DNA of 32,000 nt from Patescibacteria group bacterium (lineage in GTDB: Bacteria; Patescibacteriota; Microgenomatia; UBA1400; JAHJAY01), in the NCBI GenBank assembly GCA_018813815.1, contig JAHJAY010000041.1, positions 1 through 32,000 on the forward strand, read 5' to 3'. Of this stretch, positions 1 to 32,000 are shown piece after piece. Every line of letters begins with the position of its first letter. Positions within the stretch are counted from its first letter, which is position 1. The position numbers and the translations under genes are program-made. The notes under the pieces were generated by a model. That model did no database searches. It saw nothing but the letters and a program-made list of their open reading frames with translations, and had not been told where the DNA came from.

Positions 1-549
1 ATCAGCTTAGAAGAAACTAAACCGACTGTACCGGAGAAACCCCAAGCTCAGGAAGCCGAACTGCCCTGTAGCCTAACTTTTACAGTGGCTAGCCCAACTC
101 CAACTCCCACGCCAACAGGTACTCCGATGCCAACCAATACCCCAACTCCAACTCCAACACCAACCAATACCCCAACTCCAACTCCAACACCAACCAATAC
201 TGGCACTCCAACTCCCACGCCAACCGGCACTTTAACCCCAACCCCAACCCCAACCATAACCAATACACCTACGCCCACGCCAACAGCAACTCCAACTAGC
301 ACCCCAGTGCCAACCAATACACCAACCCCAACACCGACCAACACGCCGGTACCAACCGGTACACCAGCACCGACAAACACCCCAACTCCAACTAATACAC
401 CTGTACCAACAGGTGTGCCAACACCGACCAACACGCCAGCTCCAGTCGTAGTTGTAGAACAAAAGCTGCCGGAAGCCGGCATAACTTCACCCACGCTCTG
501 GCTGAGTATTTTGGGTCTGATTCTGTTAGGCTTTGGACTTCTTATTTAA
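1..549 (+). CDS. Pro/Thr-rich cell-surface protein, C-terminal part (5' end outside window), LPXTG-like LPEAG sorting signal
   Basis: Frame 1 is open from base 1 ([31 protein letters not shown]...), so the GTG at 85 in the ORF track is internal. About 120 aa of [12 protein letters not shown] linker follow, then LPEAG plus a hydrophobic tail and stop TAA 547-549. Confidence 0.8.
94..447. repeat. Pro-Thr codon low-complexity repeat with a perfect 30-bp tandem duplication
   Basis: The plus strand is almost G-free (ACN CCA)n. The unit caaccaataccccaactccaactccaacac occurs at 131-160 and 161-190, with a 10-bp partial third copy at 191-200. The repeat creates spurious antisense ORFs. Confidence 0.9.
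466..546 (+). other. Sortase-type C-terminal sorting signal (LPEAG + hydrophobic helix)
   Basis: ctg ccg gaa gcc ggc (466-480) encodes LPEAG, followed by [22 protein letters not shown] and the stop. There is no basic tail, so this is a variant signal. Confidence 0.55.
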
Positions 550-559
550 AACCCAAAAG

Positions 560-568
560 TGCTACAAT
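560..568 (+). promoter_or_regulatory. Extended -10 promoter TGCTACAAT, 6 nt before ATG 575 (leaderless start predicted)
   Basis: t560 g561 c562 + TACAAT 563-568, spacer gctcct, then ATG 575. No SD is present. Confidence 0.5.
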
Positions 569-574
569 GCTCCT

Positions 575-3500
575 ATGCTTAAACGACTCAATAAAAAGCA
601 TTTGAGCTTAACTCTTCTCTTAACCGGTTTGATTTTAATTGGTGCCAGCCTAAGAATTTCTAATCTTGATTGGGACCAAGGTTTTATCTTTCATCCGGAT
701 GAAAGAAACATTGCCTCTGCTGTGGCTAGAATTTCTTTTTTTGACCAAATGAACCCGAACTTTTTTGCTTATAATGGCTTTTCGATTTATTTGTACCGCT
801 TAATTGGCGAAGGGGTAAACTTATTTACCCAAAGTCATGTCTGGACGTATGCTTGGGAAAAAATAAACCTAGTTGGCCGGTCAACATCAGCTTTCGCTTC
901 AACTGCCGCCTTAATTTTGATTTGGCAACTAGCTAAAACTTTATTTAAACAAACAGCCCCCGCCATATGGGCGCTTGGTTTTACTGCTTTTTGCGCCTCT
1001 TTAATTCAAACTGCTCACTATGGTGTCACTGAAAGCCTAATCACCTTCTGGGCTTTATTAATCAGCTTGCTCAGTCTTAAATACTATCAAAAACCCGAAA
1101 TTAAAAAACTGGCTTTATTAAGTTTTATTGCCGGACTGGCTTTAGCCACTAAAACTTCGGCTATTACTTTCTTAATTACACCCATTTTAGTTTTAATTTC
1201 TCAAATCAAAACTAAAACTTGGCCAAAAACTCTGGCTAAAATCTCTTTGTTTCTGTTTTTAACTCTAATCATCTTTTTTATTTTCTCGCCCTACAATATC
1301 TTAAGCTGGCCCAAATTTATGGAATCAATGAATTATGAAGGCGGCATTGTTAATGGTCGCTTAAAAGTAGTCTATGTTTTACAATTCTTAAAAACTCTTC
1401 CTTATATTTTTCATTTAAAAAACCTTTTTTGGCAAATGGGGCCTGGTCTGGCAATTCTTGGTTTATCCGGCCTGGTTTTACTCTGGAAACACAGCTTAAA
1501 ATCAAATAAAAAATTATGGCTCATCTTTCTTGCCTGGCCAACAATTTATTTACTTATTGTCGGCTCTTGGTATGCCAAGTTTATCCGCTACCTGGTTCCG
1601 GCTATTCCTTTTTTATGTTTAACTGCCGGCTGGCTGGCTGATCGTTTATTTAGGAAAAACCGGCTGGTTTTCAAATTGGTTTTAGCCACCATAATTTTAA
1701 CCACTGCTTTTTGGGGTATAGCTTTTAGTAATATTTACCGTCAAGAAGGCACTCGCCTGACTGCCTCACGTTGGCTGCTCGCCAATCTCAAACCAGGCGA
1801 AATAGTTCTTAATGAACACTGGGACGATGGTTTACCCAAACATCTGGAAGGTATGCCTAATCCGGACCAAGTTTATCAACGTAAAGTCCTGGCTATTTAT
1901 GACAATGAAGGCCAGCAGAAAACCGAATATCTGGCTCAGGAATTAAGTCAGGCTGACTGGACAGTCTTATCCAGCCGACGCCTATGGGGAACAATTATTA
2001 ATTTGCCGGAAAAATACCCGGTTACCGCCCAATATTATCAACTTTTATTTGCTGAAAAACTCGGCTATAAAAAAGTCCAAGAATTTAGTGTTTATCCTCG
2101 TTTTCTCGGCTTAACAATTCCGACTAATCAAGCTGAGGAAACCTTTCAGGTCTATGATCATCCTCATATTTTTGTTTTTCAAAATCAAGCCCGGTTAGAC
2201 CAAGCAACTCTAACAAAACTGTTAACTAATAATCAACCGGTTAAAGAAGTTGATTATTTTAACTCCTTAACTCTGCCTGCCTGGATAGGTGTAACCCTAT
2301 TACTGAGTTATGTTTCGCTTAAACTGCTCCCCTCAGGATTGGCTAAAAAAGTCTGGTCCGAATTAGTTCAATTATTCCAATCAGTAGCCGCTCCTTGCCA
2401 CAAATCCAAACTTCAACCAATCAATCGCAAAGAAGTTTTAATTTTAGGATTAATTTTATTACTGGCTGGTTGGCTGAGAATCTATCAGGTCCAACAAAAT
2501 CCGCCCGGTTTTTTCTGCGATGAAGCGGCTAATGGTTATAATGCTTATACTTTACTTACCCGCGGCACTGATGAGTTTAACCAGTCCTGGCCGCTTTTTT
2601 TCCGCTCTTTCGGCGATTATAAAGACCCGTTTTACATTTATACCCTGATTCCTTATATTCAACTCTTTGGACTTAATGAGCTGGCTGTCCGTCTGGCTTC
2701 AGCTGTTTGGGGAACTTTAACTGTTGCTTTGGTTTTCCTGTTTTACCGCCGCCTAATTGACCAAAAAAGCGCTCTCTGGGCCGCTTGGTTCTTGGCAATC
2801 ATGCCCTGGCATATTCATTTTAGCCGTATCGGTTTCCAGTTGATCACTTTTCCTTTAATGTTCTCTTTTGGTCTTTATTTCTATTCTCTTAGAAAAACCC
2901 GCTGGATTTTTCTTTATTTAAGTTACTTGGTTTTTGGGCTGACCTTATACACCTATTATTCAGCTAAATTTTTTGTGCCCTTATTTGTCTTGTTTCTGTT
3001 TTTAACTGGTTTTAAAAAGGCTAAAAAAAATCATGCTCTTGGTTTGTTAATCTTTATTATCACTGCCCTGCCGGCTTTAATATTCTTAACTACTCCGGCC
3101 GGCTTGAATCGCTGGCAGCAAACCAATATTTTTAATTCAGGCTTAAACGCTCAGCAAACCGCTATTAGCCTGATAAAAAATTATGGCCTTTATTTTTCGC
3201 CCCGGTTTCTTTTTCAACAAGCCAACCGCTCTTTTATTTTTCGTCACAGCCTTAAAGACTGGGGTGTAATCTATTGGTTTCAGCTCCCATTAATTATTTT
3301 AGGCATTTTGGGGCTTAACAAGCTCCGGGGTAATACTAAATGGCTCATGATTTTCTTATTGCTGGTTTATCCTCTGCCGGCAATTTTTACTACTGATAAT
3401 CCCTCGGCTAATCGGACTATTATTGGCGTGATCGTTTTTAGCAGTTTAACTGCCTTGGGGGTTAAATCCTTGTCACAACTGCTTAAGCCCAAACTACTGT

Positions 3501-3901
3501 GTCCAATTCTATTATTGACAAGTATGGCTTTTCTTAGTTTTTATAGCCGCGCTTATTTTAAAGAATACCCGCTTTATTCAGCTGATTATTGGGGTTGGCA
3601 ATATGGCCCGAAAGAAATCATCAGTTATTTTAATCAGGTTGATTCCCAATTTGACCAATTAATTCTGAGTCATCAGTTCAATGCGCCGCAGATCTTTTTA
3701 AAATTTTATGCTCCGGAAAAATATTCCCGCTATAGCGTGGGCGGTCTGAATGATTTTAGCCCGGAGCAAAAACAGCTTTTTGCTTTAAGCCCTGACGACT
3801 GGCGCCAAGCTGATATTAACAAAATCCATAAAATCATTTATTATCCCAATAGCCAGCCGGCTTTTTATTTAGCTGAAATTAATGGCTTAAAAAATGACTG
3901 A
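575..3901 (+). CDS. Tandem (double) GT-C-fold membrane glycosyltransferase, ArnT/PMT_2 (GT39-like) modules fused
   Basis: ATG 575 is preferred; the track start 533 is a TTG inside the upstream gene. Module A has LRISNLDWDQGFIFHPDERNIASAV after its first TM. Module B (from about nt 2420) has LLLAGWLRIYQVQQNPPGFFCDEAANGYNAYTLL, the classic first-loop DE motif of ArnT/PMT_2 enzymes. Each module has many hydrophobic segments and a soluble tail. Confidence 0.85.
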   Translation: MLKRLNKKHLSLTLLLTGLILIGASLRISNLDWDQGFIFHPDERNIASAVARISFFDQMNPNFFAYNGFSIYLYRLIGEGVNLFTQSHVWTYAWEKINLVGRSTSAFASTAALILIWQLAKTLFKQTAPAIWALGFTAFCASLIQTAHYGVTESLITFWALLISLLSLKYYQKPEIKKLALLSFIAGLALATKTSAITFLITPILVLISQIKTKTWPKTLAKISLFLFLTLIIFFIFSPYNILSWPKFMESMNYEGGIVNGRLKVVYVLQFLKTLPYIFHLKNLFWQMGPGLAILGLSGLVLLWKHSLKSNKKLWLIFLAWPTIYLLIVGSWYAKFIRYLVPAIPFLCLTAGWLADRLFRKNRLVFKLVLATIILTTAFWGIAFSNIYRQEGTRLTASRWLLANLKPGEIVLNEHWDDGLPKHLEGMPNPDQVYQRKVLAIYDNEGQQKTEYLAQELSQADWTVLSSRRLWGTIINLPEKYPVTAQYYQLLFAEKLGYKKVQEFSVYPRFLGLTIPTNQAEETFQVYDHPHIFVFQNQARLDQATLTKLLTNNQPVKEVDYFNSLTLPAWIGVTLLLSYVSLKLLPSGLAKKVWSELVQLFQSVAAPCHKSKLQPINRKEVLILGLILLLAGWLRIYQVQQNPPGFFCDEAANGYNAYTLLTRGTDEFNQSWPLFFRSFGDYKDPFYIYTLIPYIQLFGLNELAVRLASAVWGTLTVALVFLFYRRLIDQKSALWAAWFLAIMPWHIHFSRIGFQLITFPLMFSFGLYFYSLRKTRWIFLYLSYLVFGLTLYTYYSAKFFVPLFVLFLFLTGFKKAKKNHALGLLIFIITALPALIFLTTPAGLNRWQQTNIFNSGLNAQQTAISLIKNYGLYFSPRFLFQQANRSFIFRHSLKDWGVIYWFQLPLIILGILGLNKLRGNTKWLMIFLLLVYPLPAIFTTDNPSANRTIIGVIVFSSLTALGVKSLSQLLKPKLLCPILLLTSMAFLSFYSRAYFKEYPLYSADYWGWQYGPKEIISYFNQVDSQFDQLILSHQFNAPQIFLKFYAPEKYSRYSVGGLNDFSPEQKQLFALSPDDWRQADINKIHKIIYYPNSQPAFYLAEINGLKND

Positions 3902-5972
3902 ATTATTTACAACTGTTTTTTACTGGTGGTTTTTGGTTTTTACTATTGGCGTCATTTCTTTGCCTTTAACTTTTAAACTCTTTAACACTTTTGCGGATCG
4001 GGGTTATGGTTTAAGTAAAGTCATTGGCATCATCCTAGTCTCCTGGTTAACTTGGTGGCTGGGCAGCCTAAAGATTGCTCCTTTTAGCTTTGGCCCTTAT
4101 GTAGCCTTGGCCCTTATTTGGCTGGCTAATCTTTTTTTACTCAGAAAACAAAAAACCCAATTATTTAAAGCCGCTAAGGCGCTTTGGTTAATCTGGCTGA
4201 TTGAAGAAGGTTTGTTTTTAATCACCCTGGCTGGTTTTAGTTTTATTCGCGCTCATCAACCCGACATTATTGGTCTGGAAAAATACATGGACTTTGGCTT
4301 TGTTAATTCAATTCTTAAAACTAAATACTTTCCTCCTAAAGATATTTGGTGGCAAGGCGGAACCATTAATTATTATTATTTCGGCCACCTGATGACTGCG
4401 GTTTTAACTTATCTGTCCCGCCTACCCAGTAATATTACTTATAACTTAATGATTGCCAGTTTATTTAGTCTGACTTTTAGCGCCGGTTTTTGTTTAGGCG
4501 GCAACCTTTGGCATATATCCCTCCAAAAGCTAAAGTATTTACCTGCCCGCAATCGCTACGCTCAAAGCGTTGCAGGCGGGGGCGGGCAGGCAAAATTAAA
4601 GGTTAAAGATTTTATTTCAGGTGGGCTATTGTCTGCTTTAAGTATTACCTTAATGAGTAATCTTCATCCGCTGATTTATATTTGGCAGGGAATCAATAAA
4701 TACTGGTATCCGGACGCCACCCGCTTTATCCCTAACACCATTCATGAATTCCCGATGTATACTTTTGCCGTGGCTGATCTCCACGGCCATTTAAATAATT
4801 TACCCAATGCAATTGTACTGGTCGCTTTTATAATTGTGCTCTGGCAAAACCTGCTTAAACAACGAACTCTAATCACCAAAGATTTTAAACTGCTTGTGTT
4901 GGGTTTTTCTGTATTTCTGGGTGTTGCCTATATGACCAACGCCTGGGATTTTGTCCTTTATTTAGGCGCAGCTGGATTTGTTTGGTTTTTGGCTCTGTGG
5001 CAAAAACGCGGCCTGCTTAGCGGCATTGTCATTAGTGGTCTTATTACTTTGGCTCTGGCTTTATGGAGTTTGATTTTTTCTCTACCGTTTCACCTTAATT
5101 TTTCCAGCTTTGCTCAAGGTATTGGCTGGGTTAAAGATCATTCTCAACTTTGGCGCCTGATGATTCTTTGGGGCTTTTGGGGCTTCATCAGCCTAACTTT
5201 TTTAATCGCTTTAATAAGTAAAAAACGCCGCAAAAAAATCCAACCTAAAACCCTGTTAACTCTGAGCTTATTGGCTTTTGGCTGGATATTGGTAATTACT
5301 CCGGAATTTATTTATCTTAAAGATATATATGAAGGTCATTATCGCGCCAATACCATGTTTAAAATGGCTTTTGCCGCTTGGGTTATATTTGGTTTTGCCG
5401 GTAGCTTAACCATTCAGTGGTTAAAAAATAATCTTAAAGAACCGCTAAAAACTGTTTGGTTTTTAATTATTTTGGCGGTTATGGCCGGGTGTTTGACTTA
5501 TCCGATTTGGGCTATCCGCTCTTATTATAATGGCCTTAAATATTACCGCGGTCTTAATGGCACCGCCTATCTTAAAAAGAATTATCCGGATGACTGGGCC
5601 GGTATTCAGTGGTTAAACCAAAATGTCGCTGACCAACCAACCATTCTGGAAGCAGTTGGCGAAAGCTATACTGACTATGCCCGGGTGTCAGTTCATACCG
5701 GTCTGCCAACTGTGCTTGGCTGGCGAGTCCACGAATGGCTCTGGCGGGGAAGTTTTGACCCGGTGGGCCAACGCACTGAAGAAGTAAAAAGCATTTATCA
5801 ACTCAGCGATTTGAATCAGGCTAAACAACTAATTAACCAGTATCAAATTGAGTATATTTTTATCGGCACTTTGGAACACCAAGCTTATCCTCAGCTAAAT
5901 GAAACTGCCCTCAGCCAGCTGGGTAAAAAAGTTTTTGAGCAGAATAATGTCCGCATCTATCAATTATTTTGA
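3894..5972 (+). CDS. DUF2298 / Chlor_Arch_YYY family polytopic membrane protein (putative GT-C-like)
   Basis: Carries the signature GGTINYYYFGH and many TM segments. ATG 3894 overlaps the upstream stop TGA 3899-3901 by 8 nt. Confidence 0.85.
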   Translation: MTELFTTVFYWWFLVFTIGVISLPLTFKLFNTFADRGYGLSKVIGIILVSWLTWWLGSLKIAPFSFGPYVALALIWLANLFLLRKQKTQLFKAAKALWLIWLIEEGLFLITLAGFSFIRAHQPDIIGLEKYMDFGFVNSILKTKYFPPKDIWWQGGTINYYYFGHLMTAVLTYLSRLPSNITYNLMIASLFSLTFSAGFCLGGNLWHISLQKLKYLPARNRYAQSVAGGGGQAKLKVKDFISGGLLSALSITLMSNLHPLIYIWQGINKYWYPDATRFIPNTIHEFPMYTFAVADLHGHLNNLPNAIVLVAFIIVLWQNLLKQRTLITKDFKLLVLGFSVFLGVAYMTNAWDFVLYLGAAGFVWFLALWQKRGLLSGIVISGLITLALALWSLIFSLPFHLNFSSFAQGIGWVKDHSQLWRLMILWGFWGFISLTFLIALISKKRRKKIQPKTLLTLSLLAFGWILVITPEFIYLKDIYEGHYRANTMFKMAFAAWVIFGFAGSLTIQWLKNNLKEPLKTVWFLIILAVMAGCLTYPIWAIRSYYNGLKYYRGLNGTAYLKKNYPDDWAGIQWLNQNVADQPTILEAVGESYTDYARVSVHTGLPTVLGWRVHEWLWRGSFDPVGQRTEEVKSIYQLSDLNQAKQLINQYQIEYIFIGTLEHQAYPQLNETALSQLGKKVFEQNNVRIYQLF
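4542..4590. repeat. GC-rich inverted repeat (9-bp perfect arms CCTGCCCGC / GCGGGCAGG) inside the DUF2298 CDS
   Basis: CCTGCCCGC 4542-4550 pairs with GCGGGCAGG 4582-4590. An inner hairpin is GCAA(T)CGC ... GCGTTGC. The element is far more GC-rich than its flanks and encodes ARNRYAQSVAGGGGQ in frame. Confidence 0.7.
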
Positions 5973-7033
5973 TAAAAGAAACCTTCAATAAAGTCGTAGA
6001 TTTTTTGCCAATCGTTTTCTTTGGGCAATAACACCCATTGACCCTGAATCTTAGCAGGCGGATTGTACAAAAGCTCACCATCTAAAATCGCGCTTCGGGG
6101 AGTTTGTTTCCGGGACAACCAAGCAAATTTAAAAAAGTTGAAATAGGTTTCTTGAGGAATGTCGGTTTTTATTATTTGTTTAAATAATTCAATTAATTTG
6201 CGGCGCTTATCGGAAAACAATAATTTTGAATCAAGAACCTTTTTTTGTAAAGCTACTAAAACTTTTTGCTGACGGCGAGCTCGGGCAAAATCAGTGCCTT
6301 CTTCACCCTCAGCATTGCGTGAACGAACATATTTCAACGCCGTTATTCCATCCATATGCTGCCAGCCGGCATCAAAATGCAGAGCCTGATAACGACAGCG
6401 GTACTCAGGATCATGATCGCAAAGATCATTTTCTTTACCGGGAATCGGGAATTTATAATCATCAAAGGCTTGGTCAACTTCAATTTCTAAACCACCGAGC
6501 AAATCAATCATTTTTTCAAACCCGGAAAAATCAATAAATAAAACATAGTGAATCGGCTGTTTTATTAATTCATTCACCGAGGCTTTAGCTAAAACTAAAC
6601 CGCCGCCGGCCTGTTTGGCTTCACCATAATGATAGGCCGAATTCAGCTTAGCCTGTAAACTGGAAACCCATAAATCCCGCGGCAAAGACAATAAGGCAAT
6701 ATCCTGATTTTTCAGGCCAAGAGAAACAACAATTAAAGTATCAGTTAAATCCGAAGCAGTATGATTAGTTCCGCCAGCGCCCAAAATAAGTATATTGGTC
6801 CGATTCTGATAAGAAGATAAATATCCAAATTCAGAACTGAAAACAGACAACACCCAATTATATTTAGCATAAGCAATTTTAGCGCTTTTAAAAACTCGAG
6901 GCAATACCACCCAACCAAGTCCAATTGCCAAAGAAAAAATCACCACCCAAACCACTAGTCGGGTTAAAAACAAATGTTTATAAAGCCGGCGACGGATTTT
7001 AAAAAAAAGTTTTTCTTGATCTTTAAAAACCAT
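5960..7033 (-). CDS. LytR-CpsA-Psr (LCP) family cell-wall glycopolymer ligase
   Basis: N-terminal TM helix followed by the LCP core: NILILGAGG, SDLTDTLIVVSL, ALLSLPRDLWV, FSGFEKMIDLLGGLEIEV, LKYVRSR. The 3' end overlaps the convergent DUF2298 gene by 13 nt. Confidence 0.9.
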   Translation of the reverse strand: MVFKDQEKLFFKIRRRLYKHLFLTRLVVWVVIFSLAIGLGWVVLPRVFKSAKIAYAKYNWVLSVFSSEFGYLSSYQNRTNILILGAGGTNHTASDLTDTLIVVSLGLKNQDIALLSLPRDLWVSSLQAKLNSAYHYGEAKQAGGGLVLAKASVNELIKQPIHYVLFIDFSGFEKMIDLLGGLEIEVDQAFDDYKFPIPGKENDLCDHDPEYRCRYQALHFDAGWQHMDGITALKYVRSRNAEGEEGTDFARARRQQKVLVALQKKVLDSKLLFSDKRRKLIELFKQIIKTDIPQETYFNFFKFAWLSRKQTPRSAILDGELLYNPPAKIQGQWVLLPKENDWQKIYDFIEGFFYQNN

Positions 7034-7058
7034 GGTTGTTAAACAAAGTTAAGACGGG

Positions 7059-7064
7059 TAAGAT
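7059..7064 (+). promoter_or_regulatory. -10 hexamer TAAGAT, 6 nt before ATG 7071 (leaderless start predicted)
   Basis: TAAGAT 7059-7064, spacer tttagc, ATG 7071. There is no TGn extension and no SD. Confidence 0.35.
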
Positions 7065-7071
7065 TTTAGCA
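7063..7071 (-). promoter_or_regulatory. Extended -10 TGCTAAAAT for the divergent LCP gene
   Basis: The reverse complement of attttagca (7063-7071) is TGCTAAAAT. It overlaps the plus-strand -10 and predicts a leader of about 23 nt for the LCP ATG at 7033. Confidence 0.35.
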
Positions 7072-8876
7072 TGTCCAAAGGCTGGCTTAAAGACTTAAAT
7101 CAACAACAAAAGGAGGCGGTTTGTTTCGGTGAAGGACCGCTTTTAATTCTCGCTGGCGCTGGCAGCGGTAAAACCCGGGCGCTAACTTACCGGGCCGCCT
7201 GGCTCACCAAAGAGCAGCAAATTAATCCGGATCAAATTCTACTGCTGACTTTTACCAACAAAGCCGCCGGCGAAATGAAGACCAGAATCAAACACCTGGT
7301 TAAAGGCGAATCGCCTTTTGCCGGCACTTTTCATAGTTTTTGTGTCAAGCTCTTGCGAATTGAAGGCCATAAAATTGGCCTGGATAAAAACTTTGCTATT
7401 TTTGACCAACAAGACCAGCTTGATCTGGTTAAGGCTTCGTTGTTAAGATTAAATCTAGATCCTAAAGCGTTTAAACCCAACAGTTTGCTTCAAGCAATCT
7501 CCTCGGCAAAAAATGAATTAATTAACGCTTCGGAATATTCCGGCTATGCCCGCGGTTATTGGCAAAAAACCCTAGCTCAAGTCTATTTTATTTACCAAAA
7601 ACTTTTAACTGATTATTCTGCCTTAGATTTTGACGATTTATTAATGAAAACGGTGATTCTGCTTCAAAAAAATCAGCCGGTTTTAAATTATTATCAAAAT
7701 AAATATCACTTTGTTTTGGTTGATGAATATCAAGACACTAATCGAGCTCAATATGTTTTAACCAAGCTTCTGACTGGACGCTGGAACAATCTAACCGTCG
7801 TGGGCGATTGTAGCCAATCCATCTATCGCTGGAGAGGCGCTGATTTTCGCAATATTCTCAATTTACAAAATGACTTTCCTAACTTGACCACTATCAATTT
7901 GGAGCAAAATTATCGTTCAACCGATAATATTCTGGCGGCAGCCTACAAGATTATTTCTCATAACCATTCCCATCCGATTCTTAAACTCTGGACTAAAAAA
8001 GGTTCAGGTAAAAAACTGACTATTTTTGAAGCCAAAGATGAAAAAGAAGAGGCTGATTTTATTGCTCAAAAAATCATTGAATTAACTGTCAGCCATAGCC
8101 AGATTGCTGTTCTTTACCGCACTAATGCCCAATCTCGAGTTCTGGAAGAAGCTTTTTTAACTCACGGCCTGCCTTATGTTTTAATTGGGGGCACCCGTTT
8201 TTATGAGCGCCGGGAAATTAAAGATTGTTTGGCCTATTTGCGGCTGCTTCATAATCCTAAAGACATGATTTCGTTTAAACGGATCCAAAAACTGGGGAAA
8301 AAGCGCTTTGATAAATTTCTTGCCTTAGCCGAACGTTTAGAAAAAATGCTCGACCGGCTAACGACAACCGAAATCCTTAATCAGGTTTTTAAAACCACAG
8401 GTTATTTGGAACGCTATGATAAAAAAAATGAAGAAGATTTGGTTCGTTTGGAAAATATTAAAGAATTAAAAAGTGTAACTCGGGAATTTCCCCAGCTGGA
8501 TGAATTTTTAATCCAAGTGGCGCTAGTTGAACAAGAGCATTTTGCCAGCGGCCGAAAAATTTCTAAATCATCCCAAGAAGCTGTTAACCTAATGACTCTG
8601 CATGCGGCCAAAGGCTTAGAGTTTAAGCTGGTTTTTATGGTTGGCATGGAAGAAGGCTTGTTCCCTCATTCGCGTTCAATGCTGGAAAAAGACGAGCTGG
8701 AAGAAGAACGCCGGCTCTGTTATGTTGGCATTACCCGGGCAAAAGAAAAACTTTTTTTAAGCCATACCCGCCGCCGGCTTTATTTTGGCCGCCGTTCCAG
8801 TAACTTAATATCCCGCTTTGTTGCCGACATTCCCAACCGCCTCTTGGAAGTTGAAAGACAATTCCCATTCACTTAG
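7071..8876 (+). CDS. uvrD: UvrD/PcrA/Rep-family ATP-dependent DNA helicase (short form, 601 aa)
   Basis: Walker A AGAGSGKTRAL, DEYQDTN, GDCSQSIYRWRGA, QNYRS, VLYRTNAQSR, TLHAAKGLEF, YVGITRAKEKL. Confidence 0.92.
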   Translation: MSKGWLKDLNQQQKEAVCFGEGPLLILAGAGSGKTRALTYRAAWLTKEQQINPDQILLLTFTNKAAGEMKTRIKHLVKGESPFAGTFHSFCVKLLRIEGHKIGLDKNFAIFDQQDQLDLVKASLLRLNLDPKAFKPNSLLQAISSAKNELINASEYSGYARGYWQKTLAQVYFIYQKLLTDYSALDFDDLLMKTVILLQKNQPVLNYYQNKYHFVLVDEYQDTNRAQYVLTKLLTGRWNNLTVVGDCSQSIYRWRGADFRNILNLQNDFPNLTTINLEQNYRSTDNILAAAYKIISHNHSHPILKLWTKKGSGKKLTIFEAKDEKEEADFIAQKIIELTVSHSQIAVLYRTNAQSRVLEEAFLTHGLPYVLIGGTRFYERREIKDCLAYLRLLHNPKDMISFKRIQKLGKKRFDKFLALAERLEKMLDRLTTTEILNQVFKTTGYLERYDKKNEEDLVRLENIKELKSVTREFPQLDEFLIQVALVEQEHFASGRKISKSSQEAVNLMTLHAAKGLEFKLVFMVGMEEGLFPHSRSMLEKDELEEERRLCYVGITRAKEKLFLSHTRRRLYFGRRSSNLISRFVADIPNRLLEVERQFPFT

Positions 8877-8879
8877 GCG

Positions 8880-8888
8880 TGTTATACT
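8880..8888 (+). promoter_or_regulatory. Extended -10 TGTTATACT, 6 nt before ATG 8895 (leaderless start predicted)
   Basis: t8880 g8881 t8882 + TATACT 8883-8888, spacer aaactt, ATG 8895. It lies directly after the uvrD stop (TAG 8874-8876). Confidence 0.5.
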
Positions 8889-8894
8889 AAACTT

Positions 8895-9935
8895 ATGATT
8901 ATTCGGCCAATAACGCTTACAGAAAAAGACCAATTCAATCAGGTAGCCAATCATCCGCTTCAATCCTGGGAATGGGGCGAGTTTCGCAAGCAAACCGGCC
9001 TTAAAGTCAGACGCCTAGGCGCTTTTGACGGCAAACAACTTCAGGCCGGATATCAAATAACCATTCACCCAATTCCCAAAACTAATTTTACTATTGGCTA
9101 TTTCCCTCGCGGACCAATGCCTGATTCTACTATGATTAAGGCCTTAACAAGCATTGGCCAGGAAGAAAACTGCTTATTTATTAAACTCGAACCTGATGTT
9201 GCTTTACCAATTAATGCTCAAGCAAACAGTTCAGCTTGGCAAAATGTTGAAGATTTTCTAATCAAACATAATTGTAAGCCCGGCCGGCCCCTTTTTACTC
9301 AATATACTTTTCAAATTGACTTAACTAAAACTGAAAAAGAATTATTAACCCAAATGAAGCCAAAAACGCGCTACAATATCCGCCTGGCAGCCAATAAAGG
9401 TGTTAAAATAGTGCTTGACTCAACTGATCAAGGCTTTAAACAATATCTCCAGCTCCGATCAACAACTTTAAAACGCCAACAGTTTTTTGATCACACTGAA
9501 GATTATAAGTGGCAAATGTGGCACCAGCTCTACCCGGCCGGCATGGCTCATTTACTCAAGGCTGTTTATCAAAACCAAACCTTAGCCGCCTGGGTGTTAT
9601 TCACTTTTAAAAACAGGCTTTACTATCCTTACGGCGCCTCCTCCGACCAGTATCGCGAAGTCATGGCCTCTAACTTACTTATGTGGCAAGCCATGCGTTT
9701 TGGTAAAAAACAAGGTTGTCAAATATTTGATCTCTGGGGCAGCCTTGGCCCTGACCCTGATCCTCAAAACCCATGGTATGGTTTTCATCGTTTTAAAATG
9801 GGTTATGGCGGCCAATTGGTAAAATTCCTGGGCAGTTTTGACTTGGTGCTTAAACCCGGACTTTACCCTTTTTACCGCACAACAGAAACCATCCGTTGGC
9901 AATTTTTAAGACTCCTGGCCAAATGGAAAACCTGA
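8895..9935 (+). CDS. FemAB-family peptidoglycan interpeptide-bridge aminoacyltransferase
   Basis: MKPKTRYNIRLAANKGVKI, YYPYGASS, FDLWG, GFHRFKMGYGG. Its size (346 aa) fits FemX-like enzymes. Confidence 0.85.
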   Translation: MIIRPITLTEKDQFNQVANHPLQSWEWGEFRKQTGLKVRRLGAFDGKQLQAGYQITIHPIPKTNFTIGYFPRGPMPDSTMIKALTSIGQEENCLFIKLEPDVALPINAQANSSAWQNVEDFLIKHNCKPGRPLFTQYTFQIDLTKTEKELLTQMKPKTRYNIRLAANKGVKIVLDSTDQGFKQYLQLRSTTLKRQQFFDHTEDYKWQMWHQLYPAGMAHLLKAVYQNQTLAAWVLFTFKNRLYYPYGASSDQYREVMASNLLMWQAMRFGKKQGCQIFDLWGSLGPDPDPQNPWYGFHRFKMGYGGQLVKFLGSFDLVLKPGLYPFYRTTETIRWQFLRLLAKWKT

Positions 9936-10792
9936 ATAAATATCCAGACATCCGTCAGTCACCAGCCCATGCCCGTTTTATGAAATCAATTGGCTGGCAA
10001 GTTGCGACCATCAACAACATTCAGGCTTTTATCAAACGCTTGCCTTGTTTACCGTTTAGCTTAATGAAAATCCAGCGGTTTAACCAACCATTGGACAAAC
10101 AGGCTTTAGACAAAATCATTAAAAAGCATCGAGTGGTTTTTTTAAAAATCGAGCCTCAAATTCAACAGCCAACAAAACTCTCCGGTTTTAAAAAAGATCA
10201 TTGGCCACTTAGCCCGAGCCATACTCTTTGGCTGGATTTAAAACCAAGCGAAAAACAGCTCCTGGCTCAAATGAAAGCTAAAACCCGCTATAATATTCAT
10301 TTGGCTCAAAAAAAGGGCTTGAACATAAAAGTTCTCCGGGGCCAACAAGCAAGTCTAACCGACTTAAAAGCCTTTTATCAAATTTGGCGGCAGCGGGCCA
10401 GAAAAATCCACCTTAACCCGCCCCGTTTTGATCAATTAAAGTCATTAAAAACTGCTTTTGGGCAGGACTTTTTCCTGCTTTTAGCCAATCAAAACGAACA
10501 ATTAGTGACCGGTTTAATAATTTTAAAATATCAACAAGCCGCCTGGTATTGGCACAATGCCTCAACCAAATGCGGCATGAAGTTGTTTGCACCAACCTTG
10601 TTAACTTGGCAGGCAATCCAGCAAGCCAAAAACTCCGGTTGCCGGCTGTTTGATTTTGAAGGCATCTATGATCCGCGCTTTAGTCAACAAACCAAAAAAT
10701 GGCAAGGCTTCACTCGTTTTAAAACCGGATTTGGCGGTCAAAAAATTCAGTTCCCCGGCCCATTTGTCCGCTGGCTCAACCCTTTTAAATAA
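9923..10792 (+). CDS. FemAB-family paralog (shorter, about 289 aa)
   Basis: MKAKTRYNIHLAQKKGLNIKV, WYWHNAST, FDFEGI, GFTRFKTGFGG. ATG 9923 is preferred over TTG 9896 and overlaps the upstream gene by 13 nt. Confidence 0.8.
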   Translation: MENLNKYPDIRQSPAHARFMKSIGWQVATINNIQAFIKRLPCLPFSLMKIQRFNQPLDKQALDKIIKKHRVVFLKIEPQIQQPTKLSGFKKDHWPLSPSHTLWLDLKPSEKQLLAQMKAKTRYNIHLAQKKGLNIKVLRGQQASLTDLKAFYQIWRQRARKIHLNPPRFDQLKSLKTAFGQDFFLLLANQNEQLVTGLIILKYQQAAWYWHNASTKCGMKLFAPTLLTWQAIQQAKNSGCRLFDFEGIYDPRFSQQTKKWQGFTRFKTGFGGQKIQFPGPFVRWLNPFK

Positions 10793-10801
10793 TGCTATTA
10801 T
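10793..10801 (+). promoter_or_regulatory. Extended -10 TGCTATTAT, 6 nt before ATG 10808 (leaderless hydrogenase mRNA predicted)
   Basis: t10793 g10794 c10795 + TATTAT 10796-10801, spacer taaacc, ATG 10808. It starts 1 nt after the FemAB stop. Confidence 0.5.
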
Positions 10802-10807
10802 TAAACC

Positions 10808-12499
10808 ATGGCCAAAACTAAAATTGCGGTTTTTGATCTTACCGGCTGTGACGGCTGCCAATTTCACTTAATGTCTCTAAACGAACTTTTGCTGGATCTT
10901 TTCCAAGATTTTGAAATTAACTACTGGCGTCTGCTGACCGAACCAAGCAAAATTGATTGTGACATTGCTATTATTGAAGGTGCGGTTACTACCGAAGAGC
11001 ATATTAAGCTCTTAAAAGAAATTCGCCAAACTTCAAAAGTGGTTATTGCCATTGGCGCCTGCGCTTTAAACGGCAATGTTTTTGCTCAAATTCCCCAAAA
11101 GCAACGAGCTAAACTGGCAGCCAAAATTTACGATGCCAATTACCAGCTTAAAGCTAAATTTTTAGAGCCGGTCGCCAAATTTATTCAGGTTGATGAACAA
11201 GTGTCCGGCTGCCCGCCAAACATTGAGGATTTCAAAAAAATCCTGGCCAAATATCAAAAAGAGCCGGTTGTTTCCGCTCTCAAAACCGTCACTGTACCTG
11301 ATTATGTGGCTAAAATTGAGGGCCATGGTATTTTAAAAATTAATTTTAAAACTCAACAGGCCAGTTTTCAAGTTGAAGAAAGTGAGCGTTTAATTGAAGG
11401 CTTATTAATAGGTAAAAAATTCCAGCAAGCCCCATTTATTAATGCCCGGATTTGCGGCATCTGTCCGGTAGCTCACAATCTCTGTTCTTGGGCGGCAATT
11501 GAAAATGCTTATCAAGTTCAACCTCTATTGGCAGTGATTAATTTAAGAAAACTTTTATTGGCCGCTCAAACAATTAAAAGTCATGTGCTTCATCTTTTCT
11601 TTTTAGTTTTACCTGATTATGCCCAAGTTAAAGGCGGGATTGAATTGGCCACTAAATATCCGGCTGAGTTTCATTTAATGCTTAATATCAAACGTACGGC
11701 TGATCGGACAATGGAAATTGTTGGTGGCTCAAGCGCTTTTCCCACCACGACGATTTTAGGCGGCTTTGCTCAAATGCCGGATTTAATTGAACTTAAAAAA
11801 ATCAGCCAGTCAATTGAGGAAATCCTGGATGAAGCTGAAGATTTGGTTAAGCTTTTTGCTTCCCTGAAAATACCAAGCCTAACCACTCAAACCCGGCTTT
11901 TAACCACCAACCCGGTTAGTGGACAATATCCGCTTTATCCCGGTAGTTTAAATACCACAATTAAAGAAAGTGTTCAGTCAAAATCAACCGCCAAGCTTGG
12001 CATTTTGGCAGATGGTACGGTTATCAAAGTTGGCGCCTTAGCCCGCCTGTCCAGCTATGCTGATAATCTCCATTCACAAGCCAAAGAGCTTTGGCAACAA
12101 CACCCGGTTGACCCGCATAACCCTTTTGACAACAATTTGGCTCAAGCAATTGAAGTCTTACATTTCTTAGAAGAAATCCAACTCTTGGTTGAAGATTTAA
12201 CCAAAACCGACCTCAATCAAACAATTGGTTTAAAAACCCCGCCAAGCCTCAAACAGGCTGTTTCCGGTCAAGCCGCCTTAGAAGCTCCTCGGGGTGTTTT
12301 AATCCACCAGGTAACTCTTGAACCTGATGGCACTATTCAAAATTACAACATTATTCCGCCCACGCAAATTAATCTGGCTTCTTTAAACCATGAAGCTCAA
12401 ATTTTGGCTCAACAAAGTCAAACCCAAACCAACTTAAAAAAATCAGCCGAACAGCTTATCCGCGCCTTTGATCCCTGCATCACCTGCGCAGTGCATTAA
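10808..12499 (+). CDS. [NiFe]-hydrogenase, small-subunit (proximal-cluster domain only) fused to large subunit
   Basis: The N-terminal 150 aa are small-subunit-like: KIAVFDLTGCDGCQ (C14, C17), IAIGACALNG (C85), QVSGCPPN (C135). A linker of about 30 aa without Cys follows. The large subunit has AKIEGHG, RICGICPVAH (L1) and C-terminal DPCITCAVH (L2), with stop TAA immediately after the His. Confidence 0.9.
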   Translation: MAKTKIAVFDLTGCDGCQFHLMSLNELLLDLFQDFEINYWRLLTEPSKIDCDIAIIEGAVTTEEHIKLLKEIRQTSKVVIAIGACALNGNVFAQIPQKQRAKLAAKIYDANYQLKAKFLEPVAKFIQVDEQVSGCPPNIEDFKKILAKYQKEPVVSALKTVTVPDYVAKIEGHGILKINFKTQQASFQVEESERLIEGLLIGKKFQQAPFINARICGICPVAHNLCSWAAIENAYQVQPLLAVINLRKLLLAAQTIKSHVLHLFFLVLPDYAQVKGGIELATKYPAEFHLMLNIKRTADRTMEIVGGSSAFPTTTILGGFAQMPDLIELKKISQSIEEILDEAEDLVKLFASLKIPSLTTQTRLLTTNPVSGQYPLYPGSLNTTIKESVQSKSTAKLGILADGTVIKVGALARLSSYADNLHSQAKELWQQHPVDPHNPFDNNLAQAIEVLHFLEEIQLLVEDLTKTDLNQTIGLKTPPSLKQAVSGQAALEAPRGVLIHQVTLEPDGTIQNYNIIPPTQINLASLNHEAQILAQQSQTQTNLKKSAEQLIRAFDPCITCAVH

Positions 12500-13074
12500 A
12501 TGGTTTTTCTGGTATATTTCTCTAAATTATCCTTCTGCTTTTGAGTCAAAATCTGACAGCGCTGGCCCCAATGATAGGATATAAACTTACCGGCTTCTTC
12601 TTGCCAACTAATTTGACACAGCTGGCGGCGACGTTCGTCAAATTTAACCCGGCCAGTAACTGAACCAACTACCAAAACATGGAAACTGTGATGGGCTACT
12701 GCTTTTGGACCAATCCGGCGGCAACGTTTTTTGGCGGTTGATAAACTCAATAGTCCCGGCCGGGTAAATTCTTTAATAATTAAGTTTTTCAAATCATTAA
12801 CCCTGACCTGCTCTAAAAGCTCGTTGCCAAGCCAATAAGCTTCAACCACTTTTGCATTCAATGGATCAGTGATTCGGTTACTTTTGGCAATCAAAACATA
12901 ATAAGGATAAGCGGCTTCAAAAGTGGATAAAACCTGCCTAACCTTATTTTCATCAACTGCTTTACCCTTAAGAAAATTCTCCAGAATTTCACTCGTTTGT
13001 TTAATTTTTTGACCGCAAAAACCGAGACGGCAAGGTGGATAACTATAAAGCGCGGCCAGGCGCAAACCGGACAT
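12496..13074 (-). CDS. Conserved-looking hypothetical protein, Cys/His-rich, last gene of hypC operon
   Basis: 192 aa. ATG 13074 is preceded by AAGGAG with a 5-nt spacer and overlaps the eamA-like gene by 32 nt. Motifs are YPPCRLGFCG, AVAHHSFHV and two further Cys. I cannot name a family from the sequence. Confidence 0.65.
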   Translation of the reverse strand: MSGLRLAALYSYPPCRLGFCGQKIKQTSEILENFLKGKAVDENKVRQVLSTFEAAYPYYVLIAKSNRITDPLNAKVVEAYWLGNELLEQVRVNDLKNLIIKEFTRPGLLSLSTAKKRCRRIGPKAVAHHSFHVLVVGSVTGRVKFDERRRQLCQISWQEEAGKFISYHWGQRCQILTQKQKDNLEKYTRKTI

Positions 13075-13939
13075 AATCGCTCCTTTGCCGCAGTAAAAAA
13101 GTCACACCAACCCCAAATAAAAGCATGCCAAAAATTTGCTGACCAGCCGGAATCACACCCAAAACTGTTAAGGAAAGCAAGGTAGTAATCGGACTGCCCA
13201 AGGTTAAAATCGCTGTTCCTAAACTAACCGGCAGACGCTTTAAAGCCGAATACCAGCTAACTACATAACCTAACAAAAAAAGACTGGTAATAACAATGCC
13301 TCTGATTTGTACTAAGCCAAAATTGTCAAATTGCAACCATTGGCGATTAAACAGCAAAAACACCCCAATGAGCAATGAACCAAAACCCATCCGGCCAAAA
13401 GCCACAGTTAAAGCCGGTAACCTGCTTAAAAGCTTTTTAGACAATATATTTTCCAGTGCCCATAAAATTGTGGCTGCTAAAATTAAATTATCACCGGGCT
13501 GAAACTTAAAAGAAAAGGCTTTTAAAATAAACAAATTGCCTAAAATCAAAAACGCCGCCGCCCATAGAAATTTTTTATTTAATTTTTCTTTAAGCCAAAA
13601 CCAGCTAAACACGGAAACAAAAATAAACAGATTTTTATGAATCAAGGCGGCATTAACAGCCGTTGTTTGGCTTAAACCCTGGAAAAAAAGCAAAAAAGGT
13701 AAACTGCCGCCAATCAAACCAATCAAACCAAGATTTAACCAGTCTTTAAAACTTAAGGTTTTAAACCTGGACAGTTGTTGAGTCTGATATAAAATTAACC
13801 CCAACCCAATCGCCACTAAAACATTTTTACTCAGAGTAAAAACATAGGGATTTAAACCAGTAATTATCAGTTTGTTAATAAAAATAGATACGCCGGAAAT
13901 CAACGCAGTAATTAAAACCAGTAAAATTCCCTTAGACAT
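13043..13939 (-). CDS. EamA/DMT-superfamily transporter
   Basis: About ten hydrophobic segments arranged as two 5-TM halves. GGGAGG lies 5 nt upstream of ATG 13939, and the gene overlaps hypC by 8 nt. Confidence 0.8.
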   Translation of the reverse strand: MSKGILLVLITALISGVSIFINKLIITGLNPYVFTLSKNVLVAIGLGLILYQTQQLSRFKTLSFKDWLNLGLIGLIGGSLPFLLFFQGLSQTTAVNAALIHKNLFIFVSVFSWFWLKEKLNKKFLWAAAFLILGNLFILKAFSFKFQPGDNLILAATILWALENILSKKLLSRLPALTVAFGRMGFGSLLIGVFLLFNRQWLQFDNFGLVQIRGIVITSLFLLGYVVSWYSALKRLPVSLGTAILTLGSPITTLLSLTVLGVIPAGQQIFGMLLFGVGVTFLLRQRSDYVRFAPGRAL

Positions 13940-14153
13940 GATGGCCTCCCTGCTTAAACAAAGTTAAAGTTTCCCTGGCTTGCTGAGGAGAAACTTTATT
14001 GATCGCCGTATCTTGATAGGCCAATAAGTAATCGCCCACTTTAACTGTTTCATCCAAAGCGGAAACATCCAGCCAATGACAATGATCTGGCAGCTCAACT
14101 TTAGCTTGATGGCCTTTTATGGCAATTACTTTGCCGGGAATTCCTAAACACAT
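13932..14153 (-). CDS. hypC: Hydrogenase maturation chaperone HypC/HybG/HupF
   Basis: Starts MCLGIPGKVIAI, the invariant Cys2 motif. At 73 aa it matches the family size. Confidence 0.93.
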   Translation of the reverse strand: MCLGIPGKVIAIKGHQAKVELPDHCHWLDVSALDETVKVGDYLLAYQDTAINKVSPQQARETLTLFKQGGHHV

Positions 14154-14167
14154 AGCTTAAATCTATT

Positions 14168-14224
14168 TTATTTATCTGGTTTTGGTTTTGGCTTACAAGG
14201 ACCGCATCCACCACATCCACTCAT
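14168..14224 (-). CDS. Unannotated 18-aa Cys-rich micro-protein MSGCGGCGPCKPKPKPDK
   Basis: ATG (14224-14222) is preceded by AGGAGG plus the 5-nt spacer taaac and by an extended -10. Stop TAA is at 14170-14168. hypC starts 14 nt downstream. Confidence 0.6.
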   Translation of the reverse strand: MSGCGGCGPCKPKPKPDK

Positions 14225-14229
14225 GTTTA

Positions 14230-14250
14230 CCTCCTGCAATTATTTTAGCA
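14230..14250 (-). promoter_or_regulatory. Extended -10 TGCTAAAAT followed by AGGAGG Shine-Dalgarno for the micro-ORF/hypC operon
   Basis: The reverse complement of 14242-14250 is TGCTAAAAT. After a 6-nt spacer, the predicted +1 (14235) is the first A of AGGAGG (14235-14230). Confidence 0.5.
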
Positions 14251-14260
14251 TAAAAAAGTT

Positions 14261-14443
14261 TCAGTCTCTGCGGCAATCAATCTCTGGCTTAGGCGCGCTC
14301 GGCTGACCATGCTTAATCCATTGACCATGTTCACAAATCCAATCATCCTCACTCCCGCCAATTACAAACCTAAGCACCAGCCAAAGCATCAGGCCAACCG
14401 CCAAAAATTTTAATAAACCACCAAACTTCTTCTTATTTTTCAT
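14261..14443 (-). CDS. Small membrane-anchored protein (60 aa), function unknown
   Basis: MKNKKK, then one TM helix (LLKFLAVGLMLWLVLRFVIGG), then a short ectodomain with two Cys (DDWICEHGQWIKHG...IDC). It has its own leaderless-type promoter. Confidence 0.6.
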   Translation of the reverse strand: MKNKKKFGGLLKFLAVGLMLWLVLRFVIGGSEDDWICEHGQWIKHGQPSAPKPEIDCRRD

Positions 14444-14449
14444 TAATCT

Positions 14450-14458
14450 AAAGTATCA
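14450..14458 (-). promoter_or_regulatory. Extended -10 TGATACTTT, 6 nt before ATG 14443 (leaderless start predicted)
   Basis: The reverse complement of aaagtatca (14450-14458) is TGATACTTT, followed by spacer agatta and the ATG. Confidence 0.4.
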
Positions 14459-14477
14459 CATATGTTTATAGCCAAAA

Positions 14478-14684
14478 TCAATTATGAACCTTTTGTTCTT
14501 TAGCTACTGCTTCTCTAATTGAGTCCGACGGATAAATTGCTCTCAAAGAGTAGTGACGACTTTTAATGGTTTCTACTAGTTTTTCCTTGGCTTTCAAACT
14601 ATTTATTAAACGCCAATCCCTGGGGTAATCTCTGCGGCCAAAGCCCTTTAACATAATTTGCTCTTGAATTTTTTGAATAATCAA
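14478..14684 (-). CDS. Hypothetical small basic protein (68 aa from TTG 14684, or 58 aa from ATG 14654)
   Basis: The TTG start forms a TTGA overlap with the upstream stop. An alternative ATG at 14654 has a weak AAGAG upstream. I recognise no family. Confidence 0.5.
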   Translation of the reverse strand: MIIQKIQEQIMLKGFGRRDYPRDWRLINSLKAKEKLVETIKSRHYSLRAIYPSDSIREAVAKEQKVHN

Positions 14685-15580
14685 AACAGGTCTTTCCCTA
14701 CTATAATAATATAATAAACTGAAGGAATACCGCCTAACATTAATAGCTGTTCAAGCCAAAGGGCTTGTACAAAAGTTTCTCCAACTACTGCTTCATTTTC
14801 AATTTGATCCAAACAAAACTCAATACAGGCTTTTTCCGACTCACTAGGCTCTAAAGAAAGAGCTTTCAACATTTCTAATCTTTTTCTGTAATCAATTAAG
14901 CCCTCTAGTTCTATAGTTTCTAGATGCCAAAATAGATACCTGTCGCCAAAATCCGCCCTTCCCCGTCGTGTTTTAACGTAATCTTGATACTTATTTCTTA
15001 AGCGCTCAAAAAGATTGAGCCTTTCCTGTAATTCTTGAGTAGAGCTGGTTAAAACTACTTTTAAGTATGAATGGGCTTCGTCCAGAACACGTAGCGAATC
15101 TCGATCTGCCTTCACTTCATCTGTTTCTAGTTTTTCTAATAAAACCGGGGGTAGTTTATCAACCAAAGAAAAATAATAGTGATCTTCTGGTAAATAAATG
15201 GCTTGAACATTAGGAATCTTATAAGAAGGGAGCCATTGACCTTGACAATCTCTAGCTTCTCCAACAATACCATGCCCATGTCCTTGACGATCGAAATCAT
15301 TAATAAAAACACCCTTATTATCTTTTGTTATTCTATACATCCGAGTCTGATCTTCTATGCCTCCAGCTACATAAATACAAACTACGCCTTTATTGTGCTT
15401 AAATTCCTCGCGAGGATCTACTAAGTATCCTGCTAAAATATCATCAGTTAAAATCCCATTCTCGGGTGGATCGATCCTTAAATAACGAGTTTTAGAGAAA
15501 GGCGGTTGCACTACTAACTCATTGGCAAAAAGTCCTTCTCGGAAAATACTAATTGATGGCGCTGTAGGCTTTTCATCCAT
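14681..15580 (-). CDS. Hypothetical protein (299 aa), two-domain, possible C-terminal hydrophobic anchor
   Basis: Long clean ORF starting 14 nt after the helicase-nuclease stop, with no promoter-like element between them. The N-terminal part looks mixed alpha/beta (GVVCIYVAGGIEDQ, DRQGHGHGIVGE). The C-terminal half is helical and ends in LLMLGGIPSVYYIIIVG. No family recognised. Confidence 0.7.
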   Translation of the reverse strand: MDEKPTAPSISIFREGLFANELVVQPPFSKTRYLRIDPPENGILTDDILAGYLVDPREEFKHNKGVVCIYVAGGIEDQTRMYRITKDNKGVFINDFDRQGHGHGIVGEARDCQGQWLPSYKIPNVQAIYLPEDHYYFSLVDKLPPVLLEKLETDEVKADRDSLRVLDEAHSYLKVVLTSSTQELQERLNLFERLRNKYQDYVKTRRGRADFGDRYLFWHLETIELEGLIDYRKRLEMLKALSLEPSESEKACIEFCLDQIENEAVVGETFVQALWLEQLLMLGGIPSVYYIIIVGKDLF

Positions 15581-15594
15581 AATTTACTTACTAC

Positions 15595-18438
15595 TCATAC
15601 TGCCGGACAGAGCAGACGATAATCGCAAAACTTGCAAAGATAGCCGGGTTTGGCTGAAAAATCAAACTGTTGTATTTGCTTTCGGATAGCGAGAATGTCT
15701 TTTTTCGCTTCTTCTAATTGTTTTTTTGTCCGGGTGGTAGAAACTTTTTTTTGCTCATCCAAAAAATAAAAACTAAAAGTAATTTGTTCCGGTGTCCGGT
15801 TATAAATCCCCGGATCAGTTGCCGCTAAACCATAAATCGTCATCTGCATTGAGCGGTCAACTGTTTTTTGATCCATTAATTTACCGGTTTTATAATCAAT
15901 TATCTCAATTGCGCCGGTTTTTTTCTGATCTATCCGGTCAATTCGTCCTCCTAACCACAAATCCTGCGCCAATTTAATTTTAAAGCCATCTTCCAGGGCT
16001 AAAATTTTGGTTTGAGGATCAAAAGAATGTTGATAATAATCTTTAAACAGTTTTTTAGCTTGGCTATAAGCTTTTTGCTCGTGAGCTTTATTATCATAGC
16101 CTTCACTGATCCAATGTTGTTTTAATAACTTTAATAACTGTTTTAAAGACAACTCCTGGCCGTCTTTTAAAGCCTGATAAAAATCCCGCATCGCTTGATG
16201 CAGACTAGTACCAAAACTTTGAGCATGAGAACGCGGCGCCGGCAATTTTAAAATATGGCGGTATTTATATTGCAAAGGACAATTTTTAAAGGCTTCAATT
16301 TGAGAATAGGATAAATAGGTTATAGAAGGTGGGGTGCAGGAAATAGGTTTTTCTTTTACAGGTTTAAAATCAAACATTGATAGCTGATCTGCTGGCTGAG
16401 CTTTTTCCGGCTTAAACTCTTTACCCAAAGTTTCAAAAACAAACGGGCTAATCTTTTTTAATCGCTTAGCCTCACCATAAAATTTGCTTGCCGTCAGATA
16501 AACCCGATCTTTAGCCCGGGTTAAACCAACATAAAATAACCTGCGCTCTTCTTGTTCATGACTGTCGCCGATCGGTAAAATTTCTTTAACCAGCTTATCG
16601 GGAAGTGGAATTAGTCCCTGCCGCTGGCGACTGGGAAAACGCTCGTTAACCAAATTCACCAAAAAAACCACCGGAAATTCCAAACCCTTGGAAGAATGAA
16701 CGGTTAACAAATTAACGGCATTAACTTCCTGCCAATCACTATCGGTAGCCAAAGGCGATTCGCCTAACTCAAGTTTTAAGTCTAACCATTCAACTACGGC
16801 GAAAACCGAGGCGTCTTCATGCTCGGCTTCGTAAGTTTTTAGTCTGTCAAAAAATTTAGCCAAGTTCTGCACTTGCTGTTCTTTTTTTGCACTCGGCGGA
16901 TCAAGTAAAAACTGATACCAACCGCTTTTTTGAATAAAATCGAATAAAATCTCGCCCGCGGTTTGTTTAGGCAATTGTTTTAAATGACTCTGAATTAGCT
17001 TTACTAAATGACTGAATTTTTCTTTACCGCCAACAGACAATCCTTCTATGGCCTTATTTTTTTCCGCGGCTTCAAATAAACTTAAATTTTGCCGCCGGCT
17101 AAAATTACGCAAAACCGCTAAGTCCCGAGGGTTAAATTTAAAAACTGTCATAGTAGCCAATTTATAAAAAGCAATATCATCTTCAAAATTGTTTAACAAT
17201 TGTAAATAGGCAATCAGATTTTTTACTTCTTCCTGACGCAATAGTTGGCCTGGTCCTAAAAATTGCCAGGGAATTGCCTGACGCTTTAAAGCCCGGACAA
17301 AGGGTTCAGCATGATTGTTGGCTCGAACCAGTATGGCTATATCACCATAATTATATGTTTGAGTAGTAAGTTTCTTAATTTTCTTAATAACTAAATCAGC
17401 TTCATTTTCCACCCGATCAGTAAAAATAAACTTAATTTTTTCGCCCTTTATTTTCTTAATGCTTTTTAAGTTCTTACTAATGCCTAATTTGGACTCTAAA
17501 GTGTCCGGATTGTTATGCTGAATTACATCATAGGCTCGATCAAGAATTTCCTGGGTTGAACGATAATTTTTAAGCAAAGTTATGGTTTTTGCTTTTGGAT
17601 AGTCATCAATGAAGTTGAGAATGTTAGAAACCGCGGCGCCGCGAAATTTGTAAATTGACTGCGAATCGTCTCCTACAACCAAAATGTTCGGCTTACCCTT
17701 AGGCTGACCCAAAAGCTTAACTAATTCATACTGGGCAATGTTAGTGTCTTGAAATTCATCTACTAAAATATATTTAAATTGCTTTTGGTAGCGCTGTCGC
17801 ACATTTTTCCGGGTCTTAAAAAGCTGCAAACTATAACTAATTACATCAGCAAAATCCATCCGGCCGGCTTTTTCTTTAAGTTGCTGATAAGCTTTAAAAG
17901 CGCGCGCCAGCTCCAGATTTTTTTTAACTTCATCCTTTTCGGATTTTGCCCAATCAAGATATTCGCTGGGCGATATGTCCTCATCCCGCAAACGACTAAA
18001 GTAATTAATCAAGCCGGGTAAAAATTTACTCGGATTGCCACGCGGCCGGAAATAGTCAAGTTTTAAAGCAAACAAGTGCTGATTTAAAAACTGAATTGTT
18101 TCCGCTTCAGTCATTAAAACATATTTGGAATCCAACCCTATCTGCATCGCCTCACGCCGTAAAACCCGATCACAAAACGAATGAAAAGTGGAAATCCACA
18201 TTTGGGTATAACCATAAGGCATAATCTCATCCACCCGGGTTTCCATTTCCAAAGCCGATTTATGAGTAAAAGTTAAGGCCAGAATTTCGACTGGTTTTGC
18301 CAATTCCTGAGCAATCAAATATTTAATCCGCTCAGTCACCACCGTAGTTTTACCCGTACCGGCTCCGGCAATAATTAACAGCGGACCCTGACCGTGTTGA
18401 ATTGCCTGAAGCTGTTCAGTGTTAAGCTGCTTTTTCAT
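15595..18438 (-). CDS. UvrD-family helicase fused to C-terminal PD-(D/E)XK Cas4/AddB-like Fe-S nuclease
   Basis: Helicase motifs: AGAGTGKTT, DEFQDTN, GDDSQSIYKFRGA, KNYRS, TVHSSKGLEF, YVGLTRAKDRVYL. Nuclease motifs: CPLQYKY, GRIDRID, EIIDYKTGK, QMTIYGLA, CKFCDYRLLC (one plus three Cys pattern). ATG 18438 is preferred over TTG 18465 and overlaps rmuC by 17 nt. Confidence 0.9.
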   Translation of the reverse strand: MKKQLNTEQLQAIQHGQGPLLIIAGAGTGKTTVVTERIKYLIAQELAKPVEILALTFTHKSALEMETRVDEIMPYGYTQMWISTFHSFCDRVLRREAMQIGLDSKYVLMTEAETIQFLNQHLFALKLDYFRPRGNPSKFLPGLINYFSRLRDEDISPSEYLDWAKSEKDEVKKNLELARAFKAYQQLKEKAGRMDFADVISYSLQLFKTRKNVRQRYQKQFKYILVDEFQDTNIAQYELVKLLGQPKGKPNILVVGDDSQSIYKFRGAAVSNILNFIDDYPKAKTITLLKNYRSTQEILDRAYDVIQHNNPDTLESKLGISKNLKSIKKIKGEKIKFIFTDRVENEADLVIKKIKKLTTQTYNYGDIAILVRANNHAEPFVRALKRQAIPWQFLGPGQLLRQEEVKNLIAYLQLLNNFEDDIAFYKLATMTVFKFNPRDLAVLRNFSRRQNLSLFEAAEKNKAIEGLSVGGKEKFSHLVKLIQSHLKQLPKQTAGEILFDFIQKSGWYQFLLDPPSAKKEQQVQNLAKFFDRLKTYEAEHEDASVFAVVEWLDLKLELGESPLATDSDWQEVNAVNLLTVHSSKGLEFPVVFLVNLVNERFPSRQRQGLIPLPDKLVKEILPIGDSHEQEERRLFYVGLTRAKDRVYLTASKFYGEAKRLKKISPFVFETLGKEFKPEKAQPADQLSMFDFKPVKEKPISCTPPSITYLSYSQIEAFKNCPLQYKYRHILKLPAPRSHAQSFGTSLHQAMRDFYQALKDGQELSLKQLLKLLKQHWISEGYDNKAHEQKAYSQAKKLFKDYYQHSFDPQTKILALEDGFKIKLAQDLWLGGRIDRIDQKKTGAIEIIDYKTGKLMDQKTVDRSMQMTIYGLAATDPGIYNRTPEQITFSFYFLDEQKKVSTTRTKKQLEEAKKDILAIRKQIQQFDFSAKPGYLCKFCDYRLLCPAV

Positions 18439-19459
18439 TCTTATCCAACTGCTTAGTTTCCTCAATAGACTCAGACAACACCCGAGTAGAAGATAATTTT
18501 TGTCCTAACAAGGAAAAGCTTTGAAGCGCATTGGCAAACTGACTGTAAGCATTATTAATATGCTTGCCTAATACGCTTAAAACTCCTTCGGTTTTTTCAT
18601 AGTCTTTTTGAATCGCTCGCAGCAAACGAAAGACCTCGCGTGAGCGAGCCTCAATTTTTTGACCCTCAAAAGATAAAAGTATGGTTTGCAAATGCGCATA
18701 AAGTGTTGTCGGCGACACCGGATAAACCCGGGCACGGCGGGCATAATCAGTTAAATCAGGAATGTTAACAATCTCATAATAAACCGATTCAGAAGGAATA
18801 TACATTAAGGCAAAATCCATAGTTCCTTCTTCCTGCAAAATATATTTTTTGGAAATATCCCGAATATGCTTTTTCACATCAACAGTAAAAGCCTTCTGTA
18901 ATCGATTTTTTTCAGTTTTGTTTTCTGCCGCCATCATTCTCTGAAAATTTTCCATAGGAAACTTGGAATCAATCGGCAACAAACCCGCGTCGGTCTTTAT
19001 GGCCGCATCAACTTTCTCTCCGGATTTAAAGGCGTATTGCAAATAAAAACTGTTTTTAGAAAACATCTGGGAAATCAAATCTTTTAAAACTTCTTCACCA
19101 ATATTTCCGCGCAACTTGGGACTTTTTAAAAACTCCTGCAGCTCTTTCATTGACCGGCCAATTTCACTCATCTCACCAACCCGCTCAGCCACTTCGCTAA
19201 TATAGCGCGCCGCATTATCCAAACGCTTATTCATCGTTGCCGTTGATTGCTGTAAACTATCGGAGAGATTTTTAGATTGTTGCTGTAATCCTTTTTGTAA
19301 ATTCACCGGCACTTGCTGTAAGTTCTCAATAATTTTTAAAAGATTTTCTTCAGATTTAGATGCTTGCGAGAGCTGATTCAGCTTACGGTTAAGTAAATAA
19401 ACCGCTATGGCCACAGCCGCAACTATGACAGCAACTAAAAGATAGATTTCCTTAGGCAT
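18422..19459 (-). CDS. rmuC: DNA recombination protein RmuC
   Basis: N-terminal TM helix and coiled coil, then the RmuC core: KLRGNIGEEVL, LPIDSKFPMENF, DFALMYIPSESVY, YPVSPTTLYAHLQTI. Confidence 0.88.
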   Translation of the reverse strand: MPKEIYLLVAVIVAAVAIAVYLLNRKLNQLSQASKSEENLLKIIENLQQVPVNLQKGLQQQSKNLSDSLQQSTATMNKRLDNAARYISEVAERVGEMSEIGRSMKELQEFLKSPKLRGNIGEEVLKDLISQMFSKNSFYLQYAFKSGEKVDAAIKTDAGLLPIDSKFPMENFQRMMAAENKTEKNRLQKAFTVDVKKHIRDISKKYILQEEGTMDFALMYIPSESVYYEIVNIPDLTDYARRARVYPVSPTTLYAHLQTILLSFEGQKIEARSREVFRLLRAIQKDYEKTEGVLSVLGKHINNAYSQFANALQSFSLLGQKLSSTRVLSESIEETKQLDKNEKAA

Positions 19460-19461
19460 AA

Positions 19462-19477
19462 TGTTATAATTTTAACA
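19462..19477. promoter_or_regulatory. Near-palindromic bidirectional promoter: TGTTATAAT (+) overlapping TGTTAAAAT (-)
   Basis: TGTTATAATTTTAACA fills most of the 21-bp gap between divergent ATGs at 19459 (-) and 19481 (+). Each strand reads as an extended -10, 9-10 nt from its ATG. Confidence 0.5.
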
Positions 19478-19480
19478 CTA

Positions 19481-19813
19481 ATGGCCAAAAGAATTAAGAA
19501 AAGCTTTATTCCCACTATATTCCTGGCAATATTTTTTTGGCTGAGTACCGGTTTAATTGTTTTCTTTTTAGATCCATTAAGCATTAAGGACATTTTAATT
19601 CCTGGCACTTATTTGCCGTTTTTCCTGGTTTTAGCTCCGGCTTTATTTTTTACCTGGTCATTGATTTTTATGAACAGCCGCCGAGGTCTATTAACTACTG
19701 CTGGTATTATTTTGTTTCTTGTCCTCAAACTTTTAAAAATTGGCAATTTCCTCAATGTCATTCTCATTGCCAGCCTCATCATTGCTCTTGAACTCTCTTT
19801 TTCTAAACGCTAA
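19481..19813 (+). CDS. Small integral membrane protein (110 aa, 3-4 TM), unknown function
   Basis: Hydrophobic segments IFLAIFFWLSTGLIVFFL, FFLVLAPALFFTWSLIF, GIILFLVLKLL and VILIASLIIAL. Confidence 0.6.
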   Translation: MAKRIKKSFIPTIFLAIFFWLSTGLIVFFLDPLSIKDILIPGTYLPFFLVLAPALFFTWSLIFMNSRRGLLTTAGIILFLVLKLLKIGNFLNVILIASLIIALELSFSKR

Positions 19814-19847
19814 AATAGCTTTTATAACTAATTTAATTAATTAAAGT

Positions 19848-20234
19848 ATGCAGATTTCTCCTAAAAAACTAAGCCGTCAACAAAAAAAAGACATTTTTAA
19901 AAAACTTTATCAAGTTTTGGCTGATTTAAAAAAACCAGATGATATAGCCGCTTTTTTAGATAACGTCCTTACTCCGATCGAGAAAACCGCTATTGCCAAA
20001 CGACTAAATATTGTTTTTTATCTTAAAAAGGGCAAATCTTACAGTTTCATTAAAGATAATCTCGGTGTTTCTTCAGCCACAATTTCTTCAATTCAAAAAG
20101 AAATGGAAAACAGTCCTGGCTTTACTTTGGCTTTAGAAACCATTGAAACAGATGAGTGGGCCAGTCAATGGGCCCAAAAAATCACTGATCTTTTCAAAAG
20201 TTTTTCTCTGAAAAAAGTTCAAACCCCAGTTTAA
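19848..20234 (+). CDS. TrpR-like / YerC-YecD family HTH protein
   Basis: TPIEKTAIAKRLNIVFYLKKGKSYSFIKDNLGVSSATISSI resembles the Trp-repressor-related YerC/YecD family. Confidence 0.65.
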   Translation: MQISPKKLSRQQKKDIFKKLYQVLADLKKPDDIAAFLDNVLTPIEKTAIAKRLNIVFYLKKGKSYSFIKDNLGVSSATISSIQKEMENSPGFTLALETIETDEWASQWAQKITDLFKSFSLKKVQTPV

Positions 20235-20249
20235 ACTCTCATGCCCCTT

Positions 20250-20258
20250 TGATACAAT
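20250..20258 (+). promoter_or_regulatory. Extended -10 TGATACAAT, 6 nt before ATG 20265 (leaderless metG mRNA predicted)
   Basis: t20250 g20251 a20252 + TACAAT 20253-20258, spacer caatct, ATG 20265. There is no T-box or SD. Confidence 0.5.
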
Positions 20259-20264
20259 CAATCT

Positions 20265-21701
20265 ATGGCTAAAAAGTTTTACCTTACTGTCGCTATTCCT
20301 TATGTTAATGCCGCACCACATCTGGGACACGCGCTGGAATTTCTTCAGGGAGATGTAATCGCCCGCTATCATCGGCTATTGGGTGATAATACTCTTTATC
20401 TGTCTGGCTCTGATGAAAACAGTTTAAAAAATGTTCAAGCAGCTAAAAAACAAAACATTTCCACCCAGCAACTTTGTGAACAAAATACCCAAGCTTTCAA
20501 AAAGCTACTAAAAAAATTAAACATCTCCATTGATATTTGGCAGCGCGGCTCCAGTCAAACCAAACACTGGCCAGGAATTCGGGAATTATGGCAGTGCTGT
20601 CAAAAAAGCGGCGATATTTATAAAAAAAAGTATCAGGGACTTTATTGTATTGGCTGTGAAGAATTTAAGCGGGAAAAAGATTTAGTTAATGGCCGCTGTC
20701 CGGAACATCCTCATAAAAAACTTGAAGTTGTAGAAGAAGAAAACTATTTTTTCCGTTTATCCAAATATGAAAAACAACTGCTTCAATTAATTAAATCAGA
20801 CAAATTACAAATCATTCCTCAAAAAAGGAAAAACGAAACCCTGGGTTTTATTAAACAGGGTCTAGAGGATTTTAGCATTTCCCGATCAGTCGAGCGCGCC
20901 CATGGCTGGGGTATTCCCGTACCTGATGATGACAGCCAGATTATCTATGTTTGGTATGACGCCTTAGCTGAATATATTACCGGCATTGGCTGGAATTGGG
21001 GTTTAAAAAAGTTTCACCAATGGTGGCCGGCTGAACTACATATTATTGGTAAAGGCATTAATCGCTTTCACACCATCTACTGGCCGGCGATGCTGATGTC
21101 GGCCGGATTGGCCTTGCCAAAATCAGTTTTGATTCATGGTTATATTACGGTTGACGGCCGCAAAATGGGTAAATCCATTGGCAATGTAGTTGATCCACTT
21201 GAATTAGTTAAAAAATACGGCACTGATGCAGTCCGCTACTATCTGCTTAAAGAAATCCCCACCACTGATGACGGCGACTTTACGGAAAAACGCTTCAAAG
21301 AACTTTATAATGCTGATTTGGCCAACGGTATCGGCAACCTGGTTCAACGACTAGCCCGGCTCTGTCAAAACTCAGGAGCAAATTTCCCAAAAAACAAACT
21401 TCAGGCTTATCAGAAACCCGGCCAAACCAAAAAATTCATAGATAATTATCGCTTTAATGAAGCCTTAGCCCATATCTGGACTTATATTAAAAGCTTAGAT
21501 AAAAAAATTGACCAAACCAAGCCTTGGGAAAAAAGCGGTCAGGATCTGGGAAAAATCTTAAGCCTTCTCGTTCCCGAAATTCAGCAAATTGGCAGCTATT
21601 TAACTCCCTTTTTGCCTGAAACATCCCAAAAAATCCAAAAAATCTTCGCTGGTCCAAAAATCCGGGCACCCAAAAAACCCCTATTTCCGCGGTTAAAATG
21701 A
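20265..21701 (+). CDS. metG: Methionyl-tRNA synthetase (short form without C-terminal tRNA-binding domain)
   Basis: NAAPHLGH (HIGH-type), GRKMGKSIGN (KMSKS-type) and zinc knuckles CIGCEEF...GRCPEHP. Confidence 0.93.
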   Translation: MAKKFYLTVAIPYVNAAPHLGHALEFLQGDVIARYHRLLGDNTLYLSGSDENSLKNVQAAKKQNISTQQLCEQNTQAFKKLLKKLNISIDIWQRGSSQTKHWPGIRELWQCCQKSGDIYKKKYQGLYCIGCEEFKREKDLVNGRCPEHPHKKLEVVEEENYFFRLSKYEKQLLQLIKSDKLQIIPQKRKNETLGFIKQGLEDFSISRSVERAHGWGIPVPDDDSQIIYVWYDALAEYITGIGWNWGLKKFHQWWPAELHIIGKGINRFHTIYWPAMLMSAGLALPKSVLIHGYITVDGRKMGKSIGNVVDPLELVKKYGTDAVRYYLLKEIPTTDDGDFTEKRFKELYNADLANGIGNLVQRLARLCQNSGANFPKNKLQAYQKPGQTKKFIDNYRFNEALAHIWTYIKSLDKKIDQTKPWEKSGQDLGKILSLLVPEIQQIGSYLTPFLPETSQKIQKIFAGPKIRAPKKPLFPRLK

Positions 21702-22609
21702 AAAAACAATTAAAGCTTAACCACAATTATCTTCTTTTAACTCTAGCTGCTGTTATTTGGGGCATAGACAGCACGGTTGCCAAACCAGTCCTGGAAGTTA
21801 TCCCACCAATTACTTTCTCATTTTTTCGCTTTTTAATCGGCAGCGTTCTGTTCGCCCTAGCTTTGACCTCGGCTAACATTCCAAAAACCATCAACAAAAA
21901 AGACCTACTTAAAACTGCCTCGCTTGCCTTTGTTGATAGTATTATGGTCATTGTTTTGATTAATTTTGGCATCAAGTACACTACCGCCGCCAATGTCTCT
22001 ATTCTTGTTTCCCTGCTGCCACCAATTATTATTGCCCTTTTAGCAGCAATTTTACTCAAAGAAAAGCTGGGCAAAATAAACATTTTGGGTATGTTTACCG
22101 CAACTCTGGGGGTGGCTTTTTTAACCAACCTTTTTTGGGGGCTAAAAGACTTGATTCAAACTCAATTTTTTCTAGGCAATGTTTTAATCGTCATCGCCGC
22201 CTTAGGCTGGGCAATTTACAATATCTGGGGTAAGCCTCTTTTTCAAAAATATCATCCCACTACCATCACTGCTTATATTTTCTTTTTTGCCACTCTTTTT
22301 ACACTTCCATTAGCAATCTGGGAAATCAGCCATAATCAATTGCAATTTCCTCCAAAAGCCATTTTCGGACTCTTATATAATGGCATTGGGTCAGGCTTTA
22401 TTGGCTACTTTTCTTGGAACAAAGGGTTAAAAGCCGTCTCTGCTTCTAAAGCCGGCATTTTTACTTACATAGTGGCTTTAAGCGGCGTAATCGCTGCTGT
22501 GGTATTTTTAAAAGAATCTTTATCGCCTCGTTTTTTAATTGGCGGTTTACTAACTTGTCTCGGACTTTATTTTACAACCAGAAAAGTTGAGGGATATGAA
22601 AAAAATTAA
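21698..22609 (+). CDS. EamA/DMT-superfamily transporter
   Basis: Ten hydrophobic segments with the duplicated EamA architecture. Its start forms an ATGA overlap with the metG stop. Confidence 0.8.
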   Translation: MKKQLKLNHNYLLLTLAAVIWGIDSTVAKPVLEVIPPITFSFFRFLIGSVLFALALTSANIPKTINKKDLLKTASLAFVDSIMVIVLINFGIKYTTAANVSILVSLLPPIIIALLAAILLKEKLGKINILGMFTATLGVAFLTNLFWGLKDLIQTQFFLGNVLIVIAALGWAIYNIWGKPLFQKYHPTTITAYIFFFATLFTLPLAIWEISHNQLQFPPKAIFGLLYNGIGSGFIGYFSWNKGLKAVSASKAGIFTYIVALSGVIAAVVFLKESLSPRFLIGGLLTCLGLYFTTRKVEGYEKN

Positions 22610-22904
22610 GTTTCCTTGGGGAGAGCTTTTTATCATCGGCACCACTGATGAACTCAGTGTTGGTATTGACATTATTCACCCGAAAAAACAAACTGACAAG
22701 CCTAGCGCCTATTTAAAAAAAGGCGTCGCGATTTATTATGTAATCAAAGGTAGGGGTCTTTGTGACGATCGGCCAATTAAAAAAGGCGACCTTTTAAAAC
22801 TTTCCGCTGGGCAAAAAATCAATCTTAAAAATAATTCTAAAACCAATCTGAAAATAATAACTATTTATTTACCACCATATGATGAAGCTAATATCGGCCA
22901 TTAA
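22596..22904 (+). CDS. Small cupin-like protein
   Basis: ATG 22596 has GAGGG upstream and is preferred over TTG 22587. The protein is beta-rich and about 100 aa, with GVAIYYVIKGRG...IKKGDLLKLSAGQ resembling a cupin barrel. Confidence 0.4.
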   Translation: MKKIKFPWGELFIIGTTDELSVGIDIIHPKKQTDKPSAYLKKGVAIYYVIKGRGLCDDRPIKKGDLLKLSAGQKINLKNNSKTNLKIITIYLPPYDEANIGH

Positions 22905-23496
22905 AACCCGCCGGAGCGTTCGCAGTTACCAGTCTAAACCGGTGCCTAAAAAAGTTATCAAAGAATTAATTGAATTGGCCAATCTCGCTCCAACGGCTGA
23001 CGGTCAAGAAAACCGCCGCTTTATTATTGTTGATGATCCAAAAATCAAACAAACCCTTTGGCAGGCCGCTTTTAAACAAAGCCACGCCCAAGAAGCGCCC
23101 GTGATTGTGGCTGCTTGTTATGCTACTAATCTTTTTCAACCAGCACCTTTTATTAAAGACTGTAAAGGTTGGGGTGTTAATCTTTGGAATACCAACGAAA
23201 AAAACTATAAAACTCATCAGCAGTTTAAGAAAAACTGGCACATCTGGACTAGACGCTGGCCAATCCAAGACGCTGATGCGGCAATCGCTACTTTTTGTTT
23301 AGCCGCGACCGCCAAAGGTTTATCCACTTGCTGGATGGGACTTTTTGATCATGATCAAGTCAGAAAAGCTCTAAAGTTGCCGAGAAACTACCAAATAGCG
23401 GCCCTAATCACTCTTGGCTATCAGAAAAAATCTCCTTATCCGCAAAAACGCCGGCCAGTTAAACAACTGCTTCACTGGAATTCTTGGTCATCATAA
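22879..23496 (+). CDS. Nitroreductase-family flavoprotein
   Basis: IKTRRSVRSYQSKPVPKKVIKELIELANLAPTA is a typical nitroreductase N-terminus. GLSTCWMG lies near the C-terminus. Confidence 0.85.
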   Translation: MMKLISAIKTRRSVRSYQSKPVPKKVIKELIELANLAPTADGQENRRFIIVDDPKIKQTLWQAAFKQSHAQEAPVIVAACYATNLFQPAPFIKDCKGWGVNLWNTNEKNYKTHQQFKKNWHIWTRRWPIQDADAAIATFCLAATAKGLSTCWMGLFDHDQVRKALKLPRNYQIAALITLGYQKKSPYPQKRRPVKQLLHWNSWSS

Positions 23497-23500
23497 AATC

Positions 23501-23509
23501 TGCTAAAAT
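23501..23509 (+). promoter_or_regulatory. Extended -10 TGCTAAAAT, 6 nt before ATG 23516 (leaderless start predicted)
   Basis: t23501 g23502 c23503 + TAAAAT 23504-23509, spacer agcact, ATG 23516. Confidence 0.5.
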
Positions 23510-23515
23510 AGCACT

Positions 23516-24331
23516 ATGCTGATTGATACCCATTGTCATCTTAATTTCCAAGCCTTTGAACCAGATCTTGAAGCAGTAATTAAACGGGCTCAAACCGCTG
23601 GAGTGACAAAAATTATTATCCCGGGTTCAGATTTGACTAACAGTCAAAAGGCCATTGAATTAGCGGAAAAATATGCAGGGATTTATGCGGCAGTCGGCAT
23701 TCATCCCCATCACGCAATACAAATTCAAAATTTAGAAAAAACCCGCCAAAAGCTTTTGCATTTATGCGAGTCGGCCTTGGACCGAAAAGTCGTGGCAATT
23801 GGTGAATGCGGTTTGGATTATCATGAATATCAAATCACTAAATACCCGGAAAACAAAATTACTCCAAAAGTAAAACAACTGCAAAAAAAACTGTTTAAAG
23901 TTCACCTTCAAGTTGCTAAAAAATTAAAACTTCCTTTAATCATTCATAACCGCCAGGCACATGATGATATTTTAAAATTGCTCAATTCACAATTTTCAAT
24001 TGGACAATTTCCCAAGGGTGTTTTTCACTGCTTTTCCGGCAACCAGGCTTTTTTGCGCCAGGTACTTGAACGCGGCTTTTATGTTGGCATTGACGCTAAT
24101 ATTACTTACAGCCATGGTCTTCAAGGGCTAGCAAAAAAAATTCCCCTCGAACGCTTGGTTTTAGAAACCGATGCCCCATTTTTAACCCCCCAACCTAACC
24201 GCTCTCAGCGCAATGAACCAAAAAATGTTAAAATTATTGTTCAGTATCTCGCAGAACTGCTCAATGTTTCGGCAGAAAAAATTGCTCAAACAACCACAAT
24301 TAACGCCCGCCGGCTATTTAAATTATGTTAA
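23516..24331 (+). CDS. tatD: TatD-family metal-dependent hydrolase/DNase
   Basis: MLIDTHCHLNF, GECGLDYH, IHNRQAHDD, LETDAPFLTP. Confidence 0.92.
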   Translation: MLIDTHCHLNFQAFEPDLEAVIKRAQTAGVTKIIIPGSDLTNSQKAIELAEKYAGIYAAVGIHPHHAIQIQNLEKTRQKLLHLCESALDRKVVAIGECGLDYHEYQITKYPENKITPKVKQLQKKLFKVHLQVAKKLKLPLIIHNRQAHDDILKLLNSQFSIGQFPKGVFHCFSGNQAFLRQVLERGFYVGIDANITYSHGLQGLAKKIPLERLVLETDAPFLTPQPNRSQRNEPKNVKIIVQYLAELLNVSAEKIAQTTTINARRLFKLC

Positions 24332-25815
24332 GTAAACTAATAAAAAAGTACCCCAACCGCTCTCAGCGCTTTTTGGAAATATTACCCGGTGCTATTTCTT
24401 GGTTTCTCATTCTTTTCCCGATTTGGGGCTCACTGGTTATTCCTGTAGTTGTAGCTTATTACATTATTGCTTTTGATATTTATTGGCTCTATCAAAGTGT
24501 CTGGAGCAGTACTTTCTCGCTTTTAAGCTATTTAAAAATCGAAGCCTATAAACAATTTGACTGGCTCGGCGACACACAAAGCTTTCCTGATTGGGAAAAA
24601 ATCCACCATATTATCATTATTCCCACTTATAAAGAACCACTGGCCACCTTAAAACGCACTCTTAGGGCTTTAAAAAAACAAACCTTTCCCAAAAAAGCCA
24701 TAAGCGTGGTTGTTAGTTTTGAAACCCGCGAAGGCCAAGCAGCTAAAGAAAAAGCTTTGGCTCTCAAAAAAATCTTTAATAAAACTTTTGCCAATCTAAT
24801 CATTACTTTCCACCCTGACCTGCCCGGTGAACTCAAAGGTAAATCTTCCAATGTTGCTTGGGCCGCTAAATTAGCTAAACAAAAACTGATTGATGAACAA
24901 GGTTTAGATATTAAGTATTTAACCATCACCAGCGAAGATGCTGATGCCGTGCTTCACCCGCGCTACTTAGCCTGCTTAAGTTTTAAGTTCCTTGACGACC
25001 CTCAGCGTTATTACCGCATTTGGCAACCGGCCATCCAATATTACAACAATATCTGGCGCTTGCCGGCTATTTCCCGGGCTTATAACCGGATTTCTTCAGT
25101 TGTCCAAACCGGTGTGTTAATGCGTAAGGACCGCTTAATGAATTTTTCCACCTATTCCACCAGTTTAAAAATGGCGGATAAGATCGGCTATTGGGATACT
25201 GATGTTATTCCTGAAGACTACCGCTTTTTTTTCAAAGCTTTTTTCCGGCTTCAAGGTAAAGTTGAAGTTGAACCAATCTTTTTGCCGGTTTATACTGACG
25301 CGGCCGAATCAACTTCGTTTTTTAAAACCATTAAAAACCAGTATGAACAAGTTAAACGCTGGGCCTGGGGCGTAAGCGATGATGCCTATATTATAAAAAA
25401 CTGGATTCTGGCTAAAAATATTCCTTTTTGGGAAAAAACCACCCGCTCAGCCCATGTAATCAAAGACCATTTACTTTGGCCGGTTACCTGGTTTGCGATT
25501 ACTATTGGCGCTAATATTCCACCTTTAATCAACCAAGACTTTGCTCGTACCACTTTAGGCAAAACCCTGCCGCAAGTTTCTTCGGCAATTCTGACTTTAT
25601 GTTTAATCAGCATGCTGGCAATCATTTATGTTGATGCTAAGCAAAAACCTCAGCCTACAGAAAAAAGAGTCTGGTGGAAAAGATTATTTACCCCACTGGA
25701 GTTTGTGCTTTTACCAGTTGCCGGATTTTTGTTTACCGCCTTACCTGGTATTGATGCCCACACTCGCCTAATGCTCGGCCGTTATATTGAATATCGGGTC
25801 ACAGAAAAGGTATAG
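24325..25815 (+). CDS. Membrane-embedded GT2 glycosyltransferase with QxxRW motif (processive beta-glycan-synthase-like)
   Basis: N-terminal TMs, then IIIPTYKEP, TSEDADAV (DxD) and QVKRWAWG (QxxRW), then C-terminal TMs. Confidence 0.8.
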   Translation: MLSKLIKKYPNRSQRFLEILPGAISWFLILFPIWGSLVIPVVVAYYIIAFDIYWLYQSVWSSTFSLLSYLKIEAYKQFDWLGDTQSFPDWEKIHHIIIIPTYKEPLATLKRTLRALKKQTFPKKAISVVVSFETREGQAAKEKALALKKIFNKTFANLIITFHPDLPGELKGKSSNVAWAAKLAKQKLIDEQGLDIKYLTITSEDADAVLHPRYLACLSFKFLDDPQRYYRIWQPAIQYYNNIWRLPAISRAYNRISSVVQTGVLMRKDRLMNFSTYSTSLKMADKIGYWDTDVIPEDYRFFFKAFFRLQGKVEVEPIFLPVYTDAAESTSFFKTIKNQYEQVKRWAWGVSDDAYIIKNWILAKNIPFWEKTTRSAHVIKDHLLWPVTWFAITIGANIPPLINQDFARTTLGKTLPQVSSAILTLCLISMLAIIYVDAKQKPQPTEKRVWWKRLFTPLEFVLLPVAGFLFTALPGIDAHTRLMLGRYIEYRVTEKV

Positions 25816-25829
25816 TATAAGTAAGTAAT

Positions 25830-25850
25830 TAGTAACTAGTAATTAGTAAT
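25830..25850. repeat. Three tandem heptamers TAGTAAC TAGTAAT TAGTAAT (stops in all forward frames)
   Basis: Direct reading of 25830-25850, preceded by a degenerate GTAAGTAAT. Confidence 0.7.
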
Positions 25851-25861
25851 CTGTGATTATT

Positions 25862-26023
25862 GCTTGCTACCTGTTTTTAAAGTACGTCGCGAAGTGAGCC
25901 TAAAAACAGTAACGATTTAAAAAAATGGTTGGTGCGAACGGAGCGCTGAGTGAGTGCTTGAATTCAGCTTTCGTTTAATCACTTAACTGCACGAACATTA
26001 CTTTTAAAAATATGGTAGCAAGC
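25862..26023. ncRNA. Candidate structured RNA / structured 5' leader closed by a 10-bp perfect long-range helix
   Basis: GCTTGCTACC (25862-25871) pairs with GGTAGCAAGC (26014-26023). Hairpin TGTTTTTA (25872-25879) pairs with TAAAAACA (25901-25908). An imperfect 18-bp helix pairs 25916-25935 with 25989-26008 and encloses smaller hairpins (GAACG/CGTTT; GCTGA/TCAGC). No family recognised and the strand is undetermined. Confidence 0.35.
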
Positions 26024-26041
26024 TTTTAAACCAGAACAGCT

Positions 26042-27340
26042 ATGAACCAATTAACTACATCACTTTGGGGCGACGAAGCATTTACAGCAGTTGCCACTAT
26101 GGAAAATTTTTCCCGGATGATGGACGTTGTTCTCAAAGACACCCACCCGCCGCTTTATTATTTATTGCTTTTCCCCTGGATAAGAATTTTCGGCAGCTCT
26201 GAAGCAGCTATTAGAAGTTTATCGGTTTTGCTCTACCTGGGCACGCTCATCACAGTTTATTTCATTGCTCGACATTTAACCAATAATAAAAAAACCGCCT
26301 GGTTAGCCACCCTGCTCACTTTAGCTAATCCGTTTTTATTCACTTTTGCTTTTGAAAGCCGGATGTATATGATTATGGTCTTTTTTGTCACTTTGTCATT
26401 TTATTTTTTAGCCAAAAAGCAACTCTGGGGTCATGTTTTGACGGCAGCGGCAGCCATGTATTCCCAACATTATGCGGCTCTGGTTATTGTCTGGCAATTT
26501 TTTTGGCAGCTATTCACCACACCTAACTTTAAAAAAAACTGGCTGAAAATCTTTAAGCCTTATTTACTTATCAGCTTGCTTTATTTGCCTTGGCTTTATC
26601 CTTTATACCGCCAGGTTACCATGGTCTCCGGCGGATTCTGGCTGGGCCGGCCCCAGTTTAAAGATCTTGTGACTCTTTACTTTAAATACACTGGCGGTGG
26701 AGAAGTTTTTCCATGGCAAAAATATTTACCCTTATTGGCTATTGGTCTTTTAGTTCTCAAAAATTGGCGCCAACAACTCAAAAACAATCTCTTTTTACTT
26801 GGCTGGGTAGTTGCCCCGGCTCTGCTGGCTTATGTTGTTTCGCTTGGTAAAACCTCAATTTTTTATGACCGTTATTTAATTTTTATTATTCCCGGTCTAG
26901 CCATACTTTTAGCCAGTGGCAGACGCAAATTTTCTTTAGCCTTAATAACTATCCTCAGCTTAGCTTTATTAATAATTAACTATCATTATTTTACCCACCC
27001 AACCAAACGGCCCTTTAAAGAGTTAGCCCAATACATTAAGCAACAAATACAAACCGATGATTATTTAATTAATTACAATGGCAGCGCTCACCATATCTGG
27101 GAAACTAAATACTACGGCTTAACTGCTCCGATTTATGTGCCTGAAGGCGAATTGCCTTATTATGTTGGCACTGCGCAAATGACCCCAAAAGATACTGTCG
27201 CTCAACTGCCGGATAAACGCCGAATTGGAGTTATCGGCAGCGTTGAACCTGAATCAATGGTTGTGTTTAATTATCAATTAGATACTTATAAAAAATTCGG
27301 CCCTTTATCATTCTCTTGGTTTATTAAAAATGAAGATTAA
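26042..27340 (+). CDS. GT-C-fold membrane glycosyltransferase (ArnT/PMT_2-like), apparently lacking the usual first TM helix
   Basis: Begins MNQLTTSLWGDEAFTAVAT, so it starts directly at the first-loop DE motif, followed by THPPLYYLL and more than 10 TM segments. An in-frame TAA at 26027-26029 blocks any N-terminal extension. Confidence 0.8.
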   Translation: MNQLTTSLWGDEAFTAVATMENFSRMMDVVLKDTHPPLYYLLLFPWIRIFGSSEAAIRSLSVLLYLGTLITVYFIARHLTNNKKTAWLATLLTLANPFLFTFAFESRMYMIMVFFVTLSFYFLAKKQLWGHVLTAAAAMYSQHYAALVIVWQFFWQLFTTPNFKKNWLKIFKPYLLISLLYLPWLYPLYRQVTMVSGGFWLGRPQFKDLVTLYFKYTGGGEVFPWQKYLPLLAIGLLVLKNWRQQLKNNLFLLGWVVAPALLAYVVSLGKTSIFYDRYLIFIIPGLAILLASGRRKFSLALITILSLALLIINYHYFTHPTKRPFKELAQYIKQQIQTDDYLINYNGSAHHIWETKYYGLTAPIYVPEGELPYYVGTAQMTPKDTVAQLPDKRRIGVIGSVEPESMVVFNYQLDTYKKFGPLSFSWFIKNED

Positions 27341-28784
27341 AAAGCGTGTCAATTTATTTATCACTTTAATCATTGCGGCTAATTTATTGCTTCGTCTGCC
27401 GGCGCTTTGGGAACCGACTTCTTATGGTGATGAATGTATTTATCTTGCCCTTGGACAAGCTTTAAGAAAGGGTCTGGTTTTTTACCGCGATATCCACGAC
27501 AACAAACCACCCCTGCTTTATCTAATAGCCGGTTTAGCTGGCGGCAAATTGTTTTATTTCCGGATTGTCAGTGTTTTATGGAACACCTTAAACATTTGGT
27601 TAATCGCCCTGTTGACTAGTAAGTTAACTAAAAAACCCTGGGCGCCGGTTTTAACCGCCGGTTTATTTCTAATCTTTTCCCTTTTACCTGAAGGCTGGGT
27701 TGCTAATGGTGAGCTCTTTATGATTATGCCGGCAACTTTAGGCGTTTATCTGGCTTTGATTGCCCAAGAAAAAAAATCAGCCTGGCCTTGGTTTGCAAGC
27801 GGTTTTTGCTTTAGCCTGGCTTTTCTTTTTAAAATTCCGGTTGCTTTTGATTTTGCCGGTTTTTTCTTCGCTTTGTTGATTTTTAAATTTAAAGGCATAA
27901 AAAGTCTGCTTCAGCTCAGTAAACAAAAATGGCCCTATTTGCTTTTAGCCGGTTTTGTATTACCGATTGCCCTGTCAATTGTTTATTATGCCCAAAAAGG
28001 CGCTTTTACCCCCTATGTCCGCTCTGCTTTGATGCAAAATATTGGTTATCTTTCTTCTTGGAACGGAGGCGGTAATAATGGTCTTTATCAACGGGCATTC
28101 ATTCTGGTATTGGTAACTGCTTTAATCTACCGCTGGCGCCAACAACTGGGTTTCAGCTTTGTCATCATCAGCCTAACTTTGGGTTTTAGTCTTTATGGTG
28201 TGTTTCTTTCTGAGCGACCCTATCCTCATTATTTAATTGAAGCCGCCCCTTGGGCAGCCTTAACCTTAGGTTTACTTTTAACTCAAATCAACACTAAAAA
28301 ATTAATTATCACTACTTTATTAACTTTTCTGATTTTGGCCGGAGTAAATAAATTTAATTTTTGGTGGTATCCAATCATGCCTTATTATCGTAATTTTATT
28401 GATTTTGCTTTACTGGGTAAAATCAGTCAACAACAATATTTCCGCTATTTTGGTCAAGCTAGCCTGGACGATTACCAATTGGCTAAAGAGCTTAAAAGCA
28501 TAACCCGTCCCGATGAGCCGGTTTTTATTTGGGGAGACTCGGCCTGCGCTTATGCTTTATCAGAAAGGATTCCGGTGGGCCGCTATACGGTTGCTTATCA
28601 CATTAAAGACTTTGATGCTTTTAACGCCACTCTTCAAGCTCTGGAAAAACACCAGCCCACCTATATTATTAAGCTCAATGATGAACACACTGAATTTCCT
28701 CAGTTGGACGCTTTTTTGGCCAGTCATTATGTTTTCAGTCAACAACTTAATCGCGCCTTAGTGTATCATCGGATTTCACCATGA
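27330..28784 (+). CDS. GT-C-fold membrane glycosyltransferase (ArnT/PMT_2-like)
   Basis: TM1 (LFITLIIAANLLLRL) followed by YGDECIYLALGQAL and HDNKPPLLY, with many TM segments. Overlaps the upstream gene by 11 nt. Confidence 0.85.
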   Translation: MKIKKRVNLFITLIIAANLLLRLPALWEPTSYGDECIYLALGQALRKGLVFYRDIHDNKPPLLYLIAGLAGGKLFYFRIVSVLWNTLNIWLIALLTSKLTKKPWAPVLTAGLFLIFSLLPEGWVANGELFMIMPATLGVYLALIAQEKKSAWPWFASGFCFSLAFLFKIPVAFDFAGFFFALLIFKFKGIKSLLQLSKQKWPYLLLAGFVLPIALSIVYYAQKGAFTPYVRSALMQNIGYLSSWNGGGNNGLYQRAFILVLVTALIYRWRQQLGFSFVIISLTLGFSLYGVFLSERPYPHYLIEAAPWAALTLGLLLTQINTKKLIITTLLTFLILAGVNKFNFWWYPIMPYYRNFIDFALLGKISQQQYFRYFGQASLDDYQLAKELKSITRPDEPVFIWGDSACAYALSERIPVGRYTVAYHIKDFDAFNATLQALEKHQPTYIIKLNDEHTEFPQLDAFLASHYVFSQQLNRALVYHRISP

Positions 28785-29188
28785 AAAAAACCCAGCTCCG
28801 GTTTACAAATCTGCCTAATTCAACCTTTTCTCAAACCAAAGAAGAAGTCGATCATCTCTTGGGGGAAAAATCAATTAAAAAGGTGGTTAAGGCTATTTTA
28901 ATCATCAATGTTTTAATCATCGGGTTCTTAATAGTTGTCTGGCCTAAACTACCGCCTGAAGTGCCGTTATTTTATAGCCGCCCATGGGGAGAGCCTCAAT
29001 TGGCCAAAAAAACTGAGCTTTGGTTATTGTCGGCCAGCGGCTGGACTTTAACTTTAATCAATCTTAAAATTAGCAGTAAAATTTTTGCCCGGCACCAGAC
29101 TTTAACCCTAGCTCTGATTTGGAGCAACCTCGTCGGCGTCTTACTCGCCAGTATCGCCTTAATTGAAATCGTCTTACTCGCCACCTAA
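28781..29188 (+). CDS. Small membrane protein (135 aa, about 3 TM), unknown function
   Basis: ATGA overlap with the upstream stop. Hydrophobic segments VVKAILIINVLIIGFLIVVW, LWLLSASGWTLTLINL and LALIWSNLVGVLLASIALIEIVLL. Confidence 0.6.
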   Translation: MKKTQLRFTNLPNSTFSQTKEEVDHLLGEKSIKKVVKAILIINVLIIGFLIVVWPKLPPEVPLFYSRPWGEPQLAKKTELWLLSASGWTLTLINLKISSKIFARHQTLTLALIWSNLVGVLLASIALIEIVLLAT

Positions 29189-29189
29189 C

Positions 29190-30284
29190 ATGAACATAAC
29201 CACCTGGCTTTTAGTCTTTGGCTCTGCTCTAGTTTTAAGCTGGCTAACTACCCGGCTGACTATTTGGTTTTATCGACAGCGCGGTTGGCTAGACGACCCA
29301 CAAACAGGCAAGCGCAACAATATCACTCATCAAACTCCAGTACCCCGCGGCGGCGGCCTGCCGATTTTTATTACTGTTAGCTTATTAAGTCTGGTCTTTT
29401 TGACACCGGACAAACACTTGATTGGTATTCTGCTCGGTGCTTTGGTCTTAACTATTGTCGGCGTGCTGGATGATATTTTTAACCTCAGTCCCTATCTGCG
29501 CTTACCCTTACTTTTTGTTGCCGCCGGTATTGTCGTTGCCGCCGGCATTGGTATCCCTTTTATCAGCAACCCTTTTCAAGCCAATCAAATCATTCAGCTC
29601 AATCAGCCCCAAATCCCCATTTATTTATTTAATAAGCTTCGGACAATTTGGCTCTGGGCTGATCTTTTTGCTTTAGTCTGGATTGTCGGCTGTATGAATT
29701 TTATTAACTGGTCTAAAGGGTTAGATGGTCAATTACCCGGAATTGTAGTGATTGCCGCTTTAACCATTGCCGTTTTAAGCTTACGTTTCAGCGCTGATAT
29801 TACTCAATGGCCGGTTATCATTTTGGCCCTTTTAGTAGCCGGCGCTTATTTGGGGTTTTTACCTTGGAATTTTTACCCTCAAAAAATCATGCCCGGCTAT
29901 GGCGGCGGCATTTTAGGCGGGTTTTTCTTAGCGGTTTTGTCTATTCTCGCCACTGCCAAAGTCGGCACCTTAACCGTGGTGCTTGGAGTTCCCTTAATTG
30001 ATGCCGGCTGGGTAATCTTTCGACGTTTGAAAAATAAACAAATGCCGGTTTGGGGTGATCGCGGCCATTTACATCATCGACTCTTAGCTGCCGGATGGGG
30101 CAAAAGACGTGTCGCTTTATTCTACTGGATAATTACTGCTTTACTTGGCTGGCTAGCTTTGAATTTGAATCCTAATCAAAAATTCTTTACAATTATCCTA
30201 CTCACCTGCTTGATTGGAGCTTTAATTATATGGTTAAAACACTTAACCTTTTGGCAAAAACTGTCCGACCGCGACAGTGGGTAA
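29190..30284 (+). CDS. Polyprenyl-phosphate HexNAc-1-phosphate transferase (MraY/WecA GT4 family)
   Basis: VLDDIFNL, MNFINWSKGLDGQ (NxxNxxDGxDG-type) and 10-11 TM segments. ATG 29190 lies 1 nt after the upstream stop and is preferred over TTG 29163. Confidence 0.88.
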   Translation: MNITTWLLVFGSALVLSWLTTRLTIWFYRQRGWLDDPQTGKRNNITHQTPVPRGGGLPIFITVSLLSLVFLTPDKHLIGILLGALVLTIVGVLDDIFNLSPYLRLPLLFVAAGIVVAAGIGIPFISNPFQANQIIQLNQPQIPIYLFNKLRTIWLWADLFALVWIVGCMNFINWSKGLDGQLPGIVVIAALTIAVLSLRFSADITQWPVIILALLVAGAYLGFLPWNFYPQKIMPGYGGGILGGFFLAVLSILATAKVGTLTVVLGVPLIDAGWVIFRRLKNKQMPVWGDRGHLHHRLLAAGWGKRRVALFYWIITALLGWLALNLNPNQKFFTIILLTCLIGALIIWLKHLTFWQKLSDRDSG

Positions 30285-31168
30285 AAAATCTCGCTCTTTA
30301 TACGGGCCTGGTTCTTACTGGCCAACTGTTTAATTCAACTAAACTGGTTCAAGTCAGTTTAGCCGTGGTTTATTTCACTTTATTAAGCGCTACTATTTAT
30401 ATTTTTAATGACATTTTAGATATTAAAGCGGATAAAAAACACCCGTTTAAAAAACACCGGCCAATTGCGGCTGGCGAACTACCCATTCCCGTAGCCTTAT
30501 TTTTTGGACTCAGCGGAGTAATTATCAGTCTTTATTTAATGGTTCAGCTGGGTTGGTTTTATTTTTTCATTGGCCTAACTTATTTGATTTTCCAGCTTGG
30601 CTACAGTCTGTGGTTAAAACACGTGCCTATTTTGGATGTGCTCATGATTGCCAGTGGTTTTATTCTCCGGGTTTATGCCGGCGCCGTAGTGATTGACGCC
30701 CATATCAATGCCTGGCTGTTGTTGTGTATTATTTCTTTTTCTTTATTTTTGGCAGTGGGTAAAAGACGCGGCGAATTAACCTTGCTCAGCGGACAAGCCA
30801 TTGCCGTTAACCAATCAAGAAAAGTTTTAGCTCACTATAGCAATCAACTGCTGGATGTTTATTGCGGGATGTTTGCTAATAGCAGTTGGTTAACCTGGAC
30901 GCTTTATACTTTTGTTCAGCCGCCAATTATTATCGAACGCCACCGCTTAATTAATTTATTTACTGCTTTACCCCGAACTTTTTATTCAGAAAAATGGCTG
31001 ATGTTAACCATTCCTTTGGTAATTTATGGCGTAATGCGCTATTTACAGCTGGTTTATGAAAACAACCAAGGGGAATCACCGGAAAGAATTCTTTTATCTG
31101 ATCGGCCACTAATCGGCACTATTGTTATTTGGGTGGGTTTAATTATCGCCATCATCTACCTAATCTAA
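30230..31168 (+). CDS. UbiA-superfamily prenyl-phosphate phosphoribosyltransferase (decaprenyl-phosphate PRPP transferase-like)
   Basis: RPRQWVKNL, NDILDIKADKKHPFKKHRPIAAGEL and 8-9 TM segments. Overlaps the upstream gene by 55 nt. Confidence 0.8.
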   Translation: MVKTLNLLAKTVRPRQWVKNLALYTGLVLTGQLFNSTKLVQVSLAVVYFTLLSATIYIFNDILDIKADKKHPFKKHRPIAAGELPIPVALFFGLSGVIISLYLMVQLGWFYFFIGLTYLIFQLGYSLWLKHVPILDVLMIASGFILRVYAGAVVIDAHINAWLLLCIISFSLFLAVGKRRGELTLLSGQAIAVNQSRKVLAHYSNQLLDVYCGMFANSSWLTWTLYTFVQPPIIIERHRLINLFTALPRTFYSEKWLMLTIPLVIYGVMRYLQLVYENNQGESPERILLSDRPLIGTIVIWVGLIIAIIYLI

Positions 31169-31170
31169 AA

Positions 31171-32000
31171 TTACTCATACTTTTCTGCATACCGTCCGGA
31201 AATCCAGCCTTGAGTACTAATATCATATTGTATCTGATACCAACCCGCTTCATCAGTATCTAACAGCTGATAGCGCTCGCCGTGATTGGCTTTAGCAATT
31301 TCCTCACATTCAGGATCACCATCTGCAATACAGGGATTTTTTCTGACCCGCACCCAGCCAATATCCGGACTGTCAATTTCCACAAAGGGCCGCTCCAGCT
31401 CATCAGTTATTTCAGCTGAAGTTTTTGGAGTTGGACTAGGCGTAATTGTTATTGTTGTTTTAGCCGAAGGAGTAGCTTCTTCGGCTGAAGGAGTGGCTTC
31501 TCCATCTTCAGCCATTTCCGGCACTGGTTCAATTCCCAACTGCACGCTAATAACCAAACGGTAACCCATAATGGTTTTAGCTTTAATCTCTCTTTCCTGA
31601 TAACCGGGTAAAGAAACAATAATGAAATGGTCGCCTTCAGTTATATCGCTTAAATTCATTGGCGCAAAGCCTCGAGGTTCACCATCCAAGCTAACCACAG
31701 CCCCGTCCGGCCGGCTGACTAAAACAATTTCAGCCTGTTTTTTATTGCTCGTCGCCTCAAGGGTAAGCATTTCTCCGGCTGATTCATCTTCACTGGCACC
31801 AAAAGTCCGGTTAACAACTGTTAATACGCTCTTACTTAAACTCACCCGGCTTTCCCAGGGAGACAACAACACTTCACCTGACTCAGGTACCAATTTAAGG
31901 GTGTATTCGCCGGGTTTTAATTCTTCATTAAAAAACGGCGTCGTACCCCTATGTTCACCGTCAATAAAAACAGTTGCCTGAGGCGTCGTGGTTACTTGAA
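31171..32000 (-). CDS. PEGA-domain + C-terminal SH3b-like domain envelope protein (5' end outside window)
   Basis: The minus frame stays open to base 32000 (...QVTTTPQATVFIDGEHRGTTPFFNEELKPGEYTLKLVPESGE...), so the TTG at 31893 is internal. There are two PEGA-like units (VFIDGEHRGTTPF...GEYTLKL; VVSLDGEPRGFAPMNL...GDHFIIVSLPGY). A Pro/Thr/Ser linker with duplicated ATPSAEE/ATPSAK follows, then an SH3b-like GWVRVRKNP...GERYQLL...GWYQIQYD...GWISGRY. Confidence 0.8.
   Translation of the reverse strand, partial: QVTTTPQATVFIDGEHRGTTPFFNEELKPGEYTLKLVPESGEVLLSPWESRVSLSKSVLTVVNRTFGASEDESAGEMLTLEATSNKKQAEIVLVSRPDGAVVSLDGEPRGFAPMNLSDITEGDHFIIVSLPGYQEREIKAKTIMGYRLVISVQLGIEPVPEMAEDGEATPSAEEATPSAKTTITITPSPTPKTSAEITDELERPFVEIDSPDIGWVRVRKNPCIADGDPECEEIAKANHGERYQLLDTDEAGWYQIQYDISTQGWISGRYAEKYE

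What the first reader, a model, noticed from the sequence alone, without database searches (positions are those of the whole stretch)
10808..12499. Single-polypeptide [NiFe]-hydrogenase: truncated small subunit fused to large subunit, ending at the L2 histidine
One 563-aa ORF carries the four Cys of the small-subunit proximal [4Fe-4S] site: GCDGC, GACA and GCPP at aa 14, 17, 85 and 135. After GCPP only about 30 Cys-free residues precede the large-subunit AKIEGHG. The medial and distal cluster domain that normally wires electrons out of the enzyme is therefore absent. The large subunit has intact RICGICPVAH and DPCITCAVH nickel-binding motifs. The stop codon directly follows the His, so there is no C-terminal extension for an endopeptidase to cleave. 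That condition is known for H2-sensing and some energy-converting hydrogenases. No diaphorase, ferredoxin-like, cytochrome or membrane partner subunit is adjacent. If the enzyme is active, it would be a very reduced NiFe hydrogenase architecture whose electron partner is not evident here.
Basis: partly seen in the sequence, partly recalled or inferred. Interest (0 to 1): 0.75.

Follow-up and report, generated by a model that had tools for sequence, protein, structure and literature searches.

The report
Single-chain minimal NiFe hydrogenase (CPR)
This gene from an ultra-small Patescibacteria (CPR) bacterium encodes a hydrogen-handling nickel-iron enzyme whose two usual subunits are fused into one chain with only one of the usual three iron-sulfur clusters; the form is real and conserved, belongs to a clade already noted in 2020, and its activity and electron partner are untested.

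Summary
ORF 10808..12499 (+) encodes 563 aa: the N-terminal domain of a [NiFe]-hydrogenase small subunit with four proximal-cluster Cys, a Cys-free basic linker of about 30 aa, then a complete group-3b-like large subunit ending at the L2 His.

It is not an assembly artefact. More than 100 full-length homologue clusters (41-74% identity) from many Patescibacteria lineages share the architecture. All metal ligands are invariant in a 41-sequence alignment. Desulfocapsa-type MAGs carry the same architecture.

The nearest relatives are four-subunit CPR group-3b operons. Syntenic loci suggest beta and gamma were lost in place, and delta was truncated and fused to alpha.

The window has no Fe-S or flavin partner. 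An EamA transporter often lies beside them.

Ending at the His is common in this neighbourhood of group 3b, so it is not special to the fusion.

Jaffe et al. 2020 described this clade as "hyd2" (truncated small subunit, no beta/gamma, hypC nearby, function uncertain). Their text does not mention a fusion.

Most likely it is a free-standing cytoplasmic hydrogenase that exchanges electrons with ferredoxin or PFOR. I rate it a new variant of a known kind.

The parts
10808..12499 (+). Gene for the 563-aa fused small-large [NiFe]-hydrogenase (NCBI MBU0619310.1 / MBU1931109.1)
   Evidence: AlphaFold2 model has pLDDT 85 and pTM 0.88. Best fold and sequence matches are P. furiosus SHI alpha and delta.
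10808..11218 (+). Small-subunit N-terminal (flavodoxin-like) domain, aa 1-137, with the four proximal [4Fe-4S] ligands: C14 (10847-10849), C17 (10856-10858), C85 (11060-11062), C135 (11210-11212). There is no Tat signal.
   Evidence: Oxidored_q6 covers aa 14-148. It matches HydD/ShyD delta N-terminal halves only and SHI delta residues 1-144 of 261. All four Cys are invariant in 41 homologues.
11219..11308 (+). Linker, aa 138-167. It replaces the medial/distal-cluster domain and is Cys-free and basic.
   Evidence: Across 41 family members the stretch from GCP to IEGH is 31-38 aa, has one Cys in total and a mean net charge of +3.5. Model confidence is low at 165-172.
11309..12496 (+). Large (catalytic) subunit domain, aa 168-563. 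It holds IEGH (E171), the L1 motif R214-H223 (11447-11476), EAPRG (R495) and the L2 motif D555-H563 (12470-12496). The stop codon is at 12497-12499.
   Evidence: NiFeSe_Hases. HydA scores 207 bits and ShyA 196 bits. The PDB profile search gives E 4e-87 to SHI alpha. Foldseek gives TM 0.82-0.85 normalised to the target. The ligands are invariant.
12496..13074 (-). DUF6390 protein (192 aa), convergent with the hydrogenase gene and overlapping its 3' end by 4 nt. It is a probable hydrogenase maturation accessory with a HypC-like C-terminal domain. This copy lacks about 50 aa of the beta-barrel.
   Evidence: PF19927. It is present in 12 of 18 CPR fused loci and also beside four-subunit CPR operons. 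The alignment shows invariant C20, H129, H132 and C153. AlphaFold2 pLDDT is 95. Foldseek matches HypC structures. 26 of 44 members hit Pfam HupF_HypC. A natural HypC-DUF6390 fusion exists, P0137.
13043..13939 (-). EamA-family (DMT) transporter, 298 aa, often co-located with the hydrogenase genes
   Evidence: PF00892. It is found in 7 of 18 CPR fused loci and next to DUF6390 in four-subunit loci L014 and L015. Its substrate is unknown.
13932..14153 (-). HypC (73 aa, starts MCLGIPGKV and ends GGHHV), a [NiFe]-hydrogenase Fe(CN)2CO chaperone
   Evidence: PF01455, E 1.5e-16. It is present within about 2 kb in 16 of 18 CPR fused loci.

Best explanation
The gene encodes a catalytically competent, cytoplasmic, free-standing [NiFe]-hydrogenase of the group-3b lineage, in the CPR 'hyd2' clade. 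It arose by reduction of a four-subunit sulfhydrogenase-type operon. The beta (Fe-S) and gamma (FAD/NAD(P)) subunits were lost. The delta small subunit lost its medial/distal-cluster domain. The remaining proximal-cluster domain was then fused through a basic linker of about 30 aa to the N-terminus of the alpha subunit. Shown here: the architecture, the family-wide invariance of every metal ligand and of the catalytic Glu and Arg, the conserved linkage to HypC and DUF6390, and the absence of a linked redox partner. Inferred: H2 is made or split at the NiFe site, and electrons pass through the single proximal [4Fe-4S] cluster. With the covering domain gone, that cluster should lie near the surface and exchange electrons directly with a soluble low-potential carrier, either ferredoxin or pyruvate:ferredoxin oxidoreductase itself. 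In a fermentative CPR cell the likely direction is H2 evolution to dispose of reductant. Also inferred: the active site is installed by HypC together with DUF6390 and other Hyp functions encoded elsewhere or unknown, and because the chain already ends at the L2 His no endopeptidase step is needed.
For: The architecture and motifs are. More than 100 full-length homologue clusters at 41-74% identity carry both domains. C14, C17, C85, C135, E171, C216, C219, H223, R495, C557, C560 and the terminal H563 are invariant in 41 sequences, which argues for purifying selection on a working metal site. The AlphaFold2 model is confident overall (pTM 0.88), with low confidence only at cofactor-binding loops and the linker. 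The closest sequences and folds are P. furiosus SHI alpha and delta and T. kodakarensis HyhL. The nearest split relatives are four-subunit CPR operons. L017 (four-subunit) and L007 (fused) sit in the same PfkB-FBA-PGK ... HypC-GAPDH-TIM locus. A split intermediate with a 166-aa small subunit exists in L018. No delta C-terminal domain is found in 24 fused loci (best E 0.023, against 1e-20 to 1e-28 in control loci). There is no ferredoxin motif in the window. There is no recurrent redox neighbour, whereas HypC occurs in 16 of 18 and DUF6390 in 12 of 18 loci. As an experimental precedent, the engineered alpha-delta dimer of P. furiosus SHI is highly active with methyl viologen, no longer uses NADPH and takes electrons directly from POR (PMC3200332). 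The linker and the whole protein are basic, which is compatible with docking an acidic ferredoxin, although this is weak evidence.
Against: No member of this clade has been expressed or assayed. The SHI alpha-delta precedent still has all three clusters. No hypD, hypE, hypF or hypB was seen within 10 kb of any locus, and I could not inspect whole genomes, so it is unproven that these cells can build the Fe(CN)2CO group. A ferredoxin partner is not consistently linked: small ferredoxins lie 6-9 kb away in only 2 of 18 loci.
Confidence: 0.55

Rival explanations
1. The fused protein is the catalytic module of a larger complex whose electron-transfer or diaphorase partners are encoded elsewhere in the genome. 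One candidate pairing is a thioredoxin-reductase-like flavoprotein with a small ferredoxin, which would keep the enzyme NAD(P)-linked as in canonical group 3b.
For: Jaffe et al. report a PF07992 flavoprotein family and an Fe-S family near a subset of hyd2 genes. L005 and L006 have a 63-aa 2x[4Fe-4S]-type ferredoxin and a Pyr_redox_2 protein 5-9 kb upstream. The four-subunit locus L014 has Pyr_redox_2 and glutaredoxin directly after alpha.
Against: These genes are not recurrent. Clustering neighbours within 10 kb in 24 fused loci yields only HypC, DUF6390 and EamA as shared families. The window's 32 kb has none. The Desulfocapsa copies are orphan genes with no conserved neighbour.
Confidence: 0.2
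2. It is an H2-sensing or otherwise non-energy-metabolic protein. It would bind and split H2 slowly, like regulatory hydrogenases that also lack a C-terminal extension, and would signal to or reduce a specific target rather than carry bulk electron flux.
For: The lack of a C-terminal extension is shared with regulatory hydrogenases (established knowledge). The protein has a single cluster and no obvious redox chain. In L032 the gene follows a universal stress protein gene.
Against: Its nearest relatives are group 3b enzymes, not group 2 sensors. The extension-less C-terminus is a clade trait shared with four-subunit catalytic-type operons. No histidine kinase or regulator is consistently linked.
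Confidence: 0.1
3. It is a non-functional relic. The organism cannot mature the site or has no partner, so the ORF persists without hydrogenase activity.
For: Only HypC-type maturation genes are seen nearby. The window's DUF6390 has lost about 50 aa of its barrel. CPR genomes are highly reduced.
Against: All ligands are invariant across sequences as low as 41% identical, and across two phyla. The frameshifted copies seen (L012, L013, L053) are rare exceptions. Linkage to HypC is maintained in 16 of 18 loci.
Confidence: 0.08
4. The fusion is an assembly or frameshift artefact joining two separate genes.
For: A few close homologues are annotated as two ORFs (P0112 in L012, P0113 in L013).
Against: In those two cases the break falls inside the conserved KVDEKIPGCPP motif (L012) or at a run of unknown residues (L013), so the split versions are the artefacts. 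The uninterrupted fused ORF recurs in more than 100 clusters, in 13 Patescibacteria species-representative genomes and in 5 Desulfocapsa-type MAGs. The identical protein was found on independently assembled contigs from different sequencing runs.
Confidence: 0.01

Closest known systems
[quoted passage not shown] 2020, BMC Biol 18:69, PMC7304191)
   Same: A Patescibacteria-specific, long-branch relative of group 3b. The small subunit is truncated (mean 164 aa there, about 137 aa plus linker here). hypC is nearby. No beta or gamma subunits are adjacent. Function is stated to be uncertain.
   Different: The paper treats the small subunit as a separate protein family and does not use the words 'fused' or 'fusion'. 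Here, and in more than 100 homologue clusters, small and large parts are one polypeptide. A genuinely split form (166 aa + 416 aa, L018) is the minority in my sampling. I could not place the window sequence in their tree, because the held supplementary alignments are cut.
Pyrococcus furiosus soluble hydrogenase I (group 3b sulfhydrogenase, alpha-beta-gamma-delta; PDB 9nez, 9nf0, 9e15) and T. kodakarensis HyhL (5yxy)
   Same: These are the best sequence and fold matches for both parts: alpha at E 4e-87, 32% identity and TM 0.82-0.85; delta residues 1-144. L1, L2, IEGH and EAPRG are the same. Both are cytoplasmic.
   Different: There are no beta and gamma subunits, so no NAD(P)H site. Delta residues 145-261, which carry the medial and distal clusters, are absent. 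The P. furiosus precursor is 428 aa with a 4-aa tail after the His at 424, whereas this chain stops at the His. Scores are far below the NCBIfam equivalog cut-offs (207 against 880; 196 against 700).
Engineered alpha-delta heterodimer of P. furiosus SHI (Hopkins et al. 2011, PMC3200332; structure 9e15)
   Same: It is a two-module hydrogenase without the diaphorase. It is active with methyl viologen, does not use NADPH and accepts electrons directly from pyruvate ferredoxin oxidoreductase. This is the best functional analogy.
   Different: It is man-made, has two chains, and its delta keeps all three clusters.
Four-subunit CPR group 3b operons ('hyd1'; for example loci L014, L015, L016, L017)
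   Same: These are the closest natural relatives of the large-subunit part (40-44% identity). They share the extension-less C-terminus and the accessory genes HypC, DUF6390 and EamA. In one case they occupy the same glycolytic locus.
   Different: They have a full-length delta (248-263 aa) plus beta (Fer4_22) and gamma (FAD/NAD-binding) subunits, and their genes are separate.
Group 4 energy-converting hydrogenases and complex I (HycG/EchC/NuoB-type small subunits)
   Same: The small subunit carries only the proximal [4Fe-4S] cluster (same Pfam family, PF01058). Some members, such as Ech and CooH, lack the C-terminal extension (established knowledge).
   Different: Those are membrane-bound, multi-subunit and hand electrons to a HycF/NuoI-type ferredoxin subunit. 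The window protein scores only 16-29 bits on NuoB models, against 84-110 bits on sulfhydrogenase delta models. It has no membrane partners.

Membership tests
[NiFe]-hydrogenase large subunit (catalytic) | L1 RxCGxCxxxH and L2 DPCxxCxxH motifs supplying four Cys ligands to the Ni-Fe site | tested here: met
   RICGICPVAH at 214-223 and DPCITCAVH at 555-563. Both are invariant in 41 homologues.
[NiFe]-hydrogenase large subunit (catalytic) | Catalytic or proton-transfer residues: the Glu of the N-terminal IEGH motif and the Arg of EAPRG | tested here: met
   E171 and R495 are invariant. The functional roles assigned to them come from established knowledge of other hydrogenases.
[NiFe]-hydrogenase large subunit (catalytic) | Actual NiFe(CN)2CO cofactor and H2 turnover | not testable with these tools
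   This needs expression, metal analysis, FTIR and activity assays.
[NiFe]-hydrogenase small subunit | Four Cys binding the proximal [4Fe-4S] cluster in a flavodoxin-like N-terminal domain | tested here: met
   C14, C17, C85 and C135 lie within Oxidored_q6 aa 14-148.
[NiFe]-hydrogenase small subunit | C-terminal domain with medial and distal clusters (groups 1-3) | tested here: not met
   The alignment stops at position 151 of 261 of HydD and at 144 of 261 of SHI delta. The linker is Cys-free. No such domain occurs elsewhere in 24 fused loci.
Group 3b (sulfhydrogenase / NADP-coupled bidirectional) hydrogenase | Large subunit most similar to HydA/ShyA/HyhL among hydrogenase classes | tested here: met
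   NCBIfam gives HydA 207 and ShyA 196 bits, against FrhA 121 and VhuA 92. The PDB profile search gives SHI alpha 4e-87, against Mvh 4e-56, SH 4e-45 and Frh 1e-42. No maximum-likelihood tree with HydDB references was run.
Group 3b (sulfhydrogenase / NADP-coupled bidirectional) hydrogenase | Heterotetramer with a beta (Fe-S) subunit and a gamma (FAD, NAD(P)-binding) diaphorase subunit | tested here: not met
   Neither is in the 32-kb window or within 10 kb in 24 fused loci. Both are present in the hyd1 loci L014, L015 and L017.
Group 3b (sulfhydrogenase / NADP-coupled bidirectional) hydrogenase | Reaches the curated equivalog score for HydA or ShyA | tested here: not met
   207 bits against a cut-off of 880, and 196 against 700.
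CPR 'hyd2' clade (Jaffe et al. 2020) | Patescibacteria host, truncated small subunit of about 164 aa, hypC nearby, no adjacent beta or gamma | tested here: met
   Source names are Patescibacteria, Microgenomates, Paceibacterota and others. The small part is about 137 aa plus linker. HypC is at 13932..14153. See for the published description.
CPR 'hyd2' clade (Jaffe et al. 2020) | Falls inside the published hyd2 branch of the large-subunit tree | tested here: inconclusive
   Their alignment files are cut in the held copy and motif searches found nothing. My own rough NJ tree nests the fused forms within the extension-less CPR clade.
Group 2 regulatory (H2-sensing) hydrogenase | Large subunit of the HoxC/HupV type, full-length small subunit, linked histidine kinase | tested here: not met
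   The best matches are group 3b. The small subunit is truncated. No kinase is consistently linked.
Group 4 energy-converting hydrogenase | NuoD/HycE-like large subunit with membrane subunits and a HycF/NuoI-type partner | tested here: not met
   No such neighbours were found. NuoB models score 29 bits or less.

The most novel reading that the evidence does not exclude
This could be the smallest natural [NiFe]-hydrogenase system. One chain would carry the Ni-Fe site and a single [4Fe-4S] cluster, and would work without any dedicated electron-transfer subunit by docking ferredoxin or PFOR directly. A reduced, non-canonical machinery would mature it: HypC plus the HypC-like Cys/His protein DUF6390, with no protease step and possibly without a standard HypD/E/F set. 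The unit would be portable as a single gene between phyla, from CPR to Desulfocapsa-type bacteria.
Probability: 0.3. Interest if true: 0.8.

Novelty: new variant of a known kind. Interest (0 to 1): 0.58.

Why it matters
[NiFe]-hydrogenases are normally built from at least two chains and a three-cluster wire, and they need proteolytic maturation. That complexity hampers their use in engineered H2 production. A natural, conserved single-chain form with one cluster and no processing step would be a ready-made minimal hydrogenase for expression and design. It would also show how much of the electron relay is dispensable.

For biology, it bears on how ultra-small, host-dependent Patescibacteria balance fermentative redox and contribute to H2 cycling in groundwater and sediments. 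It also identifies DUF6390 as a candidate new hydrogenase maturation factor. The four-subunit, truncated split and fused forms found in related loci look like steps of reductive evolution.

Tried and rejected
- Assembly or frameshift artefact: rejected. The two-ORF relatives (L012, L013) are themselves broken inside a conserved motif or at a run of Ns.
- A medial/distal-cluster domain encoded separately nearby: rejected. tblastn with four delta C-terminal domains found nothing significant in 24 fused loci, while hyd1 control loci gave 1e-20 to 1e-28.
- A ferredoxin-like ORF in the window: none has the CxxCxxCxxxC motif.
- A conserved unknown partner among the unannotated neighbours (the 299-aa, 68-aa and 60-aa ORFs at 14261..15580 and their counterparts in other loci): no cross-locus homology, and no Pfam hits.
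- The extension-less C-terminus as a hallmark of the fusion: rejected. It is shared by hyd1 and many nearby 3b relatives.
- DUF6390 as the electron partner: unlikely. It has only two invariant Cys, a HypC-like fold, and it also accompanies complete four-subunit operons.
- hhalign of DUF6390 against a single HypC sequence was uninformative. Profile against profile gave only 57% probability, E 1e-4, over 32 columns.
- Literature searches for DUF6390, for a fused CPR hydrogenase and for hyp genes in Patescibacteria found nothing relevant.
- The whole-genome hypD/E/F, ferredoxin and PFOR complement could not be examined. Only flanks of 10 kb or less are retrievable, and the look-up caps are exhausted.
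Full report
**1. The observation**

The ORF at 10808..12499 (+) starts with ATG and encodes 563 aa. It ends ...DPCITCAVH, followed directly by TAA.
- Cys residues lie at 14, 17, 51, 85, 135, 216, 219, 226, 557 and 560.
- Pfam finds Oxidored_q6 (aa 14-148) and NiFeSe_Hases in the same chain.
- NCBIfam aligns aa 3-147 with positions 5-151 of the 261-position sulfhydrogenase delta model. It aligns aa 162-563 with positions 6-422 of the 426-position sulfhydrogenase alpha model.
- The 30 residues between GCPP and AKIEGHG contain no Cys.
- Base composition is the same as in the neighbouring genes.
- The other window genes are typical of a Patescibacteria (CPR) genome: FemAB x2, PcrA/UvrD, LytR, DUF2298, PMT_2 glycosyltransferases, MetRS, TatD and RmuC.

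**2. The fusion is real and conserved**

A search of 5.8 billion proteins gave 519 hits. Of the best 120 clusters, 107 are 535 aa or longer and carry both Pfam domains, at 41-74% identity. Where named, they come from Patescibacteria, Microgenomates, Paceibacterota, Nealsonbacteria and Falkowbacteria.
- The identical protein (NCBI MBU0619310.1 / MBU1931109.1) was found on independently assembled contigs from different sequencing runs.
- In a 41-sequence alignment the following are invariant: C14, C17, C85 and C135; E171-G-H173; R214, C216, C219 and H223; E492-A-P-R495-G; and D555-P-C557...C560-x-V-H563. Every sequence ends at that His.
- The segment from GCP to IEGH is 31-38 aa in all 41 sequences. 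It has one Cys in total and a mean net charge of +3.5.
- Two close relatives annotated as two ORFs (L012, L013) are broken inside the conserved KVDEKIPGCPP motif or at a run of unknown residues. They are damaged copies of the fused gene.
- A scan of one genome per species found uninterrupted fused genes in 13 Patescibacteria genomes. It also found five in Desulfocapsa / Desulfobulbaceae-type MAGs (585 aa, 36-41% identity, same four Cys, same linker, same terminal His), plus a sixth that is frameshifted.

**3. What it is related to**

A profile of the family matches P. furiosus soluble hydrogenase I best.
- SHI alpha: E 4e-87. SHI delta residues 1-144 of 261: E 5e-37.
- T. kodakarensis HyhL scores close to SHI alpha (E 1.9e-86).
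- Weaker matches: Mvh (4e-56), NAD-reducing SH (4e-45) and Frh (1e-42).

The AlphaFold2 model has pLDDT 85 and pTM 0.88. Confidence is low only at the two cofactor loops and the linker. It superposes best on SHI alpha, with TM 0.82-0.85 normalised to the target and 31-32% identity. The lineage is therefore group 3b, but scores are far below the curated equivalog cut-offs.

An exhaustive HMMER search of 1.8 billion cluster representatives shows fused forms down to 41% identity. Below that come separate large subunits of 415-425 aa at 40-44% identity. I looked up the contigs of three of these.
- Two belong to delta-alpha loci with a full-length delta: L017 is a complete beta-gamma-delta-alpha operon, and the short contig L016 has a 263-aa delta.
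- Loci L014 and L015, reached through DUF6390, are also complete four-subunit operons: beta with Fer4_22, gamma with FAD_binding_6/NAD_binding_1, and delta of 256-259 aa.
- The third (L018) has a separate, truncated small subunit of 166 aa with four Cys, 80 nt upstream of a 416-aa large subunit.

Locus L017 (four subunits) and locus L007 (fused) share the same surroundings: PfkB-FBA-PGK on one side and HypC-GAPDH-TIM on the other. This points to loss of beta and gamma, and to truncation and fusion of delta, in place. A rough NJ tree nests the fused forms inside this CPR clade. A few fused and split forms interleave, so the number of fusion events is unresolved.

**4. The C-terminus**

The four-subunit CPR relatives and many nearby 3b-like large subunits also stop at the L2 His. 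More distant ones carry 4-20 extra residues. The P. furiosus precursor is 428 aa with the His at 424. Absence of an extension is therefore a trait of the wider clade, not of the fusion.

**5. Neighbours**

No beta, gamma, ferredoxin, cytochrome or membrane subunit is in the 32-kb window.
- DUF6390 (12496..13074)
- an EamA transporter (13043..13939)
- HypC (13932..14153)

In 18 CPR loci with the fused gene, HMMs built here find HypC in 16 and DUF6390 in 12. Clustering finds EamA in 7 and no other shared family. The delta C-terminal domain is absent from all 24 fused loci. The unannotated neighbours are not homologous between loci. Small ferredoxins occur 6-9 kb away in only two loci. The Desulfocapsa-type copies are orphan genes with no conserved neighbour.

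**6. DUF6390**

The family has invariant C20 (LGFCG), H129 and H132 (in the PHHSFHV motif) and C153 (CRxGWG). Its C-terminal GDWVSFHW motif resembles the GDYVL.H motif of HypC.
- AlphaFold2 (pLDDT 95) gives a helical N-domain of about 150 aa with no PDB match, followed by a beta-barrel and helix.
- The barrel matches HypC structures 2z1c and 3vys/3vyt/3vyu, with TM 0.70-0.79 normalised to the target.
- 26 of 44 members hit Pfam HupF_HypC at E <= 1, the best at 7e-6.
- Profile-profile comparison gives 57% probability and E 1e-4.
- A natural HypC-DUF6390 fusion exists, P0137.
- The family also flanks complete four-subunit operons.

I read it as a hydrogenase maturation accessory rather than an electron carrier. 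The window's copy, and an 87%-identical one (P0122), lack about 50 aa of the barrel.

**7. Mechanism**

*Shown:* the architecture, the ligand conservation, the linkage to maturation-type genes, and the lack of a linked redox partner.

*Inferred:* the enzyme is active. The proximal cluster is the only relay and exchanges electrons directly with ferredoxin or PFOR. The likely direction in a fermenter is H2 evolution.

The best precedent is the engineered alpha-delta dimer of P. furiosus SHI. It is highly active with methyl viologen, no longer uses NADPH, and accepts electrons directly from POR (PMC3200332). That dimer keeps all three clusters, so the precedent is partial.

The rival explanations, with their weights, are given in the rivals section:
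- a complex with partners encoded elsewhere
- a sensor
- an inactive relic
- an artefact (refuted)

**8. What is known**

Jaffe et al. 2020 (PMC7304191) defined two CPR clades of 3b-related hydrogenases. [quoted passage not shown] It has hypC nearby and no proximal beta or gamma, and its 'function remains uncertain'.

The words 'fused' and 'fusion' do not occur in that paper. Other searches found no description of a single-chain form. JGI's automatic names for some homologues list both parts. A 2024 study modelled only the four-subunit CPR complex (PMC10811913).

The window gene therefore fits the published description of hyd2. What this analysis adds:
- the single-polypeptide state is the dominant form of the clade
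- the same architecture occurs in Desulfocapsa-type bacteria
- syntenic loci show the likely steps of reduction
- DUF6390 appears to be a HypC-like accessory

**9. Limits**

- No activity data exist for this clade.
- Whole genomes could not be inspected for hypD/E/F, PFOR or ferredoxin.
- The tree is a distance tree without reference classes.

**10. Verdict**

The feature is real and conserved. It is a new variant of a known kind, of moderate to high interest (0.58).

Noticed in passing
window 12496..13074 (-); alignments A2 and A3; loci L003, L005, L010, L014-L016: DUF6390 (PF19927) has a novel helical N-domain with invariant Cys and His residues (C20, H129, H132) followed by a HypC-like OB domain that begins with an invariant Cys (C153). 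It flanks both four-subunit and fused CPR hydrogenase genes, and a HypC-DUF6390 fusion exists (P0137). It is a candidate new hydrogenase maturation factor. The window's copy and P0122 lack about 50 aa of the barrel.
   Followed up: partly
L032-L036 and L053 (Desulfocapsa / Desulfobulbaceae-type MAGs): The same fused, truncated, extension-less hydrogenase (585 aa, 36-41% identity) occurs as an orphan gene in sulfur-disproportionator-type Thermodesulfobacteriota. It has no HypC, no DUF6390 and no conserved neighbour. In L032 it follows a universal stress protein gene. This implies transfer between phyla; the direction is unknown.
   Followed up: partly
L017 7242..11177 compared with L007 10001..12669: The same glycolytic locus (PfkB-FBA-PGK ... 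HypC-GAPDH-TIM) holds a four-subunit 3b operon in one CPR genome and the fused single gene in another. This looks like a before-and-after view of the reduction. The placement among glycolysis genes hints at a role in fermentative redox balance.
   Followed up: partly
window 13043..13939 (-); L005, L014, L015 and others: An EamA/DMT transporter sits next to DUF6390 in 7 of 18 fused loci and in four-subunit loci. Its substrate is unknown; nickel or another maturation-related solute is only a guess.
   Followed up: no
window 13932..14153 (-); L017 10905..11177; L005 11692..11916: CPR HypC proteins carry a conserved DHxHW motif, and some have His-rich C-terminal tails (L017 ends ...HTEETDHEHTHDHGHAHSHTH, L005 ends ...SEHHH, the window copy ends ...GGHHV). 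This suggests a possible added nickel-binding role.
   Followed up: no
L017 10102..10827, L018 3476..4189, L007 11759..12445: A second family of proteins of about 230-240 aa with a HypC-like C-terminal segment (weak HupF_HypC hits; L017 against L018 is 27% identical, E 3e-14) lies beside hydrogenase genes where DUF6390 is absent.
   Followed up: partly
L014 12786..13025 and 16119..17837: A four-subunit CPR operon is followed by a 79-aa mini-HypA. A few kb further on lies a 572-aa NodU/TobZ-type carbamoyltransferase (Carbam_trans_N/C), a family with the same domain types as HypF. No canonical HypD/E/F was seen within 10 kb of any hydrogenase locus examined.
   Followed up: no
L012 741..2433; L013 185..1875; L053 9983..11753: Three database copies of the fused gene are split by a frameshift or by Ns and are annotated as separate small and large subunits. 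Such records could mislead surveys of fused versus split forms.
   Followed up: yes
window 14261..15580 (-): Three ORFs downstream of HypC on the minus strand (between it and the helicase-nuclease gene) have no Pfam match and no homologue in the other hydrogenase loci: 60 aa with a predicted membrane helix, 68 aa, and 299 aa.
   Followed up: partly
window 8895..10792 (+): Two tandem FemAB-family (peptidoglycan interpeptide-bridge transferase-like) genes lie immediately upstream of the hydrogenase gene. The second ends 15 nt before its ATG, so co-transcription is possible.
   Followed up: no

What the first reader, a model, noticed from the sequence alone, without database searches (positions are those of the whole stretch)
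12496..14250. Minimal orphan maturation operon (micro-ORF, hypC, DMT transporter, Cys/His protein) that uses Shine-Dalgarno sites unlike its neighbours
Four overlapping or abutting minus-strand genes converge on the hydrogenase gene, and the terminal stop codons share TTAA at 12496-12499. Only HypC of the canonical HypABCDEF set is present in the window. It is co-operonic with an EamA/DMT transporter and a 192-aa protein carrying CRLGFCG and AHHSFH motifs. Three of the four starts have strong SD motifs at 5-nt spacing: AGGAGG at 14235-14230, GGGAGG at 13950-13945 and AAGGAG before ATG 13074. The other starts I inspected have at most weak SD-like motifs (GAGGG before 22596, AAGAG before 14654), or are preceded by a -10 box at leaderless distance. 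This different translation-initiation style, together with the unusual gene content, suggests a self-contained module. It may have been acquired horizontally, and the transporter and Cys/His protein may take over metal supply or cofactor-assembly roles.
Basis: partly seen in the sequence, partly recalled or inferred. Interest (0 to 1): 0.65.

Follow-up and report, generated by a model that had tools for sequence, protein, structure and literature searches.

The report
Conserved hydrogenase helper operon with DUF6390
This operon is the local copy of a widespread, never-described three-gene helper set (a HypC-like chaperone, a membrane permease and the unknown protein DUF6390) that sits beside one class of hydrogen-metabolising enzymes; its odd ribosome-binding sites are real but seen only in this lineage.

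Summary
Four minus-strand ORFs (micro-ORF, hypC-like, EamA/DMT permease, a 192-aa Cys/His protein) converge on a fused [NiFe]-hydrogenase gene. Three of their starts carry the only strong Shine-Dalgarno sites among 30 starts in the window.

The 192-aa protein is DUF6390 (PF19927). hypC–EamA–DUF6390 is not an orphan set. EamA lies directly upstream of DUF6390 in 62 of 80 species-level loci from CPR, DPANN, Chloroflexota and Actinomycetota. A group-3 [NiFe] large subunit lies within 10 kb in 42 of 44 full-flank loci.

New here: DUF6390 is a helical domain with no structural match, joined to a HypC-like OB domain. That domain keeps the Cys and His that canonical HypC is thought to use for Fe(CN)2CO. 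The stand-alone HypC is a paralogue with Tyr at the His51 position.

- Canonical hypC-hypD-hypE flank two homologous fused hydrogenases, and DUF6390 sits inside hypA/B/C operons outside CPR. The module is therefore probably an enzyme-specific accessory, not a replacement.
- Composition gives no sign of recent transfer.
- Relatives have neither the SD sites nor the micro-ORF.
- The permease substrate and the presence of hypDEF in this genome are unknown.

The parts
14242..14250 (-). Extended -10 promoter-like box TGCTAAAAT, 17 nt upstream of the micro-ORF ATG. It predicts a leader of about 10 nt that begins at or near the SD.
   Evidence: Same TGnTAnnnT type as the boxes that sit exactly 6 nt before the ATGs at 8895, 10808, 20265 and 23516. 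TGNTAWWAT occurs 17 times against 8.5 expected. Function is inferred, not shown.
14230..14235 (-). Shine-Dalgarno AGGAGG, 5 nt before the micro-ORF ATG
   Evidence: dG -11.7. On its own it is at chance level for the window.
14168..14224 (-). 18-codon micro-ORF MSGCGGCGPCKPKPKPDK (CxxCxxC followed by a KP repeat). It stops 14 nt before the SD-less hypC start.
   Evidence: No homologue upstream of hypC in 80 + 36 related loci. The leader is unstructured (z +1.4) and has no Rfam match. Status uncertain.
13932..14153 (-). HypC/HupF-family chaperone paralogue (73 aa). It has N-terminal Met-Cys, Tyr at the His51 position, a DHCHW motif and a GGHHV tail.
   Evidence: PF01455 E 1.5e-16. TIGR00074 51.4 bits against a cut-off of 48. 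Alignment with canonical HypC and with paralogues.
13945..13950 (-). Shine-Dalgarno GGGAGG, 5 nt before the EamA ATG, inside the last codons of hypC (Q-G-G)
   Evidence: dG -10.9. Absent in L117, which has the same gene order.
13043..13939 (-). EamA/DMT permease (298 aa) of the subfamily that is paired with DUF6390
   Evidence: PF00892, two repeats, E 5.3e-35. Subfamily motifs conserved across 62 sequences. Directly upstream of DUF6390 in 62 of 80 species loci.
13080..13085 (-). Shine-Dalgarno AAGGAG, 5 nt before the DUF6390 ATG, inside EamA codons Q-R-S
   Evidence: dG -8.1. Identical in the 88% relative L010.
12496..13074 (-). DUF6390 protein (192 aa): a helical N-domain (Cys20, HHSFH at 128-132) plus a shortened HypC-like C-domain (Cys153, His168)
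   Evidence: PF19927 E 2.5e-32. Alignments. AF2 pLDDT 93.9. hhalign to HypC E 1.4e-7. Foldseek top hit for the full-length relative is HypC 2z1c.
10808..12499 (+). Client enzyme: a fused small(delta)-large(alpha) group-3b-related ('hyd2'-type) [NiFe]-hydrogenase. It ends at the His of DPCITCAVH, with no C-terminal extension.
   Evidence: Pfam. PDB and NCBIfam best matches are sulfhydrogenase alpha and delta residues 1-148. 36 full-length homologues. 31 of 33 end at the His.
10793..10801 (+). Extended -10 box TGCTATTAT, 6 nt before the hydrogenase ATG (leaderless style, in contrast to the accessory operon)

Best explanation
Genes 12496-14153 are this organism's copy of a conserved but uncharacterised accessory module of cytosolic group-3 [NiFe]-hydrogenases. 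The module comprises a His51-less HypC paralogue, a DMT/EamA permease and DUF6390.

Shown here:
- The three genes travel together and with the hydrogenase across CPR, DPANN, Chloroflexota and Actinomycetota.
- DUF6390 has an N-terminal helical domain with no structural match. That domain carries an invariant Cys and an HHxxH motif.
- Its C-terminal part is a HypC-like OB domain. The invariant Cys and His of that domain align with HypC Cys2 and His51, the residues proposed to hold the Fe(CN)2CO group.

Inferred:
- The HypC paralogue and DUF6390 act as enzyme-specific chaperones or intermediate metal/cofactor carriers for the large subunit. They would work downstream of a canonical HypCDE(F) machinery encoded elsewhere. 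This resembles the way HoxL/HupF and HoxV/HupK assist particular hydrogenases.
- The permease, whose stop overlaps the DUF6390 start, supplies or removes a small solute needed at that step. Ni2+ or a Ni complex is my first guess, at about 0.3.

In this lineage the module has been reorganised:
- It is convergent on a fused hydrogenase that needs no C-terminal processing.
- The OB domain of DUF6390 has lost about 50 residues.
- The operon has become the only leadered, SD-dependent translation unit in an otherwise leaderless/SD-poor window. The SD-led micro-ORF probably serves mainly to load ribosomes 14 nt ahead of the SD-less hypC.
For: Family and domain assignments:
- Pfam and NCBIfam hits.
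- DUF6390 family: 213 hits, one with a weak HypC Pfam hit, one named 'hydrogenase maturation factor' by JGI.
- At least 582 species-level genomes encode it.

Genomic linkage:
- EamA is directly upstream on the same strand in 62 of 80 loci.
- A [NiFe] large subunit lies within 10 kb in 65 of 80 loci, and in 42 of 44 loci of at least 18 kb. All 42 large subunits tested are group-3 type.
- In the fused-hydrogenase family (36 loci), HypC is found in about 30 and EamA-DUF6390 in most contigs long enough. L117 has the identical gene order.

HypC-like domain of DUF6390:
- hhalign E 6.8e-7 and 1.4e-7, with Cys aligned to Cys2 and His to the His51 position.
- Foldseek top PDB hit is HypC 2z1c_B (prob 1.00, TMt 0.74).
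- The PDB profile search also puts HypC first, weakly.
- Invariant C20, H132, C153 and H168 are kept even in the 167-aa short forms.

Other support:
- The window HypC has Tyr at the His51 position. The canonical paralogue next to hypDE keeps the His.
- Canonical hypCDE lie beside fused hydrogenases in L091 and L125.
- DUF6390 sits inside hypA-hypB and hypC-...-hypB operons in L050 and L081.
- Purifying selection: dN/dS 0.12-0.15.
- Roles of HypC C2/H51, HypD C41, HoxL/HupF and HoxV/HupK are taken from PMC12134894.
- Jaffe et al. 2020 (PMC7304191) describe hyd2 with truncated small subunits and a hypC-like neighbour, and say that unknown genes may support its function.
- SD and promoter facts.
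Against: - No experiment exists, and no paper mentions DUF6390 or PF19927.
- The taxonomy of L091 and L125 is unknown. The nearest HypD relatives are mostly archaeal. The presence of hypDEF in a CPR genome with this module, and in this genome in particular, is therefore not shown.
- The N-domain matches nothing in the PDB, so its chemistry is a guess.
- The window's DUF6390 has a truncated OB domain.
- The close relative L010 lacks half of EamA and lacks hypC. The set may therefore be dispensable or decaying in this clade.
- Nothing identifies the permease substrate. Known nickel importers belong to other families (my knowledge).
- The micro-ORF is unconserved, and its SD+ATG is at chance frequency.
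Confidence: 0.6

Rival explanations
1. One reading: a self-contained minimal maturation system. In it the HypC paralogue, DUF6390 and the permease replace HypA/B/D/E/F. DUF6390 would act as a one-protein HypC-HypD-like scaffold, with a precursor or metal imported from a host through the permease.
For: - No hypA/B/D/E/F in the 32-kb window or within 10 kb of most CPR loci.
- DUF6390 combines HypC-type Cys/His with extra conserved Cys/His.
- CPR HypCs next to it lack His51.
- CPR bacteria are reduced episymbionts (Jaffe et al.).
- The large subunit lacks a C-terminal extension, so at least the protease step is dispensable.
Against: - hypC-hypD-hypE lie directly beside homologous fused hydrogenases in L091 and L125.
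- A HypD is annotated in a Kuenenbacteria MAG.
- DUF6390 coexists with hypA/hypB/hypC in Chloroflexota and Bacillota loci and with canonical His-bearing HypC in L074 and L084.
- DUF6390 has no [4Fe-4S] motif and no ATP-binding or carbamoyl-transfer domain. No route to CN or CO is therefore visible.
- hyp genes are commonly unlinked from structural genes (my knowledge).
Confidence: 0.12
2. The module is not a maturation system but a functional partner of the enzyme. DUF6390 would be a redox or metal-centre protein and the permease would handle the enzyme's physiological substrate or product (for example a sulfur compound). This would supply the 'unknown genes' that stand in for the missing beta/gamma subunits of hyd2.
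For: - hyd2 and the fused enzymes lack beta/gamma subunits and keep only the proximal-cluster part of the small subunit.
- The link with a membrane permease is tight.
- DUF6390 has conserved Cys/His residues.
Against: - The module is equally present in four-subunit hyd1 operons that have their own beta/gamma subunits (L003/L004, L016, L082).
- Its only detectable homology is to the HypC chaperone.
- It lies among hypA/B/C genes outside CPR.
- Two Cys plus His residues are not a recognisable Fe-S or flavin site.
- Short DUF6390 forms occur without the permease.
Confidence: 0.15
3. The SD sites and the micro-ORF mark a recent horizontal acquisition from an SD-using donor. The alternative within this rival is that they are chance sequences with no role in translation.
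For: - Three SDs are clustered in one operon in an SD-poor window.
- Jaffe et al. infer patchy, transfer-shaped distributions of CPR hydrogenases.
- GGAGG-N-ATG is at chance frequency overall.
Against: - GC, GC3 and trinucleotide profile of the module are typical for the window. The hydrogenase next door has a native-style leaderless promoter.
- The nearest relatives of every module gene are CPR sequences without SDs.
- The SD before DUF6390 is retained in an 88% relative at dS of about 0.35-0.6. Two of the three SDs sit exactly 5 nt before confirmed protein starts.
- AGGAG is depleted in the window (25 against 40.6 expected). This hints that the anti-SD is active.
Confidence: 0.1

Closest known systems
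HypC/HybG chaperones of the canonical HypCD scaffold
   Same: The 73-aa protein scores above the Pfam and TIGRFAM cut-offs and starts with Met-Cys. The C-domain of DUF6390 is an OB fold that aligns end to end with HypC, including the Cys2 and His51 positions.
   Different: The stand-alone protein has Tyr at the His51 position and an extra HxHW motif. In DUF6390 the 'Cys2' is internal, preceded by a helical domain of about 150 aa, so it cannot be a free N-terminal cysteine. No HypD partner is visible in the window.
HoxL/HupF (enzyme-specific HypC paralogues) with HoxV/HupK (intermediate Fe(CN)2CO scaffolds) of proteobacterial uptake hydrogenases (PMC12134894)
   Same: An extra HypC-family paralogue is encoded beside a particular hydrogenase, together with a second ancillary protein bearing conserved Cys. 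The canonical HypC sits with hypD/E elsewhere (L091).
   Different: DUF6390 shows no similarity to large subunits, unlike HoxV/HupK. The clients are cytosolic group-3 enzymes of anaerobes, not O2-tolerant group-1 enzymes. A membrane permease is part of the set.
CPR 'hyd1/hyd2' group-3b-related hydrogenase loci (Jaffe et al. 2020, PMC7304191)
   Same: The small-subunit moiety is truncated (about 164 aa), beta/gamma subunits are absent, and a hypC-like family lies in the neighbourhood. The window enzyme fits hyd2.
   Different: Here the small and large subunits are fused into one 563-aa protein (36 homologues). The main text of the paper does not mention the EamA permease or DUF6390.
Nickel delivery systems (HypA/HypB/SlyD with NikABCDE, NiCoT or HupE importers)
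   Same: A cytosolic Cys/His-rich protein is genetically coupled to a membrane transporter next to a hydrogenase. Many HypC paralogues of this subfamily have His-rich tails (HHH, HHHH, GGHHV). The micro-ORF's CxxCxxC recalls the CxxCGC Ni site at the HypB N-terminus. These are resemblances only.
   Different: There is no sequence or fold similarity to HypA, HypB or SlyD. EamA/DMT is not a known nickel-importer family (my knowledge). DUF6390 coexists with HypA/HypB in L050 and L081.

Membership tests
HypC/HupF family (PF01455, TIGR00074) | Profile score above the curated cut-off | tested here: met
   PF01455 60.7 bits against 28.5. TIGR00074 51.4 against 48.
HypC/HupF family (PF01455, TIGR00074) | Essential N-terminal cysteine (Met-Cys start) | tested here: met
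   MCLGIPGKV...
HypC/HupF family (PF01455, TIGR00074) | Conserved His51 of canonical HypC/HybG (proposed Fe ligand; PMC12134894) | tested here: not met
   GDYLLAYQDTAI: Tyr at that position. The whole paralogue subfamily shares this, while the paralogue next to hypDE keeps His.
HypC/HupF family (PF01455, TIGR00074) | Works with a HypD partner | not testable with these tools
   No HypD in the window.
DUF6390 (PF19927) | Profile score above the gathering cut-off | tested here: met
   112.7 bits against 25, E 2.5e-32
DUF6390 (PF19927) | Full two-domain architecture of about 240 aa (helical domain plus complete OB domain) | tested here: not met
   192 aa, with an internal deletion of about 50 aa in the OB domain, shared only with P0002. 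Three strands remain in the model.
DUF6390 (PF19927) | Invariant Cys20, His132, Cys153 and His168 (plus His128/129) | tested here: met
   All are present in the window protein
DUF6390 (PF19927) | EamA permease gene immediately upstream and a group-3 [NiFe] hydrogenase nearby | tested here: met
   Window layout. Family-wide figures are 62/80 and 42/44.
EamA / drug-metabolite transporter superfamily (PF00892) | Two EamA repeats above the cut-off | tested here: met
   121 bits, 2 stretches
EamA / drug-metabolite transporter superfamily (PF00892) | Assignable substrate (equivalog level) | tested here: not met
   Best NCBIfam hits (TIGR00950, YddG) are far below their cut-offs. It is only 24% identical to the window's other EamA.
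Canonical HypABCDEF maturation set | HypA, HypB, HypD, HypE and HypF encoded with the module | tested here: not met
   tblastn with the E. coli proteins finds only HypC in the window
Canonical HypABCDEF maturation set | HypD/E/F present elsewhere in the same genome | not testable with these tools
   Only the window is available. Indirect evidence: L091 and L125 have hypCDE beside homologous fused hydrogenases.
Group 3b [NiFe]-hydrogenase (client enzyme) | Ni-Fe ligand motifs RxCGxC...H and DPCxxCxxH, and proximal-cluster cysteines | tested here: met
   RICGICPVAH, DPCITCAVH, GCDGC, GACA and GCPP are in the translation
Group 3b [NiFe]-hydrogenase (client enzyme) | Heterotetramer with beta (Fe-S) and gamma (FAD/NAD) subunits and a full-length delta subunit | tested here: not met
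   No Fer4_22 or NAD_binding genes in the window. The delta part covers only residues 1-148 of 261. The score is far below the equivalog cut-off. It fits 'hyd2' of Jaffe et al..
HoxL/HupF + HoxV/HupK ancillary scaffold pair | Second ancillary protein homologous to the hydrogenase large subunit | tested here: not met
   The DUF6390 N-domain has no PDB fold match and the C-domain matches HypC
SD-dependent translation initiation | Purine-rich motif complementary to CCUCC, 5-10 nt before the start codon | tested here: met
   Three of four starts, each with 5-nt spacing
SD-dependent translation initiation | Anti-SD present and accessible in this organism's 16S rRNA | not testable with these tools
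   No rRNA in the window. AGGAG depletion is only a hint.

The most novel reading that the evidence does not exclude
The His51-less HypC, DUF6390 and the DMT permease form a previously unrecognised branch of [NiFe]-cofactor biogenesis. DUF6390 would be a single-polypeptide carrier that holds Fe(CN)2CO or nickel between HypC-type Cys/His and its own Cys/HHxxH, and it would be physically coupled to a membrane permease. In reduced episymbionts (CPR, DPANN) this could allow a streamlined, protease-independent hydrogenase to mature from an imported metal or precursor, with few or none of HypD/E/F.
Probability: 0.12. Interest if true: 0.85.

Novelty: new variant of a known kind. Interest (0 to 1): 0.58.

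Why it matters
Six Hyp proteins are held to be necessary for every [NiFe]-hydrogenase (PMC12134894). How ultra-small CPR and DPANN cells mature their patchily distributed group-3b-type enzymes has not been examined. Jaffe et al. left hyd2 'supported by unknown genes'.

This work identifies a specific, very widespread and testable candidate set. It also gives DUF6390 a first structural and evolutionary anchor: a HypC-like domain that keeps the cofactor-ligating Cys and His.

If DUF6390 proves to be a cofactor or nickel carrier tied to a permease, it would add a new component to a textbook metallocentre pathway. It might also help heterologous production of minimal hydrogenases.

The translation observation is a smaller point. 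A single SD-led, leadered operon in a leaderless background suggests operon-specific translational control. That is worth a genome-wide check.

Tried and rejected
- Fold matches for the DUF6390 N-domain. Foldseek against the PDB with two high-confidence models gave nothing for the helical domain. A PDB sequence-profile search gave only a weak HypC hit.
- Micro-ORF homologues. I scanned 700 nt upstream of hypC/EamA in 80 GTDB loci and 220 nt upstream of hypC in 36 metagenome loci for small Cys-rich ORFs. Only C-terminal ends of other genes turned up.
- Riboswitch or structured leader. Rfam found nothing at the gathering threshold or at E<=1. Folding is no better than shuffles.
- SD as a family trait. 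Rejected, because relatives lack it.
- Compositional evidence for transfer. None for the module. The outlier is the neighbouring stretch at 13.8-16.2 kb.
- EamA-DUF6390 gene fusions in Actinomycetota. The long ORFs were N-terminal over-extensions from my crude ORF caller, with no EamA similarity.
- An initial count of 'EamA in 80/80 loci' was inflated. In 18 loci the nearest apparent EamA hit ended at the end of the DUF6390 gene. I recounted with adjacency required, which gives 62/80.
- The consensus sigma-70 and terminator scan of the operon was below the shuffle expectation and uninformative.
- Literature. No paper mentions DUF6390 or PF19927, and none describes CPR hyp gene sets.
HypD relatives of L091 did not link to the window's samples.

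Full report
**1. What is there**

The window has 40% GC. It carries bacterial envelope and housekeeping genes (FemAB, LytR, UvrD/AddA-like helicases, MetRS, TatD, glycosyltransferases). The closest relatives of the genes studied come from Candidate Phyla Radiation (CPR) MAGs such as Woykebacteria, Portnoybacteria and Gottesmanbacteria.

On the minus strand lie four ORFs:
- an 18-codon micro-ORF (14224-14168, MSGCGGCGPCKPKPKPDK);
- a 73-aa HypC-family protein (14153-13932);
- a 298-aa EamA/DMT permease (13939-13043);
- a 192-aa protein (13074-12496).

This last ORF ends in a shared TTAA with a convergent 563-aa fused small+large-subunit [NiFe]-hydrogenase (10808-12499).

**2. The Shine-Dalgarno observation**

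I scored the 20 nt before each of 30 starts against the anti-SD. The micro-ORF (-11.7), EamA (-10.9) and the 192-aa gene (-8.1 kcal/mol) stand alone. The next best value is -6.3 and most are near zero. Allowing any alternative start in the first 50 codons does not produce a genuine SD elsewhere.

Several other genes carry an extended -10 box (TGnTAnnnT) exactly 6 nt before the ATG. This is the leaderless arrangement, and it includes the hydrogenase gene (TGCTATTAT at 10793-10801). The accessory operon has the same kind of box (TGCTAAAAT, 14250-14242), but 17 nt upstream. This leaves a leader of about 10 nt that consists of the SD and its spacer.

Two cautions apply. GGAGG-N4-9-ATG occurs 4 times against 3.2 expected in the window, so the micro-ORF's SD+ATG alone is not significant. 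Only 32 kb of the genome is visible.

**3. Is the SD a sign of foreign origin?**

No evidence supports this.
- GC, GC3 and trinucleotide profile of the module are ordinary for the window (z from -0.6 to +0.6). The outlier is the neighbouring 13.8-16.2 kb stretch.
- Against an 88%-identical relative (L010), dN/dS is 0.13 for DUF6390, 0.12 for EamA and 0.15 for the hydrogenase. The AAGGAG before DUF6390 is unchanged in that relative.
- The same module in 80 species-level genomes and 36 metagenome loci almost never has SDs. About 4% of other genes there reach -8 kcal/mol.
- L117 has exactly the window's gene order. Its hypC is leaderless-style and it has no SDs.

The SDs are therefore a lineage-specific acquisition. 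The GGGAGG arose from two codon changes in the variable HypC tail (QDNHHG in L117, QGGHHV here). The AAGGAG precedes an unusually long 32-nt overlap, compared with 14 nt in relatives.

**4. The micro-ORF**

No small Cys-rich ORF precedes hypC or EamA in any of the 116 related loci. The leader has no Rfam match and is not structured.

The micro-ORF's stop lies 14 nt before the SD-less hypC ATG. The simplest role is therefore ribosome loading by termination-reinitiation. A metal-binding peptide is possible: its CxxCxxC recalls the HypB N-terminal CxxCGC. That idea rests on resemblance only.

**5. What the 192-aa protein is**

It is a member of DUF6390 (PF19927, E 2.5e-32). No paper in the library mentions this family.

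The family is large. The search returned 213 hits. One of them (P0017) also has a weak HypC Pfam hit over its C-terminal part, and one is named 'hydrogenase maturation factor' by JGI. At least 582 GTDB species genomes from CPR, DPANN archaea, Chloroflexota and Actinomycetota encode it, including cultured Pedococcus and Actinotalea.

Alignments show invariant Cys20, His132, Cys153 and His168, and near-invariant His128/129. AlphaFold models are confident: pLDDT 93.9 for the window protein and 95.7 for a full-length relative.

The N-terminal helical domain of about 150 residues matches nothing in the PDB. The C-terminal domain is an OB fold. Several results tie it to HypC:
- Its best PDB match is HypC of Thermococcus kodakarensis (2z1c_B, probability 1.00, TM 0.74 normalised to HypC).
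- Profile-profile comparison aligns the DUF6390 C-domain end to end with HypC (94% probability, E 1.4e-7).
- In that alignment the invariant Cys falls on HypC Cys2, 'GKV' falls on 'GKV', and 'GDWVSFHW' falls on 'GDWVLVHxG', so the invariant His sits at the His51 position.

C2 and H51 are the HypC residues proposed to coordinate the Fe(CN)2CO group together with HypD C41 (PMC12134894).

The window protein and its 87% relative have lost about 50 residues from the middle of the OB domain, but they keep Cys153 and His168. Still shorter forms of 167 aa, which occur without a permease next to some fused hydrogenases, also keep the Cys/HH/Cys/His set.

**6. The 'hypC'**

It passes the family thresholds and starts Met-Cys. 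However, it belongs to a paralogue subfamily in which His51 is replaced (GDYL(I/L)xYQxxAINK). The subfamily also has a conserved HxHW hairpin motif and variable tails, many of them His-rich.

In L091 and L125 a second, canonical HypC (LVHAGF) sits with hypD and hypE (HypD PF01924, E 2e-147) right beside a homologous fused hydrogenase. The His-less paralogue sits at the 3' end of the hydrogenase. HypCs adjacent to EamA-DUF6390 in other CPR and DPANN loci also lack the His, whereas some Chloroflexia and Micrococcales neighbours keep it. This is the pattern of an enzyme-specific HypC paralogue such as HoxL or HupF.

**7. Conservation of the set**

- With adjacency required, EamA lies directly upstream of DUF6390 on the same strand in 62 of 80 species loci. 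Four of the remaining loci are cut at the contig end and four have EamA nearby.
- A [NiFe] large subunit lies within 10 kb in 65 of 80 loci, and in 42 of 44 loci with full flanks. All 42 large subunits tested are group-3 type.
- A HypC-family gene is detected in 39 of 80 loci.
- In four-subunit CPR operons the order is hydB-hydG-hypC-EamA-DUF6390-hydD-hydA-hypA-like.
- Outside CPR, DUF6390 is embedded in hyp operons: hypA-hypB-DUF6390 in L050 and hypC-DUF6390-hypB-EamA in L081.
- The permease subfamily has its own conserved polar motifs (NK, IHK, WAxEN, RMxFG). It is only 24% identical to the window's other EamA.

**8. The client enzyme**

Its best matches are the alpha subunit and residues 1-148 of the delta subunit of Pyrococcus/Thermococcus sulfhydrogenase (group 3b). 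The scores are far below equivalog cut-offs. There are no beta or gamma subunit genes in the window.

This fits the CPR 'hyd2' clade of Jaffe et al. 2020. That clade has small subunits truncated to about 164 aa, no beta/gamma subunits and a hypC-like neighbour. The authors say its function is possibly 'supported with unknown genes'. The main text of their paper does not mention a transporter or EamA.

The fused form is itself a family. I found 36 full-length homologues at 51-63% identity. Of these, 31 of 33 end exactly at the His of DPCxxCxxH, so no C-terminal endopeptidase step is needed.

**9. Best explanation and its limits**

The evidence best fits an enzyme-specific accessory module for maturation of group-3 [NiFe]-hydrogenases. 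It would act in addition to the canonical machinery, not in its place. The homology to HypC, the retention of its two functional residues, the position inside hyp operons and the near-obligate linkage to the large subunit are shown. The actual cargo (Fe(CN)2CO, Ni or another metal), the partners and the permease's substrate are inferred.

The self-sufficient 'minimal pathway' reading cannot be excluded. I could not inspect the rest of this genome. The taxonomy of the contigs that carry hypCDE beside fused hydrogenases is uncertain: their HypD relatives are mostly archaeal, with one Kuenenbacteria MAG.

From my own knowledge, untested here: in Bacteroidia, where the anti-SD is occluded, rare SD-led genes are under special translational control. 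A similar logic could apply to this single SD-led operon.

**10. Verdict**

The module is a new variant of a known kind, namely HypC-family-based hydrogenase maturation. It is widespread, has not been described, and has a clear experimental path. Interest is moderate to high for hydrogenase and CPR specialists. The SD and micro-ORF aspect is a local curiosity.

Noticed in passing
window 13800-16200 (ORFs 14681-15580 and 14478-14684, minus strand): This stretch is the compositional outlier of the window (trinucleotide distance z about 2.5). The 299-aa ORF has GC3 of 0.26 against about 0.37 elsewhere. The 299-aa and 68-aa ORFs have no Pfam or NCBIfam hit. It may be foreign DNA lying just upstream of the operon.
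   Followed up: partly
window 8880-8894, 10793-10807, 20250-20264, 23501-23515; also 19462-19477: Extended -10 boxes (TGnTAnnnT) sit exactly 6 nt before the ATGs of four genes, including the hydrogenase. A back-to-back pair serves the divergent genes at 19459/19481. TGNTAWWAT occurs 17 times against 8.5 expected. Leaderless initiation appears to be the norm here.
   Followed up: partly
window 10808-12499; loci L091-L126: The fused small-large 'hyd2'-type hydrogenase is a family of at least 36 metagenomic members. It keeps only the proximal-cluster part of the small subunit. In 31 of 33 members it ends exactly at the His of DPCxxCxxH.
   Followed up: partly
L094, L095-L100, L103-L111 and others (fused-hydrogenase loci): In most of these loci the His-less hypC paralogue is convergent with the hydrogenase gene and overlaps its 3' end by about 45 nt. 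EamA-DUF6390 lie divergently upstream. The window and L117 have a rearranged order.
   Followed up: no
L034:10711-11100 and 18 other hyd2 loci: A conserved ORF of about 129 aa follows DUF6390 directly in loci with separate short small subunits. It has no Pfam hit, but its N-terminal VGNEF...D motif looks like a degenerate HycI-type protease. It is absent from the window, whose enzyme has no C-terminal extension.
   Followed up: partly
L128:2298-10827, L130:9782-17365: hypC-hypD-hypE lie next to carA-carB (carbamoyl-phosphate synthase), which supplies the precursor of the cyanide ligands. L128 also carries a CarS-like CDP-archaeol synthase gene, so these contigs are probably archaeal.
   Followed up: no
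L010 (88% nt relative of window 11585-13483): In this relative, homology to the window stops in the middle of EamA. The 5' half of EamA, hypC and the micro-ORF are replaced by unrelated sequence. DUF6390 there is 201 aa and does not overlap the hydrogenase gene. This is either a real rearrangement or a chimeric 2.4-kb contig.
   Followed up: partly
window 21698-22609 (+): A second EamA/DMT permease, only 24% identical to the one in the operon, overlaps the end of the MetRS gene by 4 nt.
   Followed up: partly
whole window: AGGAG is under-represented: 25 occurrences against 40.6 expected, and 99 of 100 shuffles have at least 25. This is compatible with avoidance of SD-like sequences by a ribosome whose anti-SD is still active.
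   Followed up: no
window 14261-14443 (-): A 60-aa ORF with one predicted hydrophobic helix and a Cys/His-containing tail (DDWICEHGQWIKHGQ...IDC) ends 37 nt before the micro-ORF and lies in the same frame, separated from it by two stop codons. It has no family hit and was not called by the public gene callers.
   Followed up: no
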